Assembly (NCBI GenBank): GCA_965112155.1
Contig: OZ218098.1
Direction: 5' to 3' (one strand)
Length of the DNA: 64,000 nucleotides
Origin: Podarcis liolepis
Taxonomy: Eukaryota
Part shown: positions 1 to 64,000 of the stretch, in pieces
How the letters are laid out: the number at the start of each line of letters is the position of its first letter
How positions within the stretch are numbered: position 1 is the first letter of the stretch
Made by a program: the position numbers and the translations under genes
Notes under the pieces: generated by a model
Database searches by the model: none
What the model was told of the DNA's origin: nothing
Seen by the model: only the letters and a program-made list of their open reading frames with translations

Positions 1-1352
1 TCGGTTTCCTTTTGCGTTGTGAGTGCGCCAGGGCCAAACCTTTGCTAAACGGTCTCTGTAGCACAGAACTGGAGCAGTGCAGACCACCCAAGGCAGGCAG
101 CCTTCTTACTAAGAATACCCTCAACGTCATCCCCAGGCTCCCACTGTAACAGGCAGACTATTCCTAGCTGCTGGATGGAACATAATGAGGCTTTATTTAA
201 CTTCAATACATAGTATATTTATACATTTTGTGGCTGTTCTATAACCTCTCCGATTGTGTCCTCCAGCAGCACGCAGTAGTACATTGATGCAGATCCCACT
301 TGCGTCAAACATCAGCTCTGCTGAAGTTTATTTTCTCTTTAGCCTGATAAATGCAGATAGGTGCAAAAATATTCATAACCCTCAGATTCATTGACCACAA
401 TTGTGTGGATTAGGACATTGCCTATACACAACTGCATATATTTTTGGTAATATATTCTGATAACAAAAGTAGAAGCTTTGTTGCATTTGCAAATGTATGG
501 CAGGGAATTAGATGACTGATGCAGAAGGGAAGAAAAACGACACATTCTATCTGGTTTCTTTCTAATATTTAATGCTTCCATATGGCTGACTTTTTTTTTA
601 AATGGTTCACTTGTACAAGCACATTGATGATTAGCAAAAATTTCCCAGTGTTGATTCATTACCAATTAAAGCAACAAATTAAACAGTACTACTTTGCATG
701 AGAAGGATGTATATAGAACAAGATTTTATAATAAAATATATTTTATGAGAAATGCTGAGGATTTTGTTAAATGGAAAGGAATACATGAAGCATTTTAATA
801 GAGCAACAAATCAACCAGGTAGTTGTTCTTGATGTGTAGTCAATCTATCAAAGGTTTATGGGGCCCTTAGTAAAACCTTGTAAAATGCTGGCTTTATGGT
901 GACTGTCTGCTCTGCCTCCCAGTCATTTGCTGGCGTCTGAAGCCTGGCAGCCTTATTTATGAGCAATTCTACATTTCAGCCCTAGTAAATTAGGCAACGT
1001 CTAGCATCAACACCCCTGGCCTGTATGCCGAGGACTGCATTTTGGAGACTAAAGAATACTGGGAGTCAGCGGAGGTGTGCTTGTCTTTCTCCAGTGATTT
1101 GCAGCCACACTGGGTTACTGAGGACAAGGATTATTATAGCTCCCCCCTTCCCCCATCAAGCAGCTTTGCTGAAAACATTAAAGATTTAGAAGAAAATCAC
1201 AGATTGACCTTTTATCTGGAAATACATTTTTCCTGACTTTAATTCATTTGAGATACAAAAATATTGACCCAGAAGCTGTTTCATTAGTATTAGTATATAG
1301 TGCACCAAGTTTTTGTATGCTGAAAGGAGTTCAAGTGGGAGAGTGACTAGAG

Positions 1353-1420
1353 CAAGATGAGCGCGCAACCCCAGAGTCAGTCACGACTGGACCTAATGGT
1401 CAGGGGTCCCTTTACCTTTA
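1353..1420 (+). mobile_element. 5'-truncated Sauria SINE 3' end
   Basis: ...gatgagcgcgcaaccccagagtcagtcacgactggacctaatggtcaggggtccctttaccttta; AGCAAGA on both sides may be the TSD. Confidence 0.8.
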
Positions 1421-3322
1421 GCAAGAAAGAATATGCCAGTCTTTGATAGCCGTTACCTAGATGATAGGAATCAGTGCCAGCTCTACGCTCAACCACTCTC
1501 CTTGAATGAGCTCCTACTTCTCCTGCTAATACCCATTCCCATGACCTTTCCCTTTGGGGCCCAGCCTGCCCAGCTGGCTAGAGGGGAGAGGCAAAGGAAG
1601 ATGAGGCGGATGTTTCTCCTCCTTGCTCCCACTAGCTTAGAGGGCCAGGTGAACAAGTGACAACAGCAAAGAAGAGAAGAAACAGGGCTCCAGTGGGTGG
1701 CAGTGGTTCCCTGTTGGGTGAGGGCTTCAGCAGCTGTTCTGACTCCTGACCCCAGGGATGCCTTGAGCACCATATCTAGTTTGGCCCTGAATCTCAAGTG
1801 TAAGCCACCTTTAGAGGAAGAGATTGTTCAGGAGATGGCTCTTGCCCTAATCAACTGCAGATGGCCCTTCATCATGCCAAGTACTCTGTGAATTCTGCAT
1901 AGTTGGGGAACAAGCAAACCAAAGGTCATCCTTCTCATGGGGGAAATGCAGCGGCTGAAACTGGATTCCCTTTCCTAAGTGACCTCAGTGGCACGGGTCA
2001 CTCTTGTGTCACTAATGCTGCTTTCCTTTGTTATCCAGAGCAGCACACAGTTTGTAATGCCTTCAGAGGGATTTGCTGTTTGTTGCTGCCGATAATAGAG
2101 TACACACATTCACCATGTGAACGTCACGTGCTGTTTACATACCAGAGGACAGAGTTGGGTGTGTGCCTACTCTGTTGAAACAGGAGAAAGGTGCTTTGGT
2201 ATGGTATGCTGAAAACTAGCTGCCAACCCCTGATGCTGACCCTGATAGGGATGCATAGATTGAACACACTTTTTGAACTGAGGCAAGTTTTAGTTCTGAA
2301 CAACGGGAGCTTGAGGCCACAGTTAGGTCAGTGTATGCTGTTAATTAAGTAGAGATGCTTATGCAGAGTTCCTACAGGAAATACTTCTCTCTCTCTTTTG
2401 TGGTGCAAAATAAATACTTAGCAAAGTGCTTTGCATACATGAACTCAGCAATTTTTACAACAATTCTATAAAGTAGATGAGTACCTTAATTTCCGTTGGA
2501 TGTACATGTCTGTGAAGCAGACAGTGGCTTGTCTAAGGCTACCCAGTGAACAGATGGTTGAGGTGAGAATTTAACCAGGGTTTCCATCTCCTAACTCTTC
2601 CTTTCCCCCCAGAATTGAGGTATGCTCCATTAATGTGCATGACCTTTGGGTCAGGGCATAGTATGTTAAAGGGAGCAATGCCTTTTAACACTTTTTGACA
2701 GATGTAACCTGTTTGGTTGGCAGAGGAAAGAGAGGCATGCCTCTGGAAGAGAAAAATTCACCGACTCCTCCTAAGCCTTGAGCTATTGAAGGAGGGCTTT
2801 TTTCAGGGTGGGCTGTGTCCCTCCAGAAGTTGTTGGGCTCTTAGCTCCCATGAGCCCCAGCCAACATGGACAATAGGCAGGGATTATTGGAGATGTAGAC
2901 CAGCAACATCTGGAGGGCCACAGGTTCTGATCTAGATGATGCAGGGCAAGTAGCAGTTTGTGCATAAGTAACTGAAGCAGCATCTGATTTCTGGCAGTGG
3001 ACTGGCTGGCTCTGCCCCACTAGAGGAAAAACCCTCCTCCCTGACCCATCTGAATCCGTGGTCCCAGTTAGTACTGAATGAATCCTATGCCACAGTGTGG
3101 CAGGGGAGGCAATTGGTTTGGATGGAAATGGGTACCACCACTGGCTTCCAACATAGCATACATTTTGTTTCTGGTGTGGCTCCTAGAATTGGTCTGCATT
3201 TCTAGCTTCTGTTGATTCTACAGTGCCTTATCTCCCCCAGCTCAGTTTTCTGGGTGAGGTTGATGGTCACCAAGAAAACACTTTTTTTTTTTTAGCTTTT
3301 CAGTCTTCCCTAATGCTCTTAA

Positions 3323-3442
<120 letters not shown>

Positions 3443-3769
3443 TGAGTGTGATAGAGGGCACTGTGTATAATGTTTTCTAGGAGGGGTGGCATGACTGGGA
3501 TATTTTGATGGCACCCCATTGCTTCCAGTGTGGATGCACTGAGGCAGCTGTCCACAGTACTTGGTATTGTTGCCATTGAGTCAAGTGCAGTATTCAGCTG
3601 CTTGACTGCGCCTGCTTTGAAAACAATGGGATACCACTGACACATTTAATTTATACCACAGACAAGTGTTTCTCTTTCTTTTGGTGGATGCACTAGTTTT
3701 TGGTTGGAGATGACTTGTCCCTATTTTGTGGAGACCAGTGCTCAAGACAATATTATTCCCTTTCACTTA

Positions 3770-4050
3770 CTAATTTATTAAAGTAATATATTGACATTCA
3801 TCTGAAGATCTCAGGGCAGTTCACAACATAAAAATACAAAATAAAAACATAAAATGCATAATAAAAACAAAGCAAAGCAATAGCCCCTCCTTCCTACAAA
3901 CACATTTAAAAAGACAAAGAATGTTAATCAGCCCAAGGCCTGGTTGAAGAGGAACATTTTTGCCAGGGGCCTAAAGATGTATGATGAAGGTACCAGGTGA
4001 GCCTCCCTGGGGAGAGCATTCCGCAAAAGAGGAGCCATTGCAGAGAACGA
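3770..4050 (-). mobile_element. L2-like LINE 3' fragment
   Basis: tttatt...ctcagggcagttcacaac...gcctccctggggagagcattcc pattern; boundaries approximate. Confidence 0.55.
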
Positions 4051-4948
4051 CTGCTGGTCACATGGGGGGTCTCCTTTGAGAACAAGGTTGGCATCTGAGT
4101 AGACTGGTTTGTTCAGTAATGATTAATGTATTGTAGCTCATTACAGAGAGATCATTTTGGGGTTCAAATGTTAAGCTTATTAGAAATAATTGCAAAGGAG
4201 ATTACGCAATATTCAATATCTAGTTTGCCCAAGGCCAATTGTGGAGCTATTCATGGACTAGGAAAGACGCAATTGCATTTCTAGGTTGATTGTCACACAC
4301 TCTCCTGGCAATTTCCTTGGACTGTTTGCAGGACACTGTGCATACCATGAAGTCCTCCTACCAGAGATGACAACCCCAGTAACTGCTGCCTTTTATATGT
4401 CCAAAGGGACAGTGACCATACTTTTCTGTCTGCAGCATTTGGTGGGACCTGAGATATTTTTTTGCAGAGGCAAAAAGTTACCTACCCTCTCCCTGCATGC
4501 CATGATGCTGATCGGAAACACCACAGCTATAAATTTTCAAGCACATTTAATTTACACATTTAAAGCATCATCGTCACATTTGGCCGTTAGCTGAAACTAA
4601 TAAAGGTATTACCTCACTATTACTTTTGGATGATCAAAAAGAAGCATTGAGTAGTAGAGGTGTATCTGAATTTCACAGAACCTTTATACAACAGAGTAGA
4701 TGTGTCATTCTGCACACTTAATCAAGATGATGCACGGGAATTGAAAGTGAGAGGCTGCTGACTGAAAGGACTCCTTTGCATCTTAGCCAAGGTTACTTTG
4801 CCACCAAATGTGGGAAAATATCCAAAAACAAAGGCAGTATCTGTGATTATTCATGTGTTAATGCTTAGAGGTCCTTTGTTTCTGCTGCAAATTCTAGCTG
4901 CTGAAGAATTGCAAGTTTGGCACTAACAGACAGAAGTGAAACTGCTTT

Positions 4949-4988
4949 ATTCATTCATTCATTCATTCATTCATTCATTCATTCATTC
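4949..4988. repeat. (ATTC)10 microsatellite
   Basis: Direct reading. Confidence 0.95.
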
Positions 4989-5549
4989 TTTACCAATATA
5001 TTATTTGAGGAATGGCCTTGTTCAAAATGATACAAGAGGTGTATCCTCTGGAAACTGCCTTTGGGAATCTCATTGAAATTGTTTCAATGACCTTCAGAAT
5101 TCCTAAGGACGTTTCACCAAGGCAAGGCACTTAAAATTCACTTTAAACTTGGATTTATGCAAAATTCAGGGCCTGGGAAATAGATTACAAACGCCATTTC
5201 TTAAAAGCTGGATTGTGGCCATGGGTGGAATGCAAATCTCATTTCAACGGGAGGAGTATTAACCCATCTCTTTAGGCTGTCCCCCCCTTCACTCGAAACA
5301 GGCTCCACTTCGCCTGCTTGCCTACCAGCAGGAGAAAGGATTTGAATGCCTTCTTTCTTGGATGGGGAAGCAGTTAGTGAGAAAATGGTCAAAGGCGGAA
5401 AGGGGTTAAGAATACAGAGAAGAAAACCTTTCCCTTGTAGACAGCAATGTGGGGCAGAAGATTACCCAGTGCCTTATTTTTCTGTGGAAAATGCTCTGTT
5501 CCATAAGTTCATTAGTAATGATGAATGAATGCCGGTTGCAAATACAATA

Positions 5550-5791
5550 CAGTGGTACCTCGGGTTACAGACGCTTCAGGTTACAGACACTTCAGGTTAC
5601 AGACTCTGCTAACCCAGAAATAGTACCTCGGGTTAAGAACTTTGCTTCAGGATGAGAACAGAAATTGTGCTCTGGTGGCGCGGCAGCAGCAGGAGGCCCC
5701 ATTAGCTAAAGTGGTACCTCAGGTTAAGAACAGTTTCAGGTTAAGAACGGACCTCCGGAACGAATTAAGTTCGTAACCAGAGGTACCACTG
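5550..5791. mobile_element. Tc1/mariner-pogo type MITE
   Basis: TIR CAGTGGTACCTC(G/T)GGTTAC at both ends, TA target duplication. Confidence 0.9.
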
Positions 5792-5933
5792 TATTAGGTA
5801 AGCATGGGAGTTTAGCTTCATTAACTAAATACAAGTAAAGCAAACAAGCTAAATTAGGTCACTCTCTAGGGCACCAGAACAATTTCCAAAGCAAACTGAA
5901 CATTTGTCAATGCAAATTAATATAGGAAAAAAT

Positions 5934-7136
5934 TCTATTATTTTTTTTAAAATAATTTTTATTAAGTTTCATATTACCAAATTAAACACATCAAACCAAT
6001 TAATCCAAATTATAACAATACATATCATGTAATCCAATTGTATTCCAAATTATAAATTTTTGTGGGGGGTACCCATGCTTCTTGATCGGCAGGCGTCCAA
6101 TCCTCGAATATTTGTACTGCTTTCATTTTAAGAATGATATTTCCAGTCCCCTCTTCTCAATCCTTGTCATTACTCATTTTCCTTTTCATTCACCTCTGAG
6201 TTGCTCCGCAAGTGGGTTGAAAAAAACAGTCTTATTTGTGTTTCTGTGTGGGCTTTGTGCTGCTCTCTCGCAAATCACTCTCATCCAATAGTCCAGGCAT
6301 TTCCGCTCGAGCAAGCAATCGTCATTTTGTCGTTCCGATGAAATACAGTCTAAAAGCTCGCTCTTTAACTTTCCCGACCTGTTGCATTGTAAATTACTCT
6401 TTTTCCAGGAGGGCTGCCCCTTCCAGATCGCAATCTCCTCGAAAATAATAAATCTTCGGCTCTCCCTCCCCAAGACCAAACCTCCTGCAACACAGGTCTC
6501 GTATCAAATCTCCATTCTTACTGCGTCACAGAGAGAGCCCTTCTTCTTTCCAAATCCTTCACAGAGTAAAACCTTTAAGTTCATATTATTCCCACACAAT
6601 TCATTTTTAGTCCCATTTGCAATTAGTTGCTGTAACGGATCTTCTAAGAGGGAGGGTTATTAGTTAATCACATAGAGCAAAAAAATAAAAAGTCATTCCC
6701 CCCCCCCTTTCAGTTCCGTTGCATTCCATTCCACATACCATGTCTGTAGTACTTTGATGTAATCTTCCGTCTTAGTCTTCTTCATTTCAGTGGTAAAATT
6801 GTTAGCAGATAAGAACCTCCTGCCTCTCTTGAAGCATGTGCGTTATCTTTCACCAATTTTTTTCCTTTTAAGTAACGCAACTAGTTTCGCACCTGGAAGT
6901 AGCTTCGGAGGAGTTCCGAGGCCCGCCGAGGGTTGTGCACCCAGTGCCTCACCCCCTCCTTCTTCCGAACTCGGGGGTGATTTATGGCAACAACAGGTGA
7001 AAGCTGCATCTGTCCCCCCTGGAGAGATGAAGGGAGACTGATTTACTCCCCATAATCAGCCTCTAATTACCTCGTGCGGGCTGGATAGATGTTAATATCC
7101 GCCATCTTCCAAGGCGCCCCTAGCGCCCCCCCCCCC
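5934..7136 (-). mobile_element. 1.2-kb L1-like non-autonomous retroposon, apparently both ends intact
   Basis: 15-bp TSD AATATAGGAAAAAAT (5919-5933, 7137-7151); minus strand begins with poly-G then AAGATGGCG (YY1 motif, 7100-7108) and ends with AATAAA (5958-5963) plus A-rich tail. Confidence 0.75.
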
Positions 7137-8067
7137 AATATAGGAAAAAAATCTGGTTCAAAATTTTCTAGAAGACCATCTGCAGCTGCATTTCAGTTTT
7201 TTGTTTTTTTTAAAAATCGGTTTCACATTTCCCAACATATTTTAGCCTTTTGGTATACTAAGGTACAGTATGCTAAACACTCTGACCATTACTATGTGCG
7301 ATCCTTGAGAGCTTGCATCAAAAGGTAGTTAATCCTAAAAACACAGGTGGTTATCTTTTTTTTGTTTTGTTTATAAAAATAGTAGTCTCTTGGGTAGTGC
7401 AATATAATAAAGGTAGAAATGCTTTCTGTTTATTGAACCTATCAAACACAGATACCCTCAAGCTATTTCAAGGCACTCTCTGAAACAATAAAGGCTAAAT
7501 ATATATTACTTTTTCAAGCCTAGAAATACCACTACGCTTTGGAATGAGAAGCTGCTTGGATGCAGTCCACAGGCAGCATCACCTCTATGACTGCTGTGTT
7601 TGGTCTTGTTTTCATTTCTCAGTTCAGCCCAAAAGTTATAAAAAATTCAGTTTGTAACAATGCTAGCCCAAATTTCAAGTGGTGGGAGTAGAAAGTTGTA
7701 GTTTTTCCCTGATCCACCCCAGAAAGAACAATTTACTCTATGTTAGAGAACGTGGCTAAGCCCTAAGAAGGTCCACACAGAGTTTCAGTTCTCATTCTAA
7801 TGTGTGTTTCTAACCCACATTTGAAGTTCTGTAGCTGTGTTGATTATGAAGACCACTATTTGATAGTTTTCAGATGGTATCATTAACACTCTGCATAGTT
7901 ATTAGCCTAATAGTTTTATAACTCCTTCTCAAACATTGTTTCTGTATGTAGTCTTAATTATTAATTTCCTGGCCCACAAGCACTTGTGTACCACAGCCTA
8001 TGTATTTACAGTAAAAATGACCACTGAAGACAGTCTCCAAGGTCAAATTGCTTGTAGGATGAATGTA

Positions 8068-8499
8068 ACATATTTTCCCGTGTGTAACACGCCCTCGTGT
8101 ATAAGACGCCCCCTATTTTGGGGGGCTCAAAATTCAGAAAATGGGGGGGGGAAAACATTGCTCAGAGTTGTTGAGCATTTGGGGGGGGGGAGATTGCTGG
8201 AAATCACTCACCCGCCTGACATATGCTGCCACTTGCATGCACCGCTAAAGCTGCCTATCGTCTGTCCCCTCGCCGGCAGAAGCCGCCAGTTGCCCGCCCA
8301 TTTACCACAGCGACACCCAATCAACACCAGCCCTTGCCGCAGCCACCAGTGACACGCCAAATAGCCGCTGACAATCTCCAGCTCCCGGCAGCAACCAATC
8401 TCACGTCCCCCCTATGCACTATCTGTGTATAAGACGACCACCAAAATTTAACATAGTTTTTAAATAAAAAAACCTCAGCTTATACATGGAAAAGTACAG
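8068..8499. mobile_element. Degenerate Tigger/pogo-type non-autonomous DNA transposon
   Basis: Ends acatattttcccgtgtgtaa / ttatacatggaaaagtacag, TA flanks, internal gtataagacg motifs. Confidence 0.7.
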
Positions 8500-9374
8500 T
8501 AAGTTCCTTTCTTGGCAGACATTATTAGCATGTTGTGGACGTCCAGTTCTGTGGAACCGGTTTTACTTGGTAAAAACATCTGGCTACAGGGACTGCTTTG
8601 CAGCATCCTAGATATGTTTGCATAAGGATAAAAATGGTAGCACTGCATATTCACCATGTGCTATATATGTACACAGAGATAGGAAATGCATTAGCACTCA
8701 GCCTGTTAATGCTGTTGCAGCTTTTGTAAAGAGACTGCAGAGGCAGCAAAAGTCCACTGCTGTTGTGGCTTGAAATTTAATGTTTTCATTAAGCATTGCA
8801 GCTCACAAGTCCAAAAGTAGAAGCAGTTGAATTTCATGGACAGTAGAGCGGTGATGTTAAGCAAGTGTCTCCAAGACTTTGAAAATGACCATCATGAATG
8901 AAGCAAGCAAGTTATATTATTCCCAGGCTGTATTGCATTACATAGCTATGACTTCTACACACTGTCAGTAAAGAACATCATCACTCTAAGGAATCCTGAC
9001 TTGTCTCATGAATTTCATGTTGGCTACTGTGTCTCAACGTTTCTAATTAAAAAGCATTGCTTTCCAAAATCACTTTCAAGCATTTGAAAATATTGCTGCA
9101 TTTCGGTACCATATCATCACTCAGGTTTACTCCTTCCTGTGGTATCACATAACTTTGCTTTTTTATCTTGACCTTCACTTTGTTTGTTGTTCTAGAGTGG
9201 GGCTGGAAAGCTGCTGATTTTAGCTCTTTCTCTGCCTAGCTGCTAAGCATTATTGCATTAGTTGTTTCTTTGTGGACGTAATCAAAATCGGCAGGGAAGC
9301 CGATATCTTTAAACCACCTCACTTTCTGCTTTGTGTTCTATTTTGCTTGGAGAACAGAAATACGCAACAGAAAT

Positions 9375-10105
9375 TGCCTAAATTTTAAAACCATCCAATT
9401 TGGAGGCCATCACTGCCTCTTGTGGAAATGACTTCCATAATTTAATTATGCATTGTGTGAATAAGTATTTTCCTTTATCTGTCTTGAAAAAATTAATATT
9501 CTGCTTCATTGGGTGTCCATGAGTTCTAGTGTTATGTGTGTGAGAGAAACTTTTCTTCATCCACTTTCTTCATACCATAAATAAATTATTTAAGTGTCTA
9601 TCATCTTGCCTCTTACTCAGCTTTCCCCTAAACTAAAGAGTTCCAAATACTATTACCTTTCCTCATAGGGGAGCCCCTTGATAATTTGGGCTGCCCTTTT
9701 CTGCATGTCCAGAAGTATACACAGCATTCCAAATGCGATAGTACCATAGATTTGAATCACAGCTTTATGAAACCAGCTGTTTTATTTTCACTTCCTTTCC
9801 TAATGATCCCTAGCATGGCATTTGCCTTTTTCATGGCTGTGGCTTTCTAAGTCAACATCTTCATGAAACCTATTCATTAGGACACCAAGGTCTCATTCCT
9901 GGTCTGTCACCACCAGTTCAGACCCCATAAACATTTATGTAAAATTAAGATTTTTTTTTTAACCCAACATGCATCGCTTTACACTTGTATACATTGAAAT
10001 GCTTTGCCATATTACTGCCCATTAGCTCAGTCTGTTTGGAGTTTTTCACAATCTTGTCTTGTTTTAATGATCCTGAATAATTTAGTATTGGCCACCTTAC
10101 TTCAC
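9375..10105 (-). mobile_element. Older CR1 LINE fragment
   Basis: Minus-strand translation fragments FTQCIIKLWKSFPQEAVMASKLDGFK and FNVYKCKAMHVG typical of CR1 ORF2 C-terminus; boundaries approximate. Confidence 0.75.
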
Positions 10106-10505
10106 TGTATTTACTGATCTTGATTATATACTCTTGCTTGAAATGGAAACTGTCACCTTGCTGAATCAGACTAAGATCCACCTAGTCTTAGTATTCTCTT
10201 GCAAATATCCCAGCAACCAGCAGGTGCTTTGCGTTCTGCTAGAAATAAGCCAGTTGTCCCCTAGTAGACTATGCACTATCTTCTACTCACTGTGACAGAA
10301 ATTAAGTTTGTGTCTCTTGTTTTAGAGACCTTCAAAAAAGTGACTGCAGCATATACCCTATATATACTGGGAATTTTTCTCAAAGGGTTGCCACCAACTT
10401 TCCCCCCTACACTTCAAGTTCTAAAGCAGTAACTCCCTGTAGATATCCACATTTTCTCCTAAATTTGTGAGGTGGCTAAGAGCTTTGAGGGGCAGAGAAA
10501 GAATA

Positions 10506-10766
10506 CAGTGGACGCTCGGGTTGTGAACGTGACCCATGCGGGAAGCACGTCCGCAACCCGCAGTGTTCGCAACCTGCAGCGCCACGTCTGCTCACACACG
10601 GGTTGCAATTCGGCGCTTCTGTGCATGCGCAAAGCGCGATTTAGTGCTTCTGCGCATGCACGAGTGCCAAAACCCAGAAGTAACCCATTCCGGTACTTCC
10701 GGGTTCAGCATGGTGCACAACCTGAAAACACGCAACCTGAAGCGTCTGTAACCCGAGGTATGACTT
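10506..10766. mobile_element. Tc1/mariner-type MITE
   Basis: ta|CAGTGGACGCTCGGGTT ... GTAACCCGAGGTATGACTT|ta imperfect TIRs, CpG-rich interior with GCGCATGC-like repeats. Confidence 0.8.
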
Positions 10767-11405
10767 TATAGAAAATGGAGGCCCTCCCTACCAGATTCCA
10801 CTTCCACATGCATGTAGCTAGTCAACTGCAATAATGAATTGTTTGGGGGAAATGTCAACAGCTCTTTAATTTCCCTTCACGCCAATGTGATTTGATATGG
10901 AAAAATTCCTTCCTATGTTCTCAAAGGATAAATCTATATTTAGTGATTTAATAATCTTCACTGCGGCCTTCCACCTATAATCCCCTCAGATGAGAGGAGG
11001 GTGAATCCAAACAGCAGCCATGCAGTCCGAGAAATTAACTGCCTGTAGTTCCCTGAAGCAATTCTGTTATATCTTTAGGGAAGTCAACAAAGTACTTGAG
11101 GAAGCTTTCAGCAGTGGCAGTTCCCTTAGGCAAGGGGGGTGAACTTTATGCTACCTGACTTTTTCCACAGGGTTGAAGTTGTTGACGGTTCACAGATGCT
11201 AAGCTTCAAAGCTGTTGTGCTTGGATTGGAAGGAATAAACTTGACAGGCCGCCGTTTGCACCTTTAGCTGTTAGGGCAAGTTGCCATCCATTGGCCAGGA
11301 TCCTTGGCTGTTCTAAATCTCCTGAGGAAGTACAGCAACTGAGCAGTTTTGTGTCTGGAGAATTTTCCGTATTTGTAAAGAGATTTTTTCTCCTTCATAT
11401 GGATC

Positions 11406-11590
11406 TAGAATCATAGAATCATAGAATCATAGAGTTGGAATAGACCACAAGGGCCATCGAGTCCAACCCCCTGCCAAGCAGGAAACACCATCAGAGCACT
11501 CCTGACATATGGTTGTCAAGCCTCTGCTTAAAGACCTCCAAAGAAGGAGACTCCACCACACTCCTTGGCAGCAAATTCCACTGTCGAACA
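11406..11590 (-). mobile_element. CR1 LINE 3' end
   Basis: (TAGAATCA)3 octamer tail followed by CR1-type 3' UTR gagttggaa..accacaagggccatcgagtccaacccc. Confidence 0.88.
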
Positions 11591-12394
11591 GTGTCGAATC
11601 TCTTTGGGCTTTAAACCAAATTCACGTAGCCTGCTGCTTCCTGATGTTTTTCTCCTTACTGTGGGCAGCTAAAGTGATGACATAAGTTTATCCTTATCCC
11701 TCCCATTGCAAAGTGCTGGGATTCAATGTGTCAGATAATATTCTACTAATTCAAAGTACTGCAGTACATTTGGTTATTGCAATAGGAGCAGTTTCTTCTT
11801 AGAGCTTCCCAGTATTGTTGTAGCAGCAACGCAGGATGTTAAATGGGAAGTATCTTAACAGGATCCCCCAGATGTTGGGAGGGTTTTCACCTTTGATTGC
11901 CTAGTTTTGTGCAACGGTTGCTGTCCCATCTATGCCAATCCTGCTTCTCCATTTGGCAAGCGACCATCATAGCAATTGACATACTCACGATGTGGGATGC
12001 TAGTGATAATGTGCTGAATCAATGTGTCTGTTCATAGAAGCAGCATAATTGCTGGAGGAAGCAGCCATTGGGAAATGCCTTCATGGGTGGATCTTCAAGC
12101 AGGCATCTGAACCTTGCTAATACAAGTAAGCAAGGTGGAGGGCTACCTGAAAGGCCATATAGAGATAAGCCTGATATCCAGTTTAAACCATTCTTAAACC
12201 TGAGTACTGGTCTAAATGGAGCAGTTGTAAGGTGACCTCACCTCCCCCACACCTCCAGTAGGATTACCAACTTCTTTATTAATTGGGGTTAGATTAAATT
12301 TGAGTAAATGGTGCTGAACACATGCTCGAGAGATGCCTCCCATATGACACTTGTCATTCGTCTGTCGTTTATTTCAACCCAACAGTAAAGAGTG

Positions 12395-12545
12395 GTGGGG
12401 AAGGTGTGGCCCTCCAGATATCAATGATGCTAGACTACCAACTCCTATCAGTCCCAGAAATTACGGCCAATGGTTGGGATGATGAGAGTTGTGGTCTAGT
12501 AACACCATGATCTCCTGGAGGACCAAATGCTCCCCATCCCTGCCT
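12395..12545. mobile_element. Short fold-back MITE family common in squamates (other copies ~2810-2930, 28360-28485, 38556-38670, 40700-40820, 51545-51680, 62805-62910)
   Basis: gtggccctccagat...gactac(c)aactcc...gagttgt(a/g)gtc...ctggag internal inverted repeat seen repeatedly in the window. Confidence 0.65.
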
Positions 12546-13706
12546 TTAAAGAACCTAATGAACATCTTATTTATTTACTTTGTTACAACACCAGCAACAA
12601 CTTTATGTTATTGCTTTATTCCACATAGTCTCAAAGTGGTTTACACCATAAAACAAAAAAATATATAAAAATAGATACAATTAAATAAAACCACAGTGGT
12701 GGCAAGATTGGGGGAGCTCTGGGGTGGCCGCAGTTGCTCCAGAGCTCAGCTCAACTTGTCCTATGCTTGTTCTGGTGCGTGCATTGCCTCTCTGCACCCC
12801 CACATCCCCTCACAAGCCACTGCTGCACAGTAGCTTTCCTCCTTCATAGTTCCTGCTTTCTCCCCTTGGCCAATGGATTTTGGTATGACAGTGACGGTTC
12901 TGCCTGTGGATTATATGTCTTATATTAGGACAGAGGATGAATCATTATGAGAAGAACTGAAGAAAGCAGTTGAATGTGTTCTGTGTTTACTGCTGGGGAT
13001 CTGAGATCAGGGATAGATGAATTGCTTGCCATCAGAGAGGTTTTATTTGCAAGACGAGCCCCTGAATAGCCCCATGTTGACCACAAACCTTCACATTTTT
13101 GCCCGGTCCATACAAACACAACTGGAAATTCTCTCTGCTCTACCCCCTCCCCTGCAGTGTTTACAATTTCATTTTCTTTGGATGTGCACTTGCTTGCCTA
13201 AGTGCCTGGGGGATTATGCTTGTTTGGCTTGCTTGTACCTTTCGTAGGAGCGCAATGGCAACAGACGCTCACTGGATCAGAAGCAAAGCTTCTGCATTTC
13301 CCTGAGCTTTTGGGGAGACTTTCTCACCAAAGAATGGCTTTGCTTGTGGTGAAAGCTGGTCTTTGGTGGTGTATTATTCAGCACTGTGCATCTGGCTATC
13401 CAACACCATTTTTTGTTTCTCTTGAGTGTCTCTTCACTGCCTTGGATAGTTTAAGTCACTTGGTTACCTCCGGCCTTTTTTTCTGCATTGCATTCATTAC
13501 CAATCAAGTCAAAATTGGGCATGTCTGATGACTAACATTCCCCAGGGTTTGTTCCTTCTGTGATCCATAAGTGACAGAGACAGGGCTTCTCACAGAGAGA
13601 AACAAGCCTGGCTGTTGCTTTGCCTGGAGGCAGGTTAACCCAGTTGGGGTCAATCAGCTGATTTTTCTTTGTCTCCCTCTCCCTCTCTTTCCTATCTTTT
13701 TGTCAG

Positions 13707-13825
13707 GAAGAAGCTGACCCTGATTAAGGAAATGCTGGCTGGCTGTGGGGCAGGGACCTGCCAGGTGATTGTCACCACTCCCATGGAGATGCTCAAAATC
13801 CAGCTGCAGGATGCAGGCCGAATTG
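13707..13825 (+). CDS. SLC25A22: SLC25A22 coding exon
   Basis: Long pyrimidine tract + tgtcag, donor gtacct; 119 bp encoding [39 protein letters not shown] with carrier signature PxExxKxxLQ; phase fits neighbouring exons. Confidence 0.97.
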
Positions 13826-14613
13826 GTACCTCACCTGTCTTTCTTCTCTCCTCACCATGCCCATGCAGCAACAGAAAATGTCTCCCATGGCTTTGCAGAT
13901 GATGGGAGGGCAGTGGTGGGAGGGAAATAGGACTGAACTGCGCTGGGATCAGGTTTTATTAAGGGGTGATATACAAATATCCAAAACTAAGTTTTTATTG
14001 CTTAGCCCAAAGGCCATCAACGGTGAATCAGTTTAATGTGGGGCACACCACTGAGTATAATTAGAACACAACATAATGACATAATCGGTTACAATATACA
14101 ATATATACCTTAATAAATTTTAGGGATTCGGAGCCCTTTCAGCAGTTCTGTTAACTGAAGTCGTTCTTTCCCTGAGTAGCTCCAGGATATATTACATCAC
14201 TGGGAAGGACCTCAGCCTTGTGAGCCAAATGATGAGTTGTTCTCTTTCCATTCTCCTGATGTGAGAGAGCCTGAAATTGTATCTTTAGATATCTGTATAG
14301 GGAAGAGGAGGCTGGTAAAACAATAGCTTGTGTTCAGCTTGTGAATTATTAAACTGGATAACTAATGCAAAAAAGGGAGGAGGATTAGTTGCCCCTTATG
14401 GTGTGTTTTTTCTATGACACTTTCTTTCTGTTTCCACCCCAGTTAGAAGGTCTGGCAGTGTGCCAAAGCCCTTAAGCATTAAGAACTTGTGTTCTTGCCC
14501 CAAACAACCTTACCTACCATTGTTATGTTGTCTCATTTTCCCCCAAGTAAATTTCAGGACAAAATTTAGAATACTGGATCTTTTCTTTTGACAGGTGTGG
14601 AACATAGGGGGAA

Positions 14614-14615
<2 letters not shown>

Positions 14616-14657
<42 letters not shown>
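14616..14657. repeat. (GT)n microsatellite
   Basis: Direct reading. Confidence 0.95.
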
Positions 14658-14660
<3 letters not shown>

Positions 14661-15177
14661 AGTTGGGAGAGGGGATAGCTTAATGATACTCACTATCTAT
14701 TGCATTAACAATGAATTCTAATAATGCAGGAACTGCTTATCACAGAGGAATTCAGTGGGAAATTTTTGCAACCACAGAATTGAACCACCAACGCTGTTTG
14801 TTTTCAAAAGCTCCAGTATAAATATCCTGTTAGACAGGACTATTGTGAATAACAACCACTCATCGCTGTGACTTAGTATCTCCCTCTGCTTCTGATTTGC
14901 CCATTTGCCTCTGAATCTTTTTGTATCTTACCAGTTTCCAGTTGTACTTCAAACCCTCTGTTACTAATGTGTTAAATTAGAAGGCTGCAGAAAGATTCTC
15001 ACTGCAGCACAATACTGGGATTTAGTGCCTCAGTTGCAACAGAGGCTATGTGAGCAAATATATTAGCTCAGGGGATTTACATGGGCTCCATCTTCTGATA
15101 AAATAGGAGAAGTGCAGTGGAAGAAGTTTGGGGGAGAAGAAGTGAACAGCCTGCATAGATCTCTGGGTAAATGCTTT

Positions 15178-15226
<49 letters not shown>

Positions 15227-15306
15227 TTTCGTAGATTTTCACGGGTACAGGAATGCAGGTTTTGGTGTCTTCGGGTGTCTTCCCGTGTAAGAGTTGGGGT
15301 GTCTAG

Positions 15307-15344
15307 GCGACGTTTCGACGAGGTCTCACTCGTCATCTTCAGGC
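15307..15344 (-). ncRNA. Mirror copy of the minimal hammerhead ribozyme-like motif
   Basis: Exact reverse complement of 15533-15570. Confidence 0.65.
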
Positions 15345-15532
15345 TGGTGCTTTCGGCTTCTTGTTACTCACTGCTTCCTACTTTCCTCTGCATCGGCGGC
15401 AGCCGCAGCGTGGCGCACGCGCGCCAGCACCCAACTCCAGAGTTGGGTGCTGGCGCGCGTGCGCCACGCTGCGGCTGCCGCCGATGCAGAGGAAAGTAGG
15501 AAGCAGTGAGTAACAAGAAGCCGAAAGCACCA

Positions 15533-15570
15533 GCCTGAAGATGACGAGTGAGACCTCGTCGAAACGTCGC
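15533..15570 (+). ncRNA. Minimal hammerhead ribozyme-like motif (sense to SLC25A22)
   Basis: CUGAAGA(U)-stem II GACGAG/CUCGUC with 6-nt loop-GAAAC-GUC; stem I and III very short. Confidence 0.65.
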
Positions 15571-15942
15571 CTAGACACCCCAACTCTTACACGGGAAGAC
15601 ACCCGAAGACACCAAAACCTGCATATATATATATATATATATATGACAGTGGAGTGCACTGTGTGTTATGCTCAGAGAATATGGTGTTGTGACAGCCACA
15701 TAAATATTTTACTTAGAGCTAAAATTCAACAGCACAACTTAACTGGATAAAGGCGGTTTCTAGTGACTTATCAGAGGGCAGTACAACTGACCTTAAGCAA
15801 TGTTCAGGTCATTACATTTGTGGCTGGCCTATTCATCCTTCTGTCAGAAGCAAGACATTTATGTTATGTCATTATCTGTAACTTGCATGCTGCATTCATG
15901 TTTATTGCGGTAAATGACAACTCTGTCTTGATTCCTCTTCAG

Positions 15943-16114
15943 CTGCTCAGAAGAAGCTAATGGCCGCACAAGCTCAGTTAAACCCTTCCACTGGTGCTGG
16001 GGCAGCAGAGTCTGTTGTGGAGACACGGACGACAGCAATGCAAATCACAAGGGACTTGCTTCGGAGCAAAGGCATCGCAGGACTTTATAAGGGACTTGGC
16101 GCTACGTTGCTAAG
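15943..16114 (+). CDS. SLC25A22: SLC25A22 coding exon
   Basis: attcctcttcag acceptor, gtaggg donor; 172 bp encoding (A)[56 protein letters not shown](R). Confidence 0.96.
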
Positions 16115-16468
16115 GTAGGGCACCCCTTTAGGCCCTCTGGAGGACCTAAAATCCAAATGGTGCCCAGTAGTCTTGGGTAACTACAAGGAATGAATAAGAA
16201 CACATGCTGTTCCCTGGGTATTGACTCAGTTAGGGATGGGGACAGAGTGGGTAAGGGAGGGAGATGGCGATACACTGCACTGGAGTTTCATAGTACTAAA
16301 TGAGAACAGTGTAGAAAGAGAAATATCTGATGCATTTGAAAACTATGGAAAGGGGAATTGTCTTTCTGTGCACAACTACCCACCCCTTACAATTGGCATG
16401 GGGCAGCTTGGTATTAAAGGACTAAAGGAAAGAGCTCTTCCCTCATGGTCTTGCTTCTCCTTCTGCAG

Positions 16469-16623
16469 GGATGTACCGTTTTCCATTGTTTATTTTCCAT
16501 TGTTTGCAAACCTGAACAAACTAGGGCAGACAACCCCGGATGTCAAGGCTCCATTCTATGTGTCCTTCCTTGCTGGGTGCCTGGCTGGCAGCACAGCAGC
16601 TGTAGCAGTGAATCCTTGTGATG
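16469..16623 (+). CDS. SLC25A22: SLC25A22 coding exon
   Basis: ttctccttctgcag acceptor, gtaggt donor; 155 bp encoding [51 protein letters not shown]. Confidence 0.97.
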
Positions 16624-17573
16624 GTAGGTACTGCAGCAAAGTTCAGTCAAGGTGCTGTGGGTGTGAAATGTGGGGAGGTTCACCAGAAGAGTTGGGGACA
16701 GGGGGAAACTGAGGAAAGAGTGTGAGCCCTGGTGTTTTTGCGTTCTCACGAGGCATAGTGTCACAGGAGGCAAGCTGGCCTATAATGCAGTGGACTACAG
16801 CAGTGTTAAGAAAGAGGGGCAAAAGATCTAAGTTGCAAAGCACCCAGTACCACAGTAAGAGAAGCTGCTATCCTGATTGTTCCAGCTAGTGGAGGCTTGT
16901 ATACTTTCCACTTGAGAAAGAGAATTGAAGAGATGCAGCCAGCCACAGGCCCTTCTTGTAGGAAGGGGAAATTCTGTACTACAGATTATCTTTGATGCAT
17001 GTCAGATATAGAAGTGATCTCTGCCTGATCTCTTGCCATTTGATTGAGGGGTGGGGAGAACATCCTCCAGGCAATGAGGGGGCTTACAGCTCTCCTGAGC
17101 TAACCAGCACTGTAGCCTGTTAAAGCATGTTTCTTCCTTGAAGAAGGGAACCCTTGGGTACTACACCTTAACAAAGGAACATCTGAACCCTCTAGGGAGC
17201 AAATAGCTCCCATCAGCCACAGACTCAGGTAGCACTCATACACCAGAAATGCATTGCAAGATTTTGTGGCAGAGTCCCACTTCTTTGTGATAGTCAGAGG
17301 CTAACAGCCTTGCAGTTGATGCAGAATGTGGTAGAGGTGCAGCATAATGTGTTAAAGGAGGGAGGCGGCTTCAACAGAAGCAAATGAAGAGCTTAGTAAA
17401 AAGCATGTCCAGATGATCAAGACTAATCTGTTCATGGAGAGAGAGTTGTAAAAGGGGAGGTCATAAAAATCTCTTCCAGCTTAGCAGTGCTGGGATACTT
17501 GTATATACCTAAACAGCTAAAGGAAGCCTGGAGAAATTAATTAGATACAGACCAGAGCACTGATTGTATCTAA

Positions 17574-17672
<99 letters not shown>

Positions 17673-18869
17673 TAAATGATCTTTTGAGGGTGATCAGCAA
17701 TCAGCGAAACCTGGGTGTTTGTCCCAAGGATACCAGTGAACACAGAGGCTTACCACCAAAAGGATTGTGTTACAGGCATAAAAACAGAATTTTACTCATA
17801 TATGAATTTGATACATGTTTCTTGTGGGGGCTGCTGCTGCTGGATGTATCCAAATCCACTTTGATAAAACTGTGAGATTCTTATTAAAATATAGTAAATG
17901 AAATACAGTATAGTAACTATGGCAGCTTGCCTTGTTGGCTATACACTTCCTCCAAGATTGGAGATGCCATAGTAGGCACAAGTTGCCAGCGGATGTGGGG
18001 AACGACAGTAGAAGAGAGGCAGCTGTGGACTTACTTCCCATAGGCATCCAGTTGACTATTGCAGGGAACAGGGTGCTGGACTAGATAGGCCCTTGGTCTG
18101 ATCCAGCAGGGCCCTTGCTTTTTTAACTGGGCCCGTTGATAGGTTCCAACCTTGAAGTGTGTCTCATCCTGCATCCATTAACAACTGGGAGGAAGGGACA
18201 GCACTGCCCATCTGAGCTCCCAGAGTCACTGCCACTTAGCAGCATGGGGAAGGGTGAAGCAGCAGGGGGCTTGGCCTGGGCATTGGCACTGTGCAGGTAC
18301 GCTGGCGGGAGTGCAAGATTGGCTCCACAGGGGCAACCACACACTGCTGGCATCCCCACTGCCTGGCCCCTCCCACTCTTCTCACCCATTAAGTGGCAGC
18401 AACTCCATCGCCAGGAAGTCAGACACCTCCCCATCAACTGCTGCTGCCTGCACCTCTCCCATCATTTATTTTGCATTGTTCTTAAAATCCACTACAAGCA
18501 AGCCTGGAAACCCACCCAGTGTTGTGTGTCCCAAACAAGGATGTGAAAATCACCTAGTCTGAGCTTTGTTTGGGCAAAGACTGACACATATGTGAATGAA
18601 ATTTGCAGCAGATAACCATTTTTATGCTATTCTTAGCCAAATAGCCATTGAGATGAGCAAGAAATTGGTTTTTCATTGTACTTGAAATGCCTTTGTAAAG
18701 TATGCTGCTCATGTGGGAAAGCCTGTTTGTTATAGATAACTCTGTGCTCTAAAGCAAAATGGGCGGGGCGGGCATGACTGAAGTAACAGATATTCTGATT
18801 GGCAACACTTAAATGGGAGTTGTGGTGAACACACGTAGTCTCATCTGATTTCTTTGTGTGCCTTTTTAG

Positions 18870-19023
18870 GAAAATCTGGCGGAATGAAGGCCCCACAGCC
18901 TTTTTGAAGGGGGCATATTGCAGAGCCCTGGTCATCGCCCCACTCTTTGGTATTGCACAAGTTGTGTATTTCATCGGCATTGCTGAATATTTCCTAGACA
19001 AGCTTCCAATGCGCCGGGATTAA
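18870..19023 (+). CDS. SLC25A22: SLC25A22 last coding exon
   Basis: gcctttttag acceptor; encodes [50 protein letters not shown] then TAA at 19021-19023. Confidence 0.97.
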
Positions 19024-20660
19024 CCCCTCACACCTCTCCCCATCCAATTGGAATTCATCATAGTATTCTTTGTCACCGTGCTATCAGAGCAACAGCACAA
19101 GGAGTTAAAACAGTAATGGGGGGGGGAATGAATGTTGTCTCCAAACCAAGTCCCCCTCCAGTCAACATGGCCTCACCATTATGCCAGGGAAGATACCTGA
19201 TTATGCATATCTCCTTTCTAATTATCAATCTCAAAAGACACTGGTTAGCACAGACTGTCTTACAGACCTGCTTTTTCTCCTCTTGGCTAGGGGAGAATGA
19301 CCAACAAATCAAGAAAGAGCAAAGGACTTTTCTCCCCCACCCCCACCCATTCTTGGTTTCAGGCCTCTGGGAAAGCCAAGGGGCTGCTATCCATTAAAGG
19401 GAGGCCAGTTTGTCATTCGAAAAGGCGGGTAATTTCTGAAATAAAAATGTTTTGTTTTCATGTAGGTCTCCTAAACATCCCTCTCCTAAATTAGCTGGAC
19501 TGAAGTGAACTCTTTGGATATCAAAGGAGGAGGGGAAAGGGAAAGGCGCATTTTGTATTTAGAATTTGTGAAAGGGACTGCCTTCCTGAATGAGTGTGCG
19601 CAGGTGAAATGTACTCCCTGCAGATGTGCACTCAACTGCTAAGGAGCTGCATCTGTGGAAACACAGTGCTGTCCAGTGTCGCGAACTAGCTGAGCCATTG
19701 TGATAGGGAAGAACTGAATAATTTTGGGATCAATTTTTTTTTAATAAAAAATCTTGCTGGATTTAAAACAAAAAAACCCCAACCCAGTAATACATTCCTT
19801 TCAATCAGCCTAGTTGATGCTGGTAATGCTGCTGTTCCACCCAGTGTTTCAGTTGTCTGTGTTTTGACCTGTACCTGTATTCCTTTCCTGTTTCCCTCTG
19901 GGAGCACAAATAATGCCAAAGGGTTACTTAGGGAAAACTGATCTCTGATGTGGCTGTAAACACTGCAAAATGCCAGATGGCATAGAAAAACTTAGCTTAG
20001 CTGAAATCAGTGGAAATAATCTTGCACATTTCATGAGGTTCAGTTGCACCGAAGTCAAAGAATTATGCTATATTCACGCCAGTTTAGATACCAGTTCTTT
20101 ACTGGCCTGCAATGATAATTTTTTAAAGGGTGCCAGCTAGTTTTCCTATTCAGACCAAAACTGACAGCAGAAGGTGGTTTGTTAACCTCCACAGGGCTCT
20201 CCATATCTCTTATGTTCTCTCTCAGAGATAGAAGCCTGGTTTTCTTCTCTTTGTTTCAACAGTTACTCTTCCATCAGAGTAAAGTAACCGAAGCATCAAA
20301 ATCAATGCTAATTCTGGTAATTTCCCCTTTATTTCTATTCCCTGCTTCTCAGGTGCTGACACAGTGCTGCCTGCAACATTGCAGGGAAATATTTTATATT
20401 TTTTAAAAAATCTATTAAAGTTTTGCAAATCCCCCCCTTTTTTTTGGAGGGGGTGGGGCAGTCTGATTTTGGAGGATAGCATGTTTAAGAGACATTCCCC
20501 CCTCCTGCAACTTGGACTTTGTCTTCTTGTTGTTGCGCCTCAATACTTCCTATATCCCATTCCAAAGAAATGAAATGAATTAGGTATGCAGATGGTGTGG
20601 CTATTTACATTTGCCCTTGGAGATGTCTTAAATGTTCCGAATGCCCATGTCACTGTTGGC

Positions 20661-20837
20661 TAGGGTAGCCAGACGCAGAAGAGGAAAGGAACTCTGCACC
20701 TTGAAGGGTGCAGCAGAAGAGGGAAGCATCAGCAGATGTTTATTGTTATGAAAGCTGCACCTGTTGTGACATTCCCTCTTCTACACAAATATTAAAGGTA
20801 CAGGAGCCCCTCTCTTGTCTTACATCTGGCCCTCCTG
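20661..20837. mobile_element. Older hAT-type fold-back MITE downstream of the SLC25A22 stop
   Basis: TAGGGTAGCCAGA ... TCTGGCCCTCCTG imperfect TIRs, internal agaagagggaa/ttccctcttct inverted repeat, degenerate 8-bp TSD ctgttggc/ttgttgga. Confidence 0.6.
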
Positions 20838-23163
20838 TTGTTGGACCCTTTGAGTTAGCAGGGTGAGATGTTTTATTTATTTTAAAGATATGGCACTTTT
20901 TACTTTTTCATCGTATGAAAACAAGGCCTGAAGAATGTGGGGTTTTAAAGCATGGTTTCCTTGCTTATCTTGAAAATTAAATGTTAGAATCATTACGTTT
21001 TAGAAGACTGATTGTTGGACTGATGGTGCTGACTCACAAAATAACAGAAAGAAATTGCTGGAACTGGTTTATAATAGGAGCTGCATCTAATAATTTAATT
21101 TGCCTCATTTCATGCTGCTTTTTCATCACTGTAAGTCCTTGTTTACTTTCACATCTAATCATCATTTTAAACTCTATTGCAATGTCTGTCTTGCTTAAAT
21201 GACCAAATGCCACTTTGAAAGAGGAGGCCTTAAAGGACTCGCTGCTGCTGCTGCCGCCGCTGCCACCACATGTCTGAGCCCACCATAAGACTACAGATTC
21301 TCTGTCAAGGCCTGGAACATCTGCACTGATGTGCTTTGGTATTTCTGAAGTAGAAATCAAACAATGATTTAGTGTTTTAAGAAGCACAATCTTCAGGATT
21401 AGTTTTTTGCACTTTAAAAAGAAAGAGCAGCGGGGACCTCATTTTAAAAGCAACCCCTTGCAAGAAAACTTTTTTTAACAATACTTTTGTCACATGAAGA
21501 AAAACTGAAGTGGTACCCAAAATGTAATCTAATTGTGTGTGAGAGATTTTATGGTTTGAAGCTTTATTTTAATGACAGGTGACCCTTTGTCCAGGTGAAA
21601 ACAAGGGTTTATGTAAAAATACTGATAAAAAGAAAATATCTGTGCCTAAATAAAACAGGCTCCAGTTAGCAATGCTACCACTAAGGCATCTGCTGCTTGC
21701 TTGCCAGGAGATTTTCCTGCTGATATGTGGCTCAGCACTGTTGCTAGTAAAGGGAAAAGGCACTACTTGTTTTTTGCATGAATACTCCTAAGCCTCGATT
21801 TTAGTATAGCATGACCAAGCTAATAAAGCAGAGTAGTGTTGTTTTCCAGTCCTTCATACTAGTTGTCAATTGAAATGTTTAATGCTGGCATTCTTATTGC
21901 TGCAAACTTAGAATATGTCCACATTTCAGACACACATCGTTCAAACATGTTGAATTAAACATTTAAAATGTTTGTGGTGCTTCAGCAGTGTAGATAAAGC
22001 TTTATTACTTTTCATATTCAATTTTATTGTGAGTTTTCAACATAAGATAACAATAAAAAACCAAACTAATCTAAAGAAAGTTAATGATAAACAACAGGAA
22101 GCAGAAATAAAGAAAAGAGGGGGGACACTATAAAAAACCAAGCCCTCTGTCACAATTATGTCTTGATCCTTATTCCACATACAGAAGAGTTAACCCTCCC
22201 AGCTCTCACCTTAGAGCTTTCCCCTCTTCCATCAGCTTCACATCCTGAGGAAACCTCTCTGGCCTGCCTCTTGTGCACTTCCCTTCTAGAGAAAGCTCTA
22301 AGAGGCCCTTGTGTTTTCATGGAACCACACGTCACTGGGTTCCTACTGAAGTTCCTACAGAAGCTGTGAATCATTTGAATTTACCATGTAGAGATAGCCT
22401 AAAATCATTGCCTCCTAAGCTTTCTGGCTCCTAAGGGCTTATTGGCCAGCATGTCCACAGTCCACATTAAGAAAGGAAGAAAGAAAGAAAATCTAATGAG
22501 GTCATTTCAGGCATATCTGTGAGTGGTGGAAATCTGCAATTCAGTTCTTGCTCCTATAGATTAGGGCTTTCAAGCAGAAGGTCCAGAGGCCTTATGGGGT
22601 CCTCTGAGGTCCAAGGAATCCTATTGTAGTCCAGAGCTAATTTGAGTTTGATAGTGTAGATAGTGATCCTTCAGGTGTAGGGAGGTCTGTATTACAATCT
22701 CCAACACTTATGCCATAAACACAGACCTATCAAGTTTTGTGCATGCCCTTCTATTCTGAGTAAATTTGGACTAATGCTTAGATGTGTACTTGCAATCACC
22801 AGTGTGAATTATAGTTCCCATTCTAATCACAATCGTGCACTGAAATATTAAAACCCACATTTTAGTCTCTCTTAACTACACTTTTGTACTAGTAGTAAGG
22901 CTGGTTAAAGTCTTCTAAGGGGTAACAGGTATCTTAGCCATTCCATGCTAACTGGGAAGCAAGCAGCTTTTGAGGACAATAGCCCATGCTTTAAATAGGG
23001 AATAGTGGCACCAATCTGTGTCGGCGGTAAAAAGTTACAAGTTTTCAGTTCAGCAGAGTTCAAGGAAGCTCTAGAGATCAAATGGTACAAATATCCTTCA
23101 AGGAAAAAAATGAAATGCTGAGCTCTTCAGTTTTAAAAATGCCAGCCCTTCTAAATCAAAATG

Positions 23164-23427
23164 CAGTGGTGCCTCGCAAGACGAAATTAATTCGTTCCGC
23201 GAGTCTTTTCATCTTGCGATGTTTTTCGTCTTGCGAAGCACAGTCTATCGCAACTGTGCCTCTTCAAGCGGCTTTAAGAAAAAAGCGAACAAACTCGCAA
23301 GACGTTTTCGTCTTGCGAAGCAAGCCCATAGGGAAATTCGTCTAGCGAAGCAACACAAAAACCGAAAAACCCTTTCGTCTAGCGAGTTTTTCGTTTTGCG
23401 AGGCATTCGTCTTGCGGGGCACCACTG
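23164..23427. mobile_element. Tc1/mariner-type MITE
   Basis: TIR CAGTGGTGCC(T/C)CGCAAGACGAA, internal TTCGTCT(T/A)GCGA repeats; flanked by TG on both sides. Confidence 0.88.
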
Positions 23428-24487
23428 TGGGTACCTGGAATGCAGTTGAGGATCCTGAGGTCCACATCCCATGATTCTCAAATATGCCAGTGAGGGAGAA
23501 TGTGCATGACTTTTTTATTATAGAAAAATGCTATTATGTGGTTACTTTTCTGAGCCATTCCGTTGTGAAACTCCCCCCCACCCGTCCCATGAATGTTGCC
23601 CCATGAGTGTTTAGCTATGACTTAAAATAAATTTTGTTTTGGATTGTTTCTCAGCATATGGTTAAATAGAAATTTTGCTGTATGAGAATGACTGGGAATG
23701 TTGCAGTGCTGACATTCTCTTTTCACGTGATTGTATAAACTCATCTGAACATGCAGTCTTTACTAGGCATGTTTCAGCCAAAAATAATGTCTGAGGCAAG
23801 AGTGCTGTGCAAAGTCCGGTGTGAGGTAAAAACAAGCAAACCAGTGTTTAGTTCTGTGTGTGTATGTGTGTGTGTGTGTGTGTAAAACAGATTTTTATTT
23901 TCTTGAACTTAATTTATCATTAAAATCAATTTTTAAACACCATACTAAATTAAGCAGGTAAGCTAATAAAATGCATTAAAAAATCCCATCTGTGTCTGGC
24001 TTGCCTGTTATCTGTATCTTACCCTTTGATATTCTCAATATAGCAACCAGATACTGTAAAAATGTGTTGGTTTTTTTATTTACGCAATTGATTATAATGA
24101 ACTAATCATTGCAACATGACTAGTATTGGGTCTTAGGGAAGGAGTAAACAATCAACACAAGCTTTCTCATGTTAGAAACTGTGATCTCAGAAGTTTTTTC
24201 CAATCACTGGACTTTTAATAGGTAACAGAAATGCCGTCCTCCCATGAAGTTTGTGTACTTTGGGCTATTCTTAGGCATATGTTGCTTCTAAAAGGCTCCC
24301 TGTTTTTCACTCCCATTTATAGGTCTCATTTCAAAAGTTAACTTCACAAGGTTGCATCTTAAATGCTAACTAATAACCCTTCAGGCTACCAGGTGTATGT
24401 CTATGATGTTGAATATGTGTTCCCACACTTCCACTAGAATTGGCTGTCCTTTCTACTTTAAATATGTTTATTAAAAATAACATAATC

Positions 24488-24693
24488 ATCAGGAAGAACT
24501 TTCTGACAGTAAGAGCTGTTTGACACTGCAGCAGACGCCAACAAGGGGAGGTGGACTCTCCTTCCTTGGAGGTTTTTAAGCAGAGGTTGGGTGGCCATCT
24601 GCCATGGATGCTTCAGCTGAGACCCCTGCATTGCAGGGGGTTGGACTAGATGACCCTCAGGGTCATTTCCAACTACAGTTCTATAATTCTATG
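24488..24693 (+). mobile_element. CR1 LINE 3' end
   Basis: aggaagaactttctgacagtaagagctgtt...ggggttggactagatgaccctc...ttctataattctatg. Confidence 0.85.
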
Positions 24694-25470
24694 TTAATTG
24701 GCTTTCTTTCTAAGTAACCCAAGTCCCATATTTTTGTTGATGCTTGGATTTATGGAAGCAGGTAAACTCCAGCTGGCTTCTATTCCTGCCACTGAGATGA
24801 ATCATGAATAGTACAAGCGCTGCTTGTATCTTGCTGTCTAAATCCTAGACAGAGAATGATAGAGTTTATCACTGTCTTGAACATTGTCCTCTCTTAAAAT
24901 TAGCGGATGTAACCATGAGGTAGAATTCTGGCCATTCTTGTGTTTCATTATTCCAAGCTAGTTAATATTTAAGGATGGTATATAGTGGACTTCTGGAAAC
25001 ACTTTCACACAGAGAGATGGGGGAACTTTCAGAAGACAACATATGAAATGAGAAAATGCCACATTGCCCATTTTCCGATGGAAATAGCGGTGTGAACTGG
25101 TGCTTTGAAGCTTAGCATTCTTCCATTACGTTTAGAACAAAGTCTAAGGATCCTTCCCTCATTAGGGTTCCATCTGTCACACTAGAACCATCAAAGTTGC
25201 TCAATGCCCAATGTTCCCTGCATATTAAAACATTGTGCTTTCACATCCAATCTGCAAATCCAAATTCTGTTGTGTAAATAAAAATTAACTGGAACATGTT
25301 GTGTAGTAGTAAGAACAATACAGTTAGGGCAATAACTTTCCTTCATGTGAAATTACCTCACAGGAGCTCTGTACATTTGTGTTCTACTTATGCCCATCTT
25401 TTAGATATTATAGAGGTGCAGGATATTTGCTAGTATTAAAGGTTTAGAGGTTTTCCCCAGTATCTGTGTT

Positions 25471-25614
25471 AGGCTATCAGCCTTCAGGCCACAAATAGGT
25501 CCCCCCCCCATGGAAATGTGACCAGGAAAGGTGTGACACAAGGCTATCAGCCTTCAGGCCACAAATAGGTCCCCCCCCATGGAAATGTGACCAGGAAAGG
25601 TGTGACACAAGGCT
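25471..25614. repeat. Tandem duplication of a 70-bp unit
   Basis: 25471-25540 repeated at 25541-25609 (C9 vs C8 only difference), AGGCT at all three junctions. Confidence 0.95.
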
Positions 25615-25734
25615 CACATGTGTCTGACTTTAATCTTGGTTCTTTACTACAGCTAGCCAACACTGAAGATAACACAACACTGCCGTTGGCTGGGGGATCT
25701 GACAGTGACTGCCTTGTACTGTGTCAGAGCAATG

Positions 25735-25890
25735 GTCCATCTAACTCAGTGTTGTCTACACTGACAGGCAGCAGCTGTCCAGGGTTTCAGATGGTACATT
25801 TCCACCCCTACCTGAATATGCCCAGGATTGAACCTGGGACTTTCTAGATGTAAAGCAGATGTTCTGCCACACTGAGTTATGGCCTTTCTC
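25735..25890 (-). mobile_element. tRNA-derived SINE (similar copies at ~43790-43968 and ~46300-46455)
   Basis: Minus strand: ggccataactcagtgtggcaga (A box) ... cccaggttcaatcctgg (B box) followed by SINE body. Confidence 0.7.
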
Positions 25891-26634
25891 CACATAACTA
25901 ATAAGGGTAGCTTCTCATGTGAATTCAGCCACGAGTGTTCAGATATTTTTTCCTCTGCCATGGCTGCTTCTCACTGACACTACTGTGAATTTATGTAAAT
26001 GCTTCGGGATCATGGCTTACTTTTCTTCTCCATTTTGTGAAACTAAGCTGTTAGACCTTTGGACCCAAGCCACTTCTATCACATGAGTGGAAGGCATGTG
26101 TGTGCATGTTTGTGTTTGTGTGTGTTGTGTCTGTCTGTCCATAGACAGCCTCCTTATGCTCCTTGACATGCCATCCTGGAGGCTCCCTGACTCTAGAACC
26201 AGTATGCAAAGGGACATGGGGGCTGCAGATGAGGGAGCATTAGCCTTTGTGAGAACCATGACTAAGCTGTGTAACTTGCTGGTACTTGTGGCAATGGAGT
26301 CTGCAACACATTATAGGCTATCGAGCATCACTTGACTCCCATCTTTCAGTGACTGCAGAAGTTATTGGATGTTGGGGAGGGTGGAACGCATGAAGAGAGA
26401 ACACAACAAAGTGTTGACTGGACTGTGAAATAGTGCTGATGCATCCCCAAACCTCGTTTTCTATTGACAAAGTGAATTAATTGCCTTTGTGAACTACACA
26501 TGTGACACAATAAGCTCCTAGTTTGTTGATGTTGAGCCACCCAAACCTGAACTGTTGGCAATTAGCATAATAGGGTTTTTCAAGCTATCACGTGAAGGAA
26601 GCTGAAAAACAACCTGAGTCTGTGCACCAGTGTC

Positions 26635-26815
26635 ATTTATTGATTTAATTTATATCCCTTTTCTCCAAGGACCCCAAGGTGGTTAACATGACTGTCCCTT
26701 CCCTGTTTTTCCTCACAACAGCCCTGTGAGGTAAGTTAAGCTGAGAGATGACCCAGTAAATTTCATGGCTGAGCAGGGTTTTGAACCCTGGTCTCCTAGG
26801 TCTTAGTCCAACACT
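26635..26815 (-). mobile_element. MIR/CORE-like SINE (related copy at ~51415-51535)
   Basis: cctcacaacagccctgtgaggtaagttaagctgagag...tttgaaccctggtctcctag pattern. Confidence 0.55.
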
Positions 26816-29800
26816 CCTGTGGCTATGATGTGCATAGTTGATGGGGGAAGAGAAATTAGAGAAAATTCTGAGTTATTATGTGCAGGTTTTCAACAGTGTT
26901 TTCAGTGTGAGGACTGAGGGGTGTGATGAAGAGTCCTGAGGTCCAAGAAGGATATGATATGACTGGAAACCACGTGAAGAAATGTACAGGGGAAACAAGT
27001 GAAGGGTGAAGGTGAAGTATGTGAAAATGGTCTATTCTAGGGAACGAGATAAATGATGTCTCCTCTCTAGAATGGCATTAGCATTGTCCCCTGCCCAATG
27101 CTAAACTGGACTGCACAGGACCAAAAGCTTGTCTGGAAGGAGAGCTGAAGTCTTCACTTTAAATGTGTTGCTGCGTTACAGCTTCACTGAAAGACTGAAA
27201 CGCCATGTATTTTTAATGTCTCCAAGGTCACGTTTCTTCCTGATTAGCCTACTTCCGTCTGTTCCTTTCTTTCTCCGCGCAATGTCTGAGCTGCTTCTCT
27301 ACCCAGTCATGAAATCAAATGTCAGAAACTACTCGGCCACAAAGCAATCCCATAGGGACGCCTGACCCACTTCTGTAAATATGCATCTGGTTTAGGTTGT
27401 TGGCTTTTCTTATTCCAAGGGTACATACATACAGATGGATCTTTACATGGGGGTTGCCGGGGCTTTTTCTCCCACAGGTCAAGCCCTGGCTCCCTGCTCC
27501 CATTCCTCTCATGTTTGACAAAGAGTACTTATCACTTAGTCAAACACTGAGCTCAATTATCTCTTTTGCTGCTCCCACCAATCTTCAGGTAGACTAGGTA
27601 CCTGTTTAAAAAAGAAGCCAGAGCATGACTTCATTTTCAGGGTATTATTATTATTTCCTTTTTTAAAGTATGCCACACTGCTCTAGGGGTGGGAAGGAGA
27701 CAGATTTGTCACACCACAAGCACCAACCAATATCTGTTGTGTGCAGTCGATTTTGGTTGGCAGAACTTATTTCTCCAGAGCTCAAAAGGGAATGGTATAC
27801 TGTATAGAACATGGTGAAGGTGCTTCTCCAGCAGGTGAGCTGTTTAAACAACATGTCTGTATGCAACTCAAAAAGGACCAAGTCTTAGTTTCCTGCCATC
27901 ATTTTTAATAGTGGCAACAGAAGCACAGATCAAGGAGCCAGAAAACCTTTCTTTGTCAAGTCGCTTCACCACTCTCCTGCTTTGTATCATCTAAACTGGA
28001 AGGGTAGTTAGTTCTGGTTCTTGTTTATTTATTTATTAAAATGTCACATTTTAAACCTGAGCTTTCAGGAATCGTAAAATAGTGTATGTGGAAATGAAGA
28101 ATTGGTCAACTTGTCATATAAATTAGAGATAAAAATATAGATTCGCAGTCACAGAGTTGGCTAAACTTTTTTATTTATTTCATCAGCTGGCCGTGATCCA
28201 GAAGGCATCATCTTGGCATTGCACAAGGGTATATACACATGTGTGCAAAAAATGCTCTGTGGAATGGAACAATGTTTCTCTCTTGTCTGAAGCAAGGCCA
28301 TTCCAATCAGTTGAACAAATACTATGAGTGAATAGGAGGGGCTGTTACCTCCACTTCAGGAAAGGGGAACTTGCGGCCTTGCAGCTGTTGGACTCCCAAC
28401 ATCAGCTACTACCAGCATGGCCTATAATTACAGGTGATGGAAACTGTAGTCCAGCAACATCTGGAGGCCCACAGGTTCCTCATCCTTTTCCTTATTAGAT
28501 CTTTAACCTGAAAACTCTGGGAAATCCTAATGCTTATGAGTGATATTCAACTAAATTTTATGCAGAGGAGACCTGTTGAAATTAATAGACCTAACTTAGC
28601 CATGTTTGTTAATTTCAGTGGGTCAGCTCTGAGTAAAACTTAGTTGAATACCCTCTGGTAATTTTCACATGGAAACTGATAGGATTTGAATGTGTGTTTT
28701 CTGCAAAAAGCGTGTCTAGTGAATGCACATTTGTGCAGGGTTGTTGTTTTTTAGTGTGCTGAATCTAGCTTCCTTTGTGTGGCTACACTTATGTATGCAT
28801 TGCTGAATGTTCTTGTGGATGGAAATGCGTTGAGGTTGTTCTAACACTGATCTTTCTTCCAAAAAACAAAAACAAACAAACAAAACCCTTAAATTGAAAG
28901 CTGTAATTTTGCAGCTGCTGAATTCACTGCTCCAGTGACTTCAGTGAGCTCCTTTGGACCATGCGTGACATCAGCCAGAAGGCCAGCAGTGGTCTTTTTC
29001 TTTGAATCTGCTACCTCCTTTCCCAAGAGTATTTTTCAGCCCAGCCTATGCAGCTATTTCCTCAGTGATGTGAATTGATTAGTGCTTGTTGTTTGATGTT
29101 CAAAATGGTGCTGGAGAGTTGGGTGTTAAGGTGGTGAAAAGCTCCCTCATTATTACTCTTATTTATCTGTGCTGACTGTGCTCTTGGCGTTTTTTTTTCT
29201 GGTTTTGTCATGTGGCACTGGCATGCTTTGAGGGCTTCTAAGGGCGTTCCATTTCAGAAGAATCCCTCTTCTTAGGTTCTGCTTTCTTGGTGTAGTTCCT
29301 TGATCAATTACAGCTAAGAAAGTGGGTGGGTGGGGGGATCCAATAAATCCCTTTATTGGTTATGTGCCCTGATTATATATTCATTTCAGTAATTCAAATC
29401 TCTGTTGACAATGTGTTCAACCAGATAATCTTCATTTTAGGTTAACTATTTATTTTCTGGTATTAAAAAGGATTCTGTTGCCAGTCATCTAGGCCACCCA
29501 TTTGTTAAGTGGTGCTTCTAGTACAGTAATGTTTCAATTTCCAACACTGGCCATTGTGTGTGTGTGTGCAATTTTTGTTTGTGAGGCTTACAATCCCTGA
29601 ATGGTGTGTATCAGTTAACACCTTTATGATGCTGTGTATCCTGTTGCTGTAGGAAACCTGGACAATTATTGTACTGTTTTCTGAAACTGCTGCTTAAAAG
29701 TAAAATTTAAAAAGAGCAAACTTCTTCTCTTGGAGAGTTTTAAAAATAACTTTTTTGTGAACTGTCATGTTAAATAAATATTCTAAATAGAACTAAATCC

Positions 29801-30235
29801 ATTCCTCCAGTGCCGTGAGGGTTTTGTTTATGTGTTTAACTTCTATTTCTGCACTTCACAACATTGGCTGGATGTAGAGAGGTACTTGTCTCCATTTTTC
29901 AATTTGAGAATCAAGAGTACACCTATCCTGGCCTACATACTAATTACTCATTGACCTTAATTGGCTGTTTTAAATGGGCTTGTGAATTCTCCTGCACAAA
30001 TCCAGATTGTGATACAATATCCTGGGGGGGGGAAATATTCTACAAGTTTCCTGGTTAACACTTATGACAGCATGGTAAAAATCTACCTGAAATTTCACCT
30101 CAAAGAAACACCGAAAAATCTAGCCCTCAAGAGCTAGGATAACACCTGCAGGTTTAATGTAATAACATATGCACTAACCTCCCAGAAAGGGAGCCCAAAT
30201 AGGTCCTAGAAACCTTTCAGCACCCTAGAGCCAAG

Positions 30236-30332
30236 CTGTTTTTGAACTCTGCTAAAAGCCAAGCTGGAGGGTACTTGAATATAATTTGATAAAGCTTCAG
30301 CTTGCTTACCAAGTTTAAAGTCAGGACCCTCC

Positions 30333-30378
<46 letters not shown>

Positions 30379-30381
30379 ACA
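30236..30381 (+). repeat. Dispersed inverted duplication, copy 1 (~95 bp unique + (CT)n(CA)n)
   Basis: Reverse complement of 44909-45083 with a few substitutions. Confidence 0.9.
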
Positions 30382-31300
30382 AATTGGAAGACCAGGCAGG
30401 CAAATATTGTAGATGTTTTCCATCTGGGATAACTTCCCTTTAATGTATTGAGCTGGACTAGAAGATCAAGGTTCCTTTTGTGAAACTGAACTGGCTCCTT
30501 AGTTTCTCCACAGATGGTCTTAATGTTGAAATGTTGAATCTTGCTATATCAAGAAGGCTGGTGCCACGCATCACTAATGCAGTACCATTTAAAGGCCATT
30601 CTGCTTCCATGGAAACACAACTACGCAAGACAAATGTGCGTGTGCACATCCCTACAGACTCCGGGCTCATTGTGTGATGCCAAGATAGTGACACAGACAC
30701 AAGTTAGGCATTTATCACTTTCAGAGCCTCACACCTTCCCTGTGGGATTTATGCTAGAAAACAGAACAGCCAATCTACTGCCTTAGCACTATGTCTTAAA
30801 TTCTCCTGAATTGTCTGAACTGGGAATTTTAAGTGTTTCATTTGAGTGACAGCTGAATAAAACTGGGTAACCTGGACATGTCCTGCATTTCCCCTTTCCC
30901 TAAATTCTTTCTTAAACACTGGATGGTCTTCCCCCCCCCCCCAAAAAGCAAGAGTCACATGGTTCATTTTGGTGCCTGCTTCTCTCCATTCCCCCACCCT
31001 CAACAGAACAGGCGACTGCCATCTGCTGGCCACTTGTAATTTTTTTCCTGGTTGGCATAGTTAGCTCTGCCCACCTTATGACATTAAAAAAGTGGGTGTG
31101 GATTGTGATTTCACTGTGATAGTTGCTGTATCAAAATACCAGAACCAGCAGGATGCAGTTATGTTTCCCCACCATAAAGTGCAGAAGGAAAAGGAGGCAT
31201 ATCCCAGACCCAAGGATCCTCTATGAACCTTTGCTATGATGATGGTGCAATAGATGTAATACACTGAGGCCCTTCACTTGGAGAGATTCCAAATCACTTA

Positions 31301-31559
31301 CCGTATTTTTCGCTCTATAAGATGTACCAGACCACAAGACGCACCTAGTTTTTGGAGGAGGAAAACAAGAAAAAAAATATTCTGAATCTCAGAAACCAGA
31401 ACAGCAAGAGGGATCACTCCGCAGTGAAAGCAGCAATCCCTCTTGCTGTTCTGGCTTCTGGGATAGCTGCGCAGCCTGCATTCACTCCATAAGACGCACA
31501 CACATTTCCCCTTACTTTTTAGGAGGAGGAAAGTGAGTCTTATAGAGCAAAAAATACGG
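31301..31559. mobile_element. Tigger/pogo-type MITE
   Basis: TIR CCGTATTTTT(C/T)GCTCTATAAGA, TA TSD, internal hairpin ccagaacagcaagagggat/atccctcttgctgttctgg. Confidence 0.9.
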
Positions 31560-31639
31560 TAGTTCAGTTACCCATCACTTTCATTCATTAAGTTTACATT
31601 GTGCCTTCAGTGCAGAGTCCTAATGCAAGTTACTGCATA

Positions 31640-32130
31640 AGTAAGGGGGGACACATACATTAAGATTAAAACAAGAGCAACTAAAAAGCAAGTCCATCAG
31701 AGATTTAAAATGTGGAAAGCCAAAAAGGCTTTTTACTTGGTCTCAAAAAGACTGTAGTGCAAGAAACAGGCAAGCCTCCATACAGAGAATGCTTCACAAA
31801 TGGGTGCCACGACTGTGATGCCTGTCTACATGTGTCCCAGCTGCCTTGATGCAGATAGCAGGAACACCTCTAGGAAGGCTTTGTGGGTTATTTAAGTGTA
31901 TGGGGAGGCTCATACTGAGGTACATCTGGATAGGTACCCATGCCATATAGGGCTTTTGAAGGTAAGCACTCGCAGGCCAAACCATGCAAGGAAATGGAGC
32001 AGAAGCCAGTGGAACGTTTTGAGCACTGGCAAAATACACTCCCACCAATGGGGCCCAGCTAGTATCCTAGTGACCATGTTTAGGACCAATTAATTAACTG
32101 TAGTCCATTCTGGAAGTTACCGAAGCATGG
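31640..32130 (-). mobile_element. L2-like LINE fragment
   Basis: Degenerate L2 ORF2/3' end pattern (gggtgccacgactg..., gaagccagtggaacg...); boundaries approximate. Confidence 0.5.
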
Positions 32131-33462
32131 AAGACTCTTTCTAAACAAAAGACACTTGTGTTGAACCCCTGGCGCAAGAGATTTTATGAAAGGTACAGTG
32201 AAAATGAACCATGAATTTCAAATGCTGGACTACAAAAGGTAAAAAGAAGGAAACAATGCAACAGAATGGATGCTGGCATTTATTTATTTTGCGGTGGGGA
32301 GTTTTGTTGGCAAACTCAAGAAATAACAGTAAGTTTGAAAGCATTCCAATACATTTTTCCACTATCCCATACTCCCTTTGGGAACGCCAGAATGGCTTAC
32401 ATGGGAGCTTGCTGTAGACTCCCTTTCAGTACTGATGAGTCAAAATACCTTTTTAAAAAATCCCACCAAACTTAAGATATTATTGCAAATGTCTTAGGTG
32501 TTTTAATTTTGAATTGCAACCTGCCCTGGGACTGGCTGGGGAAATGCAGGTAATAAAATTTAATAATCTAAAATAATGGTTGGCTACACAGCAGTCTGGC
32601 TGCAATACACAGGAACTTGAATACTGTACTTGAAGCACCTCCATTGGAGGTCAATTGATTGAGCATTAAGATGCAGCATATCTTTCAAAAACACTGTTCC
32701 TGTTTATTTAAATGAGGTAAAATTAGAGACTCAAGAACCTTTTGCAGCAGATTTATATCTGACTTTTTAAATGCATTTTCAAAATGTAGTTTCAGCTAGG
32801 TACGGGAAATCAGACATATGGAAATCAGAGGCCAGATGATGTTCTGCAATCTGATTGTTCTCTTATGAAGAAGCTCTATGAGTGGCTATCTCAAGACTGA
32901 GCAAGGCACAAGACCACCTCTCCTCCAGGATTATTTTTCTGTCTAAATGGCTACTAGCCATGATGACTATGCTCTGTGTCCACAGTTGGAGGTCACAATG
33001 CTTCTGAATACCAGCTGCTGGAAAATCACAGGAGAAGAGGATGTTCTTGTACATGAATTCTGCTTGCAGGTTTCCCAGAGGTACCTGTGAGAGCAGGATG
33101 CGGGAATAGAAAGGTGACTGCCCTGATCCGGCATACTTTTCTGATGTTCTTAAGAATATTTTTTCTAGGAAGCCGGAGTAGATCCATCTCCTGCAATAGC
33201 AACAGAGCTGAGGACAGAAGCTTTACTGACTCACGGCCAGGTCCAGTTGCCCTGTGTCTATACCATAGATATGGCGGAGGTGGGAGAATGTTTTGAAAGC
33301 AAAAGCATCTGGTTTCACAGAAAACAGCAAAGACAGAAAGATCAATTATCTTAAATCCCAATTTATCTCAGTGGGAGCTTTGTTTGGTAGTGAGAGTGGA
33401 GCCTCATGTTGATTCCACCACCCTCAAAATGAGAGGCCTAACCCTAACAAACCTTTTACCAG

Positions 33463-33606
33463 TTACAGATAGGTAGCCATGTTGGTCTGCCATAGTCAAA
33501 ATAAAAAAATTCCTTCCAGTAGCACCTTAAAGACCAACTAAGTTAGTTGAACTAAGAACTAACTTAGTTGGTCTTTAAGGTGCTACTGGAAGGATTTTTT
33601 TTATTT
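33463..33606 (-). mobile_element. Miniature Penelope-type insertion: tail + inverted repeat, 14-bp TSD
   Basis: TSD AAACCTTTTACCAG at 33449-33462 and 33607-33620; arms 33499-33548/33557-33606 (1 mismatch); GGTAGCC..TGTTGGTCTG and CCAGTAGCACCTTAAAGACCAAC resemble reptile Penelope termini. Confidence 0.75.
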
Positions 33607-33649
33607 AAACCTTTTACCAGACAAACTTCTAGCACCATTCCGAACGGCC

Positions 33650-34750
33650 AAGCAGACAGATGCAAAGGACGATTGGGAGGGAAAAGCCCTGCTGCGTGAC
33701 AACTGCACCCCTCAAGTCTCTACTGCGCAGGCAGGCTTACAGTAGAGAAGCGACGGGGAAGCACAGGCGATAGACGGGAACCGGCTTTCAGCGAACTTCG
33801 CCCCGCTCCAACCCTGCCGCTTTCTCCTTTCCTCCTTCCCCTTGTAAACAAACTCACGCACACGTGCAAGCGCAAGCCGGGGTCCCAGTGCGCACGTGCC
33901 TTCTCGGGGCAACGATGGAACGTGTTTTGGCGGCGCCTTACTCTCCTTTTACGGGAGAAGACACCCATTTTGCCCCCACGAGGGCGGGATCGGAAACCTC
34001 TTCGCTTCCCACCCGGCGCGAAGTTCCTGTCTAGCCCATCTCAGAATCCATGCGCCTTCTATCACTTCCTTCCTTCCTCTACTAGGCCGGTGCTGCGGGG
34101 GTGGGGTTCATCCGAGATCCCCTTGGCACGGAGAAACAAATCGCTCGGGGCTGCGATCTTAATCATCGCTCCAACCTCCAATCTATTTTGTGCCCGTCGA
34201 AGAGGAGTGGCACGAAAGTTCGCGAAACAGTGTGCACGGTCATTTTTCGCATCCTCTCGAATACACACATTAACAGATCTCGCGGCTGCGTTTCATAGGA
34301 TAACACAGTGCCTGCTGGCGCTACTTCATACTGGGCGACGCTCCCCTCCCGCTCAACGAGGAGCCCAGTCACCGCGGGGGCTCCTGAGCAGCAGCCTCCC
34401 ACCCACACGGCGCCAGGCTTTCCTCCTACCACGTTCCCAGCTGCAAACTCGACTCCCTGCAGCCATTCAGCCTGAAAAGAACGTCAGGACCTATCGCGGC
34501 TCGCCTCTTCCTCCCACGCCGCCCTCGGCCCCTCCATTGGCCCCGCCCATCCAGGGTGTCCCCGCCCACTTTCCCCGCCTCTCTCCTCCTCAGCTTCATG
34601 CGGGTCTGCAGTGAGGCATTGTGGGAAACTCCCAGGGTATTTTCCTCCCCCTCCTTTCCCCCTGCTCTTCATCCGTTCCTCCTCTCTGCGGAACAGCCAG
34701 CTTCCAAGGTGTGACATCAGCAAACAGAAGCCCTAAGGTGGAAGTAAAGG
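33650..34750. promoter_or_regulatory. CpG island without an adjacent coding exon (candidate distal promoter)
   Basis: Dense CpGs; CACGTG at 33861 and 33893, TGTAAACA at 33843, ATTGG+CCCCGCCC near 34536-34548, TGACATCA at 34712; boundaries approximate. Confidence 0.75.
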
Positions 34751-37700
34751 TATGGGTCGTTTGTTTTACCCTCGGCCTTCTGGAACATTATAGAAGACAT
34801 CCCCCCCCCCCAGTAAGGGAAATAGGCAGGCGAAGAGGGATGTGCACGGAGGAGGGGGGGGGATGGTGGAGGGGAATGTTTTTGCATGCAGGTGAATAGA
34901 GGTAGAGCTGCTTGTTTAAAGCTGCTTGGGCATCTCTGAGAGCGGGAGAGGTCACTGGGTTGCTGAGATAAAAGTATTTCAGTCGGCAGCCCTGGCTTTC
35001 CTTGGTGCATTTGTCCTGATTCTGGCAACTGATGGCACCTGAGCAAAGTAGGAACGGGGCGGGGGCAGGGGGAGAACACCTGTGAAATGCGTTTTGAGTT
35101 CTACACCCAGGGCTCCTGTGCCACGTTTTCTTCCTTGAAGGTCAGATGGTGGGTGTGAGCAGAAGCCGAATTCCGACGTCCTACCTAACCTGGGGGTTAT
35201 ATAGCACGACAGAACGTCATCTGCGTTTTGATTTGGTCATTGTGCAGCCAGTGCTGCCTAAGCATAACGATTGCAGTGGCTGCCCAGGAGAATTTCTGGC
35301 AAGACTTTTTCAGGAGAAGATTTAACACCCGTCCCTGAGAAATAGATGAGAATTACAGCATGTTGGCACAATCTAGCAACGCAGCTATTTTTTATAATTT
35401 AAAATTAGAAAGTGGGGCTGATGCTAAATCAGGTGTGTTTATTTAAGGCATCTTTCATAAACTAAAAATAGATAGAATTGGGAGAGAAATAGGCACCACT
35501 CTTTGTTTTAATCTTGTAACATTAATGGCACACTTTTCTATCTTGAATAATCCTTTATGCTGTATTTTGCATTGGGTGTTTCATTCTCTTTCCTTATTTA
35601 GCCATCAATCCTGCATGTAAGATGCCAAACCAAACATTGGCTTGCTTGATCAAACCTTTTGAAATTTTAAGCTTAGGGTTGTATGCCCTCCCCCCTCCAC
35701 TTTATGCTAGAAAAGTGTGTATCTGCGCCTGTAAAATTCTATTAAAACAAAAGGGGTAGTTCAATGATGCACACTTCTTCTGATATTTTACATCTATCTA
35801 AAACTAGTTGGGAAATGGGAGGAACCTAGTGGTAAAGTGGTAGTTGCTCTTAGCTCTAGAATAGGCCCTTGTGCATTGTTCCTGGGGGAAGGGGGGGGAG
35901 GAAACACTCAACCTAGTGGGTATTTGAATTCATGCTGAGCTATGGGGCACCTGTATGATGCTGGAAGTTCTAATATTTAGTGTATTTCTGCCTTCGTACT
36001 GCCATGTATTCTTCACCTTGTGCCTGGAAAATACCTGTTGGTGTGGCCTTTTCCTTTAAAAAAGAGTGCCAGGTTTTTCCAAGCATTCAGAAGTTGAGGC
36101 TTTAAAGCTCTCAAACGAGGGCTGACCCTCCCCCCAATGCTGAGCAGCCTGCAATTGCTAGGAGGTATTAGCGTACTTCACTAACTGAAAACTGGAGATT
36201 TCTGGAAATCTTCACCCTTCAGCTATAGTAAGTCCCATTGAAATCAGAGTGGACATGTGTACAACTGCACTGCTGGGGTAGGATTGCTTGAGGTTGTTTA
36301 TTTTGAAGGCCTGACCCTTATTCCATAACTCTGAATTATAGTTTCAGCAAAATACAATTGATACCTTTATTATATCTAGAACATTCCTGTTCCATAGCAC
36401 TCTATGGAATACCTTCACCAGAGATCCAAAATACAAATTGGGTAACAATTCAGAGCAAGCTATGTGCCCTCAAGTTCCTTTTAATTCAGCACACCCTTCC
36501 TTATGCAGGTTTTCTATTTGTTCTTTAATGGGGATTCAGTAATGCTTAACTTGCAAAGGTATTTGCTCTTATTTTTTTTATTGAACAGCCTTAGGGCGCG
36601 TGTTTTGGTATATCATAGCTGTCCAGTATTTCCCAAGCTTGGGTTACATGATCATCTCCTTTACATAGTTGCCAAAAGAAGGGGAACATTCATTCTCTTT
36701 CTGCCATTGTGGGTGATGCTGGTGGAGCAATTAAGGGAAACTAGGATGCCCAGAAATCAACCAGCTTCTTTGCAGGCTTTCCTTATTATTAGACATGCAG
36801 AACATCTGATCTCTTGGGCCTGCATTTTCATGCTTTCACCAATGAGTTCTGGATGAAAGCTACTTTGAAAGCTACTTCTACCGCTATCTTCTAAAGATGT
36901 GGCAACAATAAAACTCAAGACTCTCATAGAGTCCTGGTGTTCTTGGTCTCCTTTACCATCACTTGCGCCTCTGGCATTTTTCCATTGCTGCCTCTTGGCA
37001 AGCGTCAGGCCTCCATTTCTTTATGGTCAGGCCTTTGCTCGCTGCAGCAGAAGGAAGGAAGAATTTACTGGCTTCCTTTCCCCCCTCAATAACATTGCAA
37101 TAAATAATCCCTCATGGAGAGTGTGTGTGGATGATGAGTCAATGATGCTTATATATTTTCCACTACATAATGTCCTTCTCAGCATTACTGGGGAATAAGT
37201 AAGAGGGGAAGCACAGTTTTTGTTGGTTAGTGAGGTAGAGTCTGAGTAGGCCTGAGCTTTCCATGGCCACCCCAGGGAGCTTGTGCTGTTCTTTGCTAAA
37301 GGTCGTTGCCTCAAGCTGGGTCAGGATCTCTGTCTGCAATGGCTTCTTGAATTTCAAGTGCGACACGGCAGCTTTGAGCCAGCGCCTGCAATGTTTGGGG
37401 CCTTGCAAGATTTCCAACCCAGTCATTTGTCTGCCATAGCAGAGCAAACAGGGGAATTATTGGGTGACACATCCGGGGCATAGCTTTGAATTGAGTTACA
37501 GGGAAACAGAAGTTACTAGTTATCAGGAACGCTGATAAGATAAACAGAGCCATCATTCTGAATGGAGCCATTGTTCATCATTGTTTTGTGGCACTGGAGT
37601 TTTTTGTTCTTCTTCTTATGGTTTTATCTATCTCTGTATTCAACAAGCAGAGAGAAGGAAAAGTCCATGGGCCCGCCATGGCTTGTATACAGAAAGAAAA

Positions 37701-40700
37701 GAAAGCAGGTGGCAGGGTGACAGTGTTATGACTCAGTCAGACTGAACTCATGTTTGATGAACCAACTTCTATGCCAACTTTATGCCTCTGCAAGCTTAAT
37801 AGCCTGTCTAGGGCAACAACTCTGTGTGGCAATTAAGTATCCCTAACTCCATCCAGAGATGGAAAAGATGACATGCTTATATTGGAGGACTGAGAGTTGG
37901 TTTACATTTTTGTTTATCCTGAGCTAGGAACAGATCTGACAGGATAATGTACACACTTCAGGCCACTCATCAAACCCTGCAGGGTTGACTTCAGGCCTGA
38001 GGACACCCTCAGCCAAATGCCCCTGAGCAGGCTCCATGCTATGCTGATGGCCTCTTCAGGTGGGGAGCTACAGCAACAGCACACTTGTGAGCTTTGGGTA
38101 TGATTTTGCACAGTGCCCCAACATAGCATTGCTCTAGGAAACAAAGATGAGGGTTTTCAGACCCCCAATGGGAGCCACAGTGGATTTCATTGAAAGGAGC
38201 CTGCTCAGTGGGTCTAGCCAGGGTCCCGAGGCTTTGGCAGTTGCCCAGTGATGCTATGTGCTGATGATGGGACTTCCTCCCAGCTGCCAGTTATTCCAGT
38301 AACGAGGTGCCCCATTTTGTTCTTCACAGCTCTGCTGTCTTAATTTGTCTTCACTCTCAGTGAAGATTCTGGGATGTCCTACCTGCTTTGAAGGAGCAAC
38401 TCCTCTCCCAATAGAGTGTGTGTTGTATCTCTATGTGTGGTGGGTGTGCACATAAGGGAGTGTGCAGTGGACACACCACTACTCTTGGAGAGTTGCCCAA
38501 ATCTCTTGTGTGGTCCTTAGGCTGAAAAAGGTTAGCCACACGTGCTATAGGCTCTAGTGCAGGGTTTCCCAAACTTGGGTCTCCAGCTGTTTTTGGACTA
38601 CTGTTCCCCTCATTCCTGACTACTAGTCCTGCTAGCTAGGAACAATGGGATTTGTAGTCAAAACCACAGTCTGCTGCAGGGGTGTGGAACTTTTTGTAGA
38701 GGGCCTTTCCCCCTCAAGCATAATCTGTTAGAACTACATATTGGTGGTAGTGGGCCAGAGTCAAAAGTGGGTAGGGCTTGAGACAAAGGTAAGGGAGGGG
38801 CACAGCTTTCCCTCTCTTTCTAACACACTTTTCATTCTCTCTCTCTCCCTTAAACCCTTTCCCCTATTTTTCTCCTCCTTGCCACCCATGTGAAATTAAG
38901 TTATGGACCACATGAAATAAGGACGTGCACAGGTAGTGCCACAGATTGCCCACCCCCTGCTCTCGTACATTGTGGGGGTTTTTTTGTTTTTTGTTTGGTG
39001 TGCAGGCTTATTTTAACAATTTTGTCATAACTTACATGGGGAAACCCTGCTGTAGTAGGACGGCTGCAACCAAAGATTTGGAAACTCACTAAATTATGAG
39101 TTTCACCCCAACCCCATCCAGTGGGGGGAAATGCCTGTTTATACAGTTGGTAAAATCAAGTGACAAGATACGAGCTTGAGGGAGGGGAGGTGCATGCTTG
39201 AATCCGACACATACAGTCCTTGGCACTTAGTAAACCAGTATGCCAGGCCGAGTTCTAGGGCAGAGCCCATCTCCCTGACAACCTTTTTTATGGGTCAGGA
39301 AATATTTTACAGGTGACTATTCAAAGATGGAACCACCTACTTGTAGCCTGAAGTTGAGCTTTTTCTCCTTGGGGACAGACTCAATCACTTGGTGCTGCTG
39401 ACTGTACACACTTGCCCTGACTAACCGACTATTTGCTCTGCTAAGGGGTAAAAGTACTGTGGCAGCCATTTTGTCATGACCATGGAACTGGGCTGTATGG
39501 GATTCTGGGGTTTTCCTTCTGCACCTTGAGAAAGTGTGGCCAATGTTCCAGCGCAGTGTCATGATCAACATGAAAAGGGAAAGTGAACTCTGAGGGGACA
39601 GGCCTGTCTCTTTCCTGCTCTCTGATATCGCAGTTTGTTAAAGCAATTGCCAGCATTAGACTCTGTGGGCTGTGTCAGAATTCAAAAGGAAAAGACTGGT
39701 GGGCCTAGAGAGAGTGTCATAAATATATATTTAAAAAATGGGTCAGCATTGCTTCCTGACTAAGCTGACTAAGCGATGATGGTTTTGCAAAAACATTTCA
39801 CGGTGTGCTGCAAAACCGCCACGTGGTCCCAAAGGCTGCTTTGTGTGTCACAAAATCCCTATACAGGAAGTATCTCCGGCCTGGTGACAGATGTGCAGCC
39901 TCTGCAGAGATCACATGTGACAACTTGCATACGCAGGCTTCCTTGATGCTGATGGGAATCTGGGGGAAACAAAGAGTACACATGTGCTTTTCCACACAAG
40001 GCAGGTGGATCCAGTCAGAAGAGTCACTTGCCCATATCAGCTGGTGTCTCGACAGAGCCCTGAGATATGGTAACTTGGCTAAAGTGATAAGTAAGACAGG
40101 TTTTGAAAATGACTTTTCCAGGTTCAACTTCAGCTGCTGTAAAGTCTACAAAAGGGTATCAGTTCCAGGGTCAGAACATGGATACCCCTAGTTTTATAAA
40201 CCAAGGTCTTGTTCACAAATACAATTGCTTAGTCCTTCAAATGTCTCTGAGCGTAGAATTGCTTGTCAAAATGGGCAGTGCTTGGTAGGTGGGAAGAAAG
40301 TTGGTGGCTGTTCGTTTTTGCTTGGCTCCTGGGTGCTGTTTTCCTTTCTGACACAGGAAGTGATTTGAGGCATCACTCTCTTGAGATGCTGAAGAAGAGC
40401 AGCTGCTTAAGAAGGCACAGGCCAGAGAGTTTTGATGGGAGAAGAATTAGAATGGATGGAGGAAAGGCTCTCTGTTTTCTGGGAGAGATGCACACAACTT
40501 GAGAGGACAACAATAACAATAACAAAAAACAAACAAAACCAGAAGTCATGAGCATAGTGGATTGAAACTTCAGTGCCTGGAGCCCCACAGGAGGTGAATA
40601 GCCTGACTGTCCCTGTTTACTTCAGAGTGATGTGTCCACAGTTCAAAGAGTGAGGGGCGGGGAAGCTTCACTAGGCCGCTATTGGTTTGGTGGTGGGTTC

Positions 40701-43211
40701 CCTAACCCGGTTCTTTCTAGATGTTGTTGGACTACAACTCCCATCATGACTGCACATGCAGCATGGTGGCAAGGAGCTGGAAGTCTAATATGTGGAGGAG
40801 ACCAGTCTGGTGAAGGCAGTTGTCTGTTAGCAGTTGATACATTTGTAGATGCTGTCTGGATTATGAGGGGCCATCACTGACAAGTCCGTGACCATACATT
40901 GCTTGTTGAATCTTTCTGTGCTGTCATCATTTGGGGCTGGTTTTGGAGATTGCTCTTCATTTGTTTAGTGGTGGGGAGGGGAGGAAGAGTCCTACTCCTT
41001 CTTCTGCGGTTGATGAGAATCTGGACCGCACTTAACTTTCTGTCAAAGCCAACATGACACTCACATTCTCTTTAGCTATGTCAGATTTTTTTAAAAAATA
41101 ACATCAGGTAACAGAAACACAATCTTCACCAGGACCACAGTGCTTGGGGTGGGAGGAGTTCAACCCTTTCCTTCCCCTGCCAAGGCTACAGCTGTTTTGG
41201 TTTTAATTCCTGACTTGGTTGCTGAAGACACAGGTCTAGTGGGCTGGGAAATGTGTTTGTAAAGCAACCACTGGCCCTCTTTTACACCTGGAGATAGATG
41301 CTGTGTGGTTTCTCTTTAGAGCAGCAGCTCCATGAACTGCTCAGTAGCTGACAAAGGGAAACAGGGTGCCTCTACCCTTTGAATAGTTGTGTTAGAACTG
41401 GGAGTTTTTGCAGTTGCAGCTCAGCTGGACGTGACAAAGTCATCTACTCAAATCTCCCCCTGCTCTTTCTTCTTCCACTACTATTTGTGTATGCAGGAGC
41501 CTCACCCTCCATTTCAACTAGTTAGCTAGCAATATTATTAAGGCAGGAATTTCCCCTAAACATTTCAGCAAACTGCCCATTGTCTTCTCTTAGCATGTAT
41601 TGGAGCCACCCTAATTAGTGTGCACACAATTTTCTACTCTTGAGGTGGCACTTTTGTACATTGATTCCAAGGTACTTCCAGGTGCTTCTACCTGTTGCTA
41701 CAGTGAGGAACAGTTGCTGGCAAACAGGAAGCACAACAGAGACACTGTATTGCAGGGTTATAGATCTATAGGAGTGTTTTTTTGGTTGGACAATACTTCT
41801 GTTATCTGGGCCAATCCTGCTAACCCATGTAAAGCTAGTACGTACTAATCTGAGTGGGCCTCTATAAGGACATAATAGCCCTGCTTGATCAGACCAAAGG
41901 CCTTTTTAATCCAGCATTCTGTGATGCTGAGACGAAAATTTTCGTTGTGAAATGGTTGTTGCAGTGGGCTGCAATATTCTAACTTGAACCCCTTCCAGAA
42001 TATTGATTTTCCCCTCTGACCAAGAGTCCTGAGGTTCTTGTGCTGTGCCTGCCTCTGTTTCTAGTCTGACATCTTTCAAGAAGGGGATAATGGACCCTGG
42101 AAAATGACTGTTGAAGGGGAAGAGAACAGGCTTTTTGTAATTATGGCTCTTTACAGAAAAACTAGTGTGACTCATCTATTTGGTGTAGGGTAGATATCTT
42201 TCAGCAGCACAGACAGGGGAAAATAAAAGGGACAGATTAAATTTCTAGGCTTCTGGAGAAAGGAAGAGATGACAAATGCAGGAAGGGAAGCAGAAATCCA
42301 ACAATTGCAGTGGTCAGGTTTATTAGAACCAGTAGGACCCCCAACAAAATATGGAAGTATACCCCCCCCAATCCCTTTCCTCCACGACTCCAGCCTTTAG
42401 CTAGAAGGCATTTAAGCTAGCCAATTGTTTATTTCCATCATTGGCAATCCATATTCCGTGGTTCCTGGAAGCCATTAAGCATGCTCAATACTCATTGGTC
42501 TGGGTTGTGGGAATTTTGAGAGAATGGAGTCCCCCCTTGAAACAGCCCCAGGACTCAGCTACATTAGTAAACAACAACAACAGCTTTGTAAATGCGTTAT
42601 AAACATGCAACATCAGATGGCACTATGGAGCACAAAACTTTTCTTAATGTTCCCCCACATTCTAGCCATTTTGGCGCCTTTTGAAATTGAGTGATTTGAG
42701 CTCACTGTTAAAAGGAACAAGTGTGGCCTGCAACAAAATGTTGCAGTGTGTTCTGATACCCTAAGAGATGTGTGCTTGTTGGTGGCTCTAGAGCCTTGCT
42801 GGTGCTACTCAGTGTGGAGGTGGAGTTTCAGGAGTGGGATGAAAGAAAGGGGGGGGGGATTCTGCCCCCCTCACCCTCTTGACTGTGAAAAGCAAACGAA
42901 AAACAACCTACTATGCAATTCTATAAATTTCAAATCAAAAGTAAATTCCATTTTTATTTCAATGGAGCATTCTCCCAAGTAAGTGGATATCAGATTATTC
43001 CCTACCTCTTGAGTCACCACTGCAATAGCCAGATCCCTTTCAGGAGCTAGCACTTTACTGAAACAACATATATATAGTGAGAGCAGAGCAATCCTAATCA
43101 TGTCTACTCATAACTAAATTGTATTTAATTCACCAGGGTTTACTCCCAGCAAAAGGAGGTTGGGATTACATCCTAACTTTCCCTTCCCCTGCTGGAAAAG
43201 CCAAGCGCTCG

Positions 43212-43289
<78 letters not shown>
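43212..43289. repeat. (CT)n(CA)n compound microsatellite
   Basis: Direct reading. Confidence 0.95.
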
Positions 43290-43291
<2 letters not shown>

Positions 43292-44905
43292 GTGGGATGA
43301 AGATTTATGCATTCATTTCAATGAATTCATTCCCCCACTCCTCTCTGCTCTGAATTTATCAGTGTTCTGTTTGTTTGTTGTAATTTTTACAGTAAAGTTG
43401 CTTGTTTCTGTTGCACTGCTCCAGAAGAAACAGTCCTCTCAAAGAAGCCTTCCCCTCAAGACAATGTGGCTATGGATCTGTTCTCTCCCCCCCTCCCCCT
43501 TTATAAATTATTGGCTTTGTTATTCTGCTTCCTCCTTTTCTTTGCTTGCACATACCCAACAGCTTAGTGCAAGCTAGTAATTTGGAAGGGGAGAATGCCA
43601 CTGCAGCTTGCTAAACAAAGTGAAAAGAGGGGGTGGAGGAGTGTGGGGGCTGGCTCTCTCAGCCGTGTTTGCATGTTCTCTCCTTGGTACAGGATGCTGT
43701 GCTGGGAGAACTATGAATAAAAAGGCCGCAGTTAAATGACATAGGAAGGGGGAATGGCAAAAACTGAGAGGGCTGCCATTCCGAGTTCACTTAGGAACAT
43801 AGGTAGCTGCCTTATGTGGACTCTGACCAGCTGCTCCACCTTGCTCTGCGTTGTCTACTCTGACCGGCACAAGAGGCTCACCAGGGTTCTTTCTGGAGAT
43901 TGCAGAGATTGAACTGGGGTCTGTCTTCATGCAAAGCGGATGCTTCTACTGCTGAGCTTTGGCTCTTTCCAATCGCTTGAAAATTTGGGGAACATGGCTA
44001 AAGTGCTTGCCCTGCATTGATCCTATGCTGCCTAATACGTTCTATCCTAAATTTTACAATGATGGTATATGTTATGTAATAAGGGGTTTCACTCCCTTGT
44101 CCAGGTGCACAACTCCAGGAGAAAAGTACGAACCATGTAGCTGGGTGCAGATTAATCAAAATCTCCATTTTATCAACCATCCACCCCCACTCAAGCTGCC
44201 AGATCACTGACCCACCTACCCCATTGGAGGCTCTTACTTCCTAGGAACCTATTCTTGGAAAAGGAAGCTTTATCCAAGATACAACATTTTAGGATCTGTA
44301 ATATCAAGGTTCTCCCCCCCCCCCGCCTGGTATTTGGAGGCAGAATACTTGCTCTGTGATGCTTAATCTGTGGTGGTTCATTCGTTGGGGCTTCAGTGAT
44401 GACCAAGCTGAGCTTTCTTTTTTCAAGTTCTGGTTGGCTGAGTCGTAAGTAATTAAAAGGCCTCCTCTAGTCTATTTATGGCTTTGCTTTTAATTTCTAG
44501 CTATTTCAAACTAAGTGCTAGGAAAAGCAGCTCATAGGGGAATAGTTAGCAGCCCCCCTCCCACTCTTTGTCTGCTCAAAATGACAGCCTCCCAAGGGTG
44601 CTTTGGTGCCCCGGGGAACACTGGTGAGCTGCAAATACAATTTAAGACGTGCTGCACTGTTAGAATCTGATGTTTTTCTGTGGACTGTGGGTTATGGAGC
44701 TTTGGTATGTGCCAGTTGTGGCAGGTCTGTTGCAAGGTATGTGCCAGGTGTGGTGGGTGCAGTTCTCTGGAGGTGGGATGGGGAGCAGGGATTGTTAAAA
44801 AAAAAAGCTGTTCATGCTTTTTGAGTGTGTGTGTGTGAATGGGCCATGTCCTGTTTGATGGGGACCCAGCACTGCCTGCCTTTTCACCTCCCTTGGGGGA
44901 AATAA

Positions 44906-44908
<3 letters not shown>

Positions 44909-44983
<75 letters not shown>

Positions 44984-45083
44984 GTCCTGACTTTAAACTT
45001 GGTAACTTGGTAAGCAAGCTGGAGCTTTATCAAATTATATTCAGGTACCCTCCAGCTTGGCTTTGAGCAGAGTTCAAAAACAG
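44909..45083 (-). repeat. Dispersed inverted duplication, copy 2
   Basis: (TG)n(AG)n followed by reverse complement of 30236-30330; carries an extra AACTTGGT duplication. Confidence 0.9.
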
Positions 45084-45455
45084 AGAGAGAGAGAAACAGA
45101 ATCAAAATGCAGAGTTCTAAAACTCCCTTGCTCAAAAAAGGTAATCTAGTTTAAATATTGCATAGAAATGTACTGTCACAACCCTGTTTCGAACGATAAA
45201 AATACATAAACTCTTTCTACTTGTTTCCATCTTGGAAGAGGATGATAGGAGAGGATTGCCAGGATATTTTCATTTTCTTTTCCCCCTTTTTTTTGCTGGA
45301 TATATTATAGGTCTATATTTAACTTTGTTGGTGGAAAAACTGTATGCAGCTGTTCCTGAAACCTCCAGCAGTTTTGCTGTGGTGGCAATGATGGCCTGCC
45401 TGTCTCTCCTGGTGCTTTCACCCAACATGTAGTAGACAGCACCATTACAAGAGAC

Positions 45456-45624
45456 CAGTGGCGTAGCGTGGGTGGTGCAGGGGGGGCCGGCCGCACCGGG
45501 CGCAACACCTGGGGGTTAAGGTTAGGGGGCGCAAATTCACAGGTTAGGGGGCGCAAATCCACGGGTTAGGGGGCGCAAATTACTTGCCTTGCCCCGGGTG
45601 CTGACAACCCATGCTACGCCACTG
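45456..45624. mobile_element. hAT-type MITE with internal 22-bp tandem repeat
   Basis: TIR CAGTGGCGTAGC(G/A)TGGGT, 8-bp TSD CAAGAGAC/GAAGAGAC. Confidence 0.85.
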
Positions 45625-46165
45625 GAAGAGACCCTGACTTAGGCCAATTACCCATCAAGATCAGCATCCTCTCACAGTAGCCAATCAAATGTCTGTGAGA
45701 AGCCAGCAAACTGGTTCTGAGTGAAATAGTATTCAGCCCACCTGCAGTTCTCATGAACTGGTAGTCAGAGGCATAGTGCCTCTGACAATGGAGGGTGCCC
45801 CCTGACCTGTCCCCTCTAAGCTAGCTTTCTGCCCTGGGTGTGGTGGAAGATGCTGCCCTGTCTTGAAGTATGATTGAGCTATTAGCATAATTATGTAAAA
45901 TGGACAAGGGAGGGAATGCACCTGCTTTGGGCAGCAAAATGTATTGAGCTGGCCGTGCTAGTTGAAAACCTTTCCTAAACGTTATTTGACCTGGGATGGA
46001 GACTGGGAAAAGCTTACCTTGCAACATTTTTGAAAAGGCCATGAGCCATCTAAGACCTTGCCAACAAGTTTTGATCAATTCCATCATTCCAATGACCTTC
46101 GGATGCTGCATTTTTCAAGGGCAATGGAAATAATCCAATATTTTCCCATCACACATTGTATGTGT

Positions 46166-46168
<3 letters not shown>

Positions 46169-46208
<40 letters not shown>
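46169..46208. repeat. (AC)n microsatellite
   Basis: Direct reading. Confidence 0.95.
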
Positions 46209-46209
<1 letters not shown>

Positions 46210-46979
46210 AAGATTTCATTGTGGATTTGTGAAAGCTTCTTATCAAGGACCTCTAAAATGGAGGTTGCAAATTTAAGAACACCTATCAATCAATGCATAG
46301 GTAGCCATTGATCCATCTAGCTTCATATAAGCTACCACATTACCTAGCAGTGGGTCTTCTGGGTTTCTGACAGGGGTCTTTCAGCCTTACCTGAAGATGC
46401 CACGAATTGAACCTGGGACCTTCTGCATGCAAAGCACTGAACTACTTTCCTTCCTCCTAATAGGAAGTGAATCCCACCGAGCTTAGTGAAATTTGCATCC
46501 CTTGTGTCAACATGCCTAGGATTGTGCTGCATGTCTCCTACAACCTTCCAATAATTCCCAGGGTGTTTGTTCCTTGCCTCTGGGATTTTGATTCTCCCAA
46601 GATTTACTGCTGGTCTAACAAAGTGTGATGTTGGGAGCCTCTGGGACTTGGTCTCTGGAGTGTGGCGCGGGAGACTAAAGGAGTGGCGGTGTCCCCTTCT
46701 GGGTCCAGGTTTGAAACTGATGAGCAAAAATGGTCAAAAAAGGTACCATGCCATTGGAGCTACTGACATATTAAACCACTGCCATCAGGTGCCCATGTTT
46801 TGTCCCACCTTGTCTGTTTATTTCTCTTTCTCAGCGGAGTCTGTTGGAGAAAATGAGGCACTGCTTTTGCCATCTCCAGTCTGCACTCAGCTAGTCCCCA
46901 CCTACTTACAACCCACCCACAGGGTGCTGCTGGCTCTCAGCTTCCCCCTCCTTATACTCGGTGCTGCCCTGTAGAAGTC

Positions 46980-47166
46980 AGCGGGGAGGAGGGTGGGGAC
47001 AATACTAGAATTTGTGTGCTGCTTCTGTCATTGGCTGTGGCTCCCTGTCTTCCGCCCTACCAGCCCCAGTGGCCAGCAGTTGCCACGGCCCCCTCTTACG
47101 TCTTTCGCTGCAGGCTCTTCGGAACAGGAGACTGTTTGCCAGCCATACTTGGCAGCACAGTTCAAA
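46980..47166 (+). promoter_or_regulatory. Candidate CEND1 proximal promoter and non-coding first exon
   Basis: G-rich Sp1-like tract, ATTGG (~47030), CCGCCC (~47052), then a consensus GTAAGT donor at 47167 that could join the acceptor ending 47672. Confidence 0.55.
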
Positions 47167-47908
47167 GTAAGTAGCCGCCATAAATGAGCACCGCCTTTTC
47201 TTAGAAAGTAAAATACAGAGGCCTCCCCCAAACATTTTTGTTTAGATCAGCCTACCCAGATATTTAGAAAGTTGGTGCGAGTTTTTATCTTTTTCCCCGT
47301 CTATTGTTATTTTAGCTTGATTTTTTAAAAAATTACAGATAATGTTTTTCTTTCATTCCTATTTTTTGTAAACTGCTTTGAGGGTTTTTTAAACAATCAG
47401 GCAGTGTTTAAATTTTATGAAATAAAATAATATAAAAAATACGCACCCTAGATCATTGACTGGTGTCTAGTATGACAGGGTTGATATTTGGCCTCAATAG
47501 GTCTACTGCAACATCAACACTATGTTACCATGCAAATATATAGCAAAATATTAAGAAGTGAGTCCTGAAATACATGTCTGGGCAAAATGTGTGTCTCCAG
47601 GTCTGAAAAGATGGGATACTGCTCTTGATGTCTTTTGTGACCTGACCTTCATATTTCTAATTTATCTTGCAGGTTCTATAACATGATCCAGCGGCATATT
47701 GTTTGAGCAGGGCGCCCTCCAGGAACACGGAATTATAGCTGCACAAGGCCAAGCAGTTTTGAGGCAGATCCTTTTTTATTGGGATTTTGGCTCGAGGGCC
47801 AAGTGAAGGGAGCCGGGGTCAGTCCAACCTGCTTTGTGCCTCCCTACCACCCCTTTTGGTTTGGTCTGAGAGCAGGAGTGGGTGGCCTCTGCTGTGCAGC
47901 TGAGCAAG

Positions 47909-48331
47909 ATGGAGTCCAAAGGAAGCACCCGAGGTGGAAATAAGCCCGATGCCAAGACCGCCAGCTCAGGGAAGCCAGAGAAGCCCAACCCTGGCCCTGC
48001 CACAGCTGCCGATAAGAAAGAAGCCCCATCAAAGGAGCAGCCGGCTCCTCCTGCCACCACCCCAGCCAAAAAGGCGGCAACGGCGGCAGCCAGTGAGGCG
48101 ACCATGCTGAACAACCACGGCAACATGAAGCCTAGCTCTGCTGGGGGAGCGGCGGAGGGTGCAGAGGCCGCAGGTCATCCCGCTGACTCTGAGCACAAAG
48201 GGAACAATGCGGAGGAGTCTCCGGGCAGCAGCATTTTTGAGAACATGAAGCCTCTGATCATCGTCGGAGGGGCGGCGGTGGCTGCCATTGCTCTGATTGT
48301 GGGAGTGGCTCTCCTTGCCCGGAAAAAATAA
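47909..48331 (+). CDS. CEND1: Cell cycle exit and neuronal differentiation protein 1 (BM88), 140 aa, single coding exon
   Basis: aagATGg start; MESKGS...KKEAPSKEQPAPPATTPAKK...LNNHGNMKP...ENMKPLIIVGGAAVAAIALIVGVALLARKK matches CEND1 motifs incl. C-terminal TM helix + RKK tail; syntenic between SLC25A22 and GATD1; splice acceptor tttatcttgcag ending 47672. Confidence 0.96.
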   Translation: MESKGSTRGGNKPDAKTASSGKPEKPNPGPATAADKKEAPSKEQPAPPATTPAKKAATAAASEATMLNNHGNMKPSSAGGAAEGAEAAGHPADSEHKGNNAEESPGSSIFENMKPLIIVGGAAVAAIALIVGVALLARKK

Positions 48332-50493
48332 ATTGCACCCAAGAAGCGCAGGGGAGAGGAATAACCCTGGGCTGAATGTACAGTTCCTTTTGAAACAAAA
48401 TGCATGTGGTAAACTCTATACATACCTATAAATATGCCGTATATAGAGAGAAAGATCTTAGTAGGTACAAACTGCAATGCTGGCCGCTGCCTTGCTCAAA
48501 GCAGATGCGCCAGCATTGGCCTAGCGCGGGCACTTGGTGGGCTTCTGCTCTTTTGTGTAATATAACTCAGCTAGCAGCAATGTGTATAGATGGCTTTTCT
48601 TCTCTGGTCCGTATGAGCTCTTGCGGTGTTTTCCTTTCCTTCCCCACCTTTTGTCCCGAGGTTGGCTCCAGGGTCACTTAGAGTTCTCAGCTTGGTTACG
48701 CTGGATTGCGGTAGAGCAGGTGGAAACGGAGAATTTCCCATCGGCAGGGTCACCTGTTGCCATCTCTGTTCCAGCACACACTGTAAAGTGGTGTGAGAAT
48801 GCTCACAAGCTAGAGCTTCTTTCCTGATCCAAGGAGGATAGGGTGTCCCTAGTACGCGTTTCGTCATAGCATTAATGTGCTCACTCTGTCCCCCCTTGCC
48901 TAAGTTTCAAAGTAGCAGCAGGAGCACGGGGGGCTTTCAAAGGTCAAGAAGCAAGCATGGCCTGCTGAAAGCCATAGGGTAGCCTTGCCATCCCACCGTG
49001 CAATATATGGGCATGGTGATGTATAGCAGCCTGGCTGCGGATTTCAATGAGCATTGCAACTTAGTTGAGCATTTTCTGTTGAAGAACCTGGCCCTGTGCT
49101 GGTAAACTTCTTATGCAGGACTTGATGCCATTGATACTTAAAACAACATGATTCAAAATATGTGGAAGTCAAGGAGGCGTTTTGTGCTTATGGATTTGGG
49201 ATGAATGCTAGCGCTTCGCTGTGGAAGGTTGACCTGTCATTGTATGCCATGTATGGAAGGGGAAAGTAAGAAGCAATTATGGGCTGGTTGGTTGGTTTGT
49301 TCTTTCTTTTGCTTTCCTCTTTTTTTTAGCTTGTGACCAATCAACAACTGGATTATGGTTTAGGAAGTATTTATGTATGGAGCATCCTGCCCGGTGCACA
49401 GATTTGAAATGGATGGGTTGTCTTTTGCTATCTGACACTTTATATCTCTAATGCTGGAGGAGCTAGACCAGTGGGCTAATCCCATTTATTTCACTGGACA
49501 TTTCAGTGCAGAAAAAAAATGGCAACCGATTCATTGAGGCAACTCCCCCCCCCCTAATAAATTAGAACCAATGGGCATTTAAGAGGGGAGGAAATTCCCT
49601 GTGTCCTGAGTTAGCCTTGCTACATTGGTGGCCTTCCTGAAGAATTAAAATCAGACTTTGAGAGGAGAAAGGATCAGTGGAATGTATGTTGACGTATCTT
49701 TGTTAATATATCTACCAGAGATAATCCACTAACCATAAGAACCTTGGGACATAAATTGTAATGTAGGGATGACCGTTTGAAACAAGAAGCTTACATGTAT
49801 ATTTTTGCTTAGATTGAATCTGATGCGAAAGTGGTGATTGACATCAGATTAGTGTTGTTGTTGTTTTTTTAAAAAAAGGAAAGGCTAATTAGATTGAACT
49901 AGGAGTTGTAAAGCTTTTTTCTGTTGTTAGGTTGGGATAGATATGAGCAGCCAAGTTTTCGTTGCAGTACAGACTTGCTCATAAATTAATGTGGGTACTA
50001 GATTTCTTTTGCATTTTAGTCTCTGGACCCACAACTTGATCATGAAATAGGATGTGATGGTGACAGTGGCAGGACTACAGTTCATCGTCTTGAAGACCAA
50101 CTTTCTCTCCCTTTCTTTCGTATTTATGGTTGTGACATGATAGGTTATGTCTATAGGGGAATCATTCACCAACAGTCATTGCTTAGTACTGTGGTGTCCC
50201 ACTGTCTAGAATAATTCTCCAGAACCCACCTCCAGTCTGAAAGCACCTGTATTTTTGTGTGTGTATGTATGTGTACAAGCTTTCCTATACAAGCTTTCCT
50301 ACCCTTACCTTATTTGAGAGTATCTGTGTATATAGTACAGTTTACTGAAGTCTTTGTAAAGCTACAAAACCTGTATTCTTTGTACAAAAAGCAAAAGGCA
50401 ATCATTATTTGCGCACCTGCATTCACACAAAGTGTCCATGTTTTGTGCCACTTGCATTCCACCATGCAGCATCCGAAACCATGGTTTCCTTCC

Positions 50494-50499
50494 AATAAA
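50494..50499 (+). terminator. Likely CEND1 polyadenylation signal AATAAA
   Basis: AATAAA preceded by a cluster of TGTA motifs (50247-50390), 2.2 kb after the stop codon. Confidence 0.55.
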
Positions 50500-50844
50500 T
50501 GAATGTATGGTTAGCCAACTGGTGAATGTACGATAATCCCTCTTGTGCCCGGAGCTGAATACTACTGCTTCTAAGCAGACCCTTTTAAAATGAGAAATCT
50601 AGTCAGTATAATCTTCTGATGCAGTCAGCAAAAAATAGCCGTGTACCAGCACTGCACATTCTTTATATGTGTGTGTGGCACATTCCTCCCTGAAGTTTCC
50701 ATGTAAACCAGGAGGTGTTATCATTGTGACTCCTGCCCATCATTGGCCCTTTTGGAAAAAAGAAGGGCACTCGCCTTGCTTACGCCTTGCCTGACTCCTG
50801 CTTCTCAGCTGCTCCTGTGTTGGCATATTGAGGCAGGGCATAGG

Positions 50845-50934
50845 CATAGCTGTCAACGCTTCCCTTTTTTAAAGGGAAATTCCCTTATTCTGAATAGGAT
50901 TCCTCGCAAGAAAAGGGGAAAGTTGACAGCTATG
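50845..50934. mobile_element. 90-bp hAT-type MITE
   Basis: TIR CATAGCTGTCAAC/GTTGACAGCTATG, 8-bp TSD GGCATAGG/GACATAGG. Confidence 0.85.
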
Positions 50935-51944
50935 GACATAGGCTGATGGGCTCCCTGAGTTTCTTAAGTACCCCTCGGCCACGCATCTCCAGTCAGTTGT
51001 ACTGCAACAAGGCACCTTGTTGTGTCTGTGACTGTGAGATTGTTCATTTGGCCAGGTGGTGGAGAGGGGAGGGAAAGAGGAATATGTGTGTGTGTGTCCT
51101 CTGAACTTACTAAATCTGTGCTTTATGGAAGTGTGAATATAACACTGCTATATTGGTAAGCCTTACGAGTTTCTAAATGCATGTCCCTGACCATGTGCAG
51201 ACTCTTTCGTCTGCTTAAAGAAGCTGAGCAAATCAGAATGTGCTGCAGACTGTGTTTATTCTTTCATAAACTTTTTCAACTTTACTAAGTTGGTGTCTTT
51301 GCCCAAAATAGCTAGACTCACTCACTCACTCACTCACACTCACTAATATATATATTGCCTGTTGCTTAAGAGCCGAACTATTAATCTATACCAACTCATT
51401 TTTCTTACCTTTGCTCTTAAGGTTTTATATTCTTCCCTTCCTCCAAGCTGTCATGGTACTGCCTCCTTTTATCCTCACAACAACCCTTCAAGGTTGGCTA
51501 GGCTGAGAGATAGTGCCTAGGCCAAAGTCACCCAGTTTAGAACAGGACTAGGGAACCTTTGGTCCTCCAGATATTGCTGGACTGCAGTTCCCATCATCCA
51601 TGACCACTCACCATGCTAGCTGCTGGTGGTGGAAATTGGAGTCCAACAACATCTGAAGGACTACAAATTGCTTAGCCCTAGCTGAGAACTTGGGTCTTCC
51701 AACTATGAACCTCTATGACACACTGGTTCTCTTAAAGTGCAATCCTATACATGCCTATTTAGAAGTAGGCCCTGTTGAGTCCTTTGTACTGGATTTGCTG
51801 CCAGGGAAGTAAGTACTGTATAGGATTGCAGCTTTATTTGGTTTGTGGCAGCAGGTCTGCCAGTACAAAGGTTTGATCCACTCAGAGGCTGATGATGTGT
51901 GCTTTTAGATAAATGCATTGCAAGCCCTGCTCTCTGAGGAGGGC

Positions 51945-51946
<2 letters not shown>

Positions 51947-51988
<42 letters not shown>
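51947..51988. repeat. (GA)n microsatellite
   Basis: Direct reading. Confidence 0.95.
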
Positions 51989-51991
<3 letters not shown>

Positions 51992-54900
51992 ATGAGGAGC
52001 TGGTGGCAGAAACTGCCTCAGGCAGAGCAGCACACATAGAAGGGGTAGTAGAGGAAGTGAGTGATGGTTGGATTGTGTGCACCATATTTCTGTCATAATT
52101 GCAGGAACCTACTTATCTGAAATTGTTTTCGTATATGCCAGAGATTTGTAATCCTTTCCTTGCACTGAATAGCATTTTAATCTGGTGGAATTCGTAGGGG
52201 ATTATCCTGGGCATAGTATTTAATTAATATTGAACAGGGCATGCTAATTCGCTTATAACCTGCTTTTGGTAGCTGTAGGTATATATAACTATTTGACACA
52301 TTATCAGAAGATGCCAAAAGCTGAAGTATGAGCGTGTCACACTTCCTGTGTGGATATCATTGTTTGCTGTTGGGGCATGCCACCTGTTCCCATGGTTTGA
52401 GCCCAGGCATCTACCAATGGGGGCAATGTGAAAGTTTTATGCATTAACTTGGAAGTGCAATTCACTCACGATTCACTGTTTTTGGTGTATGATGCAGGCC
52501 CTAGATACAAAAAGTGTTGCTGGACTCCACTGAAGTTCAAAGTGACTGTGAATCTTGAGTCCCTTGTAGTAATGGGGGTCTTGGTTTGTATACCAAGGTT
52601 CATCCTGTTCCCCATGTTTACTGGGAATGGGTATTTACTAATAGATCAGTGCAAAATACCGTGGACTGAAGAATATGGATCCAACTGCAGGTCAGAATTA
52701 AGGTGTCTAGGCAAACTTATGTGACGGAAGCTAGTTCAGTTCTTTAATGTGCTCTTCTAATGTAATAAAATACACTGTACATACTTAGCCAATCAATATT
52801 GTGAGCATGAAACCAGAAAAAAATGAAATGTTCATGTTTTGGGGAAAGGAGTAACAGTCTTACTTCTGATTTAATAATCTTGGAAAACTACCACCCTCTG
52901 ATTTCATATTCAGAAACAGAAATGCACATTTTAATCTTTGCTTCACCCCTAAGCATGCATTAGAAGGGTGGTGAAAATCCGCCTTGAATACAGCAAGGAT
53001 AATAGATAAGGGTAATTGGGGACCTGCTATTCGGAAAATAGAGAGATGACTTGAACATGCACAGAAAATCAGTATTTCAAGCTGGCACAGACATAACATT
53101 GCTGTTATGTATGCTAAGGATGAAATGCTCTAATTGTATTTGTTAATTGTGTATGGCTCACCCAGCCCACCCAGGATTTAGAAGTGGAAGAGTGACGGTG
53201 GGCAGTGGGGCATGGATTTGGAAGCAGGAAACTGGCAGAAACGGGATAAGATTCCTCTCATCTTGGAGACTGTGACCTGCGTGGCTGTATTTAGGAGGAA
53301 ATGAAATGAAAAGGGAAACACCAAGGTAAAAGCTACATCTGATGTCATGTTAAGTCCAAAAAACAACAGCTTTTACAGATTTGATATGTGTTTAAAGCAG
53401 GCAGGTGGGTTGACAAGAGTTACTTCTACCACTTATCCAACGTCTTGGCTCTATCCATCTTTCACTCTCTGCCCTGCCCCACACCCACCTGTTCCATAAG
53501 ACCTCTGCCAAGACCTTGGTGGAATTTGATGGGGAAGGGATTCTGCTTATACACTTTGCTTCTTCCTGAACCCTTGTCTAAGGCACACAAATGGCCCCCG
53601 CTTCAGCTTCTCCACACAATGGAACTTCCCACACTCTGCTAGACAGTTGTCATGTTTAATTTGTCTCCTTAGGTCATTTTAAATGTGAGCTTCTGCTTCT
53701 AATGTGAATGTAAAACCTGCATTGGCTGCAATATACATTTTTTATTTTTCTTCTGAATTCTCTCTCATATTGATAGCATTCATATGTACCCCAAGAAGTG
53801 TGAGAGAGACCCAAACGGTCTTGAGTAAAATAAAATAAAATCCTGCTATAGGGACTAGTATAGTCCCCAAAACTGATTTGAAGTCAGACGTTGACACTAG
53901 ATATTAAAGTTCAGTCATGGATAGTCATGCAGGGTTTATTGGTAACAGTTGTAGCAATGCCTAGTTGTGAGAAATACATTTAATTCCCACCCCACCCCCC
54001 ATGTAATTCTGTCTTATCATTTGCCAGTTTTTGTACCACTGTAGCTTCAACTAGCCTCCTGAACTATCAAAAGAGCAAGGGGAATACTATTGCCTCAGTA
54101 ACCCTTTTGTAATTTGTCTGTGTTTTCATAAATGTACTTGTGGTGACCTTCTTTGCCCTCTTTTAATTCTTATGCCTTTTCCTAAACCAAAAGTTAGGGA
54201 AAGGCATAGAGTAATACTTGCAAATGGGAAATGCTAATTTATTCAATCTGAACGTTCGCTATCTGCTTAAGGGGATCACTTGACTAAAACAAATATATAT
54301 CAGATGAACATAGCAAAGGTCATTACAAAAAACAAGTATTTCTAAAGGGTCTCCCCATTATCTCTAATGGGCCCCAAATATAATTTCTTTTTTGAATTGA
54401 ATTTGTCAAGCAACATCTTGATTTCCGCCCCTCCCCTGCAAATGAACAGATCCACTTACCACTTAACACATTAATTGGCCTGTGTGTATAACATGCAGAT
54501 TTGGGTTTCTTTTTGAGTCCATTGTTGGTGACTCCGTTTCCGCAAAGGAAATGAAAGCCTACTGACACACACCAAGCTAGAAAACTAATTTGTACCTTTT
54601 TGAATTTATAATCTTGCCTATGCTTCTATGGACACTTTGTATGGGCTGCAGCTCAACTCCTTAAAATCAGCAAAGAATTTTTCCTTTCCCATATAGTATT
54701 CTCTTTTATTTGACTTTTAAAATGCGTATAAATGCAATAATGCAGGTAGACTAGAAATACTAGATTGAAAATTAAAGTAGTTTAGCTTGTCCCATTGTGA
54801 CCTACAGTGTTGTATGTCACCCAACGCTGTATCCTAGCATTCTCGAGGCTTTCCTACGTAGCTGAATCTAGTATTAGCTTTGAAAATCCATTGTGTGAAT

Positions 54901-56679
54901 GGCGGGTGGGTTGATTGGGAAAGTGTACGCTTTTACACAACGTATGTTACTTGCATCAGAAGCTATATGGCCACTCCATATACTATGGAACTGTAAATGA
55001 TTCCCAATATACCTGTAACTCTTATCAAGATTGTGTGAAATAAACTATATATATGTGTATATTGTACACTTCTTATAGTGACCATCATTTTGTGTGTTAT
55101 GCTTGAGTTTTGAGTCCTACTGTGTTTTAATTCTGGCTACATAATTTTAGATGACATGGAGTTCTGCACACAGAACTGGAATGATTTCCCATCCTACCAA
55201 GGAGGGGCCCTGCTACTTAGTGAACTGAAGTGACAAGAGAACATAGAAACTACCCTAGTACTTTCCATCTAAAATATGGAGAAAAAGGAGCCTTAACATG
55301 AGGAATTTGGTGAATAATACAAGTTTTATTGCAGCCTGTTCAGACTGGAACTGTGGAAATGTATTTGTCTATTCTTCGTTAGTTTCTGGAAATCAGAGCA
55401 ATAAGAAGGGTGGGTTGCGAACTACCTAGAGCAATATTCTGAACATCTTTGCTGGTAATACATTTCCAGGGTTTATTTAGAGCACAACTATGCTATTCTA
55501 ACTCCAAGGCTGCAGGGATTTACATCAAAGCTTTATAATGAGTCTCTTCTGTATGTGCTTTCTCTATTCAAAATGTTTGCTTCAGGATCACACTTGTTTT
55601 CCATTATACCTGACACTGGCTAGGGCTTATGGGAGCTGTGAATTCATAAACATCTGAAGGGCGCCAGGTTGTCTACCCTCGGCATACATGATTCTTTTTC
55701 TTTAATGTGTATCACTTTGCTCTAACACTGAGGTCCCCAACTTGGCGGACATGGGCCCTTTCCCCTCCAAGGCCTCTTGCCCCTTCCAATAAAATTGTTG
55801 CTCTTCATTTGGTTGGAGGGGTTGCCAGGTTTCTTTTGTGGGGGAAGGATATGGTCTGCTTTTTTCAATCTGTTTTTTTTGCTTTGTTTCAGGTTGTATG
55901 TAGCTGTTTTCTCTACTTGCAGGAGGGTTCTGAGCACTACCAATATTTATTCTGTGCCTAGGAGCAAACTCAAAGGGACCTTGGGCCCACAAATAAAATA
56001 TTTGAGGGGGCTGCCCTCCCCCAAGTTGATAGGCATTGTCATTCAAATGGTATGGGTGCTCTGCATCTTGTGATCAATTATTTGGGGCAGGGCTTACCTC
56101 CCCCCCCCCATTTTATTCAAGGTGGCATCCCTGCTTCTGTGAAAATGAGCCAAACTCTTTGCCTAACGTTCAGATGGTTTCAGCTTCTTCAAAGAATTCA
56201 TCCCCCTACAATCGGTGGAGTGTCGGGAGATTATTGACATACATAATATACTTTGTGAGCTAAAATGAATATTCTCTGCAAATGAAAACACACAAACTGG
56301 TGTTATGTCATTACCTCACATGAAGTTAGTCATTCTCTATTTTTTCTCCTTTGTACTTTTTAGGATCAACAGGCAAAATCCTTCCTGAAAGAATGATTAG
56401 TTTCTGGTTCTCTAAAGAAAAAGTGACAGCATTTATAGAGACTATTTTTTCCCTTGCTAGTCCTATTTTCTCTTACTAGGCAACCCATGCAGGCTAAGCT
56501 ATAACTTGTTCACTGCAGTAATCTGATGGCTAACTTCATATTGTATAGAATAGTAATTAATCAATATATAAACAAATAAATATAAAAGCCATGCTAATCT
56601 TTTGTGATAAAGAGAAATATGTCTGATAGCACCTTGAGACTAATTATTAACAAGCTTTTTATTACAAAATGTGTATTCA

Positions 56680-57170
56680 ATTGATTATTTGTTTATTGCA
56701 TTTATGAACCCCCCTTCCTTCAAAAGGAGCTCAGGGTAATGTATGCTAAGAGATAAAACAAGATTTATCAGCAAATGATAACAAAATCATTAAAACACAG
56801 ATTGGTTTCAGCTGTGAGTTATTAAAACCAACAAAATATAATTCTGTAAAGGGAGGGTAAACAAAAATGTCTTCAACTGGTTTCTGAATATAAAAAAAGC
56901 GGAAGCCAAATGTAAGTCCAGGGAGAGGGCATTCCAAAGGCAAAGTAGCACCACAAAGGAGACTGTTACACATTCCTGGGCAACAAAGCCTTATAAAGAT
57001 CATAAGCAGAACCTTGTCTTTGCCTCCCAGTCTCAGGCACTGAATCAACTGGTATTGGAGGAGGCGCTCCTGCAGATACTTGGCTCCTGTCTGCAACTGG
57101 TACTTCACTGCACTAATCTTGGATGCATTTGGCACCCCAAACCTATCTTGTGGCTGGGGCAACCCAGTCA
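56680..57170 (-). mobile_element. L2-like LINE 3' fragment
   Basis: ttatttgtttattgcattta...ggagctcagggt...gggagagggcattcca pattern; minus ORF ends in FRFFYIQKPVEDIFV-like degenerate tail; boundaries approximate. Confidence 0.5.
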
Positions 57171-57699
57171 TATGAGTGGGGTACAAATAATAAAATTGTT
57201 GTTGAGCCTATTCTCCATGTAGTTTGGACCTGTTTGATGATGACACAGAATTCCAGTATTCTACCAACGGAGTCTTTGGATGCTAAGACAGTGCACATGC
57301 TTTTGAAAGCTTCCATGAGCAGGCAAGTAGATGATCAATTTTTCTAAGCCTTTGAATTTGAGAACAAATCAATAAAAGGAATCAATAGAACATGTTTCCT
57401 GCTCCAGAGAAGTTGTCCCATGCGAGTCAGAAAAAGCCTTGGTATGAAATTAACCTCATACATGGATTCTGGTTTTAAATGATTGGTTAAGCAGACAGTA
57501 ATAGTCAATGTGCTGCTTCTCAATTCTGTTCCTGATTTCTCCGAGCATAAAAAGGTAAATAAAGGTTCTGCTGGATCAAGTCAAAGGTCCATATAGCTGA
57601 ACTTTCTGTTTCCAGGTTAGCCTCCCTAGGGGAGCCAATGCAGAAAAGGCCTCTGCAGCTGGTCCTTGTGGATGTTTAGAGGCTGCTTAACCCTTCCCC

Positions 57700-58340
57700 T
57701 TCCAGCCCAGCTCAGACTCGAGAGCCGCCTGCTTTGTTTCAGGCGCTGGAGGGATCCACCCCTGCTGCTGCCGCCGCCACCGCCGCCTTCAAGGCATCGC
57801 ATCCGCTTCCCCGCTCTGGCGGAGGGAGGAACCGCCCTACCCCGCAGTGACGCCACACCTGCCTCTGGCCCATCTCCCTCAGCTGGGGCCGCACGCACCA
57901 TGGCGCCTGCGCAGCGCAGCCTGGCGTAGCCGAGCGGGGACAGGCCTCTCTGCCTGCACTCCAGGCGCTGCTAGGCTTCCCCACCTCCGCCGGCCGGGAG
58001 CGCATGAGAAGGCGCCCGCCGCCTGCTTCCTCTTTCCCGCGGGGAGGCTCCGCGGACGACGAGGCCGCCATCATGTCGGAGAGGCTCAGCAAGCCGACGT
58101 GCCTCATCGCGGCCAGCGCGGCCGCAGCAGGTGAGGGGCGGGCAGAGCGAGCTCGGGCTGGTGGGCGGGCGCCCCTCTGAGCTTTTTATCTCCTCGGCTC
58201 GCCTTGTGGCGGAGACGGAGCTGCGCGGGCGCCCGCGGGGCTTCTGCTCGGAGGACCCGGGGGTGGCGGGATGGAGGCGCCTGAGGGGAGGCCAACCCAC
58301 GCCAGCGGCATTCCCATTTCTGCAGGGCGGGGCGAGGTCA
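57700..58340 (+). promoter_or_regulatory. CpG island / GATD1 promoter
   Basis: Very GC- and CpG-rich stretch spanning exon 1; NRF1-type GCGCCTGCGCA at 57903-57913, several GC boxes; boundaries approximate. Confidence 0.88.
58073..58130 (+). CDS. GATD1: GATD1 (PDDC1, DJ-1/PfpI-like, FERRY complex subunit) coding exon 1
   Basis: gccgccatcATG in CpG island; MSERLSKPTCLIAASAAAA(G), donor gtgagg; resembles human MASERLPNRPACLLVASGAAEG. Confidence 0.93.
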
Positions 58341-59183
58341 CCTTCTCATTTCTCTATTGTTATCATAATTGTTGTTGCTATTGTCCGTCGTGTAAGAGTT
58401 GCAGGAGCCCTAGCAAAATATACAACATTTCTTACAAAAAAAATTGCAACCCTAAACAGGAGAGGGGAGGCCGGGCCTGCCTTCCTGCACAAGCAAACAT
58501 GACACCCCCCTTTTTTTGTATTGTAACAATCCGGAACACCTGCCACAGTCTCATTCTGGTACTCTTAGTCTCCAATATGAGCCTGAAATCCTTACTCATA
58601 TTGTACGAATTGTGCTTGAAGCTGGCTTGTTGAGATTGCCCCTCACACACCACACCACACATTGAAAATGCTCTTATGCCACCTTAAACACTCGGGGAGG
58701 ATCCTGGGAACTGCAGTTTGTTAAAAGATTCTGGGGATTGAAGTTCTTCTGTAAGGTCAGCCACCATGAGAGACTGCAGTTCTCTGTGTTTGTTAAAGTG
58801 GTTAGCGATACTTTGAATGTATGGTGTGGATGCAACCTACTTAATATTGCTCCCTGCCTTGAGCTCTGCTTCCCCTTTTTTTACTTTTATGATGTGGCTT
58901 TTTCTTATTGCATATCTCTCCTGCTGCATGAAATAGTTTGTCACAATTCTTCTCTCCTGGAGTTGTAAAACTGATTAGATGTTGATGTGATTTCTTGTCT
59001 GTTTGGGGCAACTGCCAACATCCTAAGCTGGCTGTCTTTTTCAATAATATTATGAATATTGTGTATTATTAAAATGCTCCTTATAGGAGAAAAATGACCA
59101 CCAGGAATAGCAGATTAGTACTGTGAAAAATGTGCACTTGAAAACAAACGAAACATGTCTTTTGTTTAATTCCTGTTTTCCAG

Positions 59184-59260
59184 GGGTATCTGCTGATTCC
59201 TTCCTTCACTCTTTTACCCTGGCAAGCTCTGCTTTTAATCTACAGGTTGCTACTCCAGGG
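59184..59260 (+). CDS. GATD1: GATD1 coding exon 2
   Basis: cctgttttccag acceptor, gtaggt donor; 77 bp encoding (G)[25 protein letters not shown]. Confidence 0.95.
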
Positions 59261-60604
59261 GTAGGTAAAAAATGTTAATACCTAACTGTGGATATTGTTG
59301 CAATAGATTTCAGACAGTAGTATTAGGCTCATTTAAAACAAACGGAACTTGCGAAAATCCATGAGTTTTATTCCTCGACCAGTGAAGATCATTTTTTGGT
59401 CTCTGAAAGAATTGTTGAGGGAGCTGCATCCCAGGGCAAGCAACTCATACCTCAAAATCACATATGTGTGTGGGTGGGAGGATTGGGTGAGGGGATTGGG
59501 ATCCAGAGATACCAGAGATACGTTCCACAGAGAAACTTTCAGAATAAAGAGGCAGCCCTGCTTTGTAGGGCTGTTGGGTGGAAGTGCATTAGGTTCAAAA
59601 AATGCCTGGTGTTTTGCTGCCAGGTGTATTGCCTTGTTACATGAGGGAAGAATGCACAAACAATCCTTGCCTGCTGATTCTTTTTTCTTTGTAGCAGGAA
59701 GTAATTTTTATCCCCTGCTCCAGAAATTGGAGCCTTACTTTCAAGAGCCAAATGTGGCTCCCCAGGAGGCCATTGGGACTCTCCCCAGGACACACTTTTT
59801 CATAGACTTGCTTTGCGCGCTCTTTGAGTGTTCTTGCCTAACTGGAATATGTCCTTCAAATCTGAAAATGTTTCTTGCTTATCTGGATAGAGGCATGAGC
59901 ATCCATGGGGTGTGTGTGTGTGTGTTGAGACAAAAAGTACAGGTACTTTTATCCTCATTTTTTGTACAAAATTAGCCTACCGTACTTCCTGCTTTGAGTG
60001 TTTTACTCGCATTCTCCCTGATGAATTCCTGCAGATGCCCATGAATACAAGAGTGTGTGTAGAAACTAGCCTACTGCACAAAGCTAATATTCTGAATAAT
60101 TGATCTGCCCACTTTTGCCTCTGGCCCTGCACTCCACTGGCATGCAGCCTCCAGAAGGCTGCTCAGATGGAAATGTGGTCTTGGCACTGAAGTTCTCCAT
60201 CCCTGTCCTGCCATCTTACCCGAGAGCCCTAGCCTGCTCTCTCCTCTCCCTACTTGAGGGGGGAGGGTGTCTACATCACTCTGACTTTGGAAATAGAGAG
60301 GGCAGTAAATATAGGTCTTTTAAGTGGAAACAATTAGTTTTAGGCTGTGTTATTTGGGAAAGGGAGAGGCATTGGTTTGAGCTGCAGTGCTGTTCATATG
60401 TGTAGCTTTGTGCATGTTTTACAAAATCAGAACCACTTGTTTGCATATGAATTGTCTATCTTATTTCAGTCAATCACCAATAAATGGTATGTCTTAAAAA
60501 AATGGGTGCTTTTATCAGATCTTGCCCATGTATAAACTCTTGCATTTAACTAGGCTTTCCTCACATATTTTCATTAATTGAGCTTTGAACAATGATTCTG
60601 CTAG

Positions 60605-60710
60605 GGAAAGTCAATTGATTTCACTGGTGTTAATGAGGCAAACATGCGTTGGATCCAGGACTTCCGAATGAAATCTTACGCAAATCCTGCCAAGCTGGAA
60701 TCAACTGATG
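60605..60710 (+). CDS. GATD1: GATD1 coding exon 3
   Basis: ttctgctag acceptor, gtgagg donor; 106 bp encoding GKSIDFTGVNEANMRWIQDFRMKSYANPAKLESTD. Confidence 0.94.
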
Positions 60711-62334
60711 GTGAGGTATCTTTTAACTTGCAACTCAGGGTCTGTTCTCTGTGCACAAACTGTTCTTATCTACACAATATAGTGCTCCTTGCTGCCAACT
60801 CTATCAAACTTAAGCACTCATTGATTTTAAAAGTGATTGTTGAGCATGTGCTGAGAATAATGCTATTACTGTTTCTTTTGCATTTTTAGCAATGATTTAG
60901 ATAGGTTTTTTCCTGTTTGCCGCAATCTCAAGGCCTCTCTTGTATTTGTGACAGAGAGTATTCAGATATGATAGGGAACTATGGTTTCCTTCTGTGACAG
61001 TAAGCTATGGCAGATCTAAGGCTCACACATTCCTTCCTCCACTCCTTTGCATCCAAGGGGAAACTGAAAGGTATCACTTTCACTTTTAAACTGACAGCAC
61101 TTTCCTGTGATATCTAAGCTTGGTGAACTATGGTTTATTTCAACTGTAACTTGTGAAAACAAACCAGGGTCAAGGAGTGGTTTGGGATCATGGCTTGTTT
61201 TCAAACCATAGCTTGAACAAACATTGTTCAGCTCCCTGAGGGAACTGTGGTTAGTTTAAAATAGAGATTTTCGCACCATGGTTGCAAAGGAAATGGTGAT
61301 GGGAGGGTGCCTTAAACCCAAGGCTCACCATGGTTTCCCATTGCATCTGAATTGACATTTTCCTGCCAGTGACCTACCAGATCACTTTGGGGAGGAACAA
61401 AACCTGAAATAGGAGCATAAATCCTCATAAGGCAGCCCCCTCCATAATGTTGCCTCTCATTTTTATTTGATGGGCAATTGGTTTGTCTGTAGTTTTCAGA
61501 CGCAAACATGGTCATGAGCAGTTTTCAGACATTCTGTCCTGTTTCAGTGTGACCTCAAAACAGAAAACAGTGGGCCAAAGGGAATCTAGCCTGCTCTTAA
61601 TAGTTTCGGAGTGTGGTCAATAGAGCCCATTCCAATGCTTTCTTGAACAGGCCCCTTCCAATTACCCCATAATGAAGAATCATTCCTGTGTGCACTTAGG
61701 GATAGTGTTGCTGTGGGAACAAAGCTTCCTGTGAAAGGGACACAGTGGGGAAGGAGAGCAGCAACTATTCTTCTGAAGTCAGCTGCAGGGTTGTTTCCAA
61801 AGCTGTCCTCTTGCACCTTGTTGCACCCTGGAGGCTGTGGTTGGTTTGGAGTAATGGCTCTACCCCTCATTCCAGGTATGGTAATCCCCTTGATGGGCAG
61901 AACAGGGAAAAGGTGGAACAACTCTTCACACCTTCAAAATCACACCTGCCGTTGGAGCAGGTAAAGTAAGAGCCAGGTCACTGGGGGCAGTGAATATGGG
62001 AGAGGGGTCATAAATGTATTTGTAGAAAGGCACTGTTCCTGTAGTGCCATCTCCAGGAATACTGGTTTGGGGGAATGAAGGGGAAGGCAAAGGCCATTAT
62101 TAGGAGAGCAAGGATTTAATTGGCACATTATAGGACTTTAGTGACTAAAAGCTGGGGGAGTGAATGGGGTTGCATGAAATATTTTGGGGTGTACCCACTA
62201 ACCCATGGAGTCATCCCTGCCAGCCTGTCAACCTTGAACAGGCTATATCACTTCAACTATATCACTTTAGCTGGTTTTGAAATAAACAGAACTTGCGAGT
62301 GTCGTAAGCTTCTTTGCTGCTTCTTCCTCCCTAG

Positions 62335-62442
62335 GTGCCAGATACCATGCTTTGTTGATTCCAGACTGTCCTGGTGCCATGGTGGATCTGGCAAACAGTG
62401 GTTACTTAGCTAGAATATTGCAGCATTTCAGCTCTGAAAACA
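62335..62442 (+). CDS. GATD1: GATD1 coding exon 4
   Basis: cttcctccctag acceptor, gtaagt donor; 108 bp encoding (G)[35 protein letters not shown]. Confidence 0.96.
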
Positions 62443-63032
62443 GTAAGTAAACTTCCTTGGGGATTTATGCTTTATTCTGTACACTTTGTGCATCTTAGAC
62501 TGAGAAGCATATAAACTGCTAAGACTAATTAAGATCTCTCTTTCTGGTAGGGGCGAACATCCAGGAGGTCTTAAGGAAAATTATTGATAATGTGGAAACA
62601 GTAGCAAACTAGTGCAAACTCAGTTCAGTAACATAAAAACAATTGTAGCCAGTTTAGAACCTAACATTGTGGATGTGCATCGCTTAATCTACAAATACCA
62701 ACACCGAACTTCTTTCCACATCTTTTTTACACAGCCCCTCCCCCCAGCAATGTTTGCTGTCAGTCAAATCTTAGTCATTCTCAGTGTTTTTTATGCCTTG
62801 AATCAGATTTGGAGAACCTGTGGCCCTCGAGATATTGCTGAGATTATAGTTCCAACATCTCTGTTCATTGGTCATGCTGGCTGGGGCTAATAGGAGTTGG
62901 ACTGTATCACAGAAATACCTGAAGTCAGTTAGATGGGAATAATATTTTGTAGCATAACTGAACTTCTTGGGGGGAAATCAGTTGTAATTTTTCTGAATAG
63001 GGATTTTTAGATGAAGCTGTTTTTCTTTGTAG

Positions 63033-63127
63033 AACCCATATGTGCTGTTGGACATGGAGCTGCCGCCTTATGCTGTGCCACAAATGAGGACAAATCCTGG
63101 GTATTTCAGGAATACAGCTTAACAGGT
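63033..63127 (+). CDS. GATD1: GATD1 coding exon 5
   Basis: ttttctttgtag acceptor, gtaggt donor; 95 bp encoding (K)[31 protein letters not shown]. Confidence 0.96.
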
Positions 63128-63876
63128 GTAGGTGCAGTATGTTTAAGCAAATCACGACTTTTCATATATCACTCTTCTAAAACTCAAGTTTCTGTTCTGA
63201 TGAGTCCCGTAAGAAGTAGCCTTTGTCTACATTTTATATGTGGCTTTCCCCTTGGGCTTCCCAGATTACAACCACAGATCTGCTCCAAGCCTTTTATAGT
63301 AGTAGTCTGTTTTCAGTGAAGCAAAGCACATATTTACTGGCGTTTAATTCAGGGTCATTGCAAGGTGAAATGACTGATAAAGTTGTATTTATTTACTTTT
63401 TAAAAAATATATATAGCCAAAAGACTCCTCAAAGCAATTTAGAAAAATAATCTCAAGAAGATCACAGTATAATCAATGCAAACATAGCCATATGCATTAT
63501 GTAGTTTTAACTACTAACTGTGAGGGAAACCATGTTCTTAAGTTTTCTGTTGATATGCTAGCAGTGGGATAGAAAGGTGCATGTTTACTTAAATAACTTT
63601 ATTTTAGGCTCAGGTATAAAAAGAGTGTTATGAACTAATGCAGCAATAGGCTCACTTCAGCCTTGTTCCTTCTCCCCTCCCTTTAAAATTAAGTCCTGTG
63701 ACCCACTAATGTATTTTGTGTGGTTTGATTCCTTGGTTAGGAACTACTTGGTTGGATCAGACCAAGGTCAACCTAGTCCTGTATTCTTTGCAAGAATCTA
63801 GTCAAGGTGTTGGGTAGCCCAAAGAAAACAGTATCTTCTTCGTGTTTTGTGACATTTATTTTCTTGTATCTTCCAG

Positions 63877-63970
63877 CCTTGTGTGTATGAACTAATAAGA
63901 CTGCCTAGTTTTGCCAGTTTGCCTATTATCTTTGAGGACTTTGCAAAAGATTCTGGAGCTATCTATAGCG
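63877..63970 (+). CDS. GATD1: GATD1 coding exon 6 (gene continues beyond window)
   Basis: cttgtatcttccag acceptor, gtatgt donor; 94 bp encoding [31 protein letters not shown]. Confidence 0.95.
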
Positions 63971-64000
63971 GTATGTCATTTAAGGCTCTGTTCCCACAGG

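Follow-up and report, generated by a model that had tools for sequence, protein, structure and literature searches.

The stretch of DNA analysed here, 64,000 nucleotides from Podarcis liolepis and called the window below, contains two coding exons of a mitochondrial-carrier gene, both matching the Pfam family Mito_carr and separated by an intron at 13826-15942. The gene is tentatively assigned to SLC25A22, in agreement with the human protein, with SLC25A18 as the alternative paralogue; the family match to Mito_carr is the part established by a tool. Within the intron lies a perfect palindrome, in which 15253-15437 and 15440-15624, 185 nt each, are exact reverse complements (100%) according to the window letters, a repeat finder and a script, while 28 further nucleotides are found on the left side alone, with no counterpart beside the right arm. 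A repeat search over the whole window returned this pair of arms as the sole long perfect inverted repeat in the 64 kb. The features of the locus, from left to right, are the following (a slash marks an exon end).

13707-13825, plus strand: upstream coding exon of the mitochondrial-carrier (SLC25A22-like) gene, Mito_carr match, donor G/GTACCT
15177-15181, no strand: TGACA, left flank of the microsatellite, pre-existing
15182-15223, no strand: left (TA)21, the tract running to 15224, one half of the target microsatellite
15225-15252, minus strand: "tail" of a Penelope-like element (PLE), nt +85 to +112 of the open reading frame (ORF) of the minus-strand copy, on the left side alone
15253-15366, minus strand: left arm, PLE part, 30 nt of pLTR and ORF nt 1-84, mirroring 15511-15624
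15309-15342, minus strand: minimal hammerhead motif of the minus-strand copy, a pattern match with 0 expected by chance
15367-15437, minus strand: left arm, inner non-PLE part, from a single-copy host locus, mirroring 15440-15510, low depth
15438-15439, no strand: CA, the 2-nt spacer at the centre, crossed by a 62-nt contig of run X1
15440-15510, plus strand: right arm, inner non-PLE part, 71 nt, CpG-rich, candidate host 5' exon, single-copy depth
15511-15624, plus strand: right arm, PLE part, with pLTR at 15511-15540 and ATG at 15541, ending at ORF nt +84
15535-15568, plus strand: minimal hammerhead, CUGAAGA-U-GACGAG-UGAGAC-CUCGUC-GAAA-CG-UC, sense to the host gene
15624-15643, no strand: right (TA)10, the tract beyond the arm being 15625-15643, other half of the target microsatellite
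15644-15648, no strand: TGACA, right flank of the microsatellite
15943-16115, plus strand: downstream coding exon of the mitochondrial-carrier (SLC25A22-like) gene, 318 nt past the right arm

Most of this anatomy had been recognized in the initial annotation: the 185-bp perfect palindrome around CA with its one-sided 28-nt tail and the TGACA on both outer sides are present as described there, and the distance between hairpin and coding exon, given as about 320 nt, is 318 nt from the right arm to the exon at 15943. The flanking tracts, reported as (AT)22 and (AT)11, are the same ones, in a register that was off by one base, and are read here as (TA)21 and (TA)10. The description of a CpG-rich unit in a CpG-poor intron is borne out by a script, which gives an observed/expected CpG ratio of 1.01 for the palindrome vs 0.14-0.17 for the surrounding intron. 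The suggestion that the pre-mRNA would fold into a long perfect double-stranded RNA (dsRNA) is matched by structure prediction, which returns a single uninterrupted hairpin for the palindrome (-446 kcal/mol, z = -47).

Read evidence was taken from Logan contigs of four lizard DNA runs, X1 and X3 from organism A, X4 from organism B and X6 from organism D; such contigs are assembled sequences, not single molecules, and X1, the run that matches the window best, may come from the very sample that was assembled. In the arms, the outer 114 nt reach a summed contig depth of 10^4-10^5 in the four runs, representing three organisms. Depth of this order covers 15204-15371 and 15498-15623, falls toward the centre, which is the 5' side of the element, and drops to the single-copy level across 15372-15497, while the tail (15225-15252) is high-copy itself, at about 1/10 the depth of the adjoining arm. 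Other copies of the family, as seen from their loose ends in the read sets, have inner ends at many different positions, and some are joined head to head at non-mirror positions, e.g. 15278 to 15576 and 15316 to 15552. The outer arm is a member of an abundant repeat family in which 5' truncation is strong and the tail optional; the other genomic copies asked for in the initial annotation exist for these 114 nt. The equation of the whole arm with a terminal repeat is partly right: it is good for the 30 nt of pLTR, and does not apply to the 84 nt of ORF or to the 71 nt that are not PLE sequence. Repeat and pattern searches of the 64-kb window found no second copy of the arm, of its PLE part or of the host locus discussed below.

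Each arm carries a minimal hammerhead motif. The pattern CTGANGA-N(15-30)-GAAACGTC matches only the two arms, with 0 matches expected by chance. Its core nucleotides are in place; helix II has 6 bp, helix III 1 bp and helix I at most 2 bp. A scan of 15100-15750 reported no match to the Rfam hammerhead models at E up to 10, the motif falling below the threshold of the RF00163-type (type I) hammerhead family, and returned generic miRNA-hairpin matches only (e.g. MIR898), which are due to the long perfect stem; folding of the hammerhead monomer gave no improvement over shuffles. In metazoan PLEs, minimal hammerheads are recognizable by a long helix II that contains G10.1-C11.1, by a palindrome at 15.2/16.2 and by a helix III of very few pairs (Cervera and de la Peña, PMC4209133), marks which are all found in the Podarcis arm. 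By its sequence, the motif fits this minimal PLE class, which is considered dimer- or protein-dependent (PMC4209133; PMC11167929).

Counting from 15541 as +1, the right arm extends to +84 and the left tail spans +85 to +112, so that ORF codons 1-28 are contained in the right arm and codons 1-37 in the left arm plus tail. The 37-aa ORF start, compared by phmmer with 1.84 billion representatives, gave a single match, P0001 (E = 6e-4), a 189-aa fragment from a Logan contig, without a name, which is 68% identical to the lizard ORF start over residues 1-37. Beyond residue 30, P0001 aligns without gaps to the N-terminal region of Poseidon_Ac_1p, 48 of 113 positions being identical (42%, hand count by eye); Pfam and ESM Atlas searches with P0001 came back blank. 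No reverse transcriptase or GIY-YIG sequence was found within the 64-kb window. The palindrome is a fragment without reverse transcriptase or endonuclease and therefore cannot move again.

The closest known system is Poseidon_Ac (PAc), a PLE of the Penelope/Poseidon clade from Anolis carolinensis (Arkhipova 2006; Frangieh et al. 2024, PMC11167929). In its consensus, the pLTR ends ...CTGAGG and the ORF opens ATGCCTGCC...GGGCGAAACGTC (ATGCCTGCCATAGATGTGGGCGAAACGTC) (File S1, PMC11167929); its tail, at about nt 85-119, lies between two mapped reverse transcription start sites, of which the distal one is located at an AC-rich stem-loop, 111-118 nt into the ORF (PMC11167929). In vitro, AT-rich DNA was cleaved on both strands and both were extended (Frangieh et al., PMC11167929). 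The Podarcis locus resembles this element in many respects. In both, the hammerhead sits astride the junction of pLTR and ORF, the ATG occupying A9-N-G10.1 and GAAACGUC codons 7-9; the Podarcis arm ends at ORF +84 and its tail begins at +85, as in PAc; the stretch at the reverse transcription start is likewise AC-rich; an AT-rich target preference is common to both; the 3' ends of the Podarcis copies point outward, as nicking and extension of both strands predict; and the N-terminal ORF regions are probably homologous, via P0001. The two are separate families, however: the letters of pLTR and helix II differ, with four of the six helix II pairs changed yet still paired, the first 30 ORF residues are barely alignable, and the Podarcis tail measures 28 nt vs about 34, the Podarcis family being known here from a short fragment.

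PLE insertions in general are described as having a pLTR, an inverted 5'-truncated copy, a 30-40-bp tail at one end and a microsatellite bias (Craig et al. 2021, PMC8557442). Here, too, an inverted 5'-truncated copy adjoins the other copy, a tail is found at one end, the pLTR contains a hammerhead (15535-15568 on the plus and 15309-15342 on the minus strand), and the insertion lies in (TA)n, because of which no target-site duplication can be read. The tail falls between the two reverse transcription starts (28 nt, ORF +85 to +112), and 5' truncation together with inverted copies is evident from the depth gradient, the inverted junctions and the head-to-head locus itself. What sets the Podarcis insertion apart from the generic pattern is that the two copies, with no more than 114 nt of element apiece, are extremely short and stop at exactly the same position, and that the centre of the palindrome is not element sequence. 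The locus is very probably a dead-on-arrival PLE insertion of the Penelope/Poseidon clade, head to head, in a pre-existing (TA)n of a mitochondrial-carrier intron. The proposed identity as a fold-back Penelope-like insertion is thus upheld by an abundant repeat, a minimal hammerhead with the ORF start inside it, and tail coordinates as in Poseidon_Ac.

As to the target, 7 of the 24 rows listed for loose ends of other family members consist of plain (TA)n, found at the outer end (15253) and at the inner ends 15341, 15354, 15511 and 15536; several more rows are AT-rich. An AT-rich or microsatellite preference, which is published for PLEs (PMC8557442; PMC11167929), is therefore recognizable both from the location of the insertion in (TA)n and from these 7 of 24 listed loose ends. 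Within a general preference for AT-rich DNA, (TA)n is hit often but not exclusively, and the earlier claim of a (TA)n-targeting family holds as a preference (7/24 listed loose ends) and fails as a strict target. Naiads are described as having a (TA)n bias, and Neptune has been proposed to share it, but no such bias was described for Poseidon-type elements (PMC8557442).

The insertion is present in some read sets and absent from others. In X1, a 62-nt contig (15408-15469) spans the centre of the palindrome with 0 differences at a depth of 23, and the inner-arm contig 15449-15509 has a depth of 47, twice that of the centre contig, as expected when both arms collapse onto one contig. Of the span that the initial annotation proposed to confirm by long reads, the contigs cover the centre, at depth 23; they are assembled and are not whole-hairpin molecules. 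Among the four runs, centre and inner-arm contigs were found in X1 alone; X3 and X6, whose flanks diverge from the window by 1-2.5%, have no centre contig and no perfect inner-arm contig. In X4, one 686-nt contig covers both flanks (14700-15171 and 15662-15761) with 50 letters between them, i.e. an empty site. Of these letters, 28 correspond to the unique flank of the window and the remaining 22 fit (TA)11; the length fits TGACA(TA)11TGACA plus flanks, the evidence being the letter count and not the letters. It follows that the microsatellite and both TGACA are older than the insertion. TGACA was also considered as a target-site duplication and rejected: a single TGACA without the repeat gives 23 letters, vs the 50 counted in X4.

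The insertion is young and lineage-specific or polymorphic, being present in the reference lineage and absent from a sister organism (organism B, run X4). Its recent date, as surmised from the start, follows from the identity of the arms, the CpG ratio of 1.0, the empty site in X4 and the restriction of centre contigs to X1.

As a by-product of a lizard retroelement that is active, the locus as a whole is ordinary; its host-derived centre with a splice-like junction, and that alone, is not routine. In X3, an 896-nt contig (depth 12.7, flank 8-10) holds 15440-15510 and continues GTACTTGGGGCC... (GTACTTGGGGCCTCGGAAG...) past 15510. In X6, the host locus reads ...GTCATGGTGAC (...GCCGAGCCGTTGTCATGGTGAC) upstream of 15440 and GTCCTTGGGGCC... 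downstream. Host-locus contigs in X1 and X6 coincide with the left inner arm and then run on into sequence foreign to the window, and at the site equivalent to 15479 the contigs of X1, X3 and X6 show A for the host locus, where both palindrome arms have C. Pattern searches did not find the source locus of 15440-15510 within the 64-kb window. Two other origins were tried for the GC-rich centre: rRNA or snRNA was rejected on account of the single-copy depth and the lack of an Rfam match, and read-through from a PLE directly abutting the host sequence is unlikely, as the host locus continues as non-PLE sequence in X1, X3 and X6.

The boundary between the two parts has the look of a splice junction. 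Past 15510, host-locus contigs continue GT(A/C)CTTGGGGCC, the host locus reading ...GAAGCAGTGAG and then GTACTT at the junction; PLE copies have TGCTCTGTTCC before 15509, then AG, then TAACAAG. Host and PLE sequences overlap by AG (15509-15510), and of the three possible registers of the junction only one corresponds to a GT...AG intron, with GAG/GT on the host side and a pyrimidine tract followed by CAG/ on the PLE side; 9 of the 11 nucleotides preceding AG are pyrimidines. The candidate donor, GAG/GTACTT, is weak (GTCCTT in organism D); the neighbouring SLC25A22-like exon uses G/GTACCT. GT and AG at the intron ends together with the pyrimidine tract are the pattern expected under splicing, and we favour a spliced template: the RNA was probably a host-exon/PLE mRNA mobilised in trans, with a candidate host exon. 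Splicing would have joined this CpG-rich 5' exon of a host gene (15440-15510) to a pLTR acceptor located 24 nt before the hammerhead core. Such a template would imply a host exon ending ...GCAGTGAG/GT, an RNA junction ...GCAGTGAG/TAACAAG... (GCAGTGAG/TAACAAGAAGCC) and, downstream in the following intron, a sense PLE copy with ...TGCTCTGTTCCAG/TAACAAG. PLEs retain introns and carry host genes (PMC8557442), and the Penelope of Drosophila virilis has an intron that stops at the 5' edge of helix I of its hammerhead (PMC4209133), a position comparable to that of the acceptor suggested for the lizard pLTR. The inner-arm bins of X3 and X6 hold host-locus contigs and nothing else, so that the chimera looks like a single event rather than a new family.

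Non-LTR elements make chimeric and spliced retrocopies, such as U6/L1 chimeras, L1 5' transductions and spliced integrated L1s. The Podarcis palindrome resembles such retrocopies in that the retroelement cDNA bears host sequence on its 5' side and was inserted together with it, and differs from them in that its junction has the GT/AG signature, pointing to a host exon spliced onto a pLTR acceptor. A literature search returned no description of spliced host-exon chimeras for PLEs, which is weak evidence of absence.

For the palindromic arrangement itself, we infer a model with two cDNAs, each running off at the 5' end of its RNA template. The PLE endonuclease would nick both strands of the AT tract, and one cDNA would be primed per nick, as in vitro for Poseidon_Ac. 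Reverse transcription of the minus-strand copy would have begun at the distal start (+112), leaving the tail, and that of the plus-strand copy at the proximal start (+84); both cDNAs would then run off at the same 5' end of the template RNA, after which one strand would jump onto the end of the other, the CA spacer corresponding to one extra nucleotide per cDNA. The 3' ends of the copies point outward, and one copy begins at the distal and the other at the proximal start, as two independent primings predict; a perfect palindrome then arises only if the two cDNAs end on one and the same base. Taken in its entirety, the scenario of a host 5' exon spliced onto the pLTR acceptor, a chimeric mRNA used in trans, and cDNAs on both strands running off at the cap and being joined is put forward tentatively, as a possibility that we rate somewhat short of even.

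Other explanations differ in how much of this they would replace. The same PLE insertion might have acquired its centre by a template switch of the reverse transcriptase, at AG microhomology, to an unrelated cellular RNA, in the manner of U6/L1. This is the chief alternative to splicing, possible but rather unlikely. Jumping is typical of non-LTR-type reverse transcriptases, the 2-nt AG overlap sits at the junction, the host-side donor is weak, and a switch at a 2-nt microhomology would give identical DNA; such a switch, however, would have had to land on an AG with GT next to it in the host locus and a pyrimidine tract ahead of it in the element, and we estimate that a random 2-nt microhomology would produce the GT/AG pattern in about 1/256 of cases, the tract aside. 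PLEs with functional introns are moreover known, including the one of D. virilis that ends at hammerhead helix I (PMC8557442, PMC4209133). An improbable alternative concerns the arms rather than the centre: a single 5'-truncated copy would have been inserted first, and the second arm would have arisen by later fold-back replication or hairpin repair at (TA)n, or by snap-back self-priming. The perfect identity of the arms, which share C at 15479 against the A of the host locus (X1, X3, X6), is what copying back would produce. The one-sided tail is not predicted, though, as a copy of the whole arm would bear it on both sides, and the insertion signature published for PLEs consists of head-to-head copies of which one bears a tail (PMC8557442); hairpin priming would need a loop wider than 2 nt, and the non-mirror joins of other copies (15278/15576, 15316/15552) need two separate, independent truncations.

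It is very unlikely that the palindrome is a fold-back artefact of assembly or sequencing. Palindromes and (TA)n are hard to assemble, PLE structures are known to trouble assemblies (PMC8557442), and the read evidence consists of Logan contigs rather than single molecules; against this, k-mers of the centre in X1 have a depth of 23 and those of the inner arm 47, exactly double, at levels comparable with single-copy depth, and the structure equals a known insertion signature, tail coordinates included. Least credible of all is a fold-back DNA transposon or MITE with long TIRs and a TA target site, to which the inverted-repeat form and the TA-rich flanks would be congenial. The arms, instead, hold a PLE pLTR/ORF junction and have their outer ends at mapped reverse transcription starts, their inner third is single-copy host sequence, and no second copy exists within the 64-kb window; the truncation of other copies at many inner positions, with no fixed length, also argues against membership in such a family.

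Long intronic inverted repeats, such as inverted Alu pairs, are sources of dsRNA, and AT-rich palindromes (PATRRs) are fragile DNA. The Podarcis palindrome is comparable to the former as a long intronic inverted repeat, sense to the pre-mRNA, and to the latter in being perfect, with a near-zero spacer and AT repeats on its flanks. By analogy with what is established for such sequences, it is plausible that the intronic dsRNA serves as a substrate for editing, dicing or sensing, and equally plausible that a palindrome with practically no spacer, lying between AT repeats, is subject to cruciform-driven instability. The hammerhead motif of the right arm is the only one sense to the pre-mRNA; since it is a single sense copy buried in a 185-bp duplex, no cleavage of the host pre-mRNA is expected. 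The chimeric junction also yields, at 15506-15511 on the sense strand, the donor-like hexamer GTGAGT, which lies inside the duplex.

The coordinates of this wild insertion reproduce the two reverse transcription start sites and the tail mapped in vitro for the Anolis PLE, and the head-to-head arrangement is consistent with the cutting and extension of both strands seen in vitro. As a lineage-specific or polymorphic 185-bp perfect hairpin located 318 nt before a coding exon, the locus is a natural test case for dsRNA editing and sensing and for palindrome instability. Its host-derived centre, with GT/AG at the junction, suggests that PLEs can mobilise spliced host-exon chimeras, which bears on their intron retention and template choice. 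If the proposed scenario is true, the insertion would be an in-vivo record of a spliced-chimera template and of dual priming from two starts, new for PLEs, and run-off followed by end-to-end joining of the cDNAs would explain perfect PLE palindromes generally.

Other genomic copies of the Penelope-like element (PLE) family that contributes the outer 114 nt of each palindrome arm carry, in the read sets (Logan contigs of four runs), small palindromes of their own (15341-15368 and 15509-15536), with a centre such as GGAACAGAGCTCTGTTCC. Others end exactly at 15511, where they adjoin (TA)n. The putative acceptor junction between the PLE part and the inner arm, which matches a single-copy host locus outside the window, falls on this very base.

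The host/PLE junction gives rise to a GTGAGT (15506-15511, plus strand; mirrored at 15366-15371, minus strand), a consensus 5' splice-site hexamer, lying in the sense orientation in the carrier-gene pre-mRNA and predicted to be enclosed by the 185-bp duplex. At the end of the carrier gene's upstream coding exon stands ...GAATTG|GTACCT (13820-13831), a non-consensus donor of the GTAC type; the host locus behind the palindrome centre has a putative donor of this type too.

Elsewhere in the window, the following repeats are found:

30236-30315 and 45004-45083, inverted pair of 80 nt, 96% complementary, 14.7 kb apart
30332-30381 and 44909-44980, compound (CT)n(CA)n microsatellites, one adjoining each member of the inverted pair
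43208-43297, third compound (CT)n(CA)n microsatellite
25768-25857 and 46347-46436, direct pair of 90 nt, 72% identity, including ...GAATTGAACCTGGGACCTTCT...AAAGCA
25502-25545 and 25571-25614, exact direct repeat of 44 nt, C8 at its start, 69 nt start to start

The two members of the inverted pair are probably copies of a microsatellite-tailed repeat. The 90-nt pair looks like a tRNA-derived SINE.

On the upstream side of the host locus, the loose end lying 5' of the base that matches 15440 reads, in reverse complement, GTCACCATGACAACGGCTCGGCGCCGCCGC, a possible start of a divergent ORF (MTTARRRR). If this were true, the source of the palindrome centre would be a bidirectional CpG-island promoter.

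Follow-up and report, generated by a model that had tools for sequence, protein, structure and literature searches.

Results

Structure of the insertion

The window, by which we mean the whole 64,000-nucleotide stretch of Podarcis liolepis DNA that was analysed, contains a mitochondrial-carrier gene (PF00153) which we take to be SLC25A22-like, its name being that used in the original prediction for this locus and its orthology presumed. One intron of this gene holds a young Poseidon-type Penelope-like retrotransposon (PLE) in a single head-to-head insertion, built around a perfect inverted repeat of 185 bp (15253-15437/15440-15624, 100% identity). The features of the insertion are:

13826..15942, + strand: host intron holding the insertion
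15181..15224, no strand: (TA)n run, left junction (nearly all family copies are flanked by such runs)
15225..15254, - strand: 30-nt PLE 'tail' (ORF ~+85 to +114), in this arm only, marking the downstream RT start
15255..15366, - strand: antisense arm, pLTR exon and ORF start
15309..15342, - strand: minimal type I hammerhead, mirror copy (sequence motif)
15367..15437, - strand: captured CEP19 5' exon piece, mirror copy
15438..15439, no strand: 2-nt spacer at the palindrome centre, differing by eye from the host bases that precede the exon piece
15440..15510, + strand: captured piece of a CEP19 5' non-coding exon, 71 nt, 97% identical to C5:67460261-67460331
15511..15622, + strand: sense arm, pLTR exon, ending at the upstream RT start and without tail
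15535..15568, + strand: minimal type I hammerhead, sense copy, predicted cut after 15568
15535-41, + strand: hammerhead core box C3-A9
15541..15543, + strand: PLE ORF start codon, inside the hammerhead (A9, U9.1 and G10.1)
15542, + strand: extra U of the hammerhead
15543-48/15555-60, + strand: hammerhead stem II, 6 bp
15561-64, + strand: hammerhead GAAA box
15566-68, + strand: hammerhead cleavage triplet
15623..15644, no strand: (TA)n run, right junction

The sense arm begins at the base right behind the element's polypyrimidine-AG acceptor, and the host exon replaces the acceptor itself. In the pLTR exon, a stop codon is reached within 40 nt in each of the three frames. Outside both TA runs lies a 5-nt direct repeat (15176-15180 and 15644-15648), a possible, weak target duplication. 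The tail corresponds to the stretch between the two RT start sites of Poseidon_Ac (PAc) from Anolis carolinensis (Frangieh et al. 2024, PMC11167929).

The element family

Exact copies of a pLTR 25-mer numbered 5,455 in the 1.57-Gb genome, and the pattern of the pLTR–ORF junction was found in 384 copies. Both orientations were present in 34 of 46 clusters sampled among the first 100 sites listed. The window copy retains the start of the ORF; in family copies L028 and L041 a single ORF encodes an RT (RVT_1, E 2e-15) followed by a C-terminal GIY-YIG domain with a weak match (E 0.001, residues 589-628, 19.8 bits vs a Pfam cut-off of 22.6 bits), the arrangement of EN+ PLEs. Also as in EN+ PLEs, the pLTRs lie in partial tandem or inverted arrangement, with a tail at one end (30 nt here, 30-40 nt in the group). 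Inspection by eye revealed no extra cysteine linker before the endonuclease. The hammerhead/ATG layout, likewise judged by eye, is as in PAc and would place the family with Poseidon-type rather than Neptune elements. In the full copy L041 the frame is open from the hammerhead-embedded start codon.

Arms of family copies end either at ~+84 or 30 nt further, at the end of the tail. In normal copies a pyrimidine-rich stretch ending in AG precedes the base that matches 15511, giving a predicted splice acceptor 30 nt before the start codon. No splice donor of the element's own was found, there were no self-spliced copies among the 182 sites viewed in the census described below, and no joint skipping the intervening sequence was seen in RNA from a related organism. 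Direct repeats of ≥5 nt flanked 9 of 75 insertions, against 2.9 in shuffles, and a general target-site duplication was rejected on this weak excess. A MITE-like master palindrome was also rejected, the commonest short centre being shared by only 9 copies. Some insertions (flanks of L127, L205 and L151) lie within repeats in which TA usually forms no more than a short stretch; insertion itself may generate the (TA)n flanks instead of finding them in place.

The paired hammerhead motifs

The original prediction for this DNA described a hammerhead at 15535-15568 and an identical one on the minus strand at 15309-15342. A sequence check reproduced every coordinate of the plus-strand motif and located the second motif within the 100% inverted repeat. 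Assignment to the minimal type I hammerheads of PLEs, with a vestigial, palindromic helix III, is supported by features common to the published PLE motifs: the core boxes, the extra base (9.1, between 9 and 10.1), G10.1-C11.1, a long helix II, the palindromic 15.2-16.2 and the presence of dual motifs on opposite strands. Helix I differs, with 2 contiguous pairs (the predicted number was about 2) where 4-5 bp are typical. Because 24 nt separate the acceptor from C3 downstream of it, helix I is left unchanged by splicing here. A comparable neighbourhood exists in D. virilis, where the element's intron ends next to the ribozyme; in the present element the spliced partner is a host exon, unlike in published PLE elements with minimal hammerheads.

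Searches with the motif alone were uninformative: a loose hammerhead pattern had 8 matches in the window vs 6.3 +/- 2.7 in shuffles, which is not above chance, and the Rfam scan that had been proposed as a check matched no hammerhead model at E<=10 and returned chance miRNA-like matches only. The motif is believable because of its setting, a PLE pLTR with the ORF start codon inside the hammerhead, as published for PAc. The two motifs are a single sequence copied into two arms and hence not independent. Copies of the element were near-identical and showed no covariation in stem II; a search for diverged hammerhead motifs returned 4 hits, against 20 with the control, and no new family was among them. 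No read ends were listed at the ribozyme cut in RNA runs of the related organism, a weak test with fragmented libraries, and none of 362 arms in a selected, biased set started exactly at the cut.

It had further been proposed that the mirrored arm is a built-in antidote, silencing a hammerhead that could cut SLC25A22 pre-mRNA, and that this arrangement may explain why the insertion is tolerated. The masking itself is borne out by in silico folding, in which the probability of stem II was 0.98-1.0 in the isolated sense arm vs 0.0 in the whole palindrome. One-strand A>G changes were also present in 30-50% of reads at L041:1448-1531, in the inverted-repeat part of the pLTR (runs X23 and X24 of the relative); judged from RNA alone, they fit ADAR editing of palindromic copies and hence a hairpin in vivo. 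Inverted pairs are, however, the default outcome of insertion, as seen in the clusters above and in other PLEs (PMC8557442), and dual minimal hammerheads on opposite strands, 100-700 bp apart, have already been described (PMC4209133). Hammerhead monomers of PLEs showed no cleavage (PMC4209133), and the anole homologue needs the element's protein for cleavage and can be dispensed with for insertion in vitro (PMC11167929). The window copy is, moreover, too young for selection to show. Head-to-head insertion already explains the twin motif, so the antidote is unnecessary, and we consider it highly improbable. The hammerhead pair itself is ordinary, the usual minimal hammerhead of a Poseidon-type PLE; it would be a passenger, uncut in the template RNA and doubled by the geometry of insertion.

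A CEP19 exon piece at the palindrome centre

The centre of the palindrome, overlooked in the original prediction, is not element sequence. Positions 15440-15510 had one other genomic match, C5:67460261-67460331 (97%), which lies upstream of the CEP19 coding exons (PF14933, E 6e-37) on a different chromosome. The match stops exactly at a GT donor, behind which a 392-nt intron follows in the host. Host exon boundaries, including that of CEP19 exon 1, were read from genomic sequence.

A census was taken of every site with changed five bases before the junction (6+9+46+29+23+26+43 = 182), and all were viewed; a script gave 174 distinct sites among the loci it was able to parse, 132 of them with element-derived upstream sequence. 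Foreign DNA with a distant source lay between two element arms in 12 inserts, all of which were mapped, to 11 host loci (in Mb, C5:67.460, C11:73.976, C4:96.132, C14:24.655, C7:66.583, C7:14.305, C7:23.206, C3:97.344, C16:33.714, C3:65.144 and C1:83.52). Left out of this set were L110 (a local duplication), L074, L201 and L228 (single-arm or filler-like) and direct joins to flanking DNA. The 12 inserts, roughly 0.5% of insertions, are a lower bound because ~5,280 normal-context sites fall outside the census, and exons ending in the acceptor's same five bases would be hidden among them. The source lay on a different contig from the copy in 11 of 12 cases, and most captured pieces resembled CpG-rich first exons, the first-exon call being made by eye for all but CEP19.

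In 10 of the 12 inserts the host sequence continues with GT(A/G) exactly at the junction, and in the remaining 2 it does so within one base. The two inexact cases come from one multicopy locus (C1:83.52 Mb), and their donor-like sites contain either a single additional G or a single substitution. With a background probability of 0.029 for GTR after G, the probability of at least 10 such cases in 12 is 3e-14. The exons end in GAG (three), AAG (three), ATG (two), CAG, CGG, TAG and GGG (one each). Because these ends vary, fixed microhomology fails to explain the junctions. Fixed GAG microhomology and a cap-templated C had been considered as the cause from the first three cases only, whose GAG bias stemmed from the query; they were dropped when other exon ends followed. 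All 12 inserts nevertheless end in G, the same base as the acceptor's G, and a 1-nt microhomology is possible case by case. The inserts thus show the pattern that defines exon trapping, a host exon that ends at a donor and joins the element's acceptor in a retrotransposed copy, with (TA)n flanks in place of the L1 hallmarks, a poly(A) tail and target-site duplication.

Two sources have features of their own. A tandemly duplicated locus at C1:83.51-83.54 Mb (L260, L261, L277 and L278) gave two different exons to two independent captures, which sit at C8:75.69 Mb and C15:16.52 Mb. At C5:24377101-24377328 (L127/L128) there is a mirrored capture of a cold-shock-domain exon (weak CSD match) with its source at C7:66582808, presumably a LIN28-like gene. 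The latter capture hints that captures happen in cells of the germ line or early embryo.

Discussion

A probable chimeric RNA template

The genomic copies display the palindrome structure, the donor- and acceptor-exact junction at its centre and 11 further inserts of this kind. On this sequence evidence, the junctions were most likely made by the spliceosome, the template being a sense, spliced host–PLE chimeric RNA. A spliceosomal origin of the junctions implies that the sense template was spliced and still had its hammerhead uncut. Junctions of this kind might also arise without splicing if the RT, on reaching a favoured RNA 5' end close to the acceptor, halts there and then jumps to host RNAs by microhomology. 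Many truncation and inversion junctions do fall within 12 nt of the acceptor position (in a set selected for that), at least a G is common to the acceptor and all 12 inserts, and templated filler with no donor exists (L110, a local duplication). Nothing, however, would direct a jumping RT to donors in 10-12 of 12 cases (P ~3e-14), and none of the 43 sites where a base other than G precedes the junction had a mirrored foreign insert. The donor statistic already largely refutes such jumps, and we give them a very small chance.

We therefore return to a spliced template, copied in three steps. A host pre-mRNA would be joined by splicing to the acceptor in the pLTR, 30 nt ahead of the ORF start. 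The element protein would bind the 5' part of the ORF in the chimeric RNA and nick both strands of an AT-rich target, with one cDNA primed at ~+84 and another at ~+114. Both cDNAs would extend into the host exon and be linked through their 3' ends, so that the resulting palindrome has a single tail. In vitro, the protein of the anole element nicks and extends both target strands from two internal RT starts (PMC11167929). Both arms carry the same unique junction and have different 3' ends; this unique chimeric tag makes it likely that both cDNAs came from one RNA molecule. In 4 of 5 clearly asymmetric captures (L012, L127, L157 and L165, with L114 as the exception; by eye) the tail-less arm extends further 5' than its tailed counterpart, a pattern that a single cDNA folding back cannot produce. 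Two cDNAs on opposite target strands, the one from +84 ahead of the one from +114 on the same RNA, would account for the asymmetry.

Proposed splicing, cis or trans

A source acting in cis must be a sense copy with acceptor, tail and probably more of the ORF, located downstream of the host donor. In one assembly and haplotype, none of the 11 host loci had a qualifying copy in the 40-180 kb that were scanned (103 kb after CEP19, a scan with a positive control; 180 kb for four hosts, 80 kb for one and 40 kb for five). Three hosts did have sense acceptor copies downstream, at distances of 27 kb, 21 kb and 103/179 kb; these were of another subfamily, lacked a tail or had a different tail end. For the hosts on C1 and C3, the complete contig junction list contained no sense pLTR–ORF copy within 7 Mb downstream. 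CEP19 intron 1 comprises 392 nt only and has no TA run over 4 nt. RNA runs X21-X24 from the relative (pLTR depth 20-100) gave no joint or loose end at the acceptor among the loose ends listed, and their reads over the pLTR probably derive from passive read-through.

As no usable downstream source copy was found, cis exon trapping in insertions since lost competes with trans-splicing, in which transcripts of the element that begin at an unpaired acceptor acquire cap-proximal exons of unrelated host pre-mRNAs. Trans-splicing would accommodate the failure to find a usable cis source at any of the 11 loci behind the 12 captures, the empty 7 Mb downstream of the C1 and C3 hosts, the tiny CEP19 intron and the CpG-rich, first-exon look of most captured pieces; a donor of the element's own and a self-spliced copy were both absent from what was viewed. 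Potential sources are also few, only 384 copies carrying the pLTR–ORF junction that the anole enzyme needs in vitro (PMC11167929). Against it, chimeric reads were absent among those listed from the relative's RNA, and short introns are still possible as targets, since (TA)n flanks may arise during insertion. Trans-splicing is rare in vertebrates. The family is, furthermore, so young that its sources may mostly be polymorphic, and acceptors in sense orientation within introns should tend to be purged. Polymorphic sources are invisible because a single assembly was examined. One haplotype of a highly active family was at hand, and, as SVA_F1 shows, a source that is polymorphic can be lost (PMC12593883); for these reasons we hold cis trapping to be probable and trans-splicing rather unlikely. 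Our favoured account is thus that a host transcript was spliced in cis onto a polymorphic sense insertion now gone from this haplotype, and that the chimeric RNA was copied twice by the element RT.

The three-frame stops behind the acceptor suit an ORF fed by foreign 5' exons, whether in cis or in trans. A bolder version of trans-splicing, which we regard as doubtful, would make the pLTR an orphan acceptor that takes capped first exons from unrelated pre-mRNAs, a spliceosomal snatching of caps and promoters; the palindromes would be fossils of chimeric mRNAs, and the all-frame stops would shield the ORF 30 nt later. Trans-splicing, if true, would be a new means by which a retroelement obtains promoters and caps from its host.

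Comparison with known elements

PAc is the closest system for comparison. By layout, both elements have the start codon where stem II begins and the cut ~26-27 nt downstream, and they share a pair of RT starts that delimit a 30-nt tail near +114, AT-rich targets and an RT followed by GIY-YIG. The first 172 nt of the PAc ORF are required in vitro (PMC11167929). Unlike here, that paper describes no acceptor or capture of host exons, and its text does not mention splicing or palindromes (PMC11167929).

Capture of a host first exon is known from SVA elements. Splicing of exon 1 of MAST2 into a polymorphic SVA gave rise to SVA_F1 (PMC12593883), and SVA exon trapping or 5' transduction is also described for MRPS18A (PMC12593883; see also Hancks 2009 and Damert 2009 in its references). 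In both systems, as we read the PLE captures, a host first exon is spliced to an acceptor within the element and then retrotransposed, and the source can be polymorphic. SVAs are, by contrast, non-autonomous and L1-driven, with poly(A), TSD and a cryptic acceptor, whereas here an autonomous PLE has its acceptor just before its own ORF, the exon is doubled in a palindrome and each capture is a single event. The proposed mechanism thus works like SVA trapping by analogy, yet its products are not those of SVA/L1.

Among PLEs, host gene transduction has been reported in Adineta vaga (Arkhipova et al. 2013, PMC3846280), a 5'-UTR intron has been described (Craig et al. 2021) and inverted copies are standard (PMC8557442). 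The captures resemble these elements in having host DNA between pLTRs, palindromes at inverted junctions and a putative pLTR intron upstream of the ORF. In Adineta vaga introns were retained, which led to the proposal of an antisense template (PMC3846280); here the copied RNA was likely spliced, pointing to a sense template. Spliced captures therefore bear on this open question of PLE biology, and speak against an antisense template at least for these copies. A literature search covering few subscription journals found no report of PLE exon trapping or trans-splicing, nor did the available parts of PMC6431247 and bioRxiv 10.64898/2026.07.22.740005 contain one. Hammerhead, tail and palindrome are already known, and splice-mediated capture of host exons by a PLE, as read from the sequence, would be the new part.

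The likely derivation of both arms from one RNA means that the in vitro system already at hand can be used to test how head-to-head PLE insertions originate. The captures point to a strong exon trap in thousands of young copies, and provide PLEs with a means of duplicating 5' exons of the host, among them one of the presumed LIN28-like gene.

Further observations on the family and the window

On the antisense strand of the pLTR (L028:2787-2880 and other full pLTRs) a TATA-like box is followed ~60 nt later by a near-consensus splice donor, which suggests a putative promoter in antisense orientation that, as in L1, would have a first exon of its own. An array at C4:19591465-19597737 has at least 17 units of 379 bp in two opposite blocks, each unit with a pLTR–ORF junction, and looks like a retrozyme-type tandem array. 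At L028:7500-7800 (C9:2254.5 kb) a cluster of at least 4 element units lies ~250 bp upstream of a CpG-island first coding exon. Elsewhere in the window, positions 25471-25614 hold a short direct duplication, with blocks of 38-44 nt at ~70-nt spacing that are 100% identical.
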